Positions 1-64,000 of a DNA stretch of 64,000 nucleotides are shown piece after piece. Every line of letters begins with the position of its first letter. The first letter of the stretch is position 1. Where the stretch lies: positions 32,001 to 96,000 of the forward strand of contig JAVYVS010000002.1 in NCBI GenBank assembly GCA_038727515.1, read 5' to 3'. The translations under genes and the position numbers were made by a program. The notes below the pieces were generated by a model, which saw only the letters and a list, made by a program, of their open reading frames with translations, had not been told where the DNA came from and made no database searches. This stretch comes from Candidatus Methanomethylicia archaeon (GTDB lineage: Archaea > Thermoproteota > Methanomethylicia > Culexarchaeales > Culexarchaeaceae).

Positions 1-1188
1 ACTTCTCTTCCTTCAACTCCTGATATTGCTATTGTAGTTACTCCAGCTGAAACTGTTCCAAAGATAGTTGAAGAATGTGGCTCTATTGGTGTTAAAGGTG
101 TTGTTGTTATTTCTGCTGGTTTTAGTGAAGTGGGTAATAGGGTTTTAGAAGATGAACTTGTTAATTCCGCTAAGAAGTATGGCGTTAGGGTTATAGGTCC
201 AAATAGTGCTGGAATCATTAATACCTTTAATAATTTCCATGCTTGTATGGAGTTTAGGGTTCCTCGAGGTCCTATTTCACTTATTTCTCAAAGTGGAGCT
301 GTCGGTGGTATTCTATTTGCTTATGCTAGGGAGGGTTGTATTGGTTTTAGTAAATTTGTTAGTTGTGGGAATTCTTGTGATGTTACTGAAGTTGATGTTC
401 TTGAATATTTTTTGAAGGATGAGGATACTGGTTCCATAGCTTTATACATTGAGACTGTTCATGATGGTTTTAAATTTGTTGATGTTTGTAGGAGGTTTAA
501 AGGTGTTAAACCCATTATTGCTTTTAAAGCCGGTAGATATCATGCTGGTAGTAGAGCTGCATCTTCACATACAGGTGCTATAGCTTCCCCATACCATATA
601 TACTCAAGTTTATTTAAGCAATTTAATATTTTTGAAGCTCCAAGTTTAAGTACTTTCTTTTCATCATCAAAGTTTTCTGGTTTGAATATTAAGGTTAGTG
701 GTTCTAGAATTGTTATTGTAACTAATTCTGGTGGTCCTGGTGTTGTAGCTACTGATTTATGTGAATCCCTCGGCTTTTCTCTACCTGAACCTTCAAATTC
801 TTTGAAAAATAAGCTTAGTTCATTTCTATCGCCAATATGTTCTTTAAGGAATCCAATAGATGTTACAGCTATTGGCGGTTATGAATGGTATTATAGGGTT
901 TTGAAGGAAATTGCTTTATCTGGTGAGTATGATTTAGCTCTAGTTATATGTGTACCTCCAAGTTTTGTAAATCCCATGGAAGTTGCTAAAGCTATATATG
1001 ATTTCCACAAATTAGGTTTTAATATGCCTATTTTCCCATGTTTTATGTATGGAGATATGGTTAGGGAATGTATTAAATATTTGGAGAGTAGAGGTATTCC
1101 ATGTGCATTAAGTATCGAAGATGCTGTTTATGCTGCTTACTCAATAGTTTATTTCGGAGGTGTAAGTATTGGATCCCCTACTAGGTGA
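1..1188 (+). CDS. acdA: ADP-forming acetate/acyl-CoA synthetase alpha subunit (5'-partial)
   Basis: Frame is open from base 1 (TSLPSTPDIAIVVTPAETVP...). Motifs VIGPNSAG, ISQSGA, the phospho-His loop ASSHTGAIA, TNSGGPGV and NPIDVT are present. Confidence 0.9.
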   Translation, partial: TSLPSTPDIAIVVTPAETVPKIVEECGSIGVKGVVVISAGFSEVGNRVLEDELVNSAKKYGVRVIGPNSAGIINTFNNFHACMEFRVPRGPISLISQSGAVGGILFAYAREGCIGFSKFVSCGNSCDVTEVDVLEYFLKDEDTGSIALYIETVHDGFKFVDVCRRFKGVKPIIAFKAGRYHAGSRAASSHTGAIASPYHIYSSLFKQFNIFEAPSLSTFFSSSKFSGLNIKVSGSRIVIVTNSGGPGVVATDLCESLGFSLPEPSNSLKNKLSSFLSPICSLRNPIDVTAIGGYEWYYRVLKEIALSGEYDLALVICVPPSFVNPMEVAKAIYDFHKLGFNMPIFPCFMYGDMVRECIKYLESRGIPCALSIEDAVYAAYSIVYFGGVSIGSPTR

Positions 1189-3025
1189 AGCTGGTTTAAA
1201 ATTGCTTCTCATGGGTAATGAAGCTATTGCTAGAGGTGCTATTGAAGGTGGTGTACATTTTGTATCTGGATATCCTGGAACTCCCTCTTCTGAAGTTATA
1301 ATGTCTCTATCTAAAGTTTCAAGTAAACTTGGAATTTTCGTTGAATGGTTTGTTAATGAGAAAGTTGCTTTTGAAGCTGCTTTTTCAGCTTCTTCTGCTG
1401 GTTTAAGATCTATGGTGACTATGAAAGCTCCTGGAATTAATGTGGCTTCTGATGCACTTCTATCTGCAGCTTATGCTGGTATTAATGGTGGTATGATAAT
1501 TTTAGTTGCTGATGATCCTGGTCCACATACCACTCAGACTGAGCAGGATAGTAGATTTTATGCGCTTCTAGCCAATCTACCTATGATTGAACCCTCAACC
1601 CCTCAAGAAGCTAAAGATATGGTGGTTTGGGGTTTAAACTTCTCTGAAGAAGTTGGTTTACCAGTCATCCTTAGAACTACAACTAGAGTTAATCATACTT
1701 CATCTGATGTGATTTTAGGTGAAATTCATCGTTTCGATCGTAAACCTAAATTTCCCAGGGATCCCCCTAGATATGTTCGTGCTTCTATGAAATGGAATTT
1801 AGATAGGCATATTTGGCTTAATAAACGTATGTATTTTGTTGATTCTATAGCTTCCAATTGCCCATTTAATATTTTAGATTTGAAAGGAGATATAGGTATT
1901 ATTACTAGTGGTGTTAGTTATAATTATGTTTTAGAAGCTTTGGGTAGATTAAAGGTTGATTCATGTTCAATATTGAAGCTTGGCTTAACAAATCCTATAC
2001 CCACTAAAGTTTTAAGAGATTTTCTTTCACATTGTAGAAAGATTTTGTTTGTGGAAGAACTTGAACCATTCTTAGAGGATAGAATTAGAGCTATATCTAC
2101 AACGTTTGGTTTTGGAAATGTTTTTTATGGTAAATTTGATGGTCTTCTTCCGAGGGAGGGTGAATTTAATGTTGAAATTGTGGAAAATGCTTTATCACGC
2201 TTTCTAGGTTTAAAACATGAAATTAATAGTTCAACTATTAGTTCCTTTGAAGTTCCTCCAAGAAGTCCAATTATGTGTTCTGGGTGTCCTCATAGATCTT
2301 CTTATTATGCTCTTTTAAAGGCTATTAGAGATTCTGGTTTTAAACGTGAAGATATTCCAATTTTTGGCGATATTGGATGTTATGCTTTAAGTTTGCAAAA
2401 GCCTTTGGAAGCCATATGGACGGAGCATTGTATGGGTGCAAGTATATCTATGGCTTTAGGTTTAAAGCTTTCAGGATACGATAAACCTGTTATAGCCACT
2501 ATTGGTGATTCAACCTTCTTCCATGCTGGTATTCCAGCCTTAATTGATGCAGTTCATTTTGATGCCAATATTATTGTCATCATTCTTGATAATGGTACTA
2601 CAGCTATGACTGGTCATCAACCACATCCAGGTGTTGGTTTTAAAGCTGATGGTTCTTCAGCTAAATATGTTGATATAGTGAATGTAGTTAAAGGTATTGG
2701 TGTTGAAAAAGTTGAAGTTATAGATCCTTATGATATTCCACAGAGTATTGAAGCTTTTAAAAGAGCCTTAAAGAATGAAAGTAGTGTTTATGTTGTTGTG
2801 GCTAGAAGGGAATGTGCTATTCTAGCTAGGAGGATGGGTAAACATTACCATAAGGTTTCAGTAAATTATGATTTATGTAGGAAATGTAAGATCTGTATAT
2901 CTACCTTTGCTTGTCCAGCTATGTATTGGGATCCTTTAAAAGGGCCTATGTTATTGGAGCAGTATTGTACTGGGTGTGGGTCATGTGCATATGTATGCCC
3001 ATTTAAAGCTATTGAGGTGAGTTAA
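1169..3025 (+). CDS. iorA: Indolepyruvate:ferredoxin oxidoreductase alpha subunit
   Basis: LLMGNEAIARG, YPGTPSSE, NEKVA, CSGCPH, GDIGCY, TPP motif GDSTFFH...LDNGTTAMTG, and two C-terminal 4Fe-4S motifs. Confidence 0.93.
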   Translation: MDPLLGEAGLKLLLMGNEAIARGAIEGGVHFVSGYPGTPSSEVIMSLSKVSSKLGIFVEWFVNEKVAFEAAFSASSAGLRSMVTMKAPGINVASDALLSAAYAGINGGMIILVADDPGPHTTQTEQDSRFYALLANLPMIEPSTPQEAKDMVVWGLNFSEEVGLPVILRTTTRVNHTSSDVILGEIHRFDRKPKFPRDPPRYVRASMKWNLDRHIWLNKRMYFVDSIASNCPFNILDLKGDIGIITSGVSYNYVLEALGRLKVDSCSILKLGLTNPIPTKVLRDFLSHCRKILFVEELEPFLEDRIRAISTTFGFGNVFYGKFDGLLPREGEFNVEIVENALSRFLGLKHEINSSTISSFEVPPRSPIMCSGCPHRSSYYALLKAIRDSGFKREDIPIFGDIGCYALSLQKPLEAIWTEHCMGASISMALGLKLSGYDKPVIATIGDSTFFHAGIPALIDAVHFDANIIVIILDNGTTAMTGHQPHPGVGFKADGSSAKYVDIVNVVKGIGVEKVEVIDPYDIPQSIEAFKRALKNESSVYVVVARRECAILARRMGKHYHKVSVNYDLCRKCKICISTFACPAMYWDPLKGPMLLEQYCTGCGSCAYVCPFKAIEVS

Positions 3026-3026
3026 C

Positions 3027-3626
3027 TTGTTAGATGAATTTAACATTTTAATTTGTGGTGTTGGTGGTCAGGGGATTTTAACTCTTTCAAGAATTATTGC
3101 TTCAGCAGTTGTTAAATGTGGTTATAGTGTACGTGTTGGAGAAACTTTAGGTATGTCTCAGAGGGGTGGTATTGTTCAGAGCTTTATTAGATTTGGATGT
3201 AAAGTTTTCAGTCCACTCATACCATTAAATGGTGCTAATGTAATTCTTGCACTAGATTATGTTGAAGCTCTTAGAGTTCTTAAATATGCTTCAAATAAAT
3301 CCACGATATTGTTAAATTCCAGTTTTATTCCACCTATCTCCGTTGTTCTTGGAGATTATAAAGCGCCTTCTCTTGATGAAGTTAAAAGCTCCTTTAAATC
3401 CATTACTGAGAAAGTTTATGTTGTAAATGCTGATGAAATAGCTTTAAAAATTGGTTTACCCGTTGCTGCGAATATGGTTTTTCTTGGTCTTCTATCTAAA
3501 CTTTTCCCAGATATTTTACCTCCAAATGTATTGAGGGAAGCCATTGTTAAGAATGTTCCAAGTAGATACATAAATGACAATCTTACAGTATTTAATTATG
3601 GTTTAAACTTGAATTTAAGTGAATGA
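3027..3626 (+). CDS. iorB: Indolepyruvate:ferredoxin oxidoreductase beta subunit
   Basis: GVGGQG, GMSQRGG and NMVFLG motifs; directly follows iorA. Confidence 0.92.
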   Translation: MLDEFNILICGVGGQGILTLSRIIASAVVKCGYSVRVGETLGMSQRGGIVQSFIRFGCKVFSPLIPLNGANVILALDYVEALRVLKYASNKSTILLNSSFIPPISVVLGDYKAPSLDEVKSSFKSITEKVYVVNADEIALKIGLPVAANMVFLGLLSKLFPDILPPNVLREAIVKNVPSRYINDNLTVFNYGLNLNLSE

Positions 3627-3662
3627 AAATGTAATAAGTAAGTTTTATAAACACTTTATTTT

Positions 3663-4286
3663 GTGGTCGCATTGAAGTTTATTGCCCCCTCTTGGGATGA
3701 AATATACTTTAAGATCATTGATTTATCTTTAATGGTTAGAAAGTCTGGTTTTAAATTTGATTGTATAGTTGGTATTGCCAGAGGGGGTTGGATTGTTGCT
3801 AGACTTCTATCCGACCTATTGGATATTGCTGATATTGGTAGTTTGAGGATAGAATTCTATAAGGGTGTTGGAGTCCATGATAGAATTCCAGTTATTACAC
3901 AACCTGTCTCTATAGATGTTCGCGGTAAAAATGTTTTAGCTGTAGATGATGTTTCAGATACTGGTAGTAGTCTGGCTACTGCTGTTCGCCATTTACTGGA
4001 TATGGGAGCTCATAATGTTATGGTTGCTACCATACATGTTAAACCATGGTCTATATTTGTTCCAGACTTTTATGTTGATGTTACTGATGCTTGGGTCATA
4101 TATCCATGGGAGCCGTATGAATCTATTAAAAGTTTAACTTTAAAGTGGATTAAGGATGGTTTAAATCTCAGTGATATTAAGTTTAAGCTCATTGATGTAG
4201 GTATAAAGAGAGAAATTGTAGATATACTCTTCCCAATAGTTTTAAAGGAGGCTGGATTTTTAGATGGTGAAGATAGAGAATGTTGA
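3663..4286 (+). CDS. Purine-type phosphoribosyltransferase
   Basis: VGIARGG, PRPP-binding VDDVSDTGSSL, and WVIYPWE. Confidence 0.88.
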   Translation: MVALKFIAPSWDEIYFKIIDLSLMVRKSGFKFDCIVGIARGGWIVARLLSDLLDIADIGSLRIEFYKGVGVHDRIPVITQPVSIDVRGKNVLAVDDVSDTGSSLATAVRHLLDMGAHNVMVATIHVKPWSIFVPDFYVDVTDAWVIYPWEPYESIKSLTLKWIKDGLNLSDIKFKLIDVGIKREIVDILFPIVLKEAGFLDGEDREC

Positions 4287-4869
4287 TGGTGGTTTAATAA
4301 TAAATTTCTCTAGTGGATTTGAATATGATTATATTGGGATCTTTGCTTTATCTTTTAAAGAACTTATCCATAGAGATACCCTATTTAATTATGTTAAATC
4401 TTTAGAAGGACCTTTCAAAATTCAATTTTTAAATGTTAATTCCATAGCTTCTTGGAGGCATGTAGCTTCTGCTGCTATGCGAGCTTTAAGAAGTTTTAAG
4501 TATGGTCAAAATATTTCAGATAAAATTGAAATTGAGCTTTTACTATATTGTTCTGGTAAGAGGCAAATTAAAGATGCTTTGAACATTGTGGGTTTAAGCG
4601 AATTTATTGATAGTGTTGTACTTGTTATTTTTGGGTCAAGTAATCATTTGATTCATAAAGTTTTAAATGATTTTCTATCAGTATTTAAAGCTGAATTATC
4701 TTTTGATCTTCTAATTAATTTATCTATGGATCGTATTGAGAATTTAATGAAGATCTTTAATGTTGATAAAAATGAATTGGATTCCATTATTAAATCTGGT
4801 TTAAGTGTGGATAAGGCTTTAGAATATATTTTAATTGAAAGGGGGAGTGCACTCGAAGTTTATAAGTAG
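4264..4869 (+). CDS. cgi121: KEOPS complex subunit Cgi121
   Basis: HVASAAMRALRSF...NISDKIEIELLLYCSGKRQIKDALNIVG matches the Cgi121 signature. Confidence 0.8.
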   Translation: MVKIENVDGGLIINFSSGFEYDYIGIFALSFKELIHRDTLFNYVKSLEGPFKIQFLNVNSIASWRHVASAAMRALRSFKYGQNISDKIEIELLLYCSGKRQIKDALNIVGLSEFIDSVVLVIFGSSNHLIHKVLNDFLSVFKAELSFDLLINLSMDRIENLMKIFNVDKNELDSIIKSGLSVDKALEYILIERGSALEVYK

Positions 4870-4870
4870 T

Positions 4871-5416
4871 TTATCTAAGTTTCTTCATGAATTCTTCCTT
4901 CAATTTCGTTATTGAGAGTATTTGGTCTGGTTTTATTATTGAAATTCCAGTTATATCACCTATAATCTCTATTTGTATTATCTTATCTGGAGCCTCTAAA
5001 TTCACTCTTCTATCCACAATTTTTGCTACTTCCTCTATAATTTCCCTGCTACTTAATTCCGTAGCTCTTTTATTTACTGTTATTCTAAAGCTTTCATTTT
5101 CACCAATTTTCCATAGAAGTTTTCTAACAGCTTCCTTAATTTCTTCTAAGTCTGTTTTCACGGTTACTTCTATTGGTGTTACCTTTAATACATAGTGGAA
5201 TTCCCATGGCCTTTCTTCAGCCATCTCTTTAAGTCTCTCTACGATTGTTATTGGATCCATACTTGTTTTTGCTATTACTAATCCCGGCAACCCAATTTTC
5301 TCATACATCACCTTTTCTTCTCCCACTTCCCTCAATAGATACCATAGTTCAGATATACAATCATTTTCCCTCCCTCTTTGTGTTGATACAAGTAGCGTGA
5401 ATTTCATGTTTTCCAC
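4871..5416 (-). CDS. THUMP-domain RNA-binding protein
   Basis: SFRITVNKR...VNLEAPDKIIQIEI THUMP pattern. Confidence 0.85.
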   Translation of the reverse strand: MENMKFTLLVSTQRGRENDCISELWYLLREVGEEKVMYEKIGLPGLVIAKTSMDPITIVERLKEMAEERPWEFHYVLKVTPIEVTVKTDLEEIKEAVRKLLWKIGENESFRITVNKRATELSSREIIEEVAKIVDRRVNLEAPDKIIQIEIIGDITGISIIKPDQILSITKLKEEFMKKLR

Positions 5417-5470
5417 AATGCCTATTTATTTCGCCAAGCTTAAATCTTTAATGTTCACATTATATTTTGT

Positions 5471-6211
5471 ATGAGTAGTTGTATTATTGATGTTAGAGAT
5501 CTACACAAATATTACTACATGAAGAATTGGATTGTTAAAGCTCTACAAGGTGTAAATTTAACAGTTAATAGAGGGGAATATCTATCTATAATGGGTCCTT
5601 CAGGATCTGGTAAAACCACTTTATTTAATATGATTGGAGGTTTAGATAGACCTACCCGTGGGATTGTTACTGTTGATGGTATTGATCTATCTACTCTAAG
5701 CGATATTGAATTAGCTAATTTTAGATGTTTTAAGATTGGATATGTCTTTCAAACCTTCAATTTAATACCATTTCTAACAGCTTTAGATAATGTTATGCTT
5801 CCAATGGTTTTTGCAGGTTTACCTCTTGAAAGTAGACGTAAAAAAGCTATTGAACTCTTGAATACCGTAGGTTTAGGTGATAGATTACATCATAAGCCTG
5901 ATGAACTTTCGGGTGGACAGCAGCAGAGGGTTGCTATTGCTAGAGCTTTAGCTAATGATCCATTAATACTTTTGGCTGATGAACCCACTGGGAATCTTGA
6001 TCTAGCTACAGGTTTTAAGATTATTACTTTAATGAAGGATTTAAATGTTAAGCGTGGTGTTACTGTTATTTGCGCTACACATGATATGAAGATTTTAGGT
6101 GTTAGTGATCGCATTGCTTGGATTAGGGATGGTTTAATTGAGCGTATTGAACCTAGAAGGACTGTTGAAATTACTTTTGAAGAGTTATTTGAGGAGCCTC
6201 CAAAATCTTAG
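5471..6211 (+). CDS. ABC transporter ATP-binding protein (LolD/MacB-like), no adjacent permease
   Basis: [30 protein letters not shown] and [10 protein letters not shown]. Confidence 0.92.
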
Positions 6212-7244
6212 CTTCTGAAATTACTTCCTTTATTGCTGCTTCTATTTGTTGTGGTGTAGCTGGTTCCTCTAATCCTCCTCTCCTAGTTCTATGACTTAAA
6301 GTTAGTTTTGCACATGTTATTATATGTTCAAGTGTTACTTCTGTATTTCCTTCAAAAGCTGCTAGTGTTTTTGCAGTTTTTAGTATTGTTATGTCTGGTC
6401 TATGTCCATCAACCCTTAATTTTATGCATAATCTTGATATCACTTCCAATAATTTATCTGGAACTTTTACTTTTTGAAGTAGCATTCTAGCTTGAATTAT
6501 TCTCCTTTTAAGTTCTTCTTGCTGTTGTGCATATTTTGATCTAAATGCTTCTGGATTTTCTTCATATTCAAGGTTTCTCTTCATTATTTCTATTCTCAAA
6601 TCTTTTTCATATATGTTTTCTACTTGTACGTGTAAAGCTAATCTATCTAGTAGTTGTGGTCTTAATTCTCCTTCTTCTGGATTCATGGTTCCTATAAGTA
6701 TGAATCTTGCTGGATGAGCTACTGATATTCCCTCTCTTTCAACAACATTCCATCCTGATGCTGCTGCATCAAGTATGTCATCTACTATGTGGTCTGGTAG
6801 CAGGTTTATTTCGTCTACGTATAGTATGTTTTGATTGGCTTCTGCTAATAATCCTGGTTCTAGTGCTTTTATTCCTTCTTTTATGGCTCTTGCAATATCT
6901 AATGTTCCTACAACTCTATCTTCAGTGGCCCCTATAGGTAGAGTTACTATCCTCATCTTTTTCCTTTCTATTTCCAGAGGCTCTCCATTCTCATATTTAC
7001 TTCTACAAATTTCACACATATTCGTTGGATCCCTTGGGTTACAGTTAAATGGGCATCCCTTTACAACTTCTATTTCCGGTAGTATTTCTGCTAATGCTCT
7101 TACAGCTGTACTTTTACCAGTTCCTTTTGCACCTCTTATTAATACTCCACCTATCCTTGGGTTTATTGCATTTAAGAGTAATGCAAGTTTCATATTTTCT
7201 TGATCTACTATCGCCGTAAATGGATATGTGGGTATTGACATCAC
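6171..7244 (-). CDS. Magnesium chelatase subunit I-like AAA+ ATPase
   Basis: [34 protein letters not shown] and [14 protein letters not shown]; no vWA domain. Confidence 0.9.
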
Positions 7245-7336
7245 ACTAATCTTTGATAGACAACCTTAAATACTTGTTCCCTATTCAAATATCTAAGAAT
7301 CAATTGTCTTTTAATGGATTATTGGAGGTAATCCTT

Positions 7337-7633
7337 GTGGAATTCTGTGATAAATGTGGAAATTTGCTGGTTCCTGAGAAACGTAATGGAGAAATTTTTC
7401 TAGTTTGTAGAAGTTGTGGTTTTTCTAAGAAGTATACCTCACAATCATATAAAGTTAAGCAGGAGATTAGTGAAGATAAACGTAGGAAGATTACTATTGT
7501 TAGTGAATCTGAGGTTAAAGATTCTAAGAGGAGTGAAGAAGAGTTAGAGCTTATGGAAGATTATCATAAGGCAACTTTAGAGTTAATGGAGGAGGAAGAA
7601 GAGGAAGGTGAAGGTAGAGGTGAAGGATGCTAA
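7337..7633 (+). CDS. RpoM/TFS-like protein with only the N-terminal zinc ribbon and an acidic C-terminal tail
   Basis: GTG at 7337 follows GGAGGT. FCDKCGNLL...CRSCG is the N-terminal Zn ribbon; no C-terminal ribbon or ADE motif. Confidence 0.75.
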   Translation: MEFCDKCGNLLVPEKRNGEIFLVCRSCGFSKKYTSQSYKVKQEISEDKRRKITIVSESEVKDSKRSEEELELMEDYHKATLELMEEEEEEGEGRGEGC

Positions 7634-7677
7634 GGGCATCCTCTAATAACATAACCCCCATTTTTATGCTTTAATTT

Positions 7678-9486
7678 TTGGTGGATTTCATGGTTAGGAT
7701 AGCTATTTTAGATGATGAGAGATGTAAACCTAAGGATTGTAGTAGAGAATGTTATAGGTTTTGTCCAAGGGTTAGGAGTGGTGATAAAACTATTGAATTT
7801 GATTCTAACTCTAATAAGCCTGTTATCGCTGAATCTTTATGTTCTGGTTGCGGTATTTGTGTTCGTAAGTGTCCATTTAAAGCTTTAAGAATCGTCAATT
7901 TACCGGATGAATTGGAAGAGGTTTGTGTTCATCGGTATGGTGCTAATAGATTTAAGCTTTATAGACTTCCAATACCTAAACCCAATATGGTTTTAGGTTT
8001 ACTTGGGCCTAATGCTGTAGGTAAATCTACTGCTATAAGGATTTTGGGAGGTTTTATTAAGCCTAATCTTGGAAGATGGGATTCACCTCCAGATTGGAAT
8101 GAAATAATAAGTTTTTATCGTGGTTCAGAGCTTCAATCATATTTCGAGAAATTATCTAGTGGTAAACTTAAGGTTGTAATTAAACCTCAATACTTAGATA
8201 AAATTCCAAGTGTTGTTAAAGGTTGTGTAAGTGAAGTTTTATCTAGAGTTGATGAGCGTGGCATCCTTAATGAAATTAGGGATTCTCTAGGTCTTAGAGA
8301 GATTTGGGATAGACCTATAAATGTTCTCAGTGGTGGAGAACTTCAAAGGGTTGCTATTGCTGCTGCAACACTTAAGGATGCTAATGTATATCTCTTTGAT
8401 GAACCTTCAAGTTATCTTGATGTTTATGAAAGAATGAGGGTGGCAAAGGTTATAAGGAGTTTGGCTTCTGAAGGTAGGTATGTTGTTGTAGTAGAGCATG
8501 ATTTAGCTGTTTTAGATTATATTTCTGATCAGATATGTATATTTTATGGTAATCCTGGGGTTTATGGTATTGTTACTCCAGTTTATGGTGTTAGAGTTGG
8601 TATAAATGTTTATTTAGATGGTTATATACCTTCTGATAATGTTCTTTTTAGACGTGAACCTGTTAGATTTGATGTTTCACCTCCACAAATGGAATGGTCT
8701 TCTGGAAGCGTATTTTTAATGTGGGATTATATGTTTAAGAGGTTAGGAGATTTTGAATTAAAGGTTGAACCTGGAGTTATACATATTGGGGAAGTTATTG
8801 GAATTCTTGGTCCTAATGGTATTGGTAAAACTACTTTCATTAAACTTTTAGCGGGAATTTTAAATGTTGATGAAGGTTTTACTCCTACAATTAATGTTAA
8901 AGTTAGTTATAAACCTCAATATCTATCCTTCAAAGAGGATTTAACTGTTATGGAGGTTTTAAAAGCTTCTGCTAAAGATAAGTTTGATTCTTCATGGTTT
9001 AAAAGTGAGATATTACTACCTTTAGAACTTGTAAATCTTATGGATTTCCATTTATCTGAGCTTAGTGGTGGAGAACTTCAAAGAGTTGCTATAGCTTCAT
9101 GTCTATCTATGGATGCAGATTTATATTTGATTGATGAACCTAGTGCATATTTAGATGTTGAGCAAAGGATTTCTATGGCTAGAGTTATTAAGAGGATTAT
9201 TGAGAGTAGGGGTGTAGCAGCTTTTGTTGTTGAGCACGATCTTATTGTTCAAAGTATATTGGCTGATAGTTTAATGGTTTTCTCCGGTCATCCAGGTAGA
9301 TTTGGAGTTGCACATTCTCCAAAGAGTTTGAGGGAGGGTATGAATAAATTCCTTAGGGATGTTGATGTAACCTTTAGAAGAGATCCACAAACTGGTAGGC
9401 CTAGAGTTAATAAACCTGATTCATGGCTTGATAGATATCAGAAGGGTATTGGTGAATACTATTATTTTGAAGCTAAAGGTGAATAA
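7678..9486 (+). CDS. rli1: Ribosome recycling ATPase ABCE1/Rli1
   Basis: N-terminal Fe-S motifs (CKPKDC..C..CP and CSGCGICVRKCP), two ABC domains, and TFRRDP..GRPRVNK. Likely start is ATG 7690. Confidence 0.96.
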   Translation: MVDFMVRIAILDDERCKPKDCSRECYRFCPRVRSGDKTIEFDSNSNKPVIAESLCSGCGICVRKCPFKALRIVNLPDELEEVCVHRYGANRFKLYRLPIPKPNMVLGLLGPNAVGKSTAIRILGGFIKPNLGRWDSPPDWNEIISFYRGSELQSYFEKLSSGKLKVVIKPQYLDKIPSVVKGCVSEVLSRVDERGILNEIRDSLGLREIWDRPINVLSGGELQRVAIAAATLKDANVYLFDEPSSYLDVYERMRVAKVIRSLASEGRYVVVVEHDLAVLDYISDQICIFYGNPGVYGIVTPVYGVRVGINVYLDGYIPSDNVLFRREPVRFDVSPPQMEWSSGSVFLMWDYMFKRLGDFELKVEPGVIHIGEVIGILGPNGIGKTTFIKLLAGILNVDEGFTPTINVKVSYKPQYLSFKEDLTVMEVLKASAKDKFDSSWFKSEILLPLELVNLMDFHLSELSGGELQRVAIASCLSMDADLYLIDEPSAYLDVEQRISMARVIKRIIESRGVAAFVVEHDLIVQSILADSLMVFSGHPGRFGVAHSPKSLREGMNKFLRDVDVTFRRDPQTGRPRVNKPDSWLDRYQKGIGEYYYFEAKGE

Positions 9487-9533
9487 ACAATCTTTAAATG
9501 TTCATCATTTTATATCCTTTCTTGGGTGATATT

Positions 9534-11323
<1,790 letters not shown>

Positions 11324-11374
11324 CGCTAAGTTTTTAAATCTCTAAACTCTTCCTTCTATAATGGGATAATCTGT

Positions 11375-12250
11375 ATGATGGGGAAAGTCGTACTCTTATT
11401 TGGATTCATGACTGGATTATTAATGTTAGTGGGGTTTGCCATTGGTTCAATTTTAGGCAGCCCATTGACAGCAGTTGAAGTATCCTTGACCATGGCTCTC
11501 TTAATGAATATATTCGCATACTTCTATTCAGATAAAATAGTATTAAGTATGTCTGGGGCGAGGATAGTTAGTGAAAGTGAATATCCACGTCTTCACCGTA
11601 TAGTTGAACGTGTTGCAAATGCTGCAAATATACCTAAACCAAGAGTTGCAGTTATTGATAGTAATGCTCCAAATGCTTTTGCAACTGGTAGAGGTCCAAA
11701 AAATAGTGTTGTAGCAGTAACTAGAGGTTTACTTTCAATTTTAAATGAAGAGGAAGTTGAAGCTGTTATAGGACATGAAATTGCGCATGTAAAACATAGA
11801 GATATATTGATATCAACAATAGCTGCTACACTTGCAGGAGCTATAACTTATCTAGCATATTTAGGTAGATGGGGAGTTTTATTTAGTACTAGCGATCGAA
11901 GGAGGAATGAAGGTTCTATTGCTGCTGCATTATTAGCAGCTGTATTAGCACCTATAGCTGCCATGTTAGTTCAACTAGCAATCTCACGTGAGAGAGAATA
12001 TGATGCTGATGAAGAAGGTGCGAGAATAACTGGTAAGCCTATGGAATTAGCAAATGCTTTAATAAAAATTAGTGGAGCAAAAAAAGTGGGATTAACTGTA
12101 AATGTAAATCCATCAACAGCTCATATGTGGATCGTAAACCCCTTAAGAGGAGGAAGCATTGAAGAACTCTTTTCAACTCATCCATCAGTAGAGAAAAGAG
12201 TTGAAAGATTAAAGAAAATCGCTAGAGATATGGGAATATATTACCTATAA
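11375..12250 (+). CDS. htpX: Zinc metalloprotease HtpX
   Basis: PNAFATG, HEIAH, SREREYDAD, FSTHP and transmembrane segments. Confidence 0.94.
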   Translation: MMGKVVLLFGFMTGLLMLVGFAIGSILGSPLTAVEVSLTMALLMNIFAYFYSDKIVLSMSGARIVSESEYPRLHRIVERVANAANIPKPRVAVIDSNAPNAFATGRGPKNSVVAVTRGLLSILNEEEVEAVIGHEIAHVKHRDILISTIAATLAGAITYLAYLGRWGVLFSTSDRRRNEGSIAAALLAAVLAPIAAMLVQLAISREREYDADEEGARITGKPMELANALIKISGAKKVGLTVNVNPSTAHMWIVNPLRGGSIEELFSTHPSVEKRVERLKKIARDMGIYYL

Positions 12251-12488
12251 AATCTAAGTAATCAAGAAGGATAAACCATTATTTTCCATAATAAATATAG
12301 AATGAATTGCATAACTCTACAGATAATTTCATAACTCAACGTAAGTGGAAAGTTTATTTTAACCTACATTCAACAAACTTTAAAATGGAGTGCCTCTTAA
12401 AAGGGGGATCTTTAAAACGTAGATACATATAATAATCAAAATCTCTATAATTATCAAGAAGAGATAGATGTTTAGATATAAAAGATCA

Positions 12489-12563
12489 GGGCCCGTAGCT
12501 CAGTTTGGATAGAGCGTTGGCCTGCGGAGCCAAAGGTCCTGGGTTCAAATCCCAGCGGGCCCG
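12489..12563 (+). tRNA. tRNA-Arg(GCG), intronless, CCA not encoded
   Basis: GGGCCCG/CGGGCCC acceptor stem, anticodon arm TTGGC-CTGCGGA-GCCAA, T arm GGTTCAAATCC. Confidence 0.96.
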
Positions 12564-12800
12564 TTACCTCATAACATTATTTGATGATGTTAGCTAAATG
12601 AAGTTATGGGTATTTGAACTTTAACTTAGAGATCCTAAGAAGGAAGAAAAGGATGTTGAAATAATTCTAGTTAATTCTTACCTTTATTTATGAAGAGGAA
12701 AGGAATTATGGCAGTTTTAGTCTTGTATGAGAAAGTATGTTTACAACGTTATTTATGCTTATATTAACGCTAAATCTTGTAGGTTTACTCTTTTTATGTT

Positions 12801-13622
12801 TTAACTCTTTAATCCAAGGAGTTCTCTTGCTTCACTTGGTGTTGCTATATCTATGCCGAGTTCTTTCGCTATCCTAACCACTTTAGCAACCATTTCAGCA
12901 TTACTTTTAGCCAAAACACCTCGAGAAATGTAAATATTATCTTCCATCCCAGTTCGAACATCTCCACCTAAAATCATACCAAGGGTTAATAATGGGAAAT
13001 GAGCTCTACCCACCACTATTGTATTCCATCTACAGTTTTTTGGTAGGGCTTTTACCATCCATACTAAATTTTCCGGTGTAGCTGGGATACCCCCTTTAAC
13101 CCCTAATACTAATCCAAATCTTAATGGCTCTTTAAGTAACCCCTTTTCAAGTAATTGTAGTGCCAAGTTAATATGTCCAACATCATAACATTCAATTTCT
13201 GGTTTTATATTTTTCTCAAGCATTATTCTAGCAATTCTTTCTACATCTGCAGGAGGATTAAGAAACACACCATCACCGAATGTCATAGTAGCAACATTTA
13301 ACGATGCAAATTCTGGATTGAGCTCAAGTGCACATAATCTTTGTTCCATGGAAATTCCATAAGGGCCTCCTCCACCCGTAGTGAGTTGAATAATCATATC
13401 ACATCTTTCTCTAATTCTTTCTATGACTTCACGGTACAATTTTACATCTGGATATGGACCCTTACTTTTTACATCCCTCACATGTATATGAGCAACAGAT
13501 GCACCTGCTTCATAAGCTTTAACAGCTTCATTAGCAATTTCTTCTGGAGTGATTGGGACATTAGGATTTTTCTGCCACTGTGGACCTGAGCCTGTTGGAG
13601 CAACGGTAATAATCATCTTCAT
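12801..13622 (-). CDS. Beta-keto acid cleavage enzyme (BKACE / 3-keto-5-aminohexanoate cleavage family)
   Basis: PITPEEIA, Zn-binding [21 protein letters not shown] and VRTGMEDN. Confidence 0.92.
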
Positions 13623-14551
13623 GAAAATAACCTCTCCTTTTGCGTACTAGGTTTTTGCTCATAAATTGGTGTTCCTGTACTTTCTACTTCTTTTTTGAAT
13701 TCTTCTATGATCCTCATGGTAATTGGACCTACTTCACCATTCCCAATTTTTCTACCATCTACTTCCACAACTGGCTGTATTTCAACGCCAGTACCTGTTA
13801 AAAATACTTCATCTGCATTATAAAGGTCATGAATTGTTAGATCACGCTCTAAAACTTCAATTCCAACTCTCTTTGCAATTTCTATAATGGTCTGTCTAGT
13901 TATCCCTGGAAGTATGCTGGCATATAATGGAGGAGTCATTAGCATCCCCCTTTTAACTATAAATATATTGGCACCAGTCCCCTCACATACATAGCCCCTC
14001 CAATCAAGCATGATAGCTTCATCGGCTCCACAATGTATTGCTTCAATTTTTGCTAATATGTTATTTTGATAATTCAGTACTTTAGCTGAAGCTGGTAAAC
14101 AAAAGGGAGGTGTTCGTCTTATAGAGGAAACTATTGCTTTAATAGTGCGTTTATGTGCAGCTATTGAGGGGTATTGTTCTATTCGTTGTGGAATTACTAT
14201 TATTGTTGGTTTTTCACAATGTCTAGGATCAAGACCTAGTTTACCAATACCCCGTGTTACAATAGGTCTAATATAAGCGGTAGTCAATTTATTTCTTCGC
14301 AAGGTTTCTAGGATAATTTCTTTGAATTCCTCCTTTGATAATGGAATCTTAATATCGAGTGTTTTAGCAGATTCATAGAGTCGATCAATATGTTCTTCAA
14401 GTTTAAATACGCGTCCATTATATGCTCTAATACCCTCAAAAACTCCATCACCATAGAGTAAACCATGGTCAAACACTGAAATTTTAGCTTCACTTTCAGG
14501 GTAAAATTCTCCATTAATATAAATTAAAAGTTCTTGTTTTTCTTCACTCAT
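13619..14551 (-). CDS. ilvE: Fold-type IV PLP aminotransferase (branched-chain amino acid aminotransferase family)
   Basis: [24 protein letters not shown] (PLP lysine), EGTGANIF and LPGITR. Confidence 0.9.
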
Positions 14552-14749
14552 AAAAACCCATTTATCAGATTAAAGATCCTTATTTATTTAAATCTTTAGA
14601 CAGAAATCTACAGCATATAAGTATGCTATTTTCCTAAATTTTTCTTGTTTTCATTGTATTGAGCGTTTTCCTCCCTATGATGTAAATAATTAATGAATTC
14701 ATTTAATAGATTCTGCTTTATTTTCCATTGAAAACCTTCTTTATTTTGT

Positions 14750-15361
14750 TCATGTTTCTATTACTGTTATAAGTCTTTCAATGGTTATTTTTGTAAGTCT
14801 TACTAATGCTTCACAATCTGGTAGATAATATGATGCTGTTTTATCAAACATTATGCTACTTGAAGGTGGGAGCTCGTCATCACCCTTCCAGATGGTAAAT
14901 ACGATTGGAATTCTTGGGAGAGCGTATACCTTTATTGATAGATCACCATAATCTAAAATTTCATGTTTAAAAACAATTGCAGCTTTATGTAACATATCTG
15001 GATACTTTCCAAAAATATCTTCAAATCTTTTGTATACGCTTCTAAATTCTGGACAGTGGTATAATGCTAGATCCTTAATGGATTTAAATAGTTCAGTGAA
15101 CGTAGTGTATTCTTTCATTTCTCCAATGTCTTGAGTTGTCTGTGAGTACATGTATAATATGTAGTATATATCGACTTTTTCCTCATTTTTTAAATACCTC
15201 TTTGATATTTCATCATAAACTTCTCCATTATCTATGTTGATTTTAAAACCTAGGAAGTGAAGTTCTGAACTTTCCTCAAAGCCTAATCTTCCACTAAGGG
15301 TTTTTATGTATTTCCCAGTTTTCTCCCAATTCCACCAATTTATAAATGATTGTTTAGACAT
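14750..15361 (-). CDS. DUF3786 family protein
   Basis: ALPRIPIVFTIWKGDDELPPSSSIMFD signature; lies within the ACDS cluster. Confidence 0.75.
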   Translation of the reverse strand: MSKQSFINWWNWEKTGKYIKTLSGRLGFEESSELHFLGFKINIDNGEVYDEISKRYLKNEEKVDIYYILYMYSQTTQDIGEMKEYTTFTELFKSIKDLALYHCPEFRSVYKRFEDIFGKYPDMLHKAAIVFKHEILDYGDLSIKVYALPRIPIVFTIWKGDDELPPSSSIMFDKTASYYLPDCEALVRLTKITIERLITVIET

Positions 15362-15376
15362 ATATCATTAACTAAG

Positions 15377-16153
15377 TTAATCTATTAATCCTATATTCCT
15401 TGCTATCATTCTTGCTGCTTTAACAGCATCACTATTTTCTGGTAATTCTAGTAATGGTTTTCCACGTATACTATATTCAAGTATTTTCTCATCTTCTGGA
15501 ATTACACCAGCTACTTGATATCCCACATCCTCAGACCATTTATACAATCTTTCCTCTATAGATTTTGAAAGTCTATTTCCAACCACATACATGTATTTTG
15601 CATCTATTTTTACTTCCTTAACTATTTGTTTAATCTTTTCAGCAGTTTTAAAACTCATTATTGATGGATCTACAACTACTATTAATGTATCCACATATCT
15701 ATCAGTTCTTCTACTTAAATGCTCAAGTCCAGCTTCCATATCCATTAATATTACACTATAATTTTTACTTAGCTTCCCCAAGATTCTAGTTAATACTGTA
15801 TTTATATAGCAGTAGCATCCTTCACCCTCCCCCCTCCCCATAGCTAATAGGTCGAATCCTTTACTTTCAACTATTGCTCTATACACCCAATATTCTAATA
15901 ATGCATCCTTTGAAAATCCTAGAGCAATATCAATTTTATCTACTGTTCGTCTAAATTCTTCAGCTATATCTGATATGCTCTCTTTAACTTCTACTCCTAA
16001 TACTTCATGTAGATTCATAGCTGGATCCGCATCTACCATCAATATTATATCATCAGTATTTTTTTCAAGTAAAACTTTAAGTAGTAAAGCACTTAATGTT
16101 GTTTTTCCACTTCCACCCTTACCAGATATTGATGCTATGAAAGGTCTTTTCAT
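15377..16153 (-). CDS. cooC: CooC/AcsF nickel-insertion ATPase
   Basis: GKGGSGKTT, DADP, GEGCYC and DMEAGLEHLSR. Confidence 0.9.
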   Translation of the reverse strand: MKRPFIASISGKGGSGKTTLSALLLKVLLEKNTDDIILMVDADPAMNLHEVLGVEVKESISDIAEEFRRTVDKIDIALGFSKDALLEYWVYRAIVESKGFDLLAMGRGEGEGCYCYINTVLTRILGKLSKNYSVILMDMEAGLEHLSRRTDRYVDTLIVVVDPSIMSFKTAEKIKQIVKEVKIDAKYMYVVGNRLSKSIEERLYKWSEDVGYQVAGVIPEDEKILEYSIRGKPLLELPENSDAVKAARMIARNIGLID

Positions 16154-16214
16154 ATATTTAACTTCTCCATAACTTTTTATGGTAATTCGATATTTTAAGA
16201 ATATTTTGCATAAT

Positions 16215-18071
16215 TTATTTTTGCCTAATCTTTCTACTCATTTCCCACCATGTTGGGAATAATTCTCTTTTTCCTGGAAGTATGAATCCTGCTTGATATT
16301 CATCCATGAAGTCTGGATCTAACATTAACTCTATACTAGCCGTGATTTTTGCAATTCTTTCAGCTTCATCTCTATGTTTTTTCGATATCATTGATAGATA
16401 TGCTCCACCTAGTGAACCATTACCTATGAATATTACTTCAGCTTTTGTGAATTCTGGTATCATTCCTATTGCCATAGCATTATTTATATCTAAATATCTA
16501 CCAAATGCTCCACAAATGTATACTTTATCTACATCATAAACTTTTAACATCATCTTCTTTAATAATATGGATATTGCTGCGCATACTGATGATTTTGCAT
16601 CTATCAAATTGTATATGTCTTTTTCTGTTATCACTATATCCCTACCAGTTAAAGTTTCATTTGAAGGTGCTATTACATATTCATATCCATCAAGCCCACT
16701 TCTAATATTTGGTGATTTTATATCTCTCCTGAATTTCCCAATAGGATCTATGATATTATGTCTAAAAAGTTCTGCTACCACATCTATATATCCAGACCCA
16801 CAAATGCCAATAGGCTTTACATTGCCTATAACTGTATATTTCGAATTTAAAGTTTGAGGGTCTATTTCTACACTTTCTATAGCACCTTCAATGGCTCTAA
16901 CCCCACATTTAAGACCCCACCCCTCAAATGCTGGTCCAGCAGGGGCAGTGGTCCCTAAAATCCAATCTTTACATCCAATTACAACCTCTGTATTAGTTCC
17001 TATATCTATAAGTAATGTGGGTTTTTCTGAGAAGCTAAGTTCTGACGTAATTATATCTCCAACAACATCTCCACCTAGAAATCTACCCATACATGGAAGT
17101 ACATATATGGTGGCGTTTTCCCTTAAGTTTAAACCTAAATCTTTTGGGTTAAGTATGTAAGGTTTTCTCTCTACATTTACATGTTCCTTAAATGATCTAA
17201 TTAATGGGGTTGGATCTAATCCTATGAAGGTATATGTCATCACAGTATTCCCAGCTGCAGTTAATTCGTAAATGTTTTTTGGATCTATCCTTGTCTCACT
17301 GCACAAATTGTTTATTAATTCATTTATCGTCTGAACTATTGCTTGTTGTAATTCTTTTAATCCTCCACTTCTTTCAATGGTATATGATATCCTAGATATT
17401 AAATCTTCACCATATATCAATTGTCTATTGAATTTCGATTCTGTTGCTAAGATTTTCCCTGTGGATATCTCTATTAGGGATGCCACTATCTTTGTGGTTC
17501 CTATATCTACTGCTAATCCATAAATTCCTCCATTTAATTCTTTAAGGCTTAAATCTAATATTTTTGAATTATAAAAGTCTACTATTATGGATAATTCTTC
17601 CCCTGGCTCTAATTCATAGATCCTTCTTCTAATTTCATCACTCATTGAATACTTCTTGAATTCTTCTTGAAGTTTACGTATATCTCTTACTTTAATGCAT
17701 ATTCTATTTACATATGGGTTAATTGCTGTTTTTGGTAAATTCACATCTGTTAATAATTTTGCTTTTCCAATTACACTTTCTGGTGGAATAAGGACTTCTA
17801 CGTCTTCTAAAACTTTTGCTAGACATGCCAATACATATCCTTCTGAAACTTCTTTGGGCGATATTAGCTCTTTATCTTTTACTTCATGTTTAACTTTTCC
17901 CTTAATTACTCTAACTTTACATTTTCCACACAGTCCTTTTCCGCCACATATACTTCTAATACCTATACCCACTTTTCTTAATGCTTCCAATATTGTTGAA
18001 TTTTTATGAATTGTTGTTTTAAGTTTATATTGTGGAAATGATACTTCTACGTTTTCCATTTCTTTAGTCAA
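16215..18071 (-). CDS. Reductive activator of corrinoid proteins (RACo/ASKHA with N-terminal 2Fe-2S domain)
   Basis: CGGKGLCGKC...LAC, DIGTT, DIGTNTE, AGPAFEG, GICGSG and GAFG. Confidence 0.92.
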   Translation of the reverse strand: MTKEMENVEVSFPQYKLKTTIHKNSTILEALRKVGIGIRSICGGKGLCGKCKVRVIKGKVKHEVKDKELISPKEVSEGYVLACLAKVLEDVEVLIPPESVIGKAKLLTDVNLPKTAINPYVNRICIKVRDIRKLQEEFKKYSMSDEIRRRIYELEPGEELSIIVDFYNSKILDLSLKELNGGIYGLAVDIGTTKIVASLIEISTGKILATESKFNRQLIYGEDLISRISYTIERSGGLKELQQAIVQTINELINNLCSETRIDPKNIYELTAAGNTVMTYTFIGLDPTPLIRSFKEHVNVERKPYILNPKDLGLNLRENATIYVLPCMGRFLGGDVVGDIITSELSFSEKPTLLIDIGTNTEVVIGCKDWILGTTAPAGPAFEGWGLKCGVRAIEGAIESVEIDPQTLNSKYTVIGNVKPIGICGSGYIDVVAELFRHNIIDPIGKFRRDIKSPNIRSGLDGYEYVIAPSNETLTGRDIVITEKDIYNLIDAKSSVCAAISILLKKMMLKVYDVDKVYICGAFGRYLDINNAMAIGMIPEFTKAEVIFIGNGSLGGAYLSMISKKHRDEAERIAKITASIELMLDPDFMDEYQAGFILPGKRELFPTWWEMSRKIRQK

Positions 18072-18075
18072 TATA

Positions 18076-19515
18076 TTAACTCTCCATAATTTCCCTTATC
18101 TTTTCTGGAGTCCACATCTTCTTAATAAATGCTGCTATTTCACTTGAATCCATAGGTCCTACTAAAACTTTCCATCCACTTATTTCTTCAAGATCTCCAG
18201 AAATCCTAGATGCTTTTCCAGGTATTATTAGTATCTTGTGTTTCACCTTTTCTTCAAAGTTGTTTTTCTTAATTAATTCTACAATCTTCTCCCCCACAAA
18301 CTTTTTAGCTGCTACAGATACATCTACGGCTAACCCCTCAGTATCTATAACTATTAACCATGCATTTATACCACTCTTCTGGATATCATTAGAAACTATA
18401 CTATATGTTAAAGCATAATTACTAGTTACAAATACTGGAGAATTCTCATCGGGATTTCCAATAGCTCTAATACCGGGTTCTACAGCTACAGGTTTTCGTG
18501 GATCCGTATATAATTGGAATCTCCATATGACTAGTGGTAGTAGACTCCAACCTTCTGTAGAATGCATTATTATTAGATCTGCATATCTTGTTATCAAAAT
18601 TGCTGCAATAATTGTTTCCCACCATACTTTTTGCGTTAAATCTTGTTCTGGATATGACCATACGGATATTGGAGTTCCAATTAATGGGTATGATGAATAT
18701 TTATATCCCTCATTTATAGCTTTATACCTTAATTGTGTAAATGCCTTTATCATATGAAAGAGACCGCTAACATCTTTTGGACATCCAGGGTCTAAAGCTA
18801 CATCCACTATGCCTAAATCTTCTGTTAACGTTTTTACAATGGATACTAGAGTATCTATATTTCCTTGACCTGATACCGCTAGAGCAGCATTAAAATTCTT
18901 TGCTAATTCAGCCATTTCCCTCCAATTATCTTTTGTGGCCGCATATATTAGAGGCTTATATTCTTGTGTTAATATTGATAATCCTGCTTCTATTATTTCC
19001 GGATTATATGAGCACAATATTATTGGTAATGAGCTATTTTCAACAACTATTTGAACAGTCTTCATATACTGTTTTGGATTATTGGAAGTGGATCTTATGG
19101 CTATTAAATCTAATTTAAGTTGGCGTCCAACATAATCATATGTGAAATCTTCTGCAAATCTTAATCTCTTTATTATTGTTTCTTCATTCATAGAGTCATC
19201 TACATCTATAGCTATGGCTGTGGGATTCATATACCTAAGTTCATGTCTATAAACCACATATTTCCCACCGATCTTAACACTTCTCTTAGGTGTCTTAAGA
19301 ATTACCTCTTTAACTGGAGGTGAAACTAAAGCCTTTATTTTCTGATAATTCCCCAAATACTTCTCTTCAAATAATGGTGAACATTCTTCAAGTGATACTT
19401 CAAAATTTGAAACTTTAACTGCAAAAGCCATACAATTTACTTCTCCACATTTGCCACAATTGGTTCTTGGCAGTAGATTGTATATCTCTATTGGATTTGG
19501 AGGTTTCCAAGGCAT
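18076..19515 (-). CDS. cdhE: ACDS gamma subunit (corrinoid Fe-S protein large subunit)
   Basis: LPRTNCGKCGEVNCMAFA, YTDPRKP and PVFVTSNYALTY. Confidence 0.95.
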   Translation of the reverse strand: MPWKPPNPIEIYNLLPRTNCGKCGEVNCMAFAVKVSNFEVSLEECSPLFEEKYLGNYQKIKALVSPPVKEVILKTPKRSVKIGGKYVVYRHELRYMNPTAIAIDVDDSMNEETIIKRLRFAEDFTYDYVGRQLKLDLIAIRSTSNNPKQYMKTVQIVVENSSLPIILCSYNPEIIEAGLSILTQEYKPLIYAATKDNWREMAELAKNFNAALAVSGQGNIDTLVSIVKTLTEDLGIVDVALDPGCPKDVSGLFHMIKAFTQLRYKAINEGYKYSSYPLIGTPISVWSYPEQDLTQKVWWETIIAAILITRYADLIIMHSTEGWSLLPLVIWRFQLYTDPRKPVAVEPGIRAIGNPDENSPVFVTSNYALTYSIVSNDIQKSGINAWLIVIDTEGLAVDVSVAAKKFVGEKIVELIKKNNFEEKVKHKILIIPGKASRISGDLEEISGWKVLVGPMDSSEIAAFIKKMWTPEKIREIMES

Positions 19516-20733
19516 TTAGACCACCGGTATTTTTAATGAAACCCAATCAGCTGCTTCTTCAAAGATGCGTTTACCTTTTGAAGATAAGTACTCTCTCATT
19601 TCTTTCAACGTCTTCACAGTTGTTGGATGTAAAGTCATAAAGTAATCTGCACCTGCAAGTAGACATATTATACATGTTAAAGTTTCCCATAGTGGACCTC
19701 TAATTTCTCTAGGTCCCCAGTATGGATCCATTACAACCCATGCTTCTCTTGCACCCCAAGCATTTGAAGCTCCTACATTAAATGGATGCTGTAGTTCTTC
19801 ATCTCCAAGTAGAGCTGCAAGTCTAGCTCTTTCCATTGCTGTAAATCCATATTCAGTACCATACCCTATTCCTCCAATATTTAAGTCTAGTAGTATCCTA
19901 TTCTTCGGAATCCAATCGTAAACCTTTCTATTAATCTCTCTTGCCTTATCTAAATCCATTGGTGAAAAGTCTATTACTACAATATCCTTTTTTGCTATGT
20001 GTGTACATATATCTTCAAGTTTCATATCTAAGTTAAGGCTATTTAGAACTATCCTCTCTCCTTCAGCTATATCAGATACCTTTTTAAATACTTCAACATC
20101 TTTTACTGGGTGACCACTTCCACCAACAACTATAGGTACTTTGATTTGTTGTAGTAATTCCTCAACTAGTTTAGCTGATTCTGATGGTTTTGTATCTTTT
20201 ATGCTTGGATCCGTACTTACTAAATGTATGTTTATTGCTTCTGCTCCAAATTTATCAACCCATATTCTAGCCCATTCAACTGGATTATCCAATACATCTC
20301 CAAATACTTGTCTAACAGCTCTTGGCAATGATATTCTCATATCAAATACATCTCCACTAAAAACAGGTGGATTTGGAGCTTCATATCCAGCTAAATAGTA
20401 ATATGGTGGCATTGTATGTCCTCCTAAAGTTATCACTTTATTTCTAGATCCTCCTTCAGCTTTTGTTGCACCAATCTTTACTTCTACAATTTTTCCTGGA
20501 AATGATATTTTGGGTTCTTCAAATGTGATTTTACCTAATTCTACAACCTTCTTTTCTAAAATTGGTTTTAAAATGCTCTTCATTATTGGTTGCAGTTTTA
20601 TCTCTAATTCTTCAGCTTCTATCTCTACATCATGTAATTCAATTATACCTTTACTAATAGCTTCTAATATCATTGTAAGTAAATGGTTAAAGGCTTCATC
20701 TTTCTCCTTAGATTTTTCACCCATATATTTCAC
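19516..20733 (-). CDS. cdhD: ACDS delta subunit (corrinoid Fe-S protein small subunit)
   Basis: HLVSTDP, GGSG, GIGYGTEY...ERARLAALLGD and NAWGAREAW. Likely start is ATG 20724. Confidence 0.95.
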   Translation of the reverse strand: MKYMGEKSKEKDEAFNHLLTMILEAISKGIIELHDVEIEAEELEIKLQPIMKSILKPILEKKVVELGKITFEEPKISFPGKIVEVKIGATKAEGGSRNKVITLGGHTMPPYYYLAGYEAPNPPVFSGDVFDMRISLPRAVRQVFGDVLDNPVEWARIWVDKFGAEAINIHLVSTDPSIKDTKPSESAKLVEELLQQIKVPIVVGGSGHPVKDVEVFKKVSDIAEGERIVLNSLNLDMKLEDICTHIAKKDIVVIDFSPMDLDKAREINRKVYDWIPKNRILLDLNIGGIGYGTEYGFTAMERARLAALLGDEELQHPFNVGASNAWGAREAWVVMDPYWGPREIRGPLWETLTCIICLLAGADYFMTLHPTTVKTLKEMREYLSSKGKRIFEEAADWVSLKIPVV

Positions 20734-22214
20734 TTCCTCTCTTCAACTCTTTTAATAATTAGTTTTTCAGCTCTTATCTTCACATTTTTAAGAATTAAGC
20801 TGAATCCACCCATGGTGAGAGGTAATTCTGGTAACGTCATTACTGTTTCTACTTGTTGAGTTGTTGGTGTTACAGCTTCAATAGGTTTTTCTTCAAGTTT
20901 TGGTGGAGCTTTTGATACTCTCTCCATTATTGGATGACCCTTTTCTATTAAGAACTTTTTAAGTTCTTCAACACTTTTTGCTTCTTTCTCTGTTGCGATT
21001 TTATCACGTAATTCTTCTGGTATAGCATCTTTAATCTTCTCCTTCAATTCTGATGACATCCACACTACTCTATTCCATCCTCCATCTGCCTGTATAAACT
21101 TCTTTGTCCTCATGTATAGTACTCCAAGACCATAGAATCCAGGTATCTGCTTCCCTCCACCTGCTGAATCAGCGATATCTCCAAATTTTAATCCCACTGG
21201 AGTTACACCTGCATATCCTCTTTGTACAATTCCTAATCCATCTACCTCTGGTACGTAGAATGTTACACATTCAAAGCATCCACATGAAGTATGTGGATTA
21301 TCAAATGCAGAGTATAATGTTACTCTTTGTATAGATCCTCCAGACAGTTTTCTAATAGCTTCATTAGCTCCACTCCACTCTCCCCTTATTGGATCTAGTA
21401 ATTTGCCCTTTTCCACAGGTCCTATTGGTCCTTTAGGATCTATTTTTGCAGCTATCATGGCATCTATCCACGTTATAGCTCCACAATTGGATGGTCTTTC
21501 AGGAGTTATTATGCATACATGTGTTGGTGCAAAAGATTGGCAAAGTCTACATGAGTAGAATAAATCTACTTCTTCATCTTTTAATCCAAAGGTTCTTTCA
21601 TCTCTTGCGTTATAAATCTTTATTGCCTGTTCAAATAGACTTTCAACTATTTGAGGTTCAGTTATAAATGTTACTTGTAGTTTCTCTATTATTGGAAATG
21701 CTGATTTAAATAATCTATAAAGTACTGTGCCTATATACTTAAATGAATTTAATCCTTTATTAAAGGATTTCTTACTAACCCTTAACCATATATCATATCT
21801 TTGATTTAAATGCATAAACCCCTGTGTATAATTGCAGAATTCATGAATTCTTCTTTCTATAACACCTTCAGCATCTACACTTAGGTTTCTACCAGCTACT
21901 TCAACTATTATGGCTAGAAGATAACTTCCACCTTCTTTAAGTTCATTGATATCTTGTCCTACAATTATTATTTTACCATCATTAATTTCCTCTGGGTTTT
22001 TAACCCTTACAATTTCAAATTTGTATTTAAGTTTTGGTCCTCCAAATTCAACATACATATCTTCTCTTCTAATTCTCTGTCCTTCGTATTGGGGTCCTAC
22101 GTCAACAGGTATATCCGTGAACATCCCCTTTTCAGGTGTAGGTGGCACACTATATATTTTCACAATTTCATCAGGTACTTCCAATGGATTTAGAATGTTT
22201 ATTATTATCCCCAT
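20730..22214 (-). CDS. cdhC: ACDS beta subunit (acetyl-CoA synthase)
   Basis: EGVIERRIH, HLNQR, CRLCQSFAPTHVC..TPERPSNCG and HTSCGCFE (A-cluster ligands). Homology-supported start is probably ATG 22124 (MFTDIPVDVG). Confidence 0.95.
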   Translation of the reverse strand: MGIIINILNPLEVPDEIVKIYSVPPTPEKGMFTDIPVDVGPQYEGQRIRREDMYVEFGGPKLKYKFEIVRVKNPEEINDGKIIIVGQDINELKEGGSYLLAIIVEVAGRNLSVDAEGVIERRIHEFCNYTQGFMHLNQRYDIWLRVSKKSFNKGLNSFKYIGTVLYRLFKSAFPIIEKLQVTFITEPQIVESLFEQAIKIYNARDERTFGLKDEEVDLFYSCRLCQSFAPTHVCIITPERPSNCGAITWIDAMIAAKIDPKGPIGPVEKGKLLDPIRGEWSGANEAIRKLSGGSIQRVTLYSAFDNPHTSCGCFECVTFYVPEVDGLGIVQRGYAGVTPVGLKFGDIADSAGGGKQIPGFYGLGVLYMRTKKFIQADGGWNRVVWMSSELKEKIKDAIPEELRDKIATEKEAKSVEELKKFLIEKGHPIMERVSKAPPKLEEKPIEAVTPTTQQVETVMTLPELPLTMGGFSLILKNVKIRAEKLIIKRVEERK

Positions 22215-22260
22215 AATCTCACATCCAATAATACCTATTCTTTAACATATTAAACCTTGT

Positions 22261-22797
22261 TTATGAAGTTTTTACTTTAAGTTCCTCCTCCAATTGACAT
22301 AAATTTCTATACCATATGGTAGGTGGTAGGGATGGCATGGTCCATGTTGAATTTGGTTGTGAATATGGATCTATGGATATCGTATTTAGATTTCTATACG
22401 CATTATGTTTTAAATGGTTTAGGAGTAACCATTCATAGTAGTAGTGAAATCCTATAAATATCGCTAAGTCATATTTAGGTTTATCTGATGATAATTTTTG
22501 AATTATTTCCATGGGGAAAATTATTTCATAATTTTTAAATCCCTTTTCATCAAGTCTCCGTACAAGATTTCCATCAGATACTATTACATCCGCATTTAGA
22601 ATTAAGCTTAAATTTATGATTCTGTTAAGTATGTCTTCACCCACAAGTTTCTCCAATCTACTTAATTCTGATCCGATAATTAACACTACCTTTTTATGTT
22701 GCTTTATTATATGTGCTAATTGTTTCATATTTGCTATTACTGTTGCTTTTATAGGTCCAGGAGGTATATCACCTTTAAGCCAATATTCAACGCTCAT
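22261..22797 (-). CDS. cdhB: ACDS epsilon subunit
   Basis: YDLAIFIGFHYY...LKH...TISIDPYSQPNSTW; located between cdhA and cdhC. Confidence 0.88.
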   Translation of the reverse strand: MSVEYWLKGDIPPGPIKATVIANMKQLAHIIKQHKKVVLIIGSELSRLEKLVGEDILNRIINLSLILNADVIVSDGNLVRRLDEKGFKNYEIIFPMEIIQKLSSDKPKYDLAIFIGFHYYYEWLLLNHLKHNAYRNLNTISIDPYSQPNSTWTMPSLPPTIWYRNLCQLEEELKVKTS

Positions 22798-25165
22798 TGA
22801 CTACTCCCCCCATCTTTCTAACAACTTCTTCAAGTAGTGTTGGATTTGATATTACTGGTTTTTCAACCCATCCAGTTTTCCTCAAGATTTTCATAATTTC
22901 ATCTTTGTATGTGATTGGTATGTCTGCTTCAGTTCTTATAAATAGTGGTATATCTTGTGGAAGTTTATCATCACCATAAAACTTCTTGTATAATGATATG
23001 TAGTTTGTTAGTTTTATGGCTCTTCCTTGAGGTGTGTCTGCAGGTCTTATGCAAAGTTTAGCTGCCATGATCATAGCTTCTCCAATATTTTCTGCTGCAT
23101 AAAATAGGTGTTCTGGTGCTGGCCCCCCGTAAACTTTTTCTCCTGTTCTGGCATCATAAACATGCCAATTACTTTCATCATCTCTATTTCCAAGGAGCAT
23201 CCTTCTATATTTAATTCCATGTGGGCCTACTATTATTGGTATTCCTAAACGCCAAAATCCTGATGCTATGGCGGCAGCTTTTTGACTCATAGCCCCCCAA
23301 GCTATACCTACAGCACCAACTCTATTCAATATGTAATCTGCTATTTCAGCATAATTTGCTCTTAATGGTAGTCTAGCAAATATATTTGCAACTTTTATTG
23401 CAGCACCTGCTATATGAGCATTGGAAACGCAAGATCCCACATTCACAATTCCTCCAGCATTAAATTCTCCACTGAATTCTTCATATGGTGTTTTACCTTC
23501 TTCACTCTTATACATGGCGATCGCCATAGCTGAACATCCAGAAGCTACAACTATGTATCTTCTTGAAGCAAATTCAACGGCCATTTCTGCAACTTCATGA
23601 GCTCCATCGGGCCAATTAGCACATCCGGCAAAAGCTACTACTCCAGGTATTGTTCCTAAAACTATATCCCTACCTACAGCTCTAATCTCCGTATCTTGTA
23701 TGGGTCCTCTACCAACTCTAACTTTGAAGACCTCGCTTCTCATAATATTTTCTGATGCCTTTAAGATCATATTTAGCGTTGGTATATTTCTTGGACAAGC
23801 TTTTTCACATCTTCCACAGGCAAAGCATCTGTGGTATAATGATGCTAATTCTGTTAAATCATTTTTTGCAGCTTTAGCTATAGCTTCTGATATTGGGAGA
23901 TTTTGAGGGCAGCTTCTTTCACACTCTCTACACTTTACACATTTCTGAGCATATTCTACTAGTTCTTCTTTTGAAATTAGGTTTTTAATTTTCCTCCTCC
24001 TTACGGATGCTATTTTCATTGAAGTTTTAACAGCAACTTCAGCCATTACTTCTTCATTTAAGATTAATGCTCCAGGTATTTTCCCATTAATGAGTTCTTC
24101 TATTATCTTGTTTGGTTCATCGTTAGTTTTGTCTGGAAGTCCACGGCAAGCTTTATTTGAAGCTGCTATAAGCACAGCACCTATCTTTTCTGCTTCTTCT
24201 AATATATCTGTACGTATACATTGTTCATCTATCACTATAACATCTGGTATACCTGTTCTAATGAATCTTAACTGCCATGATATGGGTCCAATGATCTTCG
24301 CTCTCCTTTTTTCATATCTGGTTACATCATGTGCAGTACAACATAATCCACATACTTCCACTTCATCTCTAATCCCATTCCTCTCTAAATAGTCTATGAT
24401 TGATGATGCTGGTATAACATTATGTCCTATGACCAATATTGTTGGTTTTGTTGAATCTACGACTCCTATTCCCAAGTCCACTAAGGGAGATTCTGGATCT
24501 GCTTTTGGGAAATCTAACGCTGAAATCTGAATTACATCAGCTACTTCCATAGCAACGTGATCAAGCATTCCTAAATGAAGTACTTTTGATTCATAATCTA
24601 TCCAGCTACCTTCTTGTCCAGTATGTACACTTGCCAATGTTTGAACTATTTGTCTTTCAGTATAATCTAAAACTATCTCTAGATCTCTTAATGTATTTGG
24701 TTTAATTCCAGTTACAAGTCTTGTTATGGGCATTTCAACATGTACCTGTTCTCCAAGGTTTATTGGCATATCCCTTCCATATCTTTCAATGAGTTTCTCT
24801 AAAAGTTCTCTAGCATGACTTGTATGTGTGGCTGCTCCTATCGAACACACAAGAGTTACTAATCTAGATTGTTGTTCTGAAAGATCTATCCCACATGCAC
24901 CTCTTTTATCTCTAGATAAATCACATCTACCATATGTACATAAACAACAGAGATCGCAGTATGGTAAGTATAATGGTTTATACCTATTTAAGAGTATATG
25001 ATCCCATTTTCTTAAAGTGGTTATAGATGGAAATGGCGTTGGGCCTTGTGGTTCTGCCCATTCCTCTATCACATATCCTATACTAATGTCTAAACCTTTA
25101 ATTTCGCCAATAGCACTCTTTAACTCATCTAATTTAATTCTAAAATTTTTATATGGTATAGCCAT
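22787..25165 (-). CDS. cdhA: ACDS alpha subunit (Ni-CO dehydrogenase)
   Basis: CDLCCLCTYGRC, GHN, GLCCTAHD, DEQC, two 4Fe-4S motifs, GCAN, SGC, GSCVSNAH and WGAMSQKA. Confidence 0.96.
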   Translation of the reverse strand: MAIPYKNFRIKLDELKSAIGEIKGLDISIGYVIEEWAEPQGPTPFPSITTLRKWDHILLNRYKPLYLPYCDLCCLCTYGRCDLSRDKRGACGIDLSEQQSRLVTLVCSIGAATHTSHARELLEKLIERYGRDMPINLGEQVHVEMPITRLVTGIKPNTLRDLEIVLDYTERQIVQTLASVHTGQEGSWIDYESKVLHLGMLDHVAMEVADVIQISALDFPKADPESPLVDLGIGVVDSTKPTILVIGHNVIPASSIIDYLERNGIRDEVEVCGLCCTAHDVTRYEKRRAKIIGPISWQLRFIRTGIPDVIVIDEQCIRTDILEEAEKIGAVLIAASNKACRGLPDKTNDEPNKIIEELINGKIPGALILNEEVMAEVAVKTSMKIASVRRRKIKNLISKEELVEYAQKCVKCRECERSCPQNLPISEAIAKAAKNDLTELASLYHRCFACGRCEKACPRNIPTLNMILKASENIMRSEVFKVRVGRGPIQDTEIRAVGRDIVLGTIPGVVAFAGCANWPDGAHEVAEMAVEFASRRYIVVASGCSAMAIAMYKSEEGKTPYEEFSGEFNAGGIVNVGSCVSNAHIAGAAIKVANIFARLPLRANYAEIADYILNRVGAVGIAWGAMSQKAAAIASGFWRLGIPIIVGPHGIKYRRMLLGNRDDESNWHVYDARTGEKVYGGPAPEHLFYAAENIGEAMIMAAKLCIRPADTPQGRAIKLTNYISLYKKFYGDDKLPQDIPLFIRTEADIPITYKDEIMKILRKTGWVEKPVISNPTLLEEVVRKMGGVVNER

Positions 25166-25249
25166 CCATTATACACACTCCAAATTTGTTATTACATAAG
25201 TTTGTGAATGTTAAAAACCTTATGTTTAGTGATTTTCTTTTATGATATG

Positions 25250-26020
25250 TTATATGTACTTGTGTCCAAAAATATTTTCTTTTAATTCAATTATTGCTTT
25301 TATAACTTTTGAATTTGGTGCGTAATCTAATAAGGATAAACCCAGTTTATCTGCTTCTACAACATTCTCATCATATGGTATTATGCTAAATGGAGATCCT
25401 AGGAGGTTTTCAACTAATTTTACATCATCTTTACATCTAACTTTATTGACTACTATATTGAAGTTTTTCAATTGAAGGTCTTCAGCTAATTTCTTCATTT
25501 GTATAGCTACATCAATTGCCTTTACATTTGGTTCCACTATGCATAGAACGAGGTTTACGCCTCTTATAGTTCCTCTACTCATATGTTCTAATCCTGCAAC
25601 CATATCAAATATCACTACATCCTTCCTTCCCAAGACTAAATGGGAGAATAATGCTCTTAGAAATGAGTATTCTGGGCATAGACATCTGGTTCCTCCACTC
25701 TTAATTTCTCCAAATTTAATTAAAGTAACGTTATCCGGACCTTTAACGCCAAATTTTTCTATGATATCATCAACCTTTGGGTTCATTATGTATAGTCCAT
25801 CTGGTAAAAGTGTTCTAGATTTAATGAATTCTTCTTCATTAAATAGTACTGGAGCTTCTAAGGCGATATTCTTTGGTATTCCTAAAGATGCAGCTAAGTT
25901 TAAGCTTGGATCTGCATCAACAGCTATAACCTTATATCCATCTCTTCCAATAATTCTAGCTAAACATGCAGCTATAGTTGTTTTTCCAACACCGCCTTTA
26001 CCTATTATCGCTATTTTCAT
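25250..26020 (-). CDS. cooC: Second CooC-type nickel-insertion ATPase
   Basis: GKGGVGKTT, DADP, RCLCPE and DMVAGLEH. Confidence 0.9.
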   Translation of the reverse strand: MKIAIIGKGGVGKTTIAACLARIIGRDGYKVIAVDADPSLNLAASLGIPKNIALEAPVLFNEEEFIKSRTLLPDGLYIMNPKVDDIIEKFGVKGPDNVTLIKFGEIKSGGTRCLCPEYSFLRALFSHLVLGRKDVVIFDMVAGLEHMSRGTIRGVNLVLCIVEPNVKAIDVAIQMKKLAEDLQLKNFNIVVNKVRCKDDVKLVENLLGSPFSIIPYDENVVEADKLGLSLLDYAPNSKVIKAIIELKENIFGHKYI

Positions 26021-26046
26021 TTAACAACCCTTTAACTGAGATTAAT

Positions 26047-26238
26047 TTAAATTCTTCTTAAAACAACCTTATGTGATATAAAATCGATATACTCTATAGT
26101 TACATTCTCCAATTCATATACTTTCCCAGTTATATCTACAAATATGAATTTTCCTTCCTTTGGTACTAGTGAGACTACATCTTTTACTAAGAGTTCTTCT
26201 TTGCCATCACTCTTTACATAGATATCTGATTCACACAT
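26047..26238 (-). CDS. cooT: CooT family nickel-binding protein
   Basis: MCES N-terminus, C-terminal H in DFISHKVVL, 63 aa, upstream of cooC-cdhA. Confidence 0.85.
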   Translation of the reverse strand: MCESDIYVKSDGKEELLVKDVVSLVPKEGKFIFVDITGKVYELENVTIEYIDFISHKVVLRRI

Positions 26239-26402
26239 ATATGATATACCTCGTATTCGGTTAGTTTGTAGTATTGTGTCTTTTCTTATAAATATTTCTA
26301 ATTTAATTTAGATGTTTAGATTATGGTCTCCATTTAGATATATTAGAAAAGTTTATTTTCCAAAGATAAAAAGTAGATAATACATGTTATGGAGGTAAAT
26401 TT

Positions 26403-27497
26403 ATGGGTGAACGTTCTCTTTATGTTTCAATTATTGTTATTCTTGTAATTTGTTTTCTTGTAATTGGTTTCATCGGTTTCTTTTGGTATCCTACAGGTTT
26501 TAAACTTGTGGTTTCAAAGACTATTACTGTCACTGATAGTTTAAATAGAATTGTAAGTTTTGAAGCTTTACCTACAAGAATTGTTGTTGCATCTGATACT
26601 GGTGGTGTTACCATTATTGAAACCTTGTATATGTTTAAAAGTGCTGTTAATAAGGTTGTAGCCATGGATTCCTGGGGGATAGCAAATAACCCATTGATAA
26701 ATATTCTTGACCCAAGTTTGAATAGTAAAGTTTTATTTCAAAAAACCCCTACTGTTGAAGAAATTTTGAAGCTTCAACCAGATTTAGTGATTACCAGAAG
26801 TTATATGGCTTCTTCCCTTGGCAAACAATTGGAGTCTGCTGGCGTTAAATTGATCTATTTGGATCTAGAAACCCCTGAAGCCTTCTTTAAAAGTGTACAT
26901 TTGTTAGGTGAAATTTTAGGTGAAGTTGATAGAGCTGTGGAAATTGTTAATTATATGAAGAGTATTGTGTATGGTGTTTCATCTAAAGTTAGCGGCATTC
27001 AAAATAAGCTTAGGGTATTATTTGTTTGGTATACTGTAAAGGCTCTCCGTGTACCTGCTTCTGGTTTTATTCAAAATTTATTGATAGAATTAGCAGGAGG
27101 TATATCTCTCTCTAGTAATGTTAGTGGCATTGGTTTTCCAAAGGTTAGTCCAGAGCAAATTGTTGCTTGGAATCCAGATATAATATTTGTAACTACATAT
27201 TCCGATAATCCTACTCCAAGTTCTGCTGTTAAATCAATACTGGGTGATTACAAGTTGAGTATGGTTAAAGCTGTTAGAGAGGGTAAAGTTTATTCAGTTC
27301 CTGGATTGGTTATTACATGGGATGCTCCAGGCACTAGATGGCCTTTATTTATTGCATATATGGCTTCCATCATGTATCCCGATGTTTTTGGTGATGTTAA
27401 TGCTGTTAAGAATCTTGCCGTTAGTTATTACATGAAGATTTATGGGATCTCCCGTGTAATTGCTGAAAGTTTAATTGAATCTGAATTTAGATTTTAG
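26403..27497 (+). CDS. Metal-chelate (cobalamin/Fe-siderophore-type) ABC transporter substrate-binding protein
   Basis: N-terminal membrane anchor, VTDSLNR, EEILKLQPDLVI, EQIVAWNPDIIF and AVREGKVY. Confidence 0.88.
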   Translation: MGERSLYVSIIVILVICFLVIGFIGFFWYPTGFKLVVSKTITVTDSLNRIVSFEALPTRIVVASDTGGVTIIETLYMFKSAVNKVVAMDSWGIANNPLINILDPSLNSKVLFQKTPTVEEILKLQPDLVITRSYMASSLGKQLESAGVKLIYLDLETPEAFFKSVHLLGEILGEVDRAVEIVNYMKSIVYGVSSKVSGIQNKLRVLFVWYTVKALRVPASGFIQNLLIELAGGISLSSNVSGIGFPKVSPEQIVAWNPDIIFVTTYSDNPTPSSAVKSILGDYKLSMVKAVREGKVYSVPGLVITWDAPGTRWPLFIAYMASIMYPDVFGDVNAVKNLAVSYYMKIYGISRVIAESLIESEFRF

Positions 27498-27513
27498 TGA
27501 GGGATTTTAAATC

Positions 27514-28488
27514 TTGAATAGATTTATTGCCTTCACATTACTACTTGTAACAGCTAATATTCTTTTAATATTATTATCACTTTTATTTGTTGGCAGATTG
27601 CCAATAGGTTTATCTGATTGGATTACTTGGTCTTGGAAAGCTAGGTTAGTTTTTGAAGTTAGATTGCCAAGGATATTATATGCTTCTTTAGCTGGTGCTG
27701 CACTTGGGGTTACTGGCTCTGTTATGCAATCTATATTTAGGAATCCTTTAGCTTCTCCTGATATACTTGGTGTCTCTAGTGGTTCAGCTTTTGGGGCTTC
27801 TTTAGGAATTCTCTTCTATACTTCTGCTATCTATGTCGAAGGACTATCCTTCATTATGGGTTTAATATCTTTAATGGCAACAATATCTTTAAGTAGAATT
27901 TTCAGGTATGGTGATGAAGTTTTAAGACTTATTTTATCTGGAATTGCTATTTCAGCATTATTTAATGCTGGTGTTGGTTATGTTAAGTATGTGGCTGATC
28001 CATATAGTAAGCTTCCTCAAATAACTTTTTGGCTTCTAGGATCCTTTGGAGGTGTTGGTTTTAGTGAATTCTACCTTTTTTCACCCCTCATTCTTTCATC
28101 CATTTTAATTCTCTCACTGCTTTCTTGGAGGATAAATGTTTTATCTTTTGGAGATGAGATTGCTAGAAGTCTAGGTATTAACCCGAGGTTTAATAGATTT
28201 CTATCCATAATATTCTCCGTTCTATCTGTATCTTCAATTGTATGTGTCACTGGAGTTATCGGTTGGCTGGGGCTCATAACCCCTCATCTTGTTAGACCTA
28301 TTGTTGGAGCTGATAATAGGAAGGTCATTATTAGTTCAGCTTTACTCGGTTCCATTCTCTCCATTATTAGTGATGATATTTCTAGAAGTTTAATTGAAGC
28401 TGAAATTCCATTTAACATAATTGTTTCCTTTATCAGCATCCCTCTATTCATTTTGATATTAAGAGGTGGTGTTAAGAGTGAAAGGTAA
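27514..28488 (+). CDS. FecCD/BtuC-type ABC permease
   Basis: RLPR, FRNPLASPDILGVSSG and IGWLGLITPH. Confidence 0.92.
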   Translation: MNRFIAFTLLLVTANILLILLSLLFVGRLPIGLSDWITWSWKARLVFEVRLPRILYASLAGAALGVTGSVMQSIFRNPLASPDILGVSSGSAFGASLGILFYTSAIYVEGLSFIMGLISLMATISLSRIFRYGDEVLRLILSGIAISALFNAGVGYVKYVADPYSKLPQITFWLLGSFGGVGFSEFYLFSPLILSSILILSLLSWRINVLSFGDEIARSLGINPRFNRFLSIIFSVLSVSSIVCVTGVIGWLGLITPHLVRPIVGADNRKVIISSALLGSILSIISDDISRSLIEAEIPFNIIVSFISIPLFILILRGGVKSER

Positions 28489-29269
28489 ACATGTAATTGA
28501 AGTTAGAAATTTGAATTTCTCCTATTTTAAGGATAGATTGGTTTTATGTGATGTAAACTTCTTTGTTGATGAAGGTGAAGTTGTAACATTTCTAGGTCCC
28601 AATGCTTCTGGTAAAACTACATTGCTTAAGATAATTGCGAAAGCTATAACTGGGTTTTCTGGTTATATTGAAGTTTTAGGTAGAAGTTTGAAGGATTTTA
28701 ATTATAGAGATTACTCTAAGATTGTTGCATACGTCCCACAGGAGGAGATCGTTGCATTACCATTTAATGTTTACGAATATTTACTTTTGGGTAGAACACC
28801 ACATATAAACTTAATATTTGTAGATCGTAAAGATTATTTAATTGTTGAAAATGTTATTAATTTGCTTGGCATTGAAAATCTGAGGAATAGACTTGTTCCT
28901 GAATTATCTGGTGGAGAGAAGCAATTGATAAAGATAGGTAGAGCTCTAGCTCAAGAACCTCGTATAATGCTTTTAGATGAACCTACATCTCATTTAGATT
29001 TAGGTAATAAAGTTAGAATTTTGAAGTTGATGCGTGAAATGGCAGATAAAAATCTAGCTATAATATTTACAACGCATGATCCAAATGAGGCATTAATGAT
29101 TAGTGATAGAGTTTATTTGCTTAGTGAAGGAAGGATTGTAGCTAATGGAATTCCAGATGAAGTTTTATCGGAGAAATTAATTAAGGAGGTTTATAAGGTT
29201 GATGTTACTTATATGAAGAGTAGTAATGCAACTGCAATATTACCAGTAATAAAGGGGTTTCAATCATGA
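28466..29269 (+). CDS. FepC/BtuD-type ABC ATP-binding protein
   Basis: GPNASGKTT, LSGGEKQ and LLDEPTSHLD. Confidence 0.92.
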   Translation: MVLRVKGKHVIEVRNLNFSYFKDRLVLCDVNFFVDEGEVVTFLGPNASGKTTLLKIIAKAITGFSGYIEVLGRSLKDFNYRDYSKIVAYVPQEEIVALPFNVYEYLLLGRTPHINLIFVDRKDYLIVENVINLLGIENLRNRLVPELSGGEKQLIKIGRALAQEPRIMLLDEPTSHLDLGNKVRILKLMREMADKNLAIIFTTHDPNEALMISDRVYLLSEGRIVANGIPDEVLSEKLIKEVYKVDVTYMKSSNATAILPVIKGFQS

Positions 29270-30160
29270 TTCCATAATCCTCACTATAACTGCTGGATGA
29301 TGCTTTACTTTATTCATATCCATCCATTTTACTTCATCAAAATTTTCTTTACCCAATTTCAATAGCATATCTACAATATTTCTCCCAAATCCATACCCCA
29401 TAATTTTATCAGCAAATTTCGTTATCCTAAGAATTTCTACTAACTTCATTGGAATACCGCTGTATGCTACTGGTGTTGGGTAGTCTATGAATTTATGACT
29501 AAATACTTTTCCAATTATATATCCTAGACCCCCTAAATCTATTATACCATGTATACTTGAAGGTCTTGTGGATATAGCTATATAATCTAGATTTTTAGGT
29601 TTAAATGTTCTATCAGTATCCACTATTAAAACATTCACTTTCCTATTTAACTTCTTAAATATTTCAATTCTAATCTTTCTTGCTTCTCTCTCTGCATCTT
29701 TTAATGGTAATGATACATATCTATATGGTAGATTTGTAGCATCAATTCCATATTCTGAATATGGTTTTAGAAAATGTATTAGTCCCCCATACCTTAATCC
29801 AAGTTTTTTATGTGTAGCCACTAGATCTAATGGTGTGTTCTCTATTACACTCATAGCCCCATTTGATGGAAATGTGAATTTTAGTAATTTTCCCCAAACA
29901 AACTTATTAACTATTTTTGATGCTATTTTTGTTATTGGATCGATTCTTTTTATTATTCCTTCATCATATATATTCCCCTTTGATACACATAGTGCCTTCT
30001 CTGAAATTGCTATTATATCCCCATCCTTAATATGCCTACCATATGCTTCTACTATCTCATTAATGATATTAGTTCCTGGAAACCAATAATTGAAATCCCT
30101 CTTTATCCCTCTAAGACTCCTTTTACATTTATCCATGAGCTCCAATACACCGTCTATCAT
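29264..30160 (-). CDS. CofE-like (F420:gamma-glutamyl ligase family) protein
   Basis: DGDIIAISEK, GIDATNLP, IVDTD and PTPVAY match a CofE-family paralogue. Confidence 0.75.
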   Translation of the reverse strand: MIDGVLELMDKCKRSLRGIKRDFNYWFPGTNIINEIVEAYGRHIKDGDIIAISEKALCVSKGNIYDEGIIKRIDPITKIASKIVNKFVWGKLLKFTFPSNGAMSVIENTPLDLVATHKKLGLRYGGLIHFLKPYSEYGIDATNLPYRYVSLPLKDAEREARKIRIEIFKKLNRKVNVLIVDTDRTFKPKNLDYIAISTRPSSIHGIIDLGGLGYIIGKVFSHKFIDYPTPVAYSGIPMKLVEILRITKFADKIMGYGFGRNIVDMLLKLGKENFDEVKWMDMNKVKHHPAVIVRIMES

Positions 30161-30234
30161 TATTATAAAAAGGTTTATCTAATTTTTCAAGTTTCTAGTT
30201 AGTTTTATATAAAGTTCGAATTTAATATATTTGG

Positions 30235-31176
30235 GTGTTATTTTTGAGTTTAAAAATTAATGATGTTATTATTGAGGATACTTTTGCAGAAGCTTTTCCA
30301 ATGTATGCTACACGTATAATTGTAACTGCTGTAAATTTTCATTGGGCTCTTACCGCAGCTCGTGCAGCCACTGGATTTGGTAGCTCTGTAATTGCATGTC
30401 CAGGAGAAACTGGTATTGAAGCTTTAATATCCCCTAAAATAACCCCTGATCTCCGTCCAGGTGTTGCCATACAAATTTATCATAGCGATCCTGCAACTCT
30501 AAAACTTGTAACTCTTACAAGGGTTGGTCAATGTATTCTTACAGCATCTACTGCATCTGCATTTAATGGTCTTCCTAAAGTTAAGAGGAAAATGAGTGTG
30601 GGTAAAGCTCTTGCAAAATTTGGTGATGGTTTTGAGAAGGAAGATGTCATTGATGGAAGAAAGGTTTGGAGGATACCGATTATGGAAGGTGAATTCATAG
30701 TTGAAGATTCCTTTGGAGTTGTTAAGGGTGTTGCTGGTGGTAATCTATTGATATTAGCTAAAAATCGTGAGGCAGGTTTAAATGCAGCTGAGAAAGCTGT
30801 AAAGGCAATACGTAGCTATGTTAAGTATGTTATTACTCCATTTCCAGGGGGTATAGTTCGCTCGGGTTCTAAGGTTGGGTCTTTAAAATATCCTAAACTT
30901 AGAGCGACAACAAATCATCCATACTGCCCAACCTTAAAGGGTTTAATCAAAGATTCTAAGCTTCCACCGGATGTGAATTCCGTCTATGAAATTGTTATTA
31001 ATGGTCTTAGAAAGGATGATGTTTTAAAGGCTATGGGTGTTGCAATTAAAGCTGCTTCAAGTGTTCCTGGTGTTGTAAAAATTGATGCTGGAAATTATGG
31101 TGGTAGACTTGGCCCATACCATCTATATTTGAAGGAGGCTTTAGAAACTGTTAAAAGTATTGAAGTAGAGATTTGA
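30235..31176 (+). CDS. ftr: Formylmethanofuran:H4MPT formyltransferase
   Basis: IEDTFAEAF, TPDLRPG, RVGQCILT, GVAGGN, PFPGGIVRSGSK and AGNYGG. Confidence 0.96.
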   Translation: MLFLSLKINDVIIEDTFAEAFPMYATRIIVTAVNFHWALTAARAATGFGSSVIACPGETGIEALISPKITPDLRPGVAIQIYHSDPATLKLVTLTRVGQCILTASTASAFNGLPKVKRKMSVGKALAKFGDGFEKEDVIDGRKVWRIPIMEGEFIVEDSFGVVKGVAGGNLLILAKNREAGLNAAEKAVKAIRSYVKYVITPFPGGIVRSGSKVGSLKYPKLRATTNHPYCPTLKGLIKDSKLPPDVNSVYEIVINGLRKDDVLKAMGVAIKAASSVPGVVKIDAGNYGGRLGPYHLYLKEALETVKSIEVEI

Positions 31177-31189
31177 TGGAGGTGGGATT

Positions 31190-32035
31190 TTGTCTGGGAA
31201 AATTGTTAAAATATGTATATTAAAACTTGGATGTGTAGGGTCATCACCACTTCTAGAATATGTGTTAGATGAGAGAGCTGATAGAGAGGATATTGAAGTT
31301 AGAGTTATTAGTGTTGGATCAAAGATGACTGAAACCCATGCCGCAGAACTAGCTGAAAGGGCTTTGAAGGAGGAATGTGATCTATATATTATTCCAAGTC
31401 CAAATGCTTCTTTACCGGGTCCAAGTAAAGTTAGAGAGATTTTAAGGGAGAAGGGTAAAAACATCATAGTTTTATCCGATGCTCCAGCTAGAAGGATAAC
31501 TAAGGAACTTGATGATAAGGGTATAGGATACATTATAGTGTTAGCTGATTCGATGATCGGTGCTCGTAGAGGATTTCTAGATCCAACTGAAATGGTTATG
31601 TATAATACCGATGTTATTAAAGTTCTTGCTTCCACTGGTGTTGTTAGACTTCTACAATTGGAATTGGATAATGTTATAAGTGCTTTGAAGCTTGGTGAAA
31701 AACCATCATTACCAAGGATTGTCGTAGATAAAGAGGTTGCTATTAAATATGCTGAATTTAGAAATCCATATGCTAAGGCTAAGGCTATGGCTGCATATGA
31801 AATTGCAGTTAAAGTTGCTGATCTAACTTCTGAGGGTTGCTTTAAAATTAAGGAGCGAGAAAGGTATATACCCATACTTGCAGCTGCACATGAAATGATG
31901 AGGTATGCTTCTCAACTTGTTGATGAAGCCCGTGAAATAGAGAAGTATGGTGATACGTTAATTAGAACTCCACATGCATCTGATGGTTCTATATTGTTCA
32001 AAGAGAAGCTAATGGAGGAGGCTCATCCTAGATGA
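31190..32035 (+). CDS. mtd: F420-dependent methylene-H4MPT dehydrogenase
   Basis: LDERADREDI, SPN, DSMIGARR..LDPTEM, NPYAKAKAMAA and AHEMMR. Confidence 0.95.
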   Translation: MSGKIVKICILKLGCVGSSPLLEYVLDERADREDIEVRVISVGSKMTETHAAELAERALKEECDLYIIPSPNASLPGPSKVREILREKGKNIIVLSDAPARRITKELDDKGIGYIIVLADSMIGARRGFLDPTEMVMYNTDVIKVLASTGVVRLLQLELDNVISALKLGEKPSLPRIVVDKEVAIKYAEFRNPYAKAKAMAAYEIAVKVADLTSEGCFKIKERERYIPILAAAHEMMRYASQLVDEAREIEKYGDTLIRTPHASDGSILFKEKLMEEAHPR

Positions 32036-33768
32036 GCCAATCCTTAAATCAATTTTTTCTAGTAACTGGTAGGACTTTGGCTCAAGGAGTATCCATGGAG
32101 AGTGAAGGTAAACTTAGTGATAGGTATTCTCAAGCAGTTGCAATTTTAGAAATGAATTCAATTGATATTAGTAAACTTGGAATTATTGATAGAGCTAAAG
32201 TTATTGGTGGCGGTGGAAGCGTAGTACTTCCTGTAAAGGTTAATGATAATCTCTCTCCGGGAACAGTTTTTGCTCCTCTAGGTCCATGGATAAACTTCAT
32301 AATGTCTTCATCAACTGATGGAACTGGTATGCCAAGTTTAAAATCCATTAAAGTTCATATTGAAGCTACAAATGAGGATTTTACAACTTTAAGTGCATTA
32401 TTAAATTTTCTTGGAGCTAAGGGGTTAGATTATTTTCCATTAGATAAACCGGTTAAAGTTGGGGAAAAGAAAGTTTTTGAAAATGTTCCATGCCCCTTCT
32501 GTGGGGATTTATGTGATCATCTTAAAATTGAAGTTGATGGTGATAAGATCGTTAGGAATATTGGTGGATGTGCAATATCAATTGCAAAATTCTTGAATTA
32601 TGATAGGCATAGGATTATGAAATCGTATATTAGAGATTCTGGTAGACTTATTGAAGTTGATGTGGATAAGGCTATTGATGTAGCTGCAGATATTCTTGTT
32701 AAAGCTAAGTATCCATTATTTTATGGGTGGTCTAATACATGTAATGAAGCTGTGGAGTTAGGTGTTGAATTAGCTGAGATCACACGTGGAGTAATTGATA
32801 ATACGAGTACAATATGTCATGGTCCCACAATTCAAGGTGCTCAAGAAGTTGGCTCCGTTAGAGCAACGTTTGGAACTGTTATACAACTTGCTGATTTAGT
32901 AATTTTTTGGGGTTCAAATCCATCTCATGCACATTTAAATCACTTTACTAGATTGATAATTCGTGAAGGTAAGTATGTTAAAGGTCGTAAAAATAGGAGA
33001 GTTGTGGTTATAGATGTTAGAAAGACGCCTATAGTTGATGCATCTGATCTCTTCATAAAGATAGAACCTGGAAGAGATTTAGAACTTTTAACTGCTCTTC
33101 AAATGGCTTTAAAGAATCTTGATATTGAATCGCCCATTGTTGCTGGTGTTTCAAGAGAGAAGGTTTTGGAGTTGGCTGAATTGATGACTACTGCCAATTA
33201 TGGTGTTATATTTGCAGGTGTGGGTGTAACTATGAGTGGTGCAAAGCATAGGTTTCTACAGGAGTTAATAAAGTTTTTACAAGAATTGAATGAATGGACT
33301 AAATTCGTTATGATACCCATGAGAGGGCATTATAATGTTACTGGTTCAAATGAAACCATACTTTGGCTTACTGGATACCCATATGCAGTTGATTTCTCTA
33401 GGGGGTTTCCAAAAATGATACCGGGAGTAACTACAGCTGTTGATCTTCTCTCTAATGGTGATGTTGATGCAGCTCTCATAATTGCAAGTGACCCTGCAGC
33501 TCATTTACCGCGTAAAGCTGTTGAACATTTATCTAAGATACCAGTTATAGTTATTGATACTAAATGGTCTCTTACAACCCTTTTCGCTGATGTTATAATC
33601 CCAGCTGGGTATGTTGGTATAGAATGTGAGGGTACAGCATATAGGATGGATGGCATCCCGATAAAGATGAAGAAAATTGTTGATCTAAGTCCTAATGTAC
33701 TATCTGATATTGAAATATTACGTAGGCTTTCAAATAAGGTTAAGGAGAAGATGGGGTGGGTTTCATGA
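32032..33768 (+). CDS. fwdB: Formylmethanofuran dehydrogenase, fused subunits D (N-terminal) and B
   Basis: The first ~115 aa are FwdD-like (TGRTLAQG...GPWIN...TDGTGMPSLK), followed by FwdB (CPFCGDLCD, CHGP, MRGHYNVTG, GTAYRMD) in one frame. Confidence 0.92.
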   Translation: MSQSLNQFFLVTGRTLAQGVSMESEGKLSDRYSQAVAILEMNSIDISKLGIIDRAKVIGGGGSVVLPVKVNDNLSPGTVFAPLGPWINFIMSSSTDGTGMPSLKSIKVHIEATNEDFTTLSALLNFLGAKGLDYFPLDKPVKVGEKKVFENVPCPFCGDLCDHLKIEVDGDKIVRNIGGCAISIAKFLNYDRHRIMKSYIRDSGRLIEVDVDKAIDVAADILVKAKYPLFYGWSNTCNEAVELGVELAEITRGVIDNTSTICHGPTIQGAQEVGSVRATFGTVIQLADLVIFWGSNPSHAHLNHFTRLIIREGKYVKGRKNRRVVVIDVRKTPIVDASDLFIKIEPGRDLELLTALQMALKNLDIESPIVAGVSREKVLELAELMTTANYGVIFAGVGVTMSGAKHRFLQELIKFLQELNEWTKFVMIPMRGHYNVTGSNETILWLTGYPYAVDFSRGFPKMIPGVTTAVDLLSNGDVDAALIIASDPAAHLPRKAVEHLSKIPVIVIDTKWSLTTLFADVIIPAGYVGIECEGTAYRMDGIPIKMKKIVDLSPNVLSDIEILRRLSNKVKEKMGWVS

Positions 33769-35486
33769 GTCAAATTCTTATAAAGAATGGTATCGTATAT
33801 GATCCACTAAATGGAATTGAAGGAGAAGAAATGATTATAGGGGTTAAGAATGGGAAGATTGTAGATCCATTGGAGATAAATGTTAATGAAGCTACGATTA
33901 TTGATGCTAAGGGTAAACTTGTACTTCCAGGTGGTATAGATATACATTCACATATTGCTGGACCAAAAGTTAATATTGGTAGGTTAATTAGGCCGGAAGA
34001 TCACTATTTAACTAATACTCCACATAAACTTCCTTATAAGAGGTCTGAAACTGGACTTACCGTACCAAATGTATTTAAATTGGGTTATGAATATGCTAGG
34101 ATGGGTTATACATTAGTTGCTGAACCCGCTACCCCACCAATAAAGACTAGGCATACACATGAGGAATTGAATGCTATTCCAATAATAGATAAAATGGCAT
34201 TTGTACTTGTTGATTCTAATTGGATCGTATTAGATTTAATTCAAGAATCTTCAAAAGATCTATTAACGGCTTTTCTGGGCTGGCTTTTATATGCTACTAA
34301 AACTTATGCTTTAAAGATTGTTGATGCCGGTTCAGATGCTTCTTGGATGATTAAGGGTGTTGGTTTAGATATTGATGATATTATTCCAGGATACAATTTA
34401 TCTCCTAAAGATATAATAGTGGCTGTTGCCGAATCTGCACAATTACTCAATATACCACATAAGGTTCATATTCATTGTAATAGACTTGGATATCCAGGTA
34501 ATTATTCCACTACTATTAAAACAATGAATTTAACCAAGGATATTGTGAAGATTTCTGAAGGCAATTTAATGCATATAACACATGTGCAATTTACGGGGTA
34601 TAAGGGTGATTCTTGGGGTTCATTGGAGAGTGGTGGAGAAGATCTAGCCAAGGAGTTAAATGCTAATCCTTACGTTACATTGGATATGGGTCAAGTGATT
34701 CCAGGTAGACCGGCTACAACTATGACTGCAGATGCTCCATTTGAATTTGTTTTATATCATCTTACACGTTGGAAATGGAGTACAACTGATACTGAAGTTG
34801 AAACGGCTTCAGGAGTAGTTCCATATAGGTATCGTAAGAAGAGTTATGTTAATACTATACAATGGGCTATTGGACTTGAAGTTGTATTATTAGCTAAGGA
34901 TTTATGGAGGGTTTTCTTAACAACTGATCATCCTAATGGTGGGCCCTTCATAGATTATCCATTGGTTATTAGTTGGCTTATGAGTAGAAAGGCTAGGGAA
35001 GAATTAATGATGAAAATGAATAAAAAGGCTTTAAAGAAGTGTGTTATACCCGCTTTGGATAGAGAGTTTACACTTAATGAAATAGTCATTATGACTAGAG
35101 CATCTCCAGCTAAATTTCTAGGTTTAGAGAAGATTAAGGGTCACTTAGGTTTAGGTGCTGATGCTGATATTGCTATATATGATATTGATCCTAGAAATAT
35201 TGATTTTAGTAGAGACTATGAAGCTGTGATTAAAGCTTTTAGAAGGGCATATATGACTATTAAGGATGGTGAAATTGTTGTTAAAAATGGTGAAATTGTT
35301 AAAACTACTTATGGTAGAACTTTCTATGTGAATCCTGAAATCCCTGAAGATCTTGCTAAATTACTATATGAAAGATTGAAATCTTCATTTAAGAGTTATT
35401 ACTCTATAGCTTTAGAAAACTTCATAATAGATAAACATGAATTGAAAAATCCATTTGAAATACCAATTAAAACGAATTTGAGGTGA
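33765..35486 (+). CDS. fwdA: Formylmethanofuran dehydrogenase subunit A
   Basis: GGIDIHSHIAG, HIHCNRLG, HVQF, TTDHPNGGPF and GADADIAIY; ATG overlaps the fwdB stop. Confidence 0.96.
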   Translation: MSQILIKNGIVYDPLNGIEGEEMIIGVKNGKIVDPLEINVNEATIIDAKGKLVLPGGIDIHSHIAGPKVNIGRLIRPEDHYLTNTPHKLPYKRSETGLTVPNVFKLGYEYARMGYTLVAEPATPPIKTRHTHEELNAIPIIDKMAFVLVDSNWIVLDLIQESSKDLLTAFLGWLLYATKTYALKIVDAGSDASWMIKGVGLDIDDIIPGYNLSPKDIIVAVAESAQLLNIPHKVHIHCNRLGYPGNYSTTIKTMNLTKDIVKISEGNLMHITHVQFTGYKGDSWGSLESGGEDLAKELNANPYVTLDMGQVIPGRPATTMTADAPFEFVLYHLTRWKWSTTDTEVETASGVVPYRYRKKSYVNTIQWAIGLEVVLLAKDLWRVFLTTDHPNGGPFIDYPLVISWLMSRKAREELMMKMNKKALKKCVIPALDREFTLNEIVIMTRASPAKFLGLEKIKGHLGLGADADIAIYDIDPRNIDFSRDYEAVIKAFRRAYMTIKDGEIVVKNGEIVKTTYGRTFYVNPEIPEDLAKLLYERLKSSFKSYYSIALENFIIDKHELKNPFEIPIKTNLR

Positions 35487-35490
35487 TATC

Positions 35491-36360
35491 ATGAGTATCA
35501 CATATAGATTGAAATTAAAGGATAAATTTATTGTTCCAATAGATGCAAGAAGTATTTCCCCAGATAATTTTGTTGGTAAGAGTTTAGAGGATATTAAGAA
35601 GATTAGTATTTTTGAAGGTGGTAGAGAATCTACTATTGAAGATATATTTGATGTTGAAGGACCTAGCTTTTCATCGAAGGAAGCATTGAATAATGTGGAG
35701 ATAATCATTGAAGGAGCTTCTACGGGTAAATTGAGATATCTAGGTTATAAGATGAGTGGTGGGAAGATTATTGTTAAAGGTGATGCAGGTCATTTCATTG
35801 GTTATAGGATGAGTAATGGTGTAATAATTGTTGAAGGTAGAGCAGGCAGTTATGTTGGTTCAAAGATGAAGGGTGGAAGCATAGAGATCTTTAAGGATTG
35901 TGGTGATTGTATTGGTGGGAAGCTTCCAGGTGAAAAACCTGGTAAGGGTATGTCTGGTGGATCTATAATTGTACATGGAAACGCAGGTTCACAAGTTGGT
36001 GTTGGCATGAAGGGTGGTAGGATATTGATTGATGGTAATTCTGGAATGCTCTGTGGATCGTATATGATGGGTGGAACAATAATCGTAAAAATGAGGTGTG
36101 GGCTTTATCCTGGGGCTAGAATGACTGCTGGGAGGATTATAGTTGGTGGAGTTGTTGAAGGTATACTACCAAGCTTTTATGTGGATTCAATAATTCCATC
36201 AATTAAAGTTAGGGAGGTAGTATTCAATAAGCCTTTCATGATATTTCTTGGGGATGTTTTAGTTGGTGGGAGAGGAACACTAAATATATCTCTAGAAGAT
36301 AATAAATTATTGATTGAACCATATAAAGAGCTTTTAGAGGAGGTTTTTGAAATTGAGTAA
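35491..36360 (+). CDS. fwdC: Formylmethanofuran dehydrogenase subunit C
   Basis: ISPD and repeated GxxMxGGxIxVxG beta-helix units. Confidence 0.94.
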   Translation: MSITYRLKLKDKFIVPIDARSISPDNFVGKSLEDIKKISIFEGGRESTIEDIFDVEGPSFSSKEALNNVEIIIEGASTGKLRYLGYKMSGGKIIVKGDAGHFIGYRMSNGVIIVEGRAGSYVGSKMKGGSIEIFKDCGDCIGGKLPGEKPGKGMSGGSIIVHGNAGSQVGVGMKGGRILIDGNSGMLCGSYMMGGTIIVKMRCGLYPGARMTAGRIIVGGVVEGILPSFYVDSIIPSIKVREVVFNKPFMIFLGDVLVGGRGTLNISLEDNKLLIEPYKELLEEVFEIE

Positions 36361-37309
36361 ACCTATGAATAAACTGGCTGTGAATATAGTTGTAGACGCC
36401 ATTGGAAGGGAGAAAGAACTTCAAATAGCTTCATATAAGGTTGCTGGTGCAACTATCGTTGATATGGGTTTAAAGACTCCAGGTGGATGGGATGCTGGAT
36501 TAATATTGTCTAAGATCTGCCTTGGCGGATTAGGTGAAGTTAAATTAACGAGTTTTAATATTGATGGTATAATTCTTCCAGCGGTTATGGTTTATACTGA
36601 TTATCCTGTGGAATCATGTATGGCTTCACAATTAGCTGGTTGGAGGATAAAGGTTGGCGACTTTTTTGCTAATGCTAGTGGTCCTGCTAGAGCTCTTGCT
36701 AGGAAACCTAAGAAATTATATGAAGAATTGGGTTATTCAGAGGTTTGTGATGAAGCTGTTTTAGTTCTCGAAACTGAAATGTATCCAAATGAAGATGTAG
36801 TTAAATTTGTAAGTGAATCTACAGGTGTAAAACCTGATAACCTCTATTTGGTTATTGCTTCTTCAAGTAGTATTGCTGGATCTATACAGATAAGTGCAAG
36901 AATCGTTGAAACTGGTTTACATAAGTTTCATACGTTGGGCTTTAATATAAAGAGTATAAAGTATGGTTTTGGTATATGCCCAATAGCTCCATTACATCCA
37001 AATCCAATGGTTATGTTGGGTAAAACTAATGATATGCTATTATATGGAGGTTCAACATTCTATATGGTGGATTTTGATGATGATAATAAGCTTAAGGAAT
37101 TTGTTGAGAAATCTCCAAGTTCAACTTCAAGGGATTATGGTAAATCTTTCACAGAATTGGTTCTACAAGTTGGAGTAGACTTCCTATATAAACTTGATCC
37201 AAGCGTATTTGCACCAGCAGTAGTTGTGGTTAATAATATTAAAACTGGGTCTACATTTAAATCTGGTTTTATAAACTATGAAATTTTAAGGAAAGCTATT
37301 GGATTATAA
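36347..37309 (+). CDS. mch: Methenyl-H4MPT cyclohydrolase
   Basis: ICLGGL, CMASQLAGW, SGPARALA, SARIVETGLHK, NDMLLYGG and FAPA. Confidence 0.95.
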   Translation: MKLSKPMNKLAVNIVVDAIGREKELQIASYKVAGATIVDMGLKTPGGWDAGLILSKICLGGLGEVKLTSFNIDGIILPAVMVYTDYPVESCMASQLAGWRIKVGDFFANASGPARALARKPKKLYEELGYSEVCDEAVLVLETEMYPNEDVVKFVSESTGVKPDNLYLVIASSSSIAGSIQISARIVETGLHKFHTLGFNIKSIKYGFGICPIAPLHPNPMVMLGKTNDMLLYGGSTFYMVDFDDDNKLKEFVEKSPSSTSRDYGKSFTELVLQVGVDFLYKLDPSVFAPAVVVVNNIKTGSTFKSGFINYEILRKAIGL

Positions 37310-37318
37310 TACAACCTC

Positions 37319-38218
37319 TCATTTTTTTGCTTTTTCAATAACATATTTAGCTATTTCCATGGCTATATCCACATTTGTAACACTTTGTAAACCTCTCCAT
37401 CCAGGTTGACTATTTACTTCAAGAATGTATGGGGAATTATCTATTACAACTATATCTACACCAGCAATATCACATCCAAGGATTTCAGTTGATTTTAATG
37501 CTATTTCTTCAATTTTTGGATCTAGTTTTTCTATTAATTGTGGTGTGGCTCCTTGAGCTATATTAGTTTTCCATGCTTGTGGAGGCCCCCTTCTATACAT
37601 TGCTGATATTATTTCCCCTCCAATTATAAATGCTCTTATATCCGTTCCTCCATGTGGTAGGAATTCTTGCATATATATTGTATGGCCAGTAAATGTTAGT
37701 GATCTTACAATCTCCCAGAGTACATCTCTATCTCTAAGCCTAATTCTAGTGCTTCCATGACCTCTAGATCCAAACATCGGTTTTATAACTATATGTTGAC
37801 TTCCAAGTAGATCTACATTTTTTAAGGCTATACTAGATTTCTCTGTGACTATGGTTTTTGGAACTGGTATACCATGAATTTTAAGTGTATATAATGCTCT
37901 AAATTTATCCACACATTTTTCAATTGTTGATGGTTTATTAAATATTGGAATCCCTAATTCTTGTAATGCATATAATAGATCTATTCTGAATATTGCTTGA
38001 TCTAAACTAACCCTCCCAAATGGTCTAACTATAATTGCTGATAATTCTTTAACTATATTTACATCCCCAACATGCACCTTGATATCTTCTCTATCCATGT
38101 ATGCCATCATATCTTTAAATTTAAATGGTAGGGGTTTATGTCCAAGTTTCTCTATAGCTCTTATTATGTTATATGATGACCAACTATTTGGATTTCTAGT
38201 TATTATTCCGATAATCAT
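37319..38218 (-). CDS. RimK/MptN-family ATP-grasp alpha-L-glutamate ligase
   Basis: DKF, VPKT, KPMFGSRG, DIRAF, WKTN, GVD and LEVNSQPGW; adjacent to mch. Confidence 0.88.
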   Translation of the reverse strand: MIIGIITRNPNSWSSYNIIRAIEKLGHKPLPFKFKDMMAYMDREDIKVHVGDVNIVKELSAIIVRPFGRVSLDQAIFRIDLLYALQELGIPIFNKPSTIEKCVDKFRALYTLKIHGIPVPKTIVTEKSSIALKNVDLLGSQHIVIKPMFGSRGHGSTRIRLRDRDVLWEIVRSLTFTGHTIYMQEFLPHGGTDIRAFIIGGEIISAMYRRGPPQAWKTNIAQGATPQLIEKLDPKIEEIALKSTEILGCDIAGVDIVVIDNSPYILEVNSQPGWRGLQSVTNVDIAMEIAKYVIEKAKK

Positions 38219-38336
38219 TATTTTCGCCTTTCCCTGAAAATTTATTTATCAAACTTAAATATATACCATTTATAACGATTGCCTATGAATAAGGTTTTAG
38301 TAATAAATCGAATTTAAGTTTTGAAGGTGTATATTT

Positions 38337-39431
38337 ATGTATAGAGGGTTTAGAGATAGAGATTTCATAGAATCTGTTGATGGTTTAATTTTCTGCGTTA
38401 TTGGAAATATTCATCCTAAAAACCGTATTCTAGCGTATTTAAAGTATGTACCACATATGGAATCTAAAATAAGGGTTAAATGGTCTAAGAATGGGGTTTT
38501 GTATGGTAGAATACTTCCATATTATAGTGCTATGGGCGTTAAGGAAACTATGAGCTTTCTAAGGGGGAATTATCCTCAATATATTACCTATGATGTTTAT
38601 AGATCCATAGAGTTAATAGAGGTTCCATATGATAAAGTTAAAGTCCACTATAAACCGGAAGAGAGATTTAGAGAATTGTTTATTTCACCTAAGGATTATA
38701 TGGAGGAATTAGCTAAAGAAATTGTTGTTAGAATTTCAGATGAATCTAATGTAGATTTAGATTATTTCGGTATAACTGGTTCAATACTTCTAGGTATACA
38801 TAATCCATTGTATTCAGATGTTGACGTAATAGTTTATGGATATCAGCATGCAATTAGAGTTAGAGAAACTTTAAAGAAGCTTTATTGTGAAGAAGAGGAT
38901 TTCTCGCTTCCTAAGGGGGAGATTCTTAAAGCTTGGGCAAATGATATTATTAAAATTCACCCTTCATTAAAGTTTGAGGAAGCTTTACTTCTTTATAGCA
39001 AGTATAAGTGGAATAGAGCTTTATATAAAGGTAGGCAATTCTCTATACATCCAGTTAAACTTGAATATGAAGTTGAAGATTCTTGGGAGAATAAAATTTG
39101 TAAACCCCTCGGTATTGCAAAGATTAAAGCAAAGGTTGTAGATGCAAAAGACTCCATATTTATGCCAGCTACATACATTATTGATAATGTTGAAGTTATT
39201 GAAGGATTTATAACTTCTAAACCCATTATAAAGGTTTTAAGTTATGAGGGATTGTATATGGATTTAGCTAGTGTAGGTGATGAAATCATTGTTAAGGGTA
39301 AATTAGAAGAAGTTACTGAAGTTGATAGTGGTAAAGAGTATTGCCAAATTGTTATTGGAAGTTTTGAAGCATCCGGGTTAGATTATTTAAAACCAATTAA
39401 ATGGTTTCATCATCTTCAAAATGTTTCATAA
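38337..39431 (+). CDS. Uncharacterised archaeal nucleotidyltransferase-fold protein
   Basis: RDRDF...HP...YLKYVP N-terminal domain; GITGSILLG..SDVDVIVYG Pol-beta-type motif. Confidence 0.75.
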   Translation: MYRGFRDRDFIESVDGLIFCVIGNIHPKNRILAYLKYVPHMESKIRVKWSKNGVLYGRILPYYSAMGVKETMSFLRGNYPQYITYDVYRSIELIEVPYDKVKVHYKPEERFRELFISPKDYMEELAKEIVVRISDESNVDLDYFGITGSILLGIHNPLYSDVDVIVYGYQHAIRVRETLKKLYCEEEDFSLPKGEILKAWANDIIKIHPSLKFEEALLLYSKYKWNRALYKGRQFSIHPVKLEYEVEDSWENKICKPLGIAKIKAKVVDAKDSIFMPATYIIDNVEVIEGFITSKPIIKVLSYEGLYMDLASVGDEIIVKGKLEEVTEVDSGKEYCQIVIGSFEASGLDYLKPIKWFHHLQNVS

Positions 39432-40047
39432 TATTTAATGCCTTCATAAGGTCTTCTAAAGTATTTATATTGAAAAATTCTTTTTCAGGATTTGATGATA
39501 ATCTATATACGTCTACATAATTAACATTTAACATCTTTAAAATCGATTGAACTCTCTTCTCATTTAAAGATAAGACTTTATCTAATGCTTTTAGTAGTGG
39601 TTCTTTAAGATATATGGCTGTCAATGGCTCTAAAAACCCATTTGGCCATATAGGTACAACTGCTTCATAACCATCATCTAAATATTTCATCATAATCATA
39701 TGGATATTTGAATTTATGAATGGTGTGTCTGATGGTAATACGGCTATGGTATTGAAATTGGAATTTAAAACTCCAGTATAAATTGCCGCTAAAGGGCCTT
39801 CTGTTAATGGTGAATCAAATACGTATCTAATTTTTCTTGTAATATCAGTATTTAAAATCTTTAAATCCTCCTCTAGTACCTCCTTTTGCCATTTTTCACG
39901 TACTACTATTAGTATCTCATTATACTTGTCAATAAATTTCTTAAGGATAATCCTTATAATCGATTCTCCATTTAGTTTGATAAGTGGTTTAAATACCTTT
40001 ATTCTCTCTCCACTACCACCAGCTAAAATAATTAAGGAGATATTCAT
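39397..40047 (-). CDS. mobA: Molybdenum/tungsten cofactor guanylyltransferase
   Basis: ILAGG, GPLAAI, DTPF, EPLTAIY and FFNINT. Confidence 0.88.
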   Translation of the reverse strand: MNISLIILAGGSGERIKVFKPLIKLNGESIIRIILKKFIDKYNEILIVVREKWQKEVLEEDLKILNTDITRKIRYVFDSPLTEGPLAAIYTGVLNSNFNTIAVLPSDTPFINSNIHMIMMKYLDDGYEAVVPIWPNGFLEPLTAIYLKEPLLKALDKVLSLNEKRVQSILKMLNVNYVDVYRLSSNPEKEFFNINTLEDLMKALNIMKHFEDDETI

Positions 40048-40078
40048 GAATCCTTCAAACCTTAAATTAAATGTTTAT

Positions 40079-41077
40079 TTAAGTAGTTTTTCTAAAGTGT
40101 GGTATTACTTCTGAGGCAATTAATTCTAATGCCATCTTCCTATCTTTACCTATTGGTGATCCAAATACTATTTGTGTAACTCCCTTTTTAACAAGTTTAT
40201 CCAGCATTTCAACACATTCTTGTGGTGTTCCAGATATGGAAAATGCATTTATCATATCTTCCGTTACCGCTGCTGCAGCATCTTTAAATTTCCCTTTAGA
40301 TAAATGATCCCGTATAACATTTACCTTTTCCATTTCAATACCATGTCTCTTTAAAACTTCATCTCCAGCTCCAGCAACTATAAAAGCTACAACTGGTCTC
40401 ACAGTTTTCTTAGCTACGTTAATATCTTTATCTATTGAAAAACTTGTACAAGCAACAATATCTATCTTACTAAGTCTATCTTTAGCTGAATCTTTAATTA
40501 TCTTCATAGCATAATCATAGTCTTTTGGATGTGATGCATTTATTAATATTCCATCACCAATTGATGATGCTAAAGCAAGCATCTTTGGACCTTGTGCACC
40601 TACATAAATTGGGATATCGTGAACTGGTTTGTATGTTAATGATGCTCCTTTACTCTTAATTATCTCTCCATCAAAATTAACAACTTCCCCCTTTAAAAGA
40701 CGTCTAATAACTTCTACACTTTCCTTTACAGCTATTAATGGTTTCTTCCATTCAATAGCCATTTTATCTAATGTTGCTTTATCTCCAGCTCCTATTCCCA
40801 GCATAGCTCTTCCACCAGAAACTTCATCTATGGAGGCTATAGCTGAAGCGATCCATAAGGGATTTGTTACATATGGGTTGACTACACCAGTTCCAAGCTT
40901 AACATTTCTAGTGTTTAAAGCTATTGATGTTAATGTTACATAGATATTCCTATTGTTATAGTGATCTGTAACCCATATTACATCAAAACCAAGATTATCT
41001 GCATGTTTCGATAATTCAGTTATATCAGATATTGGAGTTACTGGAAGAAGTTCTAAACCAAATTTTACATAACCCAT
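40079..41077 (-). CDS. mer: F420-dependent methylene-H4MPT reductase
   Basis: WVTDHYNNR, GVVNPY, GIGAGD, GAQGPKML, LINASHP and GSPIG. Confidence 0.95.
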   Translation of the reverse strand: MGYVKFGLELLPVTPISDITELSKHADNLGFDVIWVTDHYNNRNIYVTLTSIALNTRNVKLGTGVVNPYVTNPLWIASAIASIDEVSGGRAMLGIGAGDKATLDKMAIEWKKPLIAVKESVEVIRRLLKGEVVNFDGEIIKSKGASLTYKPVHDIPIYVGAQGPKMLALASSIGDGILINASHPKDYDYAMKIIKDSAKDRLSKIDIVACTSFSIDKDINVAKKTVRPVVAFIVAGAGDEVLKRHGIEMEKVNVIRDHLSKGKFKDAAAAVTEDMINAFSISGTPQECVEMLDKLVKKGVTQIVFGSPIGKDRKMALELIASEVIPHFRKTT

Positions 41078-41276
41078 TTAGACACCAATATAAAATGTTA
41101 GGTATTATTGTTTAAAACTTTTATCATCAGTTAATTGACATAGTATATTAATTTTTAATTATATTGGTTTACTTAATAACGATGAAAATGATTTAATAAA
41201 TTAATTTAATCTTTTACAATTCATCTCACAGATTATTTTGATTACTAATTATATCAAGTATTATTTAGAATGTTAC

Positions 41277-42128
41277 CTATTTTACTATTGTTAATTGCTT
41301 TAGTGAACCTAGGAATGTTCCATCTAATAGGTATATTTCCGCTTCATCAATATTTATACTCCCAGACCTTAATACTGGTCCTATAAAATCTTTTAAAGCT
41401 TCATCTTTTGCAATTGAAATCTTATTTATTGCTCTACCACCTAGGAAGTTATTGAAAGATGGCATTATAATTAAGTTTTCCACCCTTGGTTCAATTGAGA
41501 ATTCCCTTATTAAGAAATCCTTTACATTAATGTCATTACTTGCTTTAATTTTATATTTTTTGAGTATTGATCTCGCTAGAATTTCAATATTACATGGAGC
41601 TTTAACCCATACTTGACTTGTTATTCTATACCCCATGTGATCTCTAAAGGTTATTGTTGGATGTACATGTCCTATAATCATGGTTCTACAACTTAGAATT
41701 CTTATATCTGGCCACGTATGTCCATGAAATAATCCTACATCCCCAATTATAATACCTTGTTGTTTTTCTAGTTTTATCCCATTTGGTATTAGTATGCTTA
41801 GATCGCCATCATGATTTCCAGGTACAATTATCACTTCTTCCACTAATCTTTTTACTTCTTCTAGAAATAATGGTATTTCACGCCATTCTTCTAAACTTAT
41901 TTTTTCCACTGTATGTTTTAGGTCTCCTAGAATTATTAAACTATTTATGTTTTCAAGTGATATTAAATCTTTGAGTTTTTTTAGAAGTTTATTTGTTTGT
42001 GATGGTATATGAATTCCATCTTCAGCTAAAGATGCTTCCCATCCTAAATGTACATCTGAAATTACTAGTGATCTCTTATTGTTTACATCTATTATTAGAG
42101 CTGCATATGGACTTACAGGTCTAATCAA
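41277..42128 (-). CDS. ICC-like metallophosphoesterase
   Basis: SDVHLG, GDLKH, GNHDG, HGH, GHVHP and MPSFN. Confidence 0.88.
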   Translation of the reverse strand: MIRPVSPYAALIIDVNNKRSLVISDVHLGWEASLAEDGIHIPSQTNKLLKKLKDLISLENINSLIILGDLKHTVEKISLEEWREIPLFLEEVKRLVEEVIIVPGNHDGDLSILIPNGIKLEKQQGIIIGDVGLFHGHTWPDIRILSCRTMIIGHVHPTITFRDHMGYRITSQVWVKAPCNIEILARSILKKYKIKASNDINVKDFLIREFSIEPRVENLIIMPSFNNFLGGRAINKISIAKDEALKDFIGPVLRSGSINIDEAEIYLLDGTFLGSLKQLTIVK

Positions 42129-42188
42129 TTCTTACACCGAGAAATCAATGCTTAATATTCAAATTTACGCTTAAACCTTTATTCTTTA

Positions 42189-43364
42189 TCATTCATTATC
42201 TTCAATGCGAATACCAATATACCCCTCTGGAATTAAACTTGTAACTAACATAACTTCATTTATATCTCTATGTTCCCTCCAAGTTGAAACTCTCCTATTT
42301 GCATCTTTAAGCCAAAATGACTCTATTTTTTCAGCTATTGGAAAATATGATTGTAAAAGCTTTATAATTGAGTGAATTTCCTCATAATAATTTCCTATAT
42401 TTCCATTTAAGAATCTCCTCATTTTCATGGAAGCTTTTAATCCTATTGATAATCCAAATTCTCTAAAAGCTAATCTCCGATTTGCTGGAAGACTAACTAA
42501 ACCTTCATGTATATAGATTTCTAAGCTAGTATATGCTGACCTCAATATCTTCATTAATAATTCTAAGTCTACTGTATATCCCAAATTTATGAGTTCAAAG
42601 AGCCTATATGCATATGATAAAAGCTCTCCTATACCAAGTGGGTCATCAGTAACCCAATAACCTTCTTCAATCATTATTTTAGCTATATCCTCTATTTCTT
42701 CACTTAAATTTGGCCAGTTAATATCTTTTGGCGATAAAGCTTGTAACTCTCTATATGTGATATATCCGTCTAAGGGGTCATGTTGACCCATTGCATTAAC
42801 TAATGGTCTTGTTAAGTCTATACTCATCTTCCAGTACATACGTCTCCTACCATCAGATGACGTATACGTAAATGCTGAATGCGCCCTTTTTGCTAGTTCT
42901 ATAGCCCATCTATTGTATTTTACATCTCCAGTAACTATGTAAACTTTATTTAATGCATGCATCCATTTAGTTAAATAATGATAATATTGTCCATCCCTTT
43001 CCCACTCTAAGTTCATATCTAGAGGTTCATCAGGTTTTCTTTCAGGAAGCTTTTTACCAATTCTCAATCCACCAATTGTAGGATGTTCTTCAGCTTCATG
43101 ATCATTAAGTCCACTTATCCATCCAATTCTACCATCATCTCCACGATGTTTACCTAAAACCTTATGAACTTGATCAACTAATTTCAACGCTATATCTAAG
43201 AAATTTTTATCTTTAGTAAACTTATATAGGGCTATGAAATTACATACGGCAAAAGCATCCGTCCATAAGTAACGCTTAGGTTTTTCAACCCCAAGAATAC
43301 CAGTTCTATTAGCAAAGTCCATCATAATCTTACAAGCAATATTTATCCTATCTTCTAAAATCAT
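42189..43364 (-). CDS. Conserved uncharacterised protein (possible alpha/alpha-barrel)
   Basis: Long ORF with conserved-looking motifs RYLWTDAFAV, GGLRIGK, DGQYYHYLTKW, YWKMSIDL and GQHDPLDG. Confidence 0.7.
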   Translation of the reverse strand: MILEDRINIACKIMMDFANRTGILGVEKPKRYLWTDAFAVCNFIALYKFTKDKNFLDIALKLVDQVHKVLGKHRGDDGRIGWISGLNDHEAEEHPTIGGLRIGKKLPERKPDEPLDMNLEWERDGQYYHYLTKWMHALNKVYIVTGDVKYNRWAIELAKRAHSAFTYTSSDGRRRMYWKMSIDLTRPLVNAMGQHDPLDGYITYRELQALSPKDINWPNLSEEIEDIAKIMIEEGYWVTDDPLGIGELLSYAYRLFELINLGYTVDLELLMKILRSAYTSLEIYIHEGLVSLPANRRLAFREFGLSIGLKASMKMRRFLNGNIGNYYEEIHSIIKLLQSYFPIAEKIESFWLKDANRRVSTWREHRDINEVMLVTSLIPEGYIGIRIEDNE

Positions 43365-43559
43365 TATCCATCGTGAATAAATGATTATAGCATACCATTA
43401 AAACTTTCTAAACCATAATAAATCAACCAAAAATTTTAGATTTAAATTATAATGGGAATTATTGAAAACGTTATTAACTGTTCTTTCATCAATTAAATAT
43501 GCGTTTAAAAGCTATAAGGGAGCTTATATATGTGAACTCTGTGAAATTAAATCTGCATA

Positions 43560-43800
43560 TTGCAATTCTAGTAGTTTATCAATTACAATTACTTTATTAC
43601 CTTTTTCCTGTATTTCCTTTTTAAGTTCTTCAATTCTTCTTTAAACCTTCAATTATATTCAACCCATTCTCTGGATCTGGAGGATAGAAATGATGTGCGG
43701 GGTTCTAGCCCATGCTGGAGGCCATGGATGCATTGGGCGCCACCCTCTATACCAATGTTAGCGTCAAGTCAAATCCTCCACCTCTACCTCATTTTATCAT
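43560..43800 (-). pseudogene. Decayed small Gly/Arg/Trp-rich protein gene (DUF5320-like)
   Basis: Interrupted minus-strand frames give GRGGGF, WYRGWRPMHPWPPAWA, PPDPEN and RIEELKKEIQ. Boundaries are approximate. Confidence 0.4.
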
Positions 43801-43808
43801 CTCATTTT

Positions 43809-43820
43809 GTGATATATCAC
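43809..43820. promoter_or_regulatory. Perfect palindrome GTGATATATCAC between two divergent decayed genes (candidate operator)
   Basis: 12-bp perfect palindrome in the ~25 bp gap between the two relic start codons. Confidence 0.35.
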
Positions 43821-43825
43821 GTAAT

Positions 43826-44059
43826 ATGAGTGGATGGTGTTGATGTAAATGATATAGGTATGAGATTATTGGTAGGAAGTCATCTCCAATAAAGTATCAA
43901 CCACCATCAATACTGATAGATTTAGAGAAGTTTTCATTTGGAGAAGCTTGAATTAGAATGAATATATCTAGGAAGACTGTTTGGCGGTTAGTAAAAAACG
44001 CTAGGGAGAAGATTATTAAAGCATTAATTGATGGTAAACCAATAATAATACAAAAATAG
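43826..44059 (+). pseudogene. DUF134 (HTH) family pseudogene
   Basis: LIDLEKFSFGEA*IRMNISRKTVWRLVKNAREKIIKALIDGKPIIIQK resembles the DUF134 C-terminus; several in-frame stops and a frameshift. Confidence 0.7.
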
Positions 44060-44082
44060 TAGGTAGGTTTGTATTATATCAT

Positions 44083-44520
44083 TTAAAAGGGTATTGAAAA
44101 TCTAGATAAGACTTTAATTATATCTTTCAAAATTCTATCTTCATATTCCTTGAAATGTCTAGCTAAATCCCGTGTACTAAACATCCCATATATTATTCCA
44201 TCTTTTACCACTGGTATTCTACGTAGATCATATTTAACCATAATTTCAACAACTTCATCTAAAGTTGCATCTGGATCTACTGTTATTAGAGGTTTACTCA
44301 TAATCTCACTAACCTTAACTTTTGACGGTTCTTTCTCTAAAGCCATAACCTTAAATACTAGATCTCTCTCACTAACTATTCCAATAGGTCTTCCTTTCTC
44401 TAAAACTATTAAATATCCAATATTTTTATCCAGCATCAATTTTGAAGCTTCTAGAGCTGTAGCTTCAACATCTATAGTAAAGAATTCTCTCCTCATATAC
44501 TCCTTTACACGATAAGACAT
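44083..44520 (-). CDS. CBS-domain protein
   Basis: Two CBS repeats (VKEYM, GIVSERD, VSEIMS, RRIPV). Confidence 0.92.
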   Translation of the reverse strand: MSYRVKEYMRREFFTIDVEATALEASKLMLDKNIGYLIVLEKGRPIGIVSERDLVFKVMALEKEPSKVKVSEIMSKPLITVDPDATLDEVVEIMVKYDLRRIPVVKDGIIYGMFSTRDLARHFKEYEDRILKDIIKVLSRFSIPF

Positions 44521-44720
44521 ATTAACACCTATTTTTTCTATTTTTAATTGCCAATTTAAATAGTTATTTTTGTTTTAATGATTTTGAATAGTATTTTTGT
44601 TATAGATTAATTTAGATAGATATATCTAGTTTCAACACCAGTATACTAATCACTAGATATAACAGTTTATATTTTGTTTTATAGAAGTGTTTAATAACTT
44701 CTATAAAGAGTTGGAGTGAT

Positions 44721-45896
44721 ATGGTTAAACGTGAATATTCTATTGTTTGGATATGGCTTTCAGTAATGCACTTCATAAATGATTTTATAACTTCACTAAT
44801 TCCAGCAATAATACTTGTTTTAAAGTATGAGTGGAATTTAAGTTATTCTAGTCAAGGCTTGTTGACGACTATACCCACATTTTTCATGGTTTTACCTCAG
44901 ATTTTTACTGGTCATTTAGCTGATAGAATTCATGTTTCAAAATTGGTATTTACATGTATGTTTATGCTTGGTTTTGGAACTATATTGATGGGTTTCTCAT
45001 ACGACTTTAATCAATTTATTATTTCAGCATGTATTATGAGTTTAGGTGCATCCTTTACCCATCCAACAATATACTCTATAACCAGTAATCAGTATACTGG
45101 TGTTGAAACTAGATTTTTGAGTTTCGTTAGTGCAGCTGGAGATTTATCTTTACCAATAGTTTTTGCTCTCACTGGATTTTTATTGAAGTTTCTTGGTTGG
45201 AGGATTATATTGTTATGTTATGGATTTATCGTTTTGATTTTAAGTGTAACACTTAAGTATTTTACTTCAACAATTGTGGTAAAATCTCTACCTAAATATG
45301 ATTTAAAATCTATATCTTCAATTTTTAAGAGGGTTTTTTATCCATTGATTACCTTAGGTATTATGGTGGCATGTTATAGGATAATACTAACTTTTACAAC
45401 AACTTTCCTAAGTTTCATCGGTTTTATTGGTGAACAAGCGAATTATGTATTTGCACTAATGCTTTTGATTGGTGCTTTTGGACCTATACTCATGGGTTTA
45501 CTATCAAAACCTGGACATGAGGGTAGAATTGTATTTCTAGGTTTAACTCTCATATCTGCATTCTCCTTTATGATTGTACTTAGTAGGAGTTATTTATCTG
45601 CTGGAATACTTTCCCTCTTCCTCTCTATGGTTATCCTTATTATTCTTGGAATATGGCCCTCAATATACTCACTTATATCTAAAAGTTCTTTTAGTGGTTT
45701 AATGGGTTTAACTTATGGTTTTTCATTAACATTTACATGGGCCTTTGGATCTACTTGGCCATTTATAGCTGGTTTAGTATCTGACGTTTTTGGAATCGAA
45801 TTTGCTTATTTGATTATAAGTTTGCTATCTATCATAGCTGGATTAATAGTTTTAAAATTTATTTTGCTGGATAAACATTTACAAACTATTAAATAA
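44721..45896 (+). CDS. MFS transporter
   Basis: About 12 hydrophobic segments; HFIND, GHLADR and GLVSDVFG. Confidence 0.85.
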   Translation: MVKREYSIVWIWLSVMHFINDFITSLIPAIILVLKYEWNLSYSSQGLLTTIPTFFMVLPQIFTGHLADRIHVSKLVFTCMFMLGFGTILMGFSYDFNQFIISACIMSLGASFTHPTIYSITSNQYTGVETRFLSFVSAAGDLSLPIVFALTGFLLKFLGWRIILLCYGFIVLILSVTLKYFTSTIVVKSLPKYDLKSISSIFKRVFYPLITLGIMVACYRIILTFTTTFLSFIGFIGEQANYVFALMLLIGAFGPILMGLLSKPGHEGRIVFLGLTLISAFSFMIVLSRSYLSAGILSLFLSMVILIILGIWPSIYSLISKSSFSGLMGLTYGFSLTFTWAFGSTWPFIAGLVSDVFGIEFAYLIISLLSIIAGLIVLKFILLDKHLQTIK

Positions 45897-45917
45897 CCTT
45901 TTGATGTTATATAATTT

Positions 45918-46736
45918 ATGGTTTTAATGAAGTCTAAACCCATTATAACTTTACTAACTGATTTTGGTTTGAGGGATTCTTATGTAGCTGAAATGAAAGC
46001 TGTTATTTTATCGATATGTCCTGAAGCTCATATTGTTGATATATCCCATGGAATTAGGAAATATGATATTCGTATGGGTGCATACATTCTTTCTAGAGCT
46101 TCTCGATATTTCCCTGAAGGTACAATTCATGTCGCTGTTGTAGATCCTGGTGTTGGTGGTATTAGACGTCCAATAATTATAGAAAGTTTTAGAGCTTTCT
46201 ATGTTGGTCCTGATAATGGTCTTTTAACACCTTCTGCGATTATGGATGGTATTAAACATGTATATTTGATTACAAATGATAAGTATATGCTTAAATGTGT
46301 TTCAAGAACTTTTCATGGTAGGGATATATTTTGTCCTGTGGCAGCGTATTTAGCTAAGGGTATTCCTCCCTCTGATTTCGGTCCTGAAATTTTTGATCCA
46401 ATAATCCCAACTTTTGTAAATCCAAAAGTTTATGGAAATATTGTTGAAGGTGAAGTCATTCATATTGATGATTTTGGAAATATTGTTACAAATATTTCTA
46501 GTGAACATTTAAGGTTAATTGGTTTATCTGAAGGTGATTTTTTGAATGTTAAATTTGGGGATAATCTTTTGAAATTGAAGTTTTGTAAAGCTTATAGTGA
46601 TGTTCCATTGGGTCAACCTCTAATTATAATTGGTAGTGGTGGTTTTATTGAATTATCTATTAATCAAGGTGATGCAGCTAAAACCTTTAATATTAATGTT
46701 GGTGATAAAATTGTTTTTCAGAGTAATGAACATTAG
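45918..46736 (+). CDS. SAM hydroxide adenosyltransferase (DUF62 / chlorinase-fluorinase family)
   Basis: LLTDFG, VVDPGVG, GPDNG, TFHGRDIF and IDDFGN. Confidence 0.93.
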   Translation: MVLMKSKPIITLLTDFGLRDSYVAEMKAVILSICPEAHIVDISHGIRKYDIRMGAYILSRASRYFPEGTIHVAVVDPGVGGIRRPIIIESFRAFYVGPDNGLLTPSAIMDGIKHVYLITNDKYMLKCVSRTFHGRDIFCPVAAYLAKGIPPSDFGPEIFDPIIPTFVNPKVYGNIVEGEVIHIDDFGNIVTNISSEHLRLIGLSEGDFLNVKFGDNLLKLKFCKAYSDVPLGQPLIIIGSGGFIELSINQGDAAKTFNINVGDKIVFQSNEH

Positions 46737-46811
46737 ATACTTCCTTACTTAAATCTATGATTTCCTTAAATTTATGGTTAAGTTTTTATTCTTAACTTAT
46801 TTAATCTTTGG

Positions 46812-47996
46812 TTGTCTTTGGTGGTTTATTTGGAGCGTAGGTTTCTGCTTATAATTTTAGCTGTTGTTGTTATGATGGTTATTAGTATATATCAGTATTC
46901 ATGGTCTCTATTTGCAGATTCTATAATTTCATGTTTGGGTTGGGATTCTGCAACTGTGGGTTTAGCTTTTACCATATTTACTTATACTGCAACCTTCATT
47001 CAACCTTTCTCTGGATTTTTGGCTGATGTTTATGGTGCTAGGAAGATAGCTATTTTAGCTTCAATAATTTGTGGTTTCGGTTTTATTTTATCATCTATAG
47101 CTGTTTCTCCAATGGTTTTATACTTTTTCTATGGTTTTGGAGGTTTAGGTGTTGGTATATTGTATGGTATTTCAACAGCTATAGCTGTTAAATGGTTCCC
47201 CGAGAAACGTGGTTTTGCTACTGGTATTGTCGTTTTTGGTTTCGGTTCTGGTGCTGCCATTTTCAATCTCTTTATTCAATGGCTTATTTCAAATTATGGT
47301 TTGAGTTTTACATTTCAATTTATTGGAGTTTTAATTCTCTTCATAACCCTCTTTGCTTCATCTTTTTATTCTTATCCTAAGTATTCCAGTGATGTTAAGC
47401 GTAGTAGTATAAATGTTAATTATAAACCTTTAGATATGGTTTTAACTTGGCAATGGCCTCTAATATACTTTTCATTTATATTTACTGTTGCTATAGTTCT
47501 AATTTTTGCTGCTCAATTAAAGATGCTTGCTAAAACCTTTAATATCTCTGGGTGGTATTTGAATATAGCTTTATTCCTATTTCCAATTGGTAATGGATTG
47601 AGTAGGATTTTTGCTGGCATCGCTTCTGATTGTATTGGGAGAATTAAGTCAATGTTTATATTCTATTTACTTCTTGGATTGTCTACTCTATCCTTAATAT
47701 ATCTTGGTGGTAATCCAAATCTATTTGTTATTTTGAGTTTTATTGTGGCTTTATTTGGAGGTTCACCCTTCGCATTTTATCCTTCTATTATAGGTGATTA
47801 TTATGGATCTCTTTATGCTACTGCTAATTATGGTTTAACTTATACTGCTAAAGCTTGGGCTGGCTTAATATCTGGCTGGCTTACTGGATACTTATATTTG
47901 ATTTTTGGTTCTTATGATCAAATACTTCTCTTTTTAGCTTTTTCATCTATTATTGCTGCTTTCCTCTCTCTTATTCTTAAACCTCCTACTAAATGA
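46812..47996 (+). CDS. OFA-family (oxalate/formate antiporter-like) MFS transporter
   Basis: QYSWSLF, KWFPEKRGFATG, NGLSR and ANYGLTYTAK. Confidence 0.85.
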   Translation: MSLVVYLERRFLLIILAVVVMMVISIYQYSWSLFADSIISCLGWDSATVGLAFTIFTYTATFIQPFSGFLADVYGARKIAILASIICGFGFILSSIAVSPMVLYFFYGFGGLGVGILYGISTAIAVKWFPEKRGFATGIVVFGFGSGAAIFNLFIQWLISNYGLSFTFQFIGVLILFITLFASSFYSYPKYSSDVKRSSINVNYKPLDMVLTWQWPLIYFSFIFTVAIVLIFAAQLKMLAKTFNISGWYLNIALFLFPIGNGLSRIFAGIASDCIGRIKSMFIFYLLLGLSTLSLIYLGGNPNLFVILSFIVALFGGSPFAFYPSIIGDYYGSLYATANYGLTYTAKAWAGLISGWLTGYLYLIFGSYDQILLFLAFSSIIAAFLSLILKPPTK

Positions 47997-48061
47997 TTAT
48001 TTGTTTCCATTGTAACTCTAATTTTATATTGGTCTTATCCCATTTATCATTTGGGAATTTT

Positions 48062-50005
48062 ATGGTTGAATATAACCCCTTTGGTTTATTTAGGTCTGAG
48101 TGTGTTAATGCTATTTCTAATGCTTTATCAGAACTTGGATATTCTAGTTTTGAATTTTCTTTGGAGTATCCACCTCCTGGTATTTCAGCTGATTTAGCTT
48201 TTCCAACATTTACACTTGCTAAATCTATTGGGATTAATCCAAATAGATTTGCACTTGATATTGCTTCTAGAATTGATAATTCAAAGTTTAATTTGATTGG
48301 TAGCATTGAAGTTTCTGGTGGTTACATAAATTTTAGGGTTAATTATCCTAAACTTGCACTTATAACTTTTAATTCTATTGAATCTCTAGATTTAATGTAT
48401 GGTTCTATTCCGGTGGATAAACCTTTAAGAATTGTTGTTGAGCATACTAGTGCAAACCCTATTCATCCTCTCCATATAGGTGCGGGTAGAAATGCCATTA
48501 TTGGAGATAGTTTAGCTAGAATTTTGAAGTTTATGGGGCATATGGTTAAAACCCATTTTTATATAGATGATGTTGGTCTTCAGGTTTCAATAGCTGCATA
48601 TGGTTATATGGGTGTTAAAGATAAGGTTAAGTGTGATTTGAAGTCTGATCATTTTATTGGTTTGATTTATGCTATTACAAACTGTCTCATTGAAATTAAA
48701 CGTATAAATACTCTCTTATCTACTTTGAAATCCTCCAATGCTAATGTTGATGAAATTTCTAAATTGAATTCTGAACTTTCAGATTGGATCTCTGTAGCCG
48801 CTGAATTGAGGGAAAGGAATCCACATCTTTTTGATGTTTTATCTGACTATATTAATTCAGATCCAGATCCTATTGCCTCAATTAATAAGCTTGATTTAGA
48901 TTATGAAATGGGGTTGAATTATGCTAAGAATATTATTCGTGAGCTTTGTACAATGGTTATTGATGGTTTTAAGAGTACTCTTTCAAATCTTAATATTGAA
49001 CATGAATTTTGGGATTGGGAGAGTGATGTTGTTTGGAGTGGTGATGTTAATAGGATTCTTGATAGCCTTAGGAGGAGTGGTTATGTTAAATTTGATGGTA
49101 ATGCTTGGATATTTGATGTGGAATCTGTTTGTAGAGATTTAGGTTTAAAGAAGATTTTAAAGATAGATGAACACCATGAGCTTCCACAACTTACATTGAG
49201 GAGGTCTGATGGTAGAACGCTTTATACAACTAGGGATATCGCTTATACGATTAAACAGTTTAAAGATGCTGATATGGTTATTCATGTTATTGGCCATGAG
49301 CAATCTTTAGCTCAAACTCAATTAAGGGTTGCTTTGGCTTGTATGGGGCTTATGAATTATGCTTTGAATTTAATGCATTATTCCTATGAATTAGTTCATC
49401 TTCCAGGTTTTAAGATGTCTAGTAGACGTGGTAGATATGTGGATCTAGATGGATTATTTAAGGAAGCTGTGGATAGATGTATTATTGAAGTTTCTAAGAG
49501 GAATCCTAATTTAAGTGAATCTGAAGTTAAAGCTATTGCTAAAATTATTGCTGCTGGAGCTATAAGGTATGCGATGCTTTCAGTCTCTCCAAATAAAAGG
49601 ATTGTTTTCGATTGGAATAAGGTTTTAGATTTTAATCAGAATAGTGGTCCCTTTATTCAGTATGCACATGCAAGAGCGTATAACATTTTGGATAAGGTGA
49701 ATTGGGATTATAGTAATTATGATGTTTATAAACTTAAAGATCCATTGGAGCATAGGCTTATAGTGGATGTTGCTAAGTTTCCAGAGGTTATTTCTGAAAC
49801 TTATTCTAGACTTAGCTTCGAATCTTTATGTGTATATTTGAATAATCTAGCTATGGATTTCAATTTATTCTATGATAATCTTCCAGTTTTAAAGTGTGAA
49901 GATGAGGGGTTGAGGAATGCTAGAGTTATGCTTGTAAAATCCGTTATGAAGACTTTAAGGAATGGTTTAAATATTCTTGGGATAGAAGCTCCAAAGAGAA
50001 TGTAA
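48062..50005 (+). CDS. argS: Arginine--tRNA ligase
   Basis: EHTSANP..PLHIG, RSDG..LYTTRDIAY, KMSSRRG and YAHARA. Likely start is ATG 48062 (ORF track gives 47993). Confidence 0.96.
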   Translation: MVEYNPFGLFRSECVNAISNALSELGYSSFEFSLEYPPPGISADLAFPTFTLAKSIGINPNRFALDIASRIDNSKFNLIGSIEVSGGYINFRVNYPKLALITFNSIESLDLMYGSIPVDKPLRIVVEHTSANPIHPLHIGAGRNAIIGDSLARILKFMGHMVKTHFYIDDVGLQVSIAAYGYMGVKDKVKCDLKSDHFIGLIYAITNCLIEIKRINTLLSTLKSSNANVDEISKLNSELSDWISVAAELRERNPHLFDVLSDYINSDPDPIASINKLDLDYEMGLNYAKNIIRELCTMVIDGFKSTLSNLNIEHEFWDWESDVVWSGDVNRILDSLRRSGYVKFDGNAWIFDVESVCRDLGLKKILKIDEHHELPQLTLRRSDGRTLYTTRDIAYTIKQFKDADMVIHVIGHEQSLAQTQLRVALACMGLMNYALNLMHYSYELVHLPGFKMSSRRGRYVDLDGLFKEAVDRCIIEVSKRNPNLSESEVKAIAKIIAAGAIRYAMLSVSPNKRIVFDWNKVLDFNQNSGPFIQYAHARAYNILDKVNWDYSNYDVYKLKDPLEHRLIVDVAKFPEVISETYSRLSFESLCVYLNNLAMDFNLFYDNLPVLKCEDEGLRNARVMLVKSVMKTLRNGLNILGIEAPKRM

Positions 50006-50055
50006 ATTTATTAGAAAAATTTATTTTTAGCATCATTAACCAAATTAATATTTGG

Positions 50056-52485
50056 TTGGTGATTCCTATTGGTGGAAAGCTTAGACCTAAGATAGTTGAA
50101 AAGCGTTGGGATAGATCTGAAGAGTCTAAGATCATCGATTCTTGGTGGAGTGAGGGTATATATAAGTTCAATTATGATGTTAATGATCCTAGACCTATAA
50201 TTGTATTTGATACACCTCCACCATATGCTTCAGGTCCTTGGAATGTTGGTAATTTAGCTCATTATATGCAGATTGATATGGTTGGAAGATACTTTAGGAT
50301 GAGGGGATTTAATGTTTTATTACCTTTCTATGCTGATAGAAATGGTCTTCCAGTGGAAGTTCAAGTGGAGCGTAAACTTGGTTTAAATATTCATGAGATT
50401 GCGTCAACCCCTATTGGTAGAGAGAAGTTCATAGAACTATGTAAGGCTGAATTGGATAATGTTGAGAAACTCCTCATTGACGGTTTGATTAAAAGTGGAT
50501 GTAGCTTTGAATATTGGCGTTCTGGAACTGATAGCCCTGAGTATAGACGTATAACTCAAGCTACATTTATTGAGTTATTTAAGAATAATTTGATTTATGA
50601 AGCTGAAAGGCCTGTTAATTGGTGTCCACGTTGTAGAACTACACTTGCAGATGCTGAATTAGAGTATAGATCTAGTTTAGCTAAGCTCTACTATATTAAG
50701 TTTGGTATTCATGAGACTGGTGGGGAAATAGTTATTGCCACCACTAGACCTGAGCTCTTGGGAGCATGCGCCATAGTCATATATAATCCAAATGATGATA
50801 GATATAAGCATTTAAAGGGGTTGCATGCTATTGTACCAATATATGATAGAGTAGTTCCAATTGTGGAGAGACCTGAAGCTAAACCAGATTTTGGAACTGG
50901 GTTAGCAATGATATGTAGTTATGGTGATAGTGTTGATGTAAAGATCTTTAGAGATATGAATCTTGAACCTAGAGTATTAATTGATAGAGATGGAAGAATG
51001 AATGATTATTCAGGCTTTCTTAGAGGGTTAAGTATTACTGAAGCTAGAGATAGTATAGTTAATGAACTTAAATCTAGAAATCTAATCGTTAAAATTGAAA
51101 ATATTGAACATGAACATCCAGTTTGCTGGAGGTGTAAGACTTCAATTGAATTTATACATTCCAAAGAGTACTTTTTGAAACAAGTGGAATTTAAAGAAGA
51201 TTTAAAGAAGATTATTGATCTTATGATATTTTATCCTGAAGAACATAAGAAGAGACTTATTGATTGGATTACATCTGTATCTACTGATTGGCCTATTAGT
51301 AAAGATAGATATTATGCCACTGAAGTTCCAGTTTGGAAATGTAAAGTTTGCAATAATATTCTACTTCCAGAGCCTGGTAGATATTATAGGCCTTGGATTG
51401 ATAAACCACCTTTCAATTTATGTCCAATTTGTGGTGCAAGTATTGATAATATTTATGGAGAAGTTAAAGTTCTTGATACATGGTTTGATTCATCAATAAG
51501 TGTACTATATGTTTCAATGTATGGTGATAAATTATTCGATAAGTTATTTAATAATACCGTTAGACCACAGGGATATGATATTATTAGAACTTGGCTTTAT
51601 TATTCAATTCTAAGAGTTTATCAATTATTGAAAAAACCTGCATTCAAGTATGTTAGGATTAGCGGTATGGGCTTAGATGAAAAGGGTGAAGCTATGCATA
51701 AATCTAAGGGTAACGTTATAGATCCAAAACCATATATAGATAAGTATGGTGTAGATGCATTTAGATTTTGGGCGGCAGCTGCTTCTAAACTTGGTAGTGA
51801 TTATAGATTTTCAGAACAGTTAATAAAGACTGGAGCTTTATTTGTAACTAAGCTTTGGAATTTAGCTAGATTTATATCTTCATTTCCATTTCCAGAAATT
51901 AGTGATGTAGAATTTAGACCATTAGATCTAGCAATGATATCAGCATTAAATAAACTTATTGAAAAATGTATTTCAGCATATGATTCCATGGATGTTTATA
52001 CACCTGCAAATGAAATATACAATTTCGCTTGGAATGTATTTGCGTCACATTATCTAGAAGCGGTTAAATCTAGAGTATATAATGAACATGGTAAATATAG
52101 GGAATCTCAACAGAAAGCTTCATGGTATACTCTCCATACAGTATTTTCAAATATACTTAAATTGTTAGCACCAATAATGCCAATAATAACGGATTCCATA
52201 TGGAGAATGCTATACTCTAATAGGAGCATACATTTAGAGAGAATAATGGATCCGGATCCAAGATGGAATTATCCTACAAAGTCGCTTGAATTATTAATTT
52301 CAGCCAATAGCAAAATATGGAGTTATAAGAGGAGTATGGGATTACGTTTAAATGATCCATTGAAGGTTGAAGTTAAATTTGCAATTGAATACAGCGATAT
52401 TATTGATGAATTAGTAGATTTACATTTATTGATGAACTATAAAATCATTGAATCAACTGGTGAACGCATAGAGTTTCAATCATAA
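50056..52485 (+). CDS. valS: Valine--tRNA ligase
   Basis: DTPPPY, DRNGLP, ATTRPEL, FGTG, LDTWFDSS, RPQGYDIIRTW, MHKSKGN and KLWN. Confidence 0.94.
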   Translation: MVIPIGGKLRPKIVEKRWDRSEESKIIDSWWSEGIYKFNYDVNDPRPIIVFDTPPPYASGPWNVGNLAHYMQIDMVGRYFRMRGFNVLLPFYADRNGLPVEVQVERKLGLNIHEIASTPIGREKFIELCKAELDNVEKLLIDGLIKSGCSFEYWRSGTDSPEYRRITQATFIELFKNNLIYEAERPVNWCPRCRTTLADAELEYRSSLAKLYYIKFGIHETGGEIVIATTRPELLGACAIVIYNPNDDRYKHLKGLHAIVPIYDRVVPIVERPEAKPDFGTGLAMICSYGDSVDVKIFRDMNLEPRVLIDRDGRMNDYSGFLRGLSITEARDSIVNELKSRNLIVKIENIEHEHPVCWRCKTSIEFIHSKEYFLKQVEFKEDLKKIIDLMIFYPEEHKKRLIDWITSVSTDWPISKDRYYATEVPVWKCKVCNNILLPEPGRYYRPWIDKPPFNLCPICGASIDNIYGEVKVLDTWFDSSISVLYVSMYGDKLFDKLFNNTVRPQGYDIIRTWLYYSILRVYQLLKKPAFKYVRISGMGLDEKGEAMHKSKGNVIDPKPYIDKYGVDAFRFWAAAASKLGSDYRFSEQLIKTGALFVTKLWNLARFISSFPFPEISDVEFRPLDLAMISALNKLIEKCISAYDSMDVYTPANEIYNFAWNVFASHYLEAVKSRVYNEHGKYRESQQKASWYTLHTVFSNILKLLAPIMPIITDSIWRMLYSNRSIHLERIMDPDPRWNYPTKSLELLISANSKIWSYKRSMGLRLNDPLKVEVKFAIEYSDIIDELVDLHLLMNYKIIESTGERIEFQS

Positions 52486-52487
52486 TA

Positions 52488-52925
52488 TCATATAGCAATT
52501 TCTTCAATCAACTTTTTACATAACATGTGTATGTGCTTAGCTCTATTTAGTGAATCTTCAGCATCCCCTCTTCCTATAACATCATTTGGAGATAATAGTG
52601 CTTCTTCCCCACCATAGAAGCTTATCTCCCTTTTCCCCACCAAAATTTTTGATGATTGAGATATAAAATTCAATTCTTTCTTAAACCATTCTGGGAATCT
52701 ATCTTTTACATCAATTAGAACATCAGATACATCATGAATTTTCGGGTATTCTATTCCCACAGCCTTTAATACTGCTTTTAAAGATAGTTCCACACATTCT
52801 TGACTCAACCTTACTGTGTATGGATAATTCTCTTCAATTAATGCATCTTCTGCATCTTTCAATCTAGCTTCTGCCTGTCTCAAATATGATTTTGCTATTT
52901 TAATCAATTTCAATTTTCTCACCAA
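52488..52925 (-). CDS. HEPN-domain protein (toxin of an MNT-HEPN pair)
   Basis: SQECVELSLKAVL...YPKIHDV and R-x4-Y motif REISFY. Confidence 0.88.
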   Translation of the reverse strand: MVRKLKLIKIAKSYLRQAEARLKDAEDALIEENYPYTVRLSQECVELSLKAVLKAVGIEYPKIHDVSDVLIDVKDRFPEWFKKELNFISQSSKILVGKREISFYGGEEALLSPNDVIGRGDAEDSLNRAKHIHMLCKKLIEEIAI

Positions 52926-53652
52926 ACTTGTAATTTGGTTTTAGATCCCAATACCAAAACTTCTTATTAATGAAAATCCTTTTTGCATTGATTTCTATCA
53001 ACTTTGATTTAAAATTCAACAATATTCTTTCTAGGAAACTATTTTTATCATACAATACTATTGCTTCCTCAGTTAAATCTAAGAATAATAGTGGTAGTTT
53101 TTCAGCTTCAACTTTACGTAATGGGTAGAAACTCAATCCAGTATATATCCCATTCTTCCTAAGCCAATTCAATTCATCCCTTAATTTTTCTTCAATTTTA
53201 ATTAGGCTATCTATTCTAGAGGCTATTGTACCATGAAAATCATCTGAAATCAATAATATATCCACATCACTAGTGTTAGAGGTAGTACCCCTAGCCACTG
53301 AACCATAAATTGCAAAAGATTCTAAACAAATATTCTCCATGATTAATCTTAAACAATCCAATATCAACTTTAAATATGCTTCTTGCTTCACTTTATCAAA
53401 ATTCTTTACCATACCTGAAGCTATGAAAATCATGTTTTCAGGATCAATCAATCTATAAATTCTAGGCCTACTTTTCTTAAACACCAATATAAGCCTTTTA
53501 GAATGAAGCATGCTAAAAACTACTGAAAGCTTATTATCATCAAATAACAACACATTCTTAGCATCATTAAAAGTAAACAAACCTAGTTTAAACTTCATAT
53601 ATAGTTTAGAGTAACATTCACCAAGCCATTTTGGGATCCACAAAGTTATCAT
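52900..53652 (-). CDS. Minimal nucleotidyltransferase with N-terminal extra (winged-helix-like) domain
   Basis: GS-x10-DxD motif (YGSVARGTTSNTSDVD) and C-terminal WYWDLKP; overlaps the HEPN gene. Confidence 0.87.
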   Translation of the reverse strand: MITLWIPKWLGECYSKLYMKFKLGLFTFNDAKNVLLFDDNKLSVVFSMLHSKRLILVFKKSRPRIYRLIDPENMIFIASGMVKNFDKVKQEAYLKLILDCLRLIMENICLESFAIYGSVARGTTSNTSDVDILLISDDFHGTIASRIDSLIKIEEKLRDELNWLRKNGIYTGLSFYPLRKVEAEKLPLLFLDLTEEAIVLYDKNSFLERILLNFKSKLIEINAKRIFINKKFWYWDLKPNYKFGEKIEID

Positions 53653-53808
53653 GGGAATATTAACCTTAACTATTTATTAATGTTTTTCTCATCTCTAAAG
53701 TTTTGTAGAAATCAATCTTAAGCATCATTCTTCACGAGTCTTAAACTTCGCTCTAAGGTTAGATTGTTTTAGAAAACTATTATATTTAATGTAGCCTCTA
53801 AATTTATT

Positions 53809-54150
53809 GTGTCTTCAGAGGATAGATCTTTAGGGTTTGCTCCAATTTTTTGGGGTACTTTAGGATTGTTTATGTTTGTTAATGGTATTCAAAATAATGA
53901 TATTGTTTCAACTTCTCTGGGTTTATCCCTAATCTTTACATGTATTTTATTAGCCGCATCTAGATATGTCACAAATATTAAATTGAGTAAAATTTTAGAG
54001 TATTCTTCTATTATAGGGTCTTTGGGGATAATTCTCCACGGTTATATTATAACTGAAAACATGTTTCTATTATTCATAGCCTTAACAATAATTATCGTAA
54101 TAATTTGTAGAATAGTGTATTTAAAAATGATAAAGAAAATTGGTGGATAA
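53809..54150 (+). CDS. Hypothetical membrane protein (about 4 TM)
   Basis: 113-aa hydrophobic ORF filling an intergenic gap. Confidence 0.6.
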   Translation: MSSEDRSLGFAPIFWGTLGLFMFVNGIQNNDIVSTSLGLSLIFTCILLAASRYVTNIKLSKILEYSSIIGSLGIILHGYIITENMFLLFIALTIIIVIICRIVYLKMIKKIGG

Positions 54151-54162
54151 GTTTGACACTAA

Positions 54163-54699
54163 CTACCAGCGATTATATTTAACTATTTCCTCTAGAGGTT
54201 TTCTATCGGTTACTGGATCCTTCTTTTCAGCTGGATATCCCAGTGTTATCATAGTCACAACACGAACATCATCGGGTATTCCTAAAACCTTTTTAATATC
54301 ATTTTCATCATGGAATACTCCTATCCAACATGTTCCAAGACCCAATTCCCATGCAGCTAAAACTAAGTTCTGTAATGCTATAGATACATCAATCTTCCAG
54401 AAATCTGTTCCAGGGAAGCTTTCGCTGGGAACAGCACATCCAACAATAACTATAGGTGCTGTAGCAAGCGGACCTCTATAAGGTCTCCTAGCAGATGGCA
54501 TCATCCTTTCTTTAATCATTTTTAGTTCCTCTATAATCTTCCTATCATTTACAACGATAAACCTCCAAGGTTGTCTATTACCTGCTGAAGGTGCAAGTCT
54601 AGCTGCTTCTAAAACCTTCTTCAATTTCTCTTCTTCAACAGGTTTATCCTCATAAACCCTTATACTACGTCTCGTTCTAATAGCTTCAAAAACATCCAT
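54163..54699 (-). CDS. Nitroreductase family protein
   Basis: RRSIR, APSAGNRQPW, LGLGTCWIG and LGYP. Confidence 0.93.
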   Translation of the reverse strand: MDVFEAIRTRRSIRVYEDKPVEEEKLKKVLEAARLAPSAGNRQPWRFIVVNDRKIIEELKMIKERMMPSARRPYRGPLATAPIVIVGCAVPSESFPGTDFWKIDVSIALQNLVLAAWELGLGTCWIGVFHDENDIKKVLGIPDDVRVVTMITLGYPAEKKDPVTDRKPLEEIVKYNRW

Positions 54700-54832
54700 A
54701 TGAACATCTATGTTAATTAAATTAATAATTATTTTGTTTATTGATGGATTTTAATATATGTGTAGATTCTTTTATCAAAATCGTAGTAATTTTTTACTCG
54801 GTAACTTATGGTTTATTCGGTGAATCGAGTAA

Positions 54833-55033
54833 ATGATGAAAGAACGAGTCGGTTCAAAGGGGAAGTTATTTCTTCCAAAGGAAATTAGGAAAGAGCTTGG
54901 TCTCAATGCTAATACAAAAGTTATATAAGATTGAAGATATATTGATGTAAAATACATTTGTGGAAGAATCATTGAAGAGTTTTAGAGATTTAGGAGAGAA
55001 TTGTCTAAGAGGGTTGAAATATTGAGAAGATAA
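54833..55033 (+). pseudogene. AbrB/MazE/SpoVT-type antitoxin/regulator pseudogene
   Basis: MMKERVGSKGKLFLPKEIRKELGLNANTKVI* followed by the broken C-terminal remnant EEF*RFRRELSKRVE. Confidence 0.7.
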
Positions 55034-55187
55034 AATTTATCAAGAAATAGTGACACCTATAAATCCTAAATTTAAGATACATCGATTAACAGATTTTATG
55101 GTGGTAGATAGCTTTACCTATTTACGAGATTTGTTAATTGAATTTTAAATCCTCATGCTTATATATGATAACAGTTAATAACTATTA

Positions 55188-56225
55188 TTGATGGTATCTG
55201 ATAATTCTGATTTATCTTTACAAAATTTAATTGTAAAAGCTTTATTAAAGCCTGAAGTCTATAATGAAAAAGTAAAAAAGGTAAAACTTATTCAAACCTA
55301 TCATTCTTTTGTTTTTCTTGCTGGAGATTTTGCTTATAAGATTAAGAAGGCTGTAAAATTCCCCTATTTTGATTTTTCCACATTAGATAAGAGGAAGGAG
55401 GATTTAGAGAAGGAATTGAGATTAAATAAGCGTTTGGCATCAGACCTTTATCTTGGGATAGTTCCTATAACTATGGAAGATGAAGAGATTAAAATTTGTG
55501 GTAAGGGTAGAATTATTGAGTATGCTTTAAAGATGAAGCGAATACCTGAAAGATATTTAATGTCAAAACTTTTGGAAGAGAATAAAGTGGGTAATGAAGC
55601 TATTGAAAATATTGCTAAAATTATTGCTGATTTCCATTCTAAAGCTGAAAGTAATGAGGAAATAAGTAAATATGGTTCAATTGAAGTTATAAAGTATAAT
55701 TGGAATGAGAATTTTGAGCAAACTAGAGAATTTATAAACATTACAATTTCTGAAAATCAATTTAACTTCATAAAGAAGATTATTGATGACTTTATATACA
55801 AAAATAAAAGTCTTTTTGAGAAGAGGATGAAAGAGGGAATGATTAAAGACTGCCATGGAGACCTATATTCCGAAAGCATCTTTATAACTCCAAATAAAAT
55901 CTACATTTTCGATTGTTTAGAGTTTATAGATAGATTTAGATTTTCTGATACTGTAAGTGAAGTAGCATTTCTAGCCATGGATTTAGATTTTCATGATAGA
56001 AGTGATCTCAGTGATCTTTTTATTGAAAAATATATTGAATTTTCAAAGGATGTAGAACTCCTCAAACTATTGCAATTCTATAAATGTTATAGAGCCTATG
56101 TTAGAGGGAAAGTTGAAAGTTTCAAACTAAAAGATCCAAATATTGGTAAAAGGGATAAGAATATCGCTGTAAAAAATGCTAGAAAATACTTCAACCTATC
56201 CTTTAATTACGCCAAGCAACTTTAA
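55188..56225 (+). CDS. Aminoglycoside-phosphotransferase-like kinase (N-terminal half of the Rv2004c-type protein)
   Basis: IQT.HS.VFL.G..AYKIKK, DFSTL..R, ELRLN, CHGDL, FDCLEF, AFLAMDL and YRAYVRGKV. Confidence 0.87.
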   Translation: MMVSDNSDLSLQNLIVKALLKPEVYNEKVKKVKLIQTYHSFVFLAGDFAYKIKKAVKFPYFDFSTLDKRKEDLEKELRLNKRLASDLYLGIVPITMEDEEIKICGKGRIIEYALKMKRIPERYLMSKLLEENKVGNEAIENIAKIIADFHSKAESNEEISKYGSIEVIKYNWNENFEQTREFINITISENQFNFIKKIIDDFIYKNKSLFEKRMKEGMIKDCHGDLYSESIFITPNKIYIFDCLEFIDRFRFSDTVSEVAFLAMDLDFHDRSDLSDLFIEKYIEFSKDVELLKLLQFYKCYRAYVRGKVESFKLKDPNIGKRDKNIAVKNARKYFNLSFNYAKQL

Positions 56226-56726
56226 TTTCTCAATTAAAATATCTGCTGCCTCCACAGATCCTCTAGTTGTATCTATAATTATATGATCCTGCATTATAGG
56301 TTCAAATTCTCTTTTCAATTTTAAATAAACTTCCCAATCTGCATCCGAAGAAAATCTCTTATCCCCCTTTAATCTTTCTTTAACAACCTCTTCATCACAA
56401 ATACATTCAATAAAGTATATAGGAACATTATTTCTCTCAGCCAATTCAACAACCTTCCTCCTCCTCTCCTCCTTATTAAAAGTAGCATCAAGAATACATG
56501 GAACACCCTGCTTCACCAAATACTCTGCTACAATAAACATTACCCTATAAACCAATTCCCTCTCATCCTCTGAATAAGTTGGTTTCTCAATCAACTTCTT
56601 CCTTATTTCATCAGTCCTTAAAACTGGTGCTCTAATTTTCTCTGATAAGATATCTGCTATAGTACTCTTACCAGTTCCAGGCAAACCAGAAATAACTATC
56701 AACATACACACTATGTAATAATCCAC
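56196..56726 (-). CDS. AAA_33 P-loop kinase (C-terminal half of the Rv2004c-type protein)
   Basis: GLPGTGKST, RTDEIRK, ILDATF and SDA..VY; likely start at the second Met (MLIVISG). Confidence 0.87.
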   Translation of the reverse strand: MDYYIVCMLIVISGLPGTGKSTIADILSEKIRAPVLRTDEIRKKLIEKPTYSEDERELVYRVMFIVAEYLVKQGVPCILDATFNKEERRRKVVELAERNNVPIYFIECICDEEVVKERLKGDKRFSSDADWEVYLKLKREFEPIMQDHIIIDTTRGSVEAADILIEKLKLLGVIKG

Positions 56727-56868
56727 TATCGAAAATAAATAGGTATAGGATTCTACAACTTCATAACTTGATTTGTAAAATTTTCATTTAGTAGAAATTC
56801 GTATTTTCTTTCAGGTTTTGAGGTAAGAATTTTAATTAAGTTATATTTATTTTATTATAATATTTTGA

Positions 56869-57780
56869 ATGATACCCTTAGCATTCGAAGAAATGCTAAG
56901 TCCTGAGCTTGAGAAGGAGTTGTTGAAGATATATGTAGGTCAGAACATTAGGATAGATGCTAGGTTTGGTAAAAGACGGGGGATTTTAAGTAAAGATGTA
57001 AATCAAATATTGGCTCGTAGACTTCTGCTTATGGGATTTATCAAAGAAGATACTTGGTATCGTCTTACATTATATCAAACGACAACAGAAGGTGAAGCGT
57101 ACATAAAACCGATTATTAAGCTTATATGCACTACATTTAATGACGCTGTTAATAAAGCGGTTGAACATCATGGTATTCCTCCAAGAATAATTGGATTCGT
57201 AGTTCATTATTACCTTTTACCTTCATTAAAATTTCCTGCTATTCAACCATCAGAAACAACGGCTGAATTATATGCATTGGATAGAATACTTAGAGATTAT
57301 GAAGTTTGGGAATACTGCTCTAAGTTCATGCAGATCTTGGAAGAAATGAACCTATGTGTTAAAGCACATTTCTATGTTTCCTCACATGGAGGTAAAGAAG
57401 ACGAACCTTACTATGTAATAAGCTTTGAATTACAAGAGTATTTAGAGAATAGCCAGATCCCCCCACCATTTACTGTGGAAGAAGAGAAAGAATTGAAAAT
57501 ATATGAAGTACTAATTCGCACCATTAGGTTATTCTCAGGTCCAGTCAATACATATGTTGGCTACTCGCTTAGAACGTATCTAAAGTTACTTGAAGAGTAT
57601 AGAATTACAGAGGATGATGTGAAATCAATCATCGATAAAGCTAGTGCAAAAGGGCTTACAAGCAAATATGAAGTGTTACCAAATAGAAATCCCTTTATAA
57701 TTCATGATATACATAGGTTTAGCTTCTATATTTACAAGGAGTTAATAGAGCCGAAGATAGAATACCTTTTAGAATTTTAA
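56869..57780 (+). CDS. Hypothetical protein
   Basis: 303-aa ORF with no recognised family. Confidence 0.65.
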   Translation: MIPLAFEEMLSPELEKELLKIYVGQNIRIDARFGKRRGILSKDVNQILARRLLLMGFIKEDTWYRLTLYQTTTEGEAYIKPIIKLICTTFNDAVNKAVEHHGIPPRIIGFVVHYYLLPSLKFPAIQPSETTAELYALDRILRDYEVWEYCSKFMQILEEMNLCVKAHFYVSSHGGKEDEPYYVISFELQEYLENSQIPPPFTVEEEKELKIYEVLIRTIRLFSGPVNTYVGYSLRTYLKLLEEYRITEDDVKSIIDKASAKGLTSKYEVLPNRNPFIIHDIHRFSFYIYKELIEPKIEYLLEF

Positions 57781-58029
57781 CAAATACCGGTATTTAAATG
57801 GATAAAAATACATTAAAATTCATCATAAAAGGGATTTTTCAGTATTTATCTATATCTTCTAAAAGTAGCTCATCACACAGTTTTCCCTAATCTTTTCATT
57901 TAGTTTTCTATTTTCCTTCTAGTTTCCATGACATTTTTACTCTAAAAAGTTTAATCTCAGCCTTAACCTAGCCATGGACTAGCGAGGTGTGGACATTAAC
58001 TTATTTAAAGATCTGAATATGGGAGGTAG

Positions 58030-58104
58030 CGGGCCCGCCGGGATTTGAACCCGGGGCCTCTGGCTCCGGAGGCCAACGCTCTATCCAAACTGAGCTACGG
58101 GCCC
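58030..58104 (-). tRNA. tRNA-Arg(CCG), intronless, CCA not encoded
   Basis: Reverse complement reads GGGCCCGTAGCTCAGTTTGGATAGAGCGTTGGC-CTCCGGA-GCCAGAGGCCCCGGGTTCAAATCCCGGCGGGCCCG. Confidence 0.96.
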
Positions 58105-58122
58105 GATTTTTCCTATCCGAAC
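58081..58122. repeat. Left attachment site: CTATCCAAACTGAGCTACGGGCCC + GATTTTTCCTATCC + GAAC
   Basis: 58081-58104 matches 61670-61693; 58105-58118 equals 61662-61675; 58111-58122 is the reverse complement of 61652-61663. Confidence 0.85.
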
Positions 58123-58153
58123 ATTTATATATCTCTTCCTCCCCTTTTTCTTG

Positions 58154-59390
58154 ATGCGTCTTGGAGAAGTTTAGTTATAGACACGCATTTTCTAAAAGAG
58201 CTCTGAGGCTTACGCAGAAGTTAGGGCTTGATTTGATGAGCTTAAGGTTTTGAGAAGTGGAAGAACAGCCCACGACTATCTGGATATGCTTGCTGGTTTT
58301 GTTGAAAGCTCTGGAAAATCCCCTAAAGATTTAGTTGGGCTATCTTCCAGTGAAGCATATGATGTTTTGAGGAAATGGGATTTATCTGAACTTCGCAAAT
58401 GTTCCTACACTACTGGAAGACTTTATGTTTTATGGAATGCTGTCAAAAACTTCTTGAAATTTCATGGAATTGAGGTGAAAAATAAACCGCCTTTCAAGAA
58501 GACTGTGAAATACTTGGACAAGATTCCAACGAAGGAAGAGTTAAGGCAAATATTAAATGCAGCTTCAAGCCTTTCAACCAAAATTGCCATTGAGCTGATG
58601 CGTTATGGAGGATTAAGACCAAAGGACATATGTGATTTAACCTACTCAAGCATAAAAAACGATTTTGAGGGGGGAAGTCCATTTGCAGTGTTTGTTCCAC
58701 AGGCAAAAAGTGACAGCGTTTACGTCACTTTTATTCCGGAGACAACTGTTGGGCTGATTCGCCAATATTTTAGGTTTAGGGAAAGTAAGGGAGAGAAAAT
58801 AATTGATAAAAGCCCTATAATAGCAAACCCGAGGTATCCAAGCAAAGGGATTAGGAGAAAAACGTTAACAGCCAAAATAGAAAAGGTGATTGCTAAGAGC
58901 GGAATTCAATCGCAGTTAACCTTTGGAAACAAAATTCAGAGAATTAGGCCCTACAGTTTAAGAAAGTATTTTTAGGAGCAATTTAACTGGGCATGCCCCA
59001 AACGAGTATATTGAGGCTTGGCCACACCTCCGGCTTAGAGCATGTATACAGCGGGACAAGGGATCTGGACCCTTCCACAATTGAAAGGATGCGTGAGGTT
59101 TACAAGAGATGTGAACCTTCCCTTTTAGCCACAGCCCAACCGCTAGATCAAAATTCCTTGGTTACAGAAGCAAAAATAGAAGCCTTGAAAAGCATAGCAA
59201 AAAGCCTCCTATGAATAGACCTGCTCGATGTTAAAGTTGCAAAAGAAAGGCAGATTGGAAGAGAGTTAAGCAAGGACGAAGAACTCTAGCTTTACGAGAA
59301 AGAGCTGAAAAAACTAAGAGAGGGAAAACATAACCCCCAAAGGATAATACATGAAAGAGAGCTTGAAAAATACATTTCCCAAGAAGACAT
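58154..59390 (+). pseudogene. Tyrosine recombinase/integrase pseudogene
   Basis: The 58250-58975 fragment has GLRPKDI and IRPYSLRKYF. Frameshifts then lead to (L)GHTSGLEHVY (catalytic Tyr region) in 58993-59214. In-frame TGA/TAG stops occur upstream and downstream. Ends are approximate. Confidence 0.85.
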
Positions 59391-59432
59391 AAAGAAGGTT
59401 AAAGAACTGATTATAAAGGCGATCATGGAGAA

Positions 59433-60014
59433 ATGAGCGAAAATTTTGAGGAACTCTTATTTGCGGACATTCTTGTCAGAAAAATTGAAATTAAGGAGAT
59501 TTCGCCTTGCACCGCCGACCCGGAAAGGATTAAGTTTTTGGCGCAGGCTGACAAGCTCCTAGAAGATGTTTTGCCGATTCTCTATTTGGCTATTCCAAAC
59601 GCCAAATACTCCGAAAAGCTCGGCGCATTAAGCTACGTGTACCAGCAACACCTGATAACCATTTTCGCTAATGGCAGAATCAGCATGACCTACGTCAAAG
59701 ATAGAAACGAGGCAAACCAACTCGTCGAAGAGGCTAGGCAACTAATAAACCGCGCCATCATATACCTGAAAACCCATGGAAAGCCAAGCCCCGAAATGAT
59801 TCATGCCAAAAAAGAATTAACACCAGTAAAGATTTACGAGTTGTTGCCGAAAACGAACTGCAAAATGTGCGGGGAGCAAAGCTGCTTCGCTTTTGCAGCC
59901 AAACTTCTAAACGGAGAAAAAACATTGCAGGACTGTCCACCATTGGAGTCTAAGGAGTACGAAGCCTTCAAGTTTCAAATAGAGAGGATGATGAATCCAA
60001 TTAGGCTGAAGTAG
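59433..60014 (+). CDS. Fe-S-binding protein with C-terminal CdhE/RnfB-type 4-Cys domain
   Basis: N-terminal SPCTADP domain; C-terminal LPKTNCKMCGEQSCFAFA...CPPL. Confidence 0.85.
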   Translation: MSENFEELLFADILVRKIEIKEISPCTADPERIKFLAQADKLLEDVLPILYLAIPNAKYSEKLGALSYVYQQHLITIFANGRISMTYVKDRNEANQLVEEARQLINRAIIYLKTHGKPSPEMIHAKKELTPVKIYELLPKTNCKMCGEQSCFAFAAKLLNGEKTLQDCPPLESKEYEAFKFQIERMMNPIRLK

Positions 60015-60029
60015 AAGCTTTTAAGAAAC

Positions 60030-60047
60030 ATATTTAAATATTTTAAT
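60030..60047. promoter_or_regulatory. Putative ArsR operator upstream of arsR
   Basis: ATATTTAAATATTTTAAT is 16/18 identical to 61155-61172 and is an imperfect 7-2-7 inverted repeat. Confidence 0.55.
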
Positions 60048-60061
60048 CTCACTATTTATGC

Positions 60062-60448
60062 TTGGTAAACAAAATGCTTGAATCTAAAATTGATAAAAGG
60101 CTTATGAGGTTGATAAGTTCCGGACGTTGTCCTCATGAAGATCCGCAGAGATACGTTGCTGAGCTAAGACATCTTGCGGATGATGTGGCGAGGGTTGATG
60201 AGGCTGAGGAGCGATGCAAATTTTTTAAGGCTTTGGCGGACACGACGAGGCTTAGGATTTTGAAGCTTTTGGGCGTTAGGGAAATGTGTGTTTGCGAGGT
60301 TATGATAGCCCTTGATTTAACCCAGCCAACAGCTTCGCATCACTTAAAAATACTGGAAAACGCTGGGCTAGTTAAAGGCAGAAAAAAGGGAAGATGGGTA
60401 TACTACAGCGTTAAGAATCCAAAGATAATTGAAAGTATGTTTCAGTAA
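60062..60448 (+). CDS. arsR: ArsR/SmtB family metalloregulator with alpha3 CVC motif
   Basis: FFKALADTTRLRIL, EMCVCEV, SHHLKILENAGLV and GRWVYYS. Confidence 0.92.
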   Translation: MVNKMLESKIDKRLMRLISSGRCPHEDPQRYVAELRHLADDVARVDEAEERCKFFKALADTTRLRILKLLGVREMCVCEVMIALDLTQPTASHHLKILENAGLVKGRKKGRWVYYSVKNPKIIESMFQ

Positions 60449-60461
60449 GACTTTGCAAGCC

Positions 60462-60746
60462 TTAACGGTAACCGTATTTCTCTCGCAATTCTCTAAGCAT
60501 CTGCTTAAGTTCCTGCCTTGAAGGGAAGCTTATGGCTCCCACTGGGCACCGCGGTCTACATGACTCGCATCCTACTAGACAATTGTAAGGTCTTGCAACA
60601 ACTACCTTGTCGCCCTGCTTTTCGTAAACATGTTCATGGCAGAATTCCACACAGATTCCGCAACCAATGCAAAGCTCATGATTAATTGTTGGAAACCATT
60701 TAATCTCCTTTCGCGGTATCCCTAAATACGTTTTCTCCTCGCCCAT
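60462..60746 (-). CDS. 2x[4Fe-4S] ferredoxin
   Basis: WFPTINHELCIGCGICVEFC...CLVGCESCRPRCP; likely start is ATG 60746. Confidence 0.9.
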   Translation of the reverse strand: MGEEKTYLGIPRKEIKWFPTINHELCIGCGICVEFCHEHVYEKQGDKVVVARPYNCLVGCESCRPRCPVGAISFPSRQELKQMLRELREKYGYR

Positions 60747-60747
60747 C

Positions 60748-61128
60748 TTACGCGCCAACCACCTTACTTACAGCTTCCTCAACCTTCTTCATGGCCTCTG
60801 CCGTCTCCATATTCCTCAAATCCAGAGAAATTACTTGCTTGTCAAAGTCTAAGCCCTTTTCAGCAAAAGCGTCCTTAAACATTTTCCTCTGCATCCTTGG
60901 GTCGCATCCACCGATAATGTATATTTTGTCTTTATCCGTTTCCTTCAAGTAATCCCTGAGAAAGTTGTCCCCATCCGTGACGCAAAGCTGAGGATGGATT
61001 ATAGCGTATTCTACGTCAAGCTCATTTCTAACAAAGTTTATAAACTTCCACAAATCCAACTTTGCAAATCCGGGACATTCACCAGTACAGAAACACATTA
61101 TAAATCTTGGCAATTTCCTCTCACTCAT
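60748..61128 (-). CDS. Small Cys-rich protein resembling the stand-alone N-terminal domain of HdrA
   Basis: CFCTGEC...HPQLC...GGCDPR...DLRN pattern; ATG 61128 follows AAGGTGA. Confidence 0.7.
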   Translation of the reverse strand: MSERKLPRFIMCFCTGECPGFAKLDLWKFINFVRNELDVEYAIIHPQLCVTDGDNFLRDYLKETDKDKIYIIGGCDPRMQRKMFKDAFAEKGLDFDKQVISLDLRNMETAEAMKKVEEAVSKVVGA

Positions 61129-61154
61129 ATTTTTCACCTTGTTAGTTGAAGATT

Positions 61155-61172
61155 ATATTTAAACATTTAAAT
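61155..61172. promoter_or_regulatory. Putative ArsR operator upstream of the HdrA-like/ferredoxin operon
   Basis: ATATTTAAACATTTAAAT contains the perfect 7-2-7 inverted repeat ATTTAAA-CA-TTTAAAT. Confidence 0.55.
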
Positions 61173-61220
61173 TTATCGTTTTGAAGTTTCCATTTTAAAG
61201 GAAAATTGCGTTAATTTTGA

Positions 61221-61601
61221 CAGCTATTATTAGAAGCCACTCGTGCAGACCTATTTACCACAGACCTGGCCATATATGAAGCCTGTAACAGCCTCTGGAA
61301 GCTTTCAACATTATTGAAATCAATATCCATAGAGGATGCCATAGACACCGCCACCACGATAAAAGACTTAGCCACAAGAGGCGTGATAAAAACAATAAAA
61401 TTCACAAAACTAGACTTTTCCCACACATTTCAAATAGCTTACAAAGAAGGGATAACCTTCTACGACGCCTCATACATAGCAACAGCTAGAAACGCAGAAG
61501 TCACCCTAGTAACAGAAGACGAAAAACTAAAGGAAACAGCAAGAAAATTCATAAAAACAATAACATATTCAGACCTCGAAAACAAACTAACTCAAACCTA
61601 A
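61221..61601 (+). pseudogene. vapC: 5'-truncated VapC/PIN toxin gene
   Basis: Frame is open from 61221 with LAIYEACNSLWK...ITFYDASYIA..LVTEDEKL. The first PIN aspartate strand, a start codon and the antitoxin are all missing. Confidence 0.75.
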
Positions 61602-61651
61602 CAGCCAAAAATGAAAGTGTATCTGAAAACGCGCGAATACCATAGATATAG

Positions 61652-61693
61652 GTTCGGATAGGATTTTTCCTATCCATGCTGAGCTACGGGCTC
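61652..61693. repeat. Right attachment site: GTTCGGATAGGA-TTTT-TCCTATCC + degenerate copy of the tRNA-Arg 5' end
   Basis: Direct and inverted matches to 58081-58122. Confidence 0.85.
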
Positions 61694-61805
61694 AATTTTC
61701 ATGGATTATTTCACTTTATTTTTAATGAATTCTCAATTTTGTTATATTTTTGTTTAAGTTTATTATATAAGTTTCTTTGCATAATTTATGTTATTGGTGT
61801 AAAGT

Positions 61806-62027
61806 TTGGGTAAAATTGATAGGGGCGTCAATTGTAGTATTGTTGATTGCAATAAATCTGCTATTCGCTCATTATCTTATTCTGAGTTTTCTAAAGTTGC
61901 ACCTAAAGCTGGGTTAAGTATTGGCTCTAATGCTCCACGTAGAGTTTATCTCTGTGAGGATCATTATAAGGTTTTTAAGAAGTTTTTGAGGAAGGAGAAA
62001 ATGTATGAGAAATGGAGATATGGTTAG
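61806..62027 (+). CDS. Small zinc-binding protein overlapping the polB1 start
   Basis: C-x4-C...C-x2-H pattern (CSIVDC, YLCEDHYK) and a basic C-terminus. Confidence 0.75.
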   Translation: MGKIDRGVNCSIVDCNKSAIRSLSYSEFSKVAPKAGLSIGSNAPRRVYLCEDHYKVFKKFLRKEKMYEKWRYG

Positions 62028-64000
62028 AAGTGAGGAAGAAGAGGTTTTTGAAGAAGAAGAGGAGTTTAGAGAATCTTTTGAGGAAGAGGAATTAGAGGTT
62101 GTTCCAATTAGTGTTGAAGAACCTGATAATACTGGTCCATGTATACTTTTAGCTGTGGTTTATGATGGTTCTGCTGGTAAAGCTCTTTGTAAACTTTATG
62201 ATCCAAATTCAAAGAAGATTTATTATTGGCATGATAAGAGCGGACATATGCCATATTGCCTTACAGATTTAACCCCTAATCAAGTTAAAATGCATAGTGT
62301 AGTTACACATAAGGGTTATAGGGGTGTTGTTGAAGTTGAGAAGTATGATCCTATAAGAGATTCTATTGTTAAGTTGTCTAAAATTATTGCTTCAGATCCA
62401 TTGGCTATTGGTGGTAGGAGGAAGAGTATTAGGGAAATTCTTCCAAAGGCTTGGGAGGATAGGATTCCATACAATAATTGCTATATTTATGATACTGGTT
62501 TAATTCCTGGGTTATATTATAGGATTGTTAATGGGTATCTACAGCCTGTACCTCTAGATATTCCTACGGATGTTTCAAAACAAATTATAAAGATTTTTGA
62601 AGATGAACCCACTGAAGTTTTAGATTGCGTTAAGGAATGGCTTCCACTATTTCTAGTTCCAGTTCCAGATATACCTAGATTGGCTGTAGATATTGAGGTT
62701 TTATCTACTGCTGATAGAATTCCAGAACCTTCAAAAGCTGAAGACCCTGTTATATGTATTTCATGTGCATCTTCTGATGGTTTAAAGAAGGTATTTATGC
62801 TTAAGAGGGAAGGTATTGATAGTGGGATTAGACCTGTAAATCTTCCAGAGGATGTTGAATTGGAATTTTATGATGATGAGGCTGAGATGCTTTTAAATGT
62901 TTTTAAACTTATAACTTCTTATCCCATAATTCTAACTTTTAATGGTGATGATTTCGATTTAAATTATCTTAGGCATAGAGCTTCAAATATTGGTATTAAA
63001 CGTGAAAATATTCCATTGGCTATGGGTAGGAATTATGTTGATGTTGTTCCAGGGGTTCATATAGATTTATATAAGTTCTTTAGTAATAGGTCGATTCAAG
63101 TTTATGCGTTTGGAAATAAGTATAAGGATGCAACTCTAGATGCTATAGCTAATTCTCTCCTTGGAATTGGAAAGATAAGTTTAGATCGTTTGATTAGTGA
63201 ATTATCATATTATGATCTTGCTGCGTACTGTTTTAGGGATGCTGAAATAACGCTTAAGCTAACTACATTTAATGATGGAGTTGTTATGAAGCTTATACTA
63301 TTACTTATGCGAATTAGTAAACTTAGTATGGGTGATGTAGTTCGTAGGGGGGTTTCTGTTTGGATTAGGAATATGCTCTATTATGAACATAGGAAGAGGA
63401 ATTATTTGATTCCATCTAAAGAGGATATTATTGCTTCTAAGGGTGTTTCTGTTACTAAAGCTTTAATTAAGGGTAAAAAGTATATGGGGGCTATTGTAAT
63501 TGAACCTAAATCTGGTGTATACTTTGATGTAACAGTTCTAGATTTTGCTTCTCTATATCCTTCTGTACTCTATAGATGGAATTTATCTTATGAAACCATT
63601 AATTGCCCACATGAAGAATGTAAGAGTAATAGGGTTCCAGAACTTCCACATTGGGTTTGTGTTAAGAGGAGGGGGTTATCTTCAATAATAATTGGCATGC
63701 TTAGAAATATGAGGGTTTATTGGTTTAAACCTAAGGCTAAAGATAAGAGTTTAGATGATGCTGTTAGGACTTGGTATTCAGTTGTTGAGCAGGGTTTAAA
63801 AGTGTTTTTAAATGCTAGTTATGGAGTTATGGGTGATGAAAACTTTCCATTATATTGCCCACCGGTTGCTGAAAGTATAACTGCTATTGGTAGATATGTA
63901 ATTTCTAAAACTATTGGAAAAGCTAGGGAATTGGGTGTTGAAGTATTATATGGCGATACCGATAGCATCTTTCTACATAGACCAACTCAAGAGCAAGTTA
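62020..64000 (+). CDS. polB1: Family B DNA polymerase, PolB1 type (3'-partial; absent from the ORF track)
   Basis: ATG 62020. LLAVVYDG..GKA..KLYDP, Exo motifs DIEV and TFNGDDFD, DFASLYPS (63541), KVFLNASYG and YGDTDS are all in one frame. Confidence 0.95.
   Translation, partial: MVRSEEEEVFEEEEEFRESFEEEELEVVPISVEEPDNTGPCILLAVVYDGSAGKALCKLYDPNSKKIYYWHDKSGHMPYCLTDLTPNQVKMHSVVTHKGYRGVVEVEKYDPIRDSIVKLSKIIASDPLAIGGRRKSIREILPKAWEDRIPYNNCYIYDTGLIPGLYYRIVNGYLQPVPLDIPTDVSKQIIKIFEDEPTEVLDCVKEWLPLFLVPVPDIPRLAVDIEVLSTADRIPEPSKAEDPVICISCASSDGLKKVFMLKREGIDSGIRPVNLPEDVELEFYDDEAEMLLNVFKLITSYPIILTFNGDDFDLNYLRHRASNIGIKRENIPLAMGRNYVDVVPGVHIDLYKFFSNRSIQVYAFGNKYKDATLDAIANSLLGIGKISLDRLISELSYYDLAAYCFRDAEITLKLTTFNDGVVMKLILLLMRISKLSMGDVVRRGVSVWIRNMLYYEHRKRNYLIPSKEDIIASKGVSVTKALIKGKKYMGAIVIEPKSGVYFDVTVLDFASLYPSVLYRWNLSYETINCPHEECKSNRVPELPHWVCVKRRGLSSIIIGMLRNMRVYWFKPKAKDKSLDDAVRTWYSVVEQGLKVFLNASYGVMGDENFPLYCPPVAESITAIGRYVISKTIGKARELGVEVLYGDTDSIFLHRPTQEQV

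Follow-up and report, generated by a model that had tools for sequence, protein, structure and literature searches.

A 3.6-kb segment (58105-61693) at the 5' end of tRNA-Arg(CCG) is very probably a decayed, immobile integrative element, built on a backbone of integrase and vapBC, with ArsR and Fe-S cargo added later and entry through a crossover within tRNA nt 1-15. The tRNA is the single copy in the genome (ARAGORN), and the element lies upstream of its 5' end. The features of this part of the window, i.e. the whole 64,000-nt stretch that was analyzed, are as follows:

58029-58104, minus strand: intact tRNA-Arg(CCG), called by ARAGORN
58090-58104: left att core, tRNA-Arg(CCG) nt 1-15, from core comparison among elements
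58105-58132: right arm of the element in attL, with a 6-nt spacer, the 12-mer arm site (58111-58122) and a TATA box, from sequence comparison
58161-59434, plus strand: tyrosine integrase pseudogene, TTG start at 58161, from translations, alignment and Pfam PF00589
59433-60014, plus strand: Fe-S domain protein
60062-60448, plus strand: ArsR regulator
60462-60758, minus strand: 2x[4Fe-4S] ferredoxin
60748-61137, minus strand: Cys-rich protein, 129 aa
61221-61601, plus strand: 5'-truncated PIN/VapC gene; it and the PIN gene beside attR in the 2.2-kb L003 element share 78% identity
61642-61675: left arm of the element in attR, with the inverted arm site 61652-61663, extended to 61642
61679-61693: right att core, which repeats tRNA nt 1-15 except for a single C>T change that arose later
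61694-61730: former upstream flank and probable native tRNA promoter (AT-rich box 61714-61725); the homologous flank abuts the tRNA at L087

The locus has the marks of a tRNA-targeting integrative element: a tRNA segment is repeated at both ends, an integrase gene adjoins one of them, and relatives have an empty site. At this empty site (L087), which comes from a different genus of the family, tRNA-Arg(CCG) directly abuts a flank, with polB, that is homologous to the right flank in the window, and the 15-nt copy of the tRNA start is missing. The arrangement equals the product that the initial annotation had predicted for excision through the tRNA-derived direct repeat, with a single tRNA restored. 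In a further genus of the family (g2), no tRNA was present within 1.5 kb of the polB flank, which makes the site status there uninformative. A 98.2% identical genome from another metagenome (L047) has the same insertion; its right-hand core is unmutated, and two integrase lesions are common to both copies. Because the same structure was recovered from a separate metagenome, the insertion is not a misassembly, a possibility that had been raised for the right-end repeat.

The tRNA and the end repeats were confirmed as originally placed, with small corrections. The direct repeat (58081-58110 and 61670-61699) is identical at 26 of 30 positions, and at 21 of 24 in its tRNA part. A 14-mer, referred to as B, is exact at 58105-58118 and 61662-61675, and the 12-bp inverted repeat (58111-58122 and 61652-61663) is perfect, its extended form matching at 19 of 22 positions. 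The hexamer CTATCC occurs four times, at 58081, 58113 and 61670 and inverted at 61656. Among 300 Markov-1 resamples of this AT-rich 5-kb region, direct repeats of at least 14 nt occurred in 12% and inverted repeats of at least 12 nt in 78%, so the repeats are not beyond chance by length alone; they were taken as real because of their position and conservation. Over all 1.59 Mb of the genome, copies of the 14-mer and of the 20-nt palindrome are confined to the element ends, and the 12-mer (at most one mismatch) has one further site besides these ends. Independent elements of other genomes are bounded by the same arms. Although repeats of this length do arise by chance in AT-rich DNA, their genome-wide uniqueness, their conservation in other elements and the second assembly make a chance match or an assembly artefact at the right end exceedingly improbable.

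The extent of the shared target was defined from the six elements with an identifiable right end, in which the att block common to both ends is tRNA nt 1-15, up to 23. Directly before the right core of the window, 61670-61678 consists of an element-derived hexamer and triplet, and the right ends of L021 and L019/L092 retain these although the D-loop of their targets differs. Because these right ends keep the element's own sequence, the duplicated target is tRNA nt 1-15 and not the 24 nt initially annotated. By sequence comparison, the CTATCC copies are conserved element arms and not copied target. An 8-4-8 palindrome (61656-61675) is formed by the inverted arm site and the hexamer-bearing site adjoining the core, and the hairpin of the left-arm palindrome has a folding energy of -10.8 kcal/mol (z -4.4). 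The conserved 12-mer arm sites and this core-adjoining palindrome are most likely protein-binding sites of attP. In the proposed mechanism, a tyrosine recombinase would join attP of the element to the first 15 nt of tRNA-Arg(CCG), with cleavage presumably inside nt 1-15; a crossover there would account for both the complete tRNA on the left and the 15-nt stub that follows element arm sequence at the right-hand end. The core 15-mer is also the start of about 11 tRNA genes in the window's genome, which fits the target switching observed among close relatives. At most loci with an open integrase frame, a recognizable right end was absent within 5-11 kb. Two side observations concern the att sites of other loci. 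The L019/L092 interval includes radA, so that what lies between some att pairs may be rearranged host DNA and not a simple element. On an MCM-helicase contig (L040), a core with no preceding tRNA looked like a free attP, but the contig is not circular.

Two crossover cores had been suggested, with the integrase also recombining the two B 14-mers; the circle so released would contain a perfect palindrome of 12-4-12 (or dif-like 11-6-11) form, and a tandem tRNA-5' scar would stay behind. The 11-6-11 geometry is that of the sites used by Xer enzymes, and the integrase is XerA-like. Moreover, the exact B copies at both ends in the window have slightly diverged counterparts at either end of L003, L021 and L019, and in L040 and L052 the left arm of attP resembles partial tandem copies of core and B. 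Against this, neither the scar chromosome nor a perfect-palindrome contig was found among 97 loci and the viral contigs, and B is absent from the empty site. Scans for the palindrome returned none in the viral contigs and, in 62 genomes class-wide, the window's own copy and one probable chance match only. The right flanks of L003, L021, L019 and L052 share nothing with B, which argues that normal integration does not use it. Recombination through B thus appears unlikely. Far less probable still is a transposon that landed by the tRNA by chance and duplicated a 4-bp TTTT target. The inverted repeat of 12-22 nt just inside both ends, with a T run beside each, would suit such an element, but the gene present is a tyrosine integrase and not a transposase, the insertion brings a 15-nt tRNA-start copy that is missing at the empty site, and the same tRNA-relative position recurs at about 50 loci with different tRNAs, the stub matching each target.

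The integrase-borne element, as opposed to a transposon, is supported by the gene itself. The reading frame of the window copy is shifted near 58215, 58975 and 59020 and interrupted by several in-frame stops, and its C-terminal end has been replaced. Its ORF matches PF00589 with 31 bits (cut-off 27.1), and the catalytic codons are present in the broken frame. In the family alignment, there is no or almost no variation at the catalytic residues R142, K173, Y255xxR258, H280 and Y288, corresponding to the R..K..(H/Y)xxR..(H/W)..Y residues of the tyrosine recombinase superfamily. The fold matches XerA and lambda Int. With its two domains, the enzyme is a tyrosine recombinase that comes nearest to archaeal XerA, and it falls outside XerA proper, scoring 50-71 bits against the curated equivalog cut-off of 220 (NF040815). 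Open integrase frames were found at 35 loci, 32 of them tRNA-adjacent and beside attL and three in a tRNA-free outgroup. The start codon is about 57 nt away from the tRNA end. Because the frame is open over its full length beside attL in the 32 tRNA-adjacent loci, attP lies outside the integrase gene, which integration leaves unpartitioned.

Relatives of the integrase (38-100% identity) come mostly from Bathyarchaeia MAGs, many with an open reading frame. At about 52 of 56 assessable homologous loci, a tRNA 5' end lies 49-182 nt upstream, divergent from the integrase gene. The initial claim of an integrase-borne element at a tRNA 5' end is supported, and homologous integrases are found 5' of tRNA genes with very few exceptions. 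The expectation that homologues sit by tRNA-Arg was too narrow, as Lys, Pro and His tRNAs are among the targets as well. The core sequence follows the integrase clades in a FastTree tree. In six of seven clades, an arm 32 nt away resembles the target D-loop, a hint that the integrase may read the D-loop hexamer. The arm hexamer does not covary strictly with the target D-loop, since the clade A arm is unchanged on targets with a different D-loop; what holds is the looser resemblance at 32 nt. As a tentative proposal, attP may be of an unusual kind, with a 15-nt core equal to many tRNA starts and three D-loop-like half-sites phased at 32 bp, one pair of which forms a dif-like palindrome; a XerA-derived enzyme would read the D-arm as a core half-site and build its synapse from element-borne mimics. 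If true, archaea would have solved integration at tRNA 5' ends with obligatory promoter replacement a second time, independently, and the core common to many tRNAs would let close relatives hop between tRNA genes.

The position of the insertion bears on expression of the tRNA. Integration would cut the tRNA off from its native promoter. The element arm carries a TATA box, TTTATATA, at 58124-58131; it is located 20-27 nt upstream of the tRNA 5' end and about 30 nt upstream of the integrase start. Of 41 distinct attL sequences, 30 have a TATA-like octamer whose start is 18-25 nt away from the tRNA end. With this spacing, the box could serve the tRNA and the integrase gene head to head, and we infer that the tRNA uses the element-borne promoter. 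This role is probably why the arm is intact while the integrase has decayed. In one remnant (L089 in G004), the tRNA is retained and the TATA box is lost. Dead elements of this kind may not be cleanly losable, as the host tRNA would depend on the element arm.

The cargo block (59433-61137) has a GC content of 39-45%, compared with 27-35% in the flanks, so that in base composition the element is foreign to its surroundings. The block seems to have taken the place of vapB and of the beginning of vapC. Taken alone, the copy in the window is an ordinary decayed island.

Archaeal integrases in general favour the tRNA 3' end (PMC8371274). Described exceptions are the pTN3-like integrases of Thermococcales (pTN3, TKV4), of the SSV type, whose attB lies in the tRNA 5' part; the complete tRNA is rebuilt, its own promoter is lost, and transcription is thought to start from the integrase promoter (PMC8371274, PMC5495485). 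The identity between pTN3 and tRNA-Leu is 41 bp long; the minimal site covers nt 2-44 including the anticodon loop, and attP is located within int, a gene that integration splits (PMC5495485). Rare 5'-distal tRNA integrations, including CalSub-E1 of Ca. Caldiarchaeum subterraneum, were also listed by Krupovic et al. (2019). The initial annotation, which took the element for a possible member of a poorly described class, overstated this point: the use of tRNA 5' ends by archaeal elements is rare, yet has already been described (PMC8371274, PMC6563490, PMC5495485).

The window family resembles pTN3 in having attB in the tRNA 5' half and in cutting the tRNA off from its native promoter (for pTN3, PMC5495485, PMC8371274). 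That it belongs among these 'suicidal' pTN3/SSV-type elements nevertheless seems scarcely credible. Its identity block is nt 1-15, short of the anticodon, compared with 41 bp in pTN3 (PMC5495485); attP is situated upstream of int, which stays unsplit, instead of within the ORF; and the protein, with XerA as best profile and fold match, has a C-terminal extension of about 100 aa. A tblastn search with the open-frame integrase of L003 (P0002) gave no match in the plasmid and phage collections, where the presence of pTN3 is unconfirmed, and an integrase profile scan of the viral contigs gave no match. CalSub-E1 is a single case for which no family-level rule was described, and it is set apart by description only. 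The whole integrase gene adjoining one att site after integration is shared with pNOB8-type elements, which differ, in a comparison by description only, in their att sites of 40-50 bp (PMC8371274). With archaeal XerA, the family shares the best profile and structural match, the two-domain architecture and a dif-like 11-6-11 palindrome in the element's left arm; unlike XerA, it scores 71 bits against 220, carries the extra C-terminal region, and is element-borne, tRNA-adjacent and often a pseudogene.

A 2021 review of archaeal tyrosine recombinases called the pTN3-like enzymes unique among archaea in their use of the tRNA 5' half. The integrase family described here forms a second, unrelated-looking lineage with this target, mostly in Bathyarchaeia. 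It targets tRNA starts systematically, leaves its own gene undamaged, uses a very short core common to many tRNAs and would take over the tRNA promoter. Its defined attL/attR pairs from nature, together with enzymes that appear intact, offer a means of studying how a Xer-like recombinase chooses tRNA starts.

The tRNA-Arg(CCG) gene lies on the minus strand, so that the plus-strand DNA to its right is upstream of the tRNA 5' end. The interlocking direct and inverted end repeats described at this tRNA in the initial annotation were confirmed by a repeat search, and the tRNA itself by ARAGORN; the interpretation given there was upheld in part.

Features of the integrated element and its target in the window
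58029-58104, minus strand: tRNA-Arg(CCG) (ARAGORN)
58081-58110 and 61670-61699: direct repeat, 26 of 30 positions matching (repeat search)
58111-58132 and 61642-61663: inverted repeat, 19 of 22 positions matching, inner 12 perfect (repeat search)
58105-58118 and 61662-61675: exact copies of a 14-mer, 'B'
58161, TTG start: tyrosine recombinase pseudogene (Pfam PF00589)
59433-61137: cargo of four genes after the integrase (Fe-S domain protein, ArsR regulator, ferredoxin, small Cys-rich protein)
61221-61601: 5'-truncated PIN/VapC gene, last gene of the element

The element ends carry four copies of the hexamer CTATCC, counting its complement. Outside the two ends, neither the 14-mer nor the 20-nt palindrome is present anywhere in the 1.59-Mb genome, and the 12-mer (≤1 mismatch) has a single further site. 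The length of the end repeats is by itself unremarkable (among Markov-1 resamples of this AT-rich 5 kb, 12% gave a 14-nt direct repeat by chance, and 78% gave an inverted repeat of 12 nt); it is their placement and conservation that show them to be real.

The structure is an insertion and not an artefact. An independent assembly from another metagenome, L047, carries the same element with 98.2% identity to the window over 6 kb, so that misassembly is ruled out. The right-hand core of L047 is unmutated, and its integrase has two lesions in common with that of the window, the others being its own. An empty site, which the initial annotation had proposed to seek in related genomes, was found in a different genus within the same family (L087 in genome G005): tRNA-Arg(CCG) is followed directly by a homologue of the window's right flank and next by the zinc-ribbon ORF and polB, an arrangement that is the unoccupied target. 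In the window, 61806-62142 holds a 73-aa zinc-ribbon ORF whose sequence overlaps the beginning of a family-B DNA polymerase with a long acidic N-terminal extension. In a third genus (genome G004), a ~350-nt remnant at the same tRNA-Arg(CCG) (L089:114-480) consists of the arm and integrase start only, with the TATA box gone; either an old insertion is shared between the genera, or the site was used more than once.

Both ends were recognized in six elements, the basis of the att comparison: window and L047 (3.6 kb), L003 (2.2 kb), L021 (1.5 kb), L019 with L092 (11.7 kb), L052 (4.9 kb), and L017 with L095 (36.2 kb). In each of them the identity between attL (the tRNA-side junction, beside the integrase) and attR (the right junction) is tRNA nt 1-15, with 23 nt including one mismatch in L017. 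Beyond the tRNA end the two flanks diverge immediately, apart from a few A/T positions in the window; on the other side of the core, attL has the tRNA's own D-loop and attR an element hexamer plus triplet. Because only nt 1-15 are common to attL and attR, the crossover falls inside them. A crossover on the anticodon side of the hexamer was ruled out, since it would place the element hexamer in attL. As the attR hexamer and triplet are unlike the target in L021 and L019, the 24-nt duplicated tRNA piece initially described in the window is a true core of 15 nt plus an element arm; insertion at the tRNA 5' end, the other part of that interpretation, is upheld by the empty site and the homologues. 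The element arm in the window happens to resemble the D-loop of tRNA-Arg(CCG). The core 15-mer CTGAGCTACGGGCCC starts ~11 tRNA genes in the source genome, which accounts for target hopping.

The integrase family was assembled from 16 relatives found by protein search and 75 loci from scans of genome and metagenome contigs, and most of its named records come from Bathyarchaeia MAGs and one from a Hadarchaeota MAG. Among loci with upstream DNA present, ~52 of 56 have a tRNA on the minus strand that ends 49-182 nt upstream of the integrase match, a rule that applies to integrases with at least 41% identity. L040 and the tRNA-free outgroup L063-65 (36-39% identity) depart from it. Homologues had been expected 5' of tRNA-Arg genes, which held for the tRNA 5' end and not for Arg alone: among the targets are Arg-CCG, Arg-GCG, Arg-UCU, Lys-UUU, Pro, His and several tRNAs with introns. 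Integrase clades in a FastTree tree track the first 15 bases of the target tRNA, and integrases that target Lys are nested among those that target Arg-GCG. Frames of at least 330 codons are open in 35 loci, 32 of them tRNA-adjacent. The integrase is a two-domain recombinase nearest archaeal XerA, far under the XerA family cut-off, with an extra C-terminal helical and small beta region of ~100 aa; tblastn of plasmid and phage collections gave no match to it. Metagenome contigs L003 and L004 have tRNA-Lys and an identical integrase in common and diverge completely thereafter; the L003 element ends at 2.2 kb, and no right end was found for L004 within 5 kb. A second, distant integrase-like ORF (L002, G000:C3:87336-87719; 28% identity) lies downstream of tRNA-Ala/tRNA-Val, the usual 3' arrangement.

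Relative to the family alignment A1, the window's integrase is frameshifted near 58215, 58975 and 59020 and interrupted by several in-frame stops, and its C-terminal end has been replaced. GC content is 39-45% within the element versus 27-35% outside. The window's PIN/VapC gene has 78% identity with the PIN gene adjoining the right end of the L003 element, which contains only an integrase, a 74-aa gene and PIN; the element backbone is therefore an integrase plus a toxin-antitoxin pair, and the ArsR/Fe-S block appears to be a later replacement. That block is GC-rich and combines the ArsR regulator with three Fe-S/Cys-rich proteins, without an arsenic effector gene. The 11.7-kb interval between att copies at tRNA-Arg(UCU) (L019:9899-21246 with L092) contains, next to a frameshifted integrase, a full radA (Rad51 domain, E 6e-67), a ParB-like gene and a rhodanese protein. 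Host genes could have been captured here, or the DNA between the att sites rearranged. The 36-kb island from L017:9867 to L095:219 (G064:C3:421529-457719), bounded by tRNA-Lys start copies, has an open integrase frame and encodes a TPR protein, a Swt1-like HEPN protein, a DNA methylase and a class-I Trp/Tyr tRNA synthetase homologue.

Joining attR and attL reconstructed the attP of clade A, which reads: inverted 12-mer, 4-nt T run, hexamer-bearing site, 3-nt spacer, 15-nt core, 6-nt spacer, direct 12-mer. Its inverted 12-mer and hexamer-bearing site form an 8-4-8 palindrome that, taken as 11-6-11, resembles a Xer site. Identical arms occur on targets with differing D-loops, so the arm is a feature of the element. 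The arm segment 32 nt from the target D-loop has a mean of 5.05/9 identities to it across 41 distinct attL sequences (~2.4 at other offsets, next-best 3.9), a resemblance visible by eye in 6/7 clades and a lead rather than proof, as the attL sequences are related and not independent. The left arms of L052 and L040 contain a degenerate second copy of core and spacer, which fits descent from tandem att copies equally well as a binding role. L040 (880-1000, 6244-8634) has an open integrase frame and an MCM-like helicase on its contig; its 15-nt core, preceded by a degenerate copy of the core end and spacer and with no tRNA before it, may be the free attP of an episome.

The TATA box TTTATATA (58124-58131) precedes the tRNA 5' end by 20-27 nt and the integrase start by ~30 nt. 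Of the 41 distinct attL sequences, 30 have a box with ≤1 mismatch that begins 18-25 nt from the tRNA, and most of the remainder have looser boxes at the same position. An AT-rich box at a comparable distance (61714-61725) is also present in the displaced native flank, and tRNA-Arg(CCG) is single copy; we infer that the element replaces the tRNA promoter, as has likewise been described for pTN3 (PMC8371274, PMC5495485).

According to reviews, 5'-distal recombination is much rarer than 3' (PMC6563490), and pTN3-like integrases, whose promoter then drives the tRNA, are said to be unique among archaea in using the 5' half (PMC8371274). pTN3 has 41 bp in common with its target and requires nt 2-44, and integration splits its gene (PMC5495485). 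No description of the present family turned up in papers about viruses of Bathyarchaeia or about archaeal proviruses. In contrast to pTN3, it lacks the defining gene splitting, its core is much shorter, and it looks derived from Xer. The window holds an ordinary dead island of an interesting, apparently undescribed variant of 5'-tRNA-targeting integrases.
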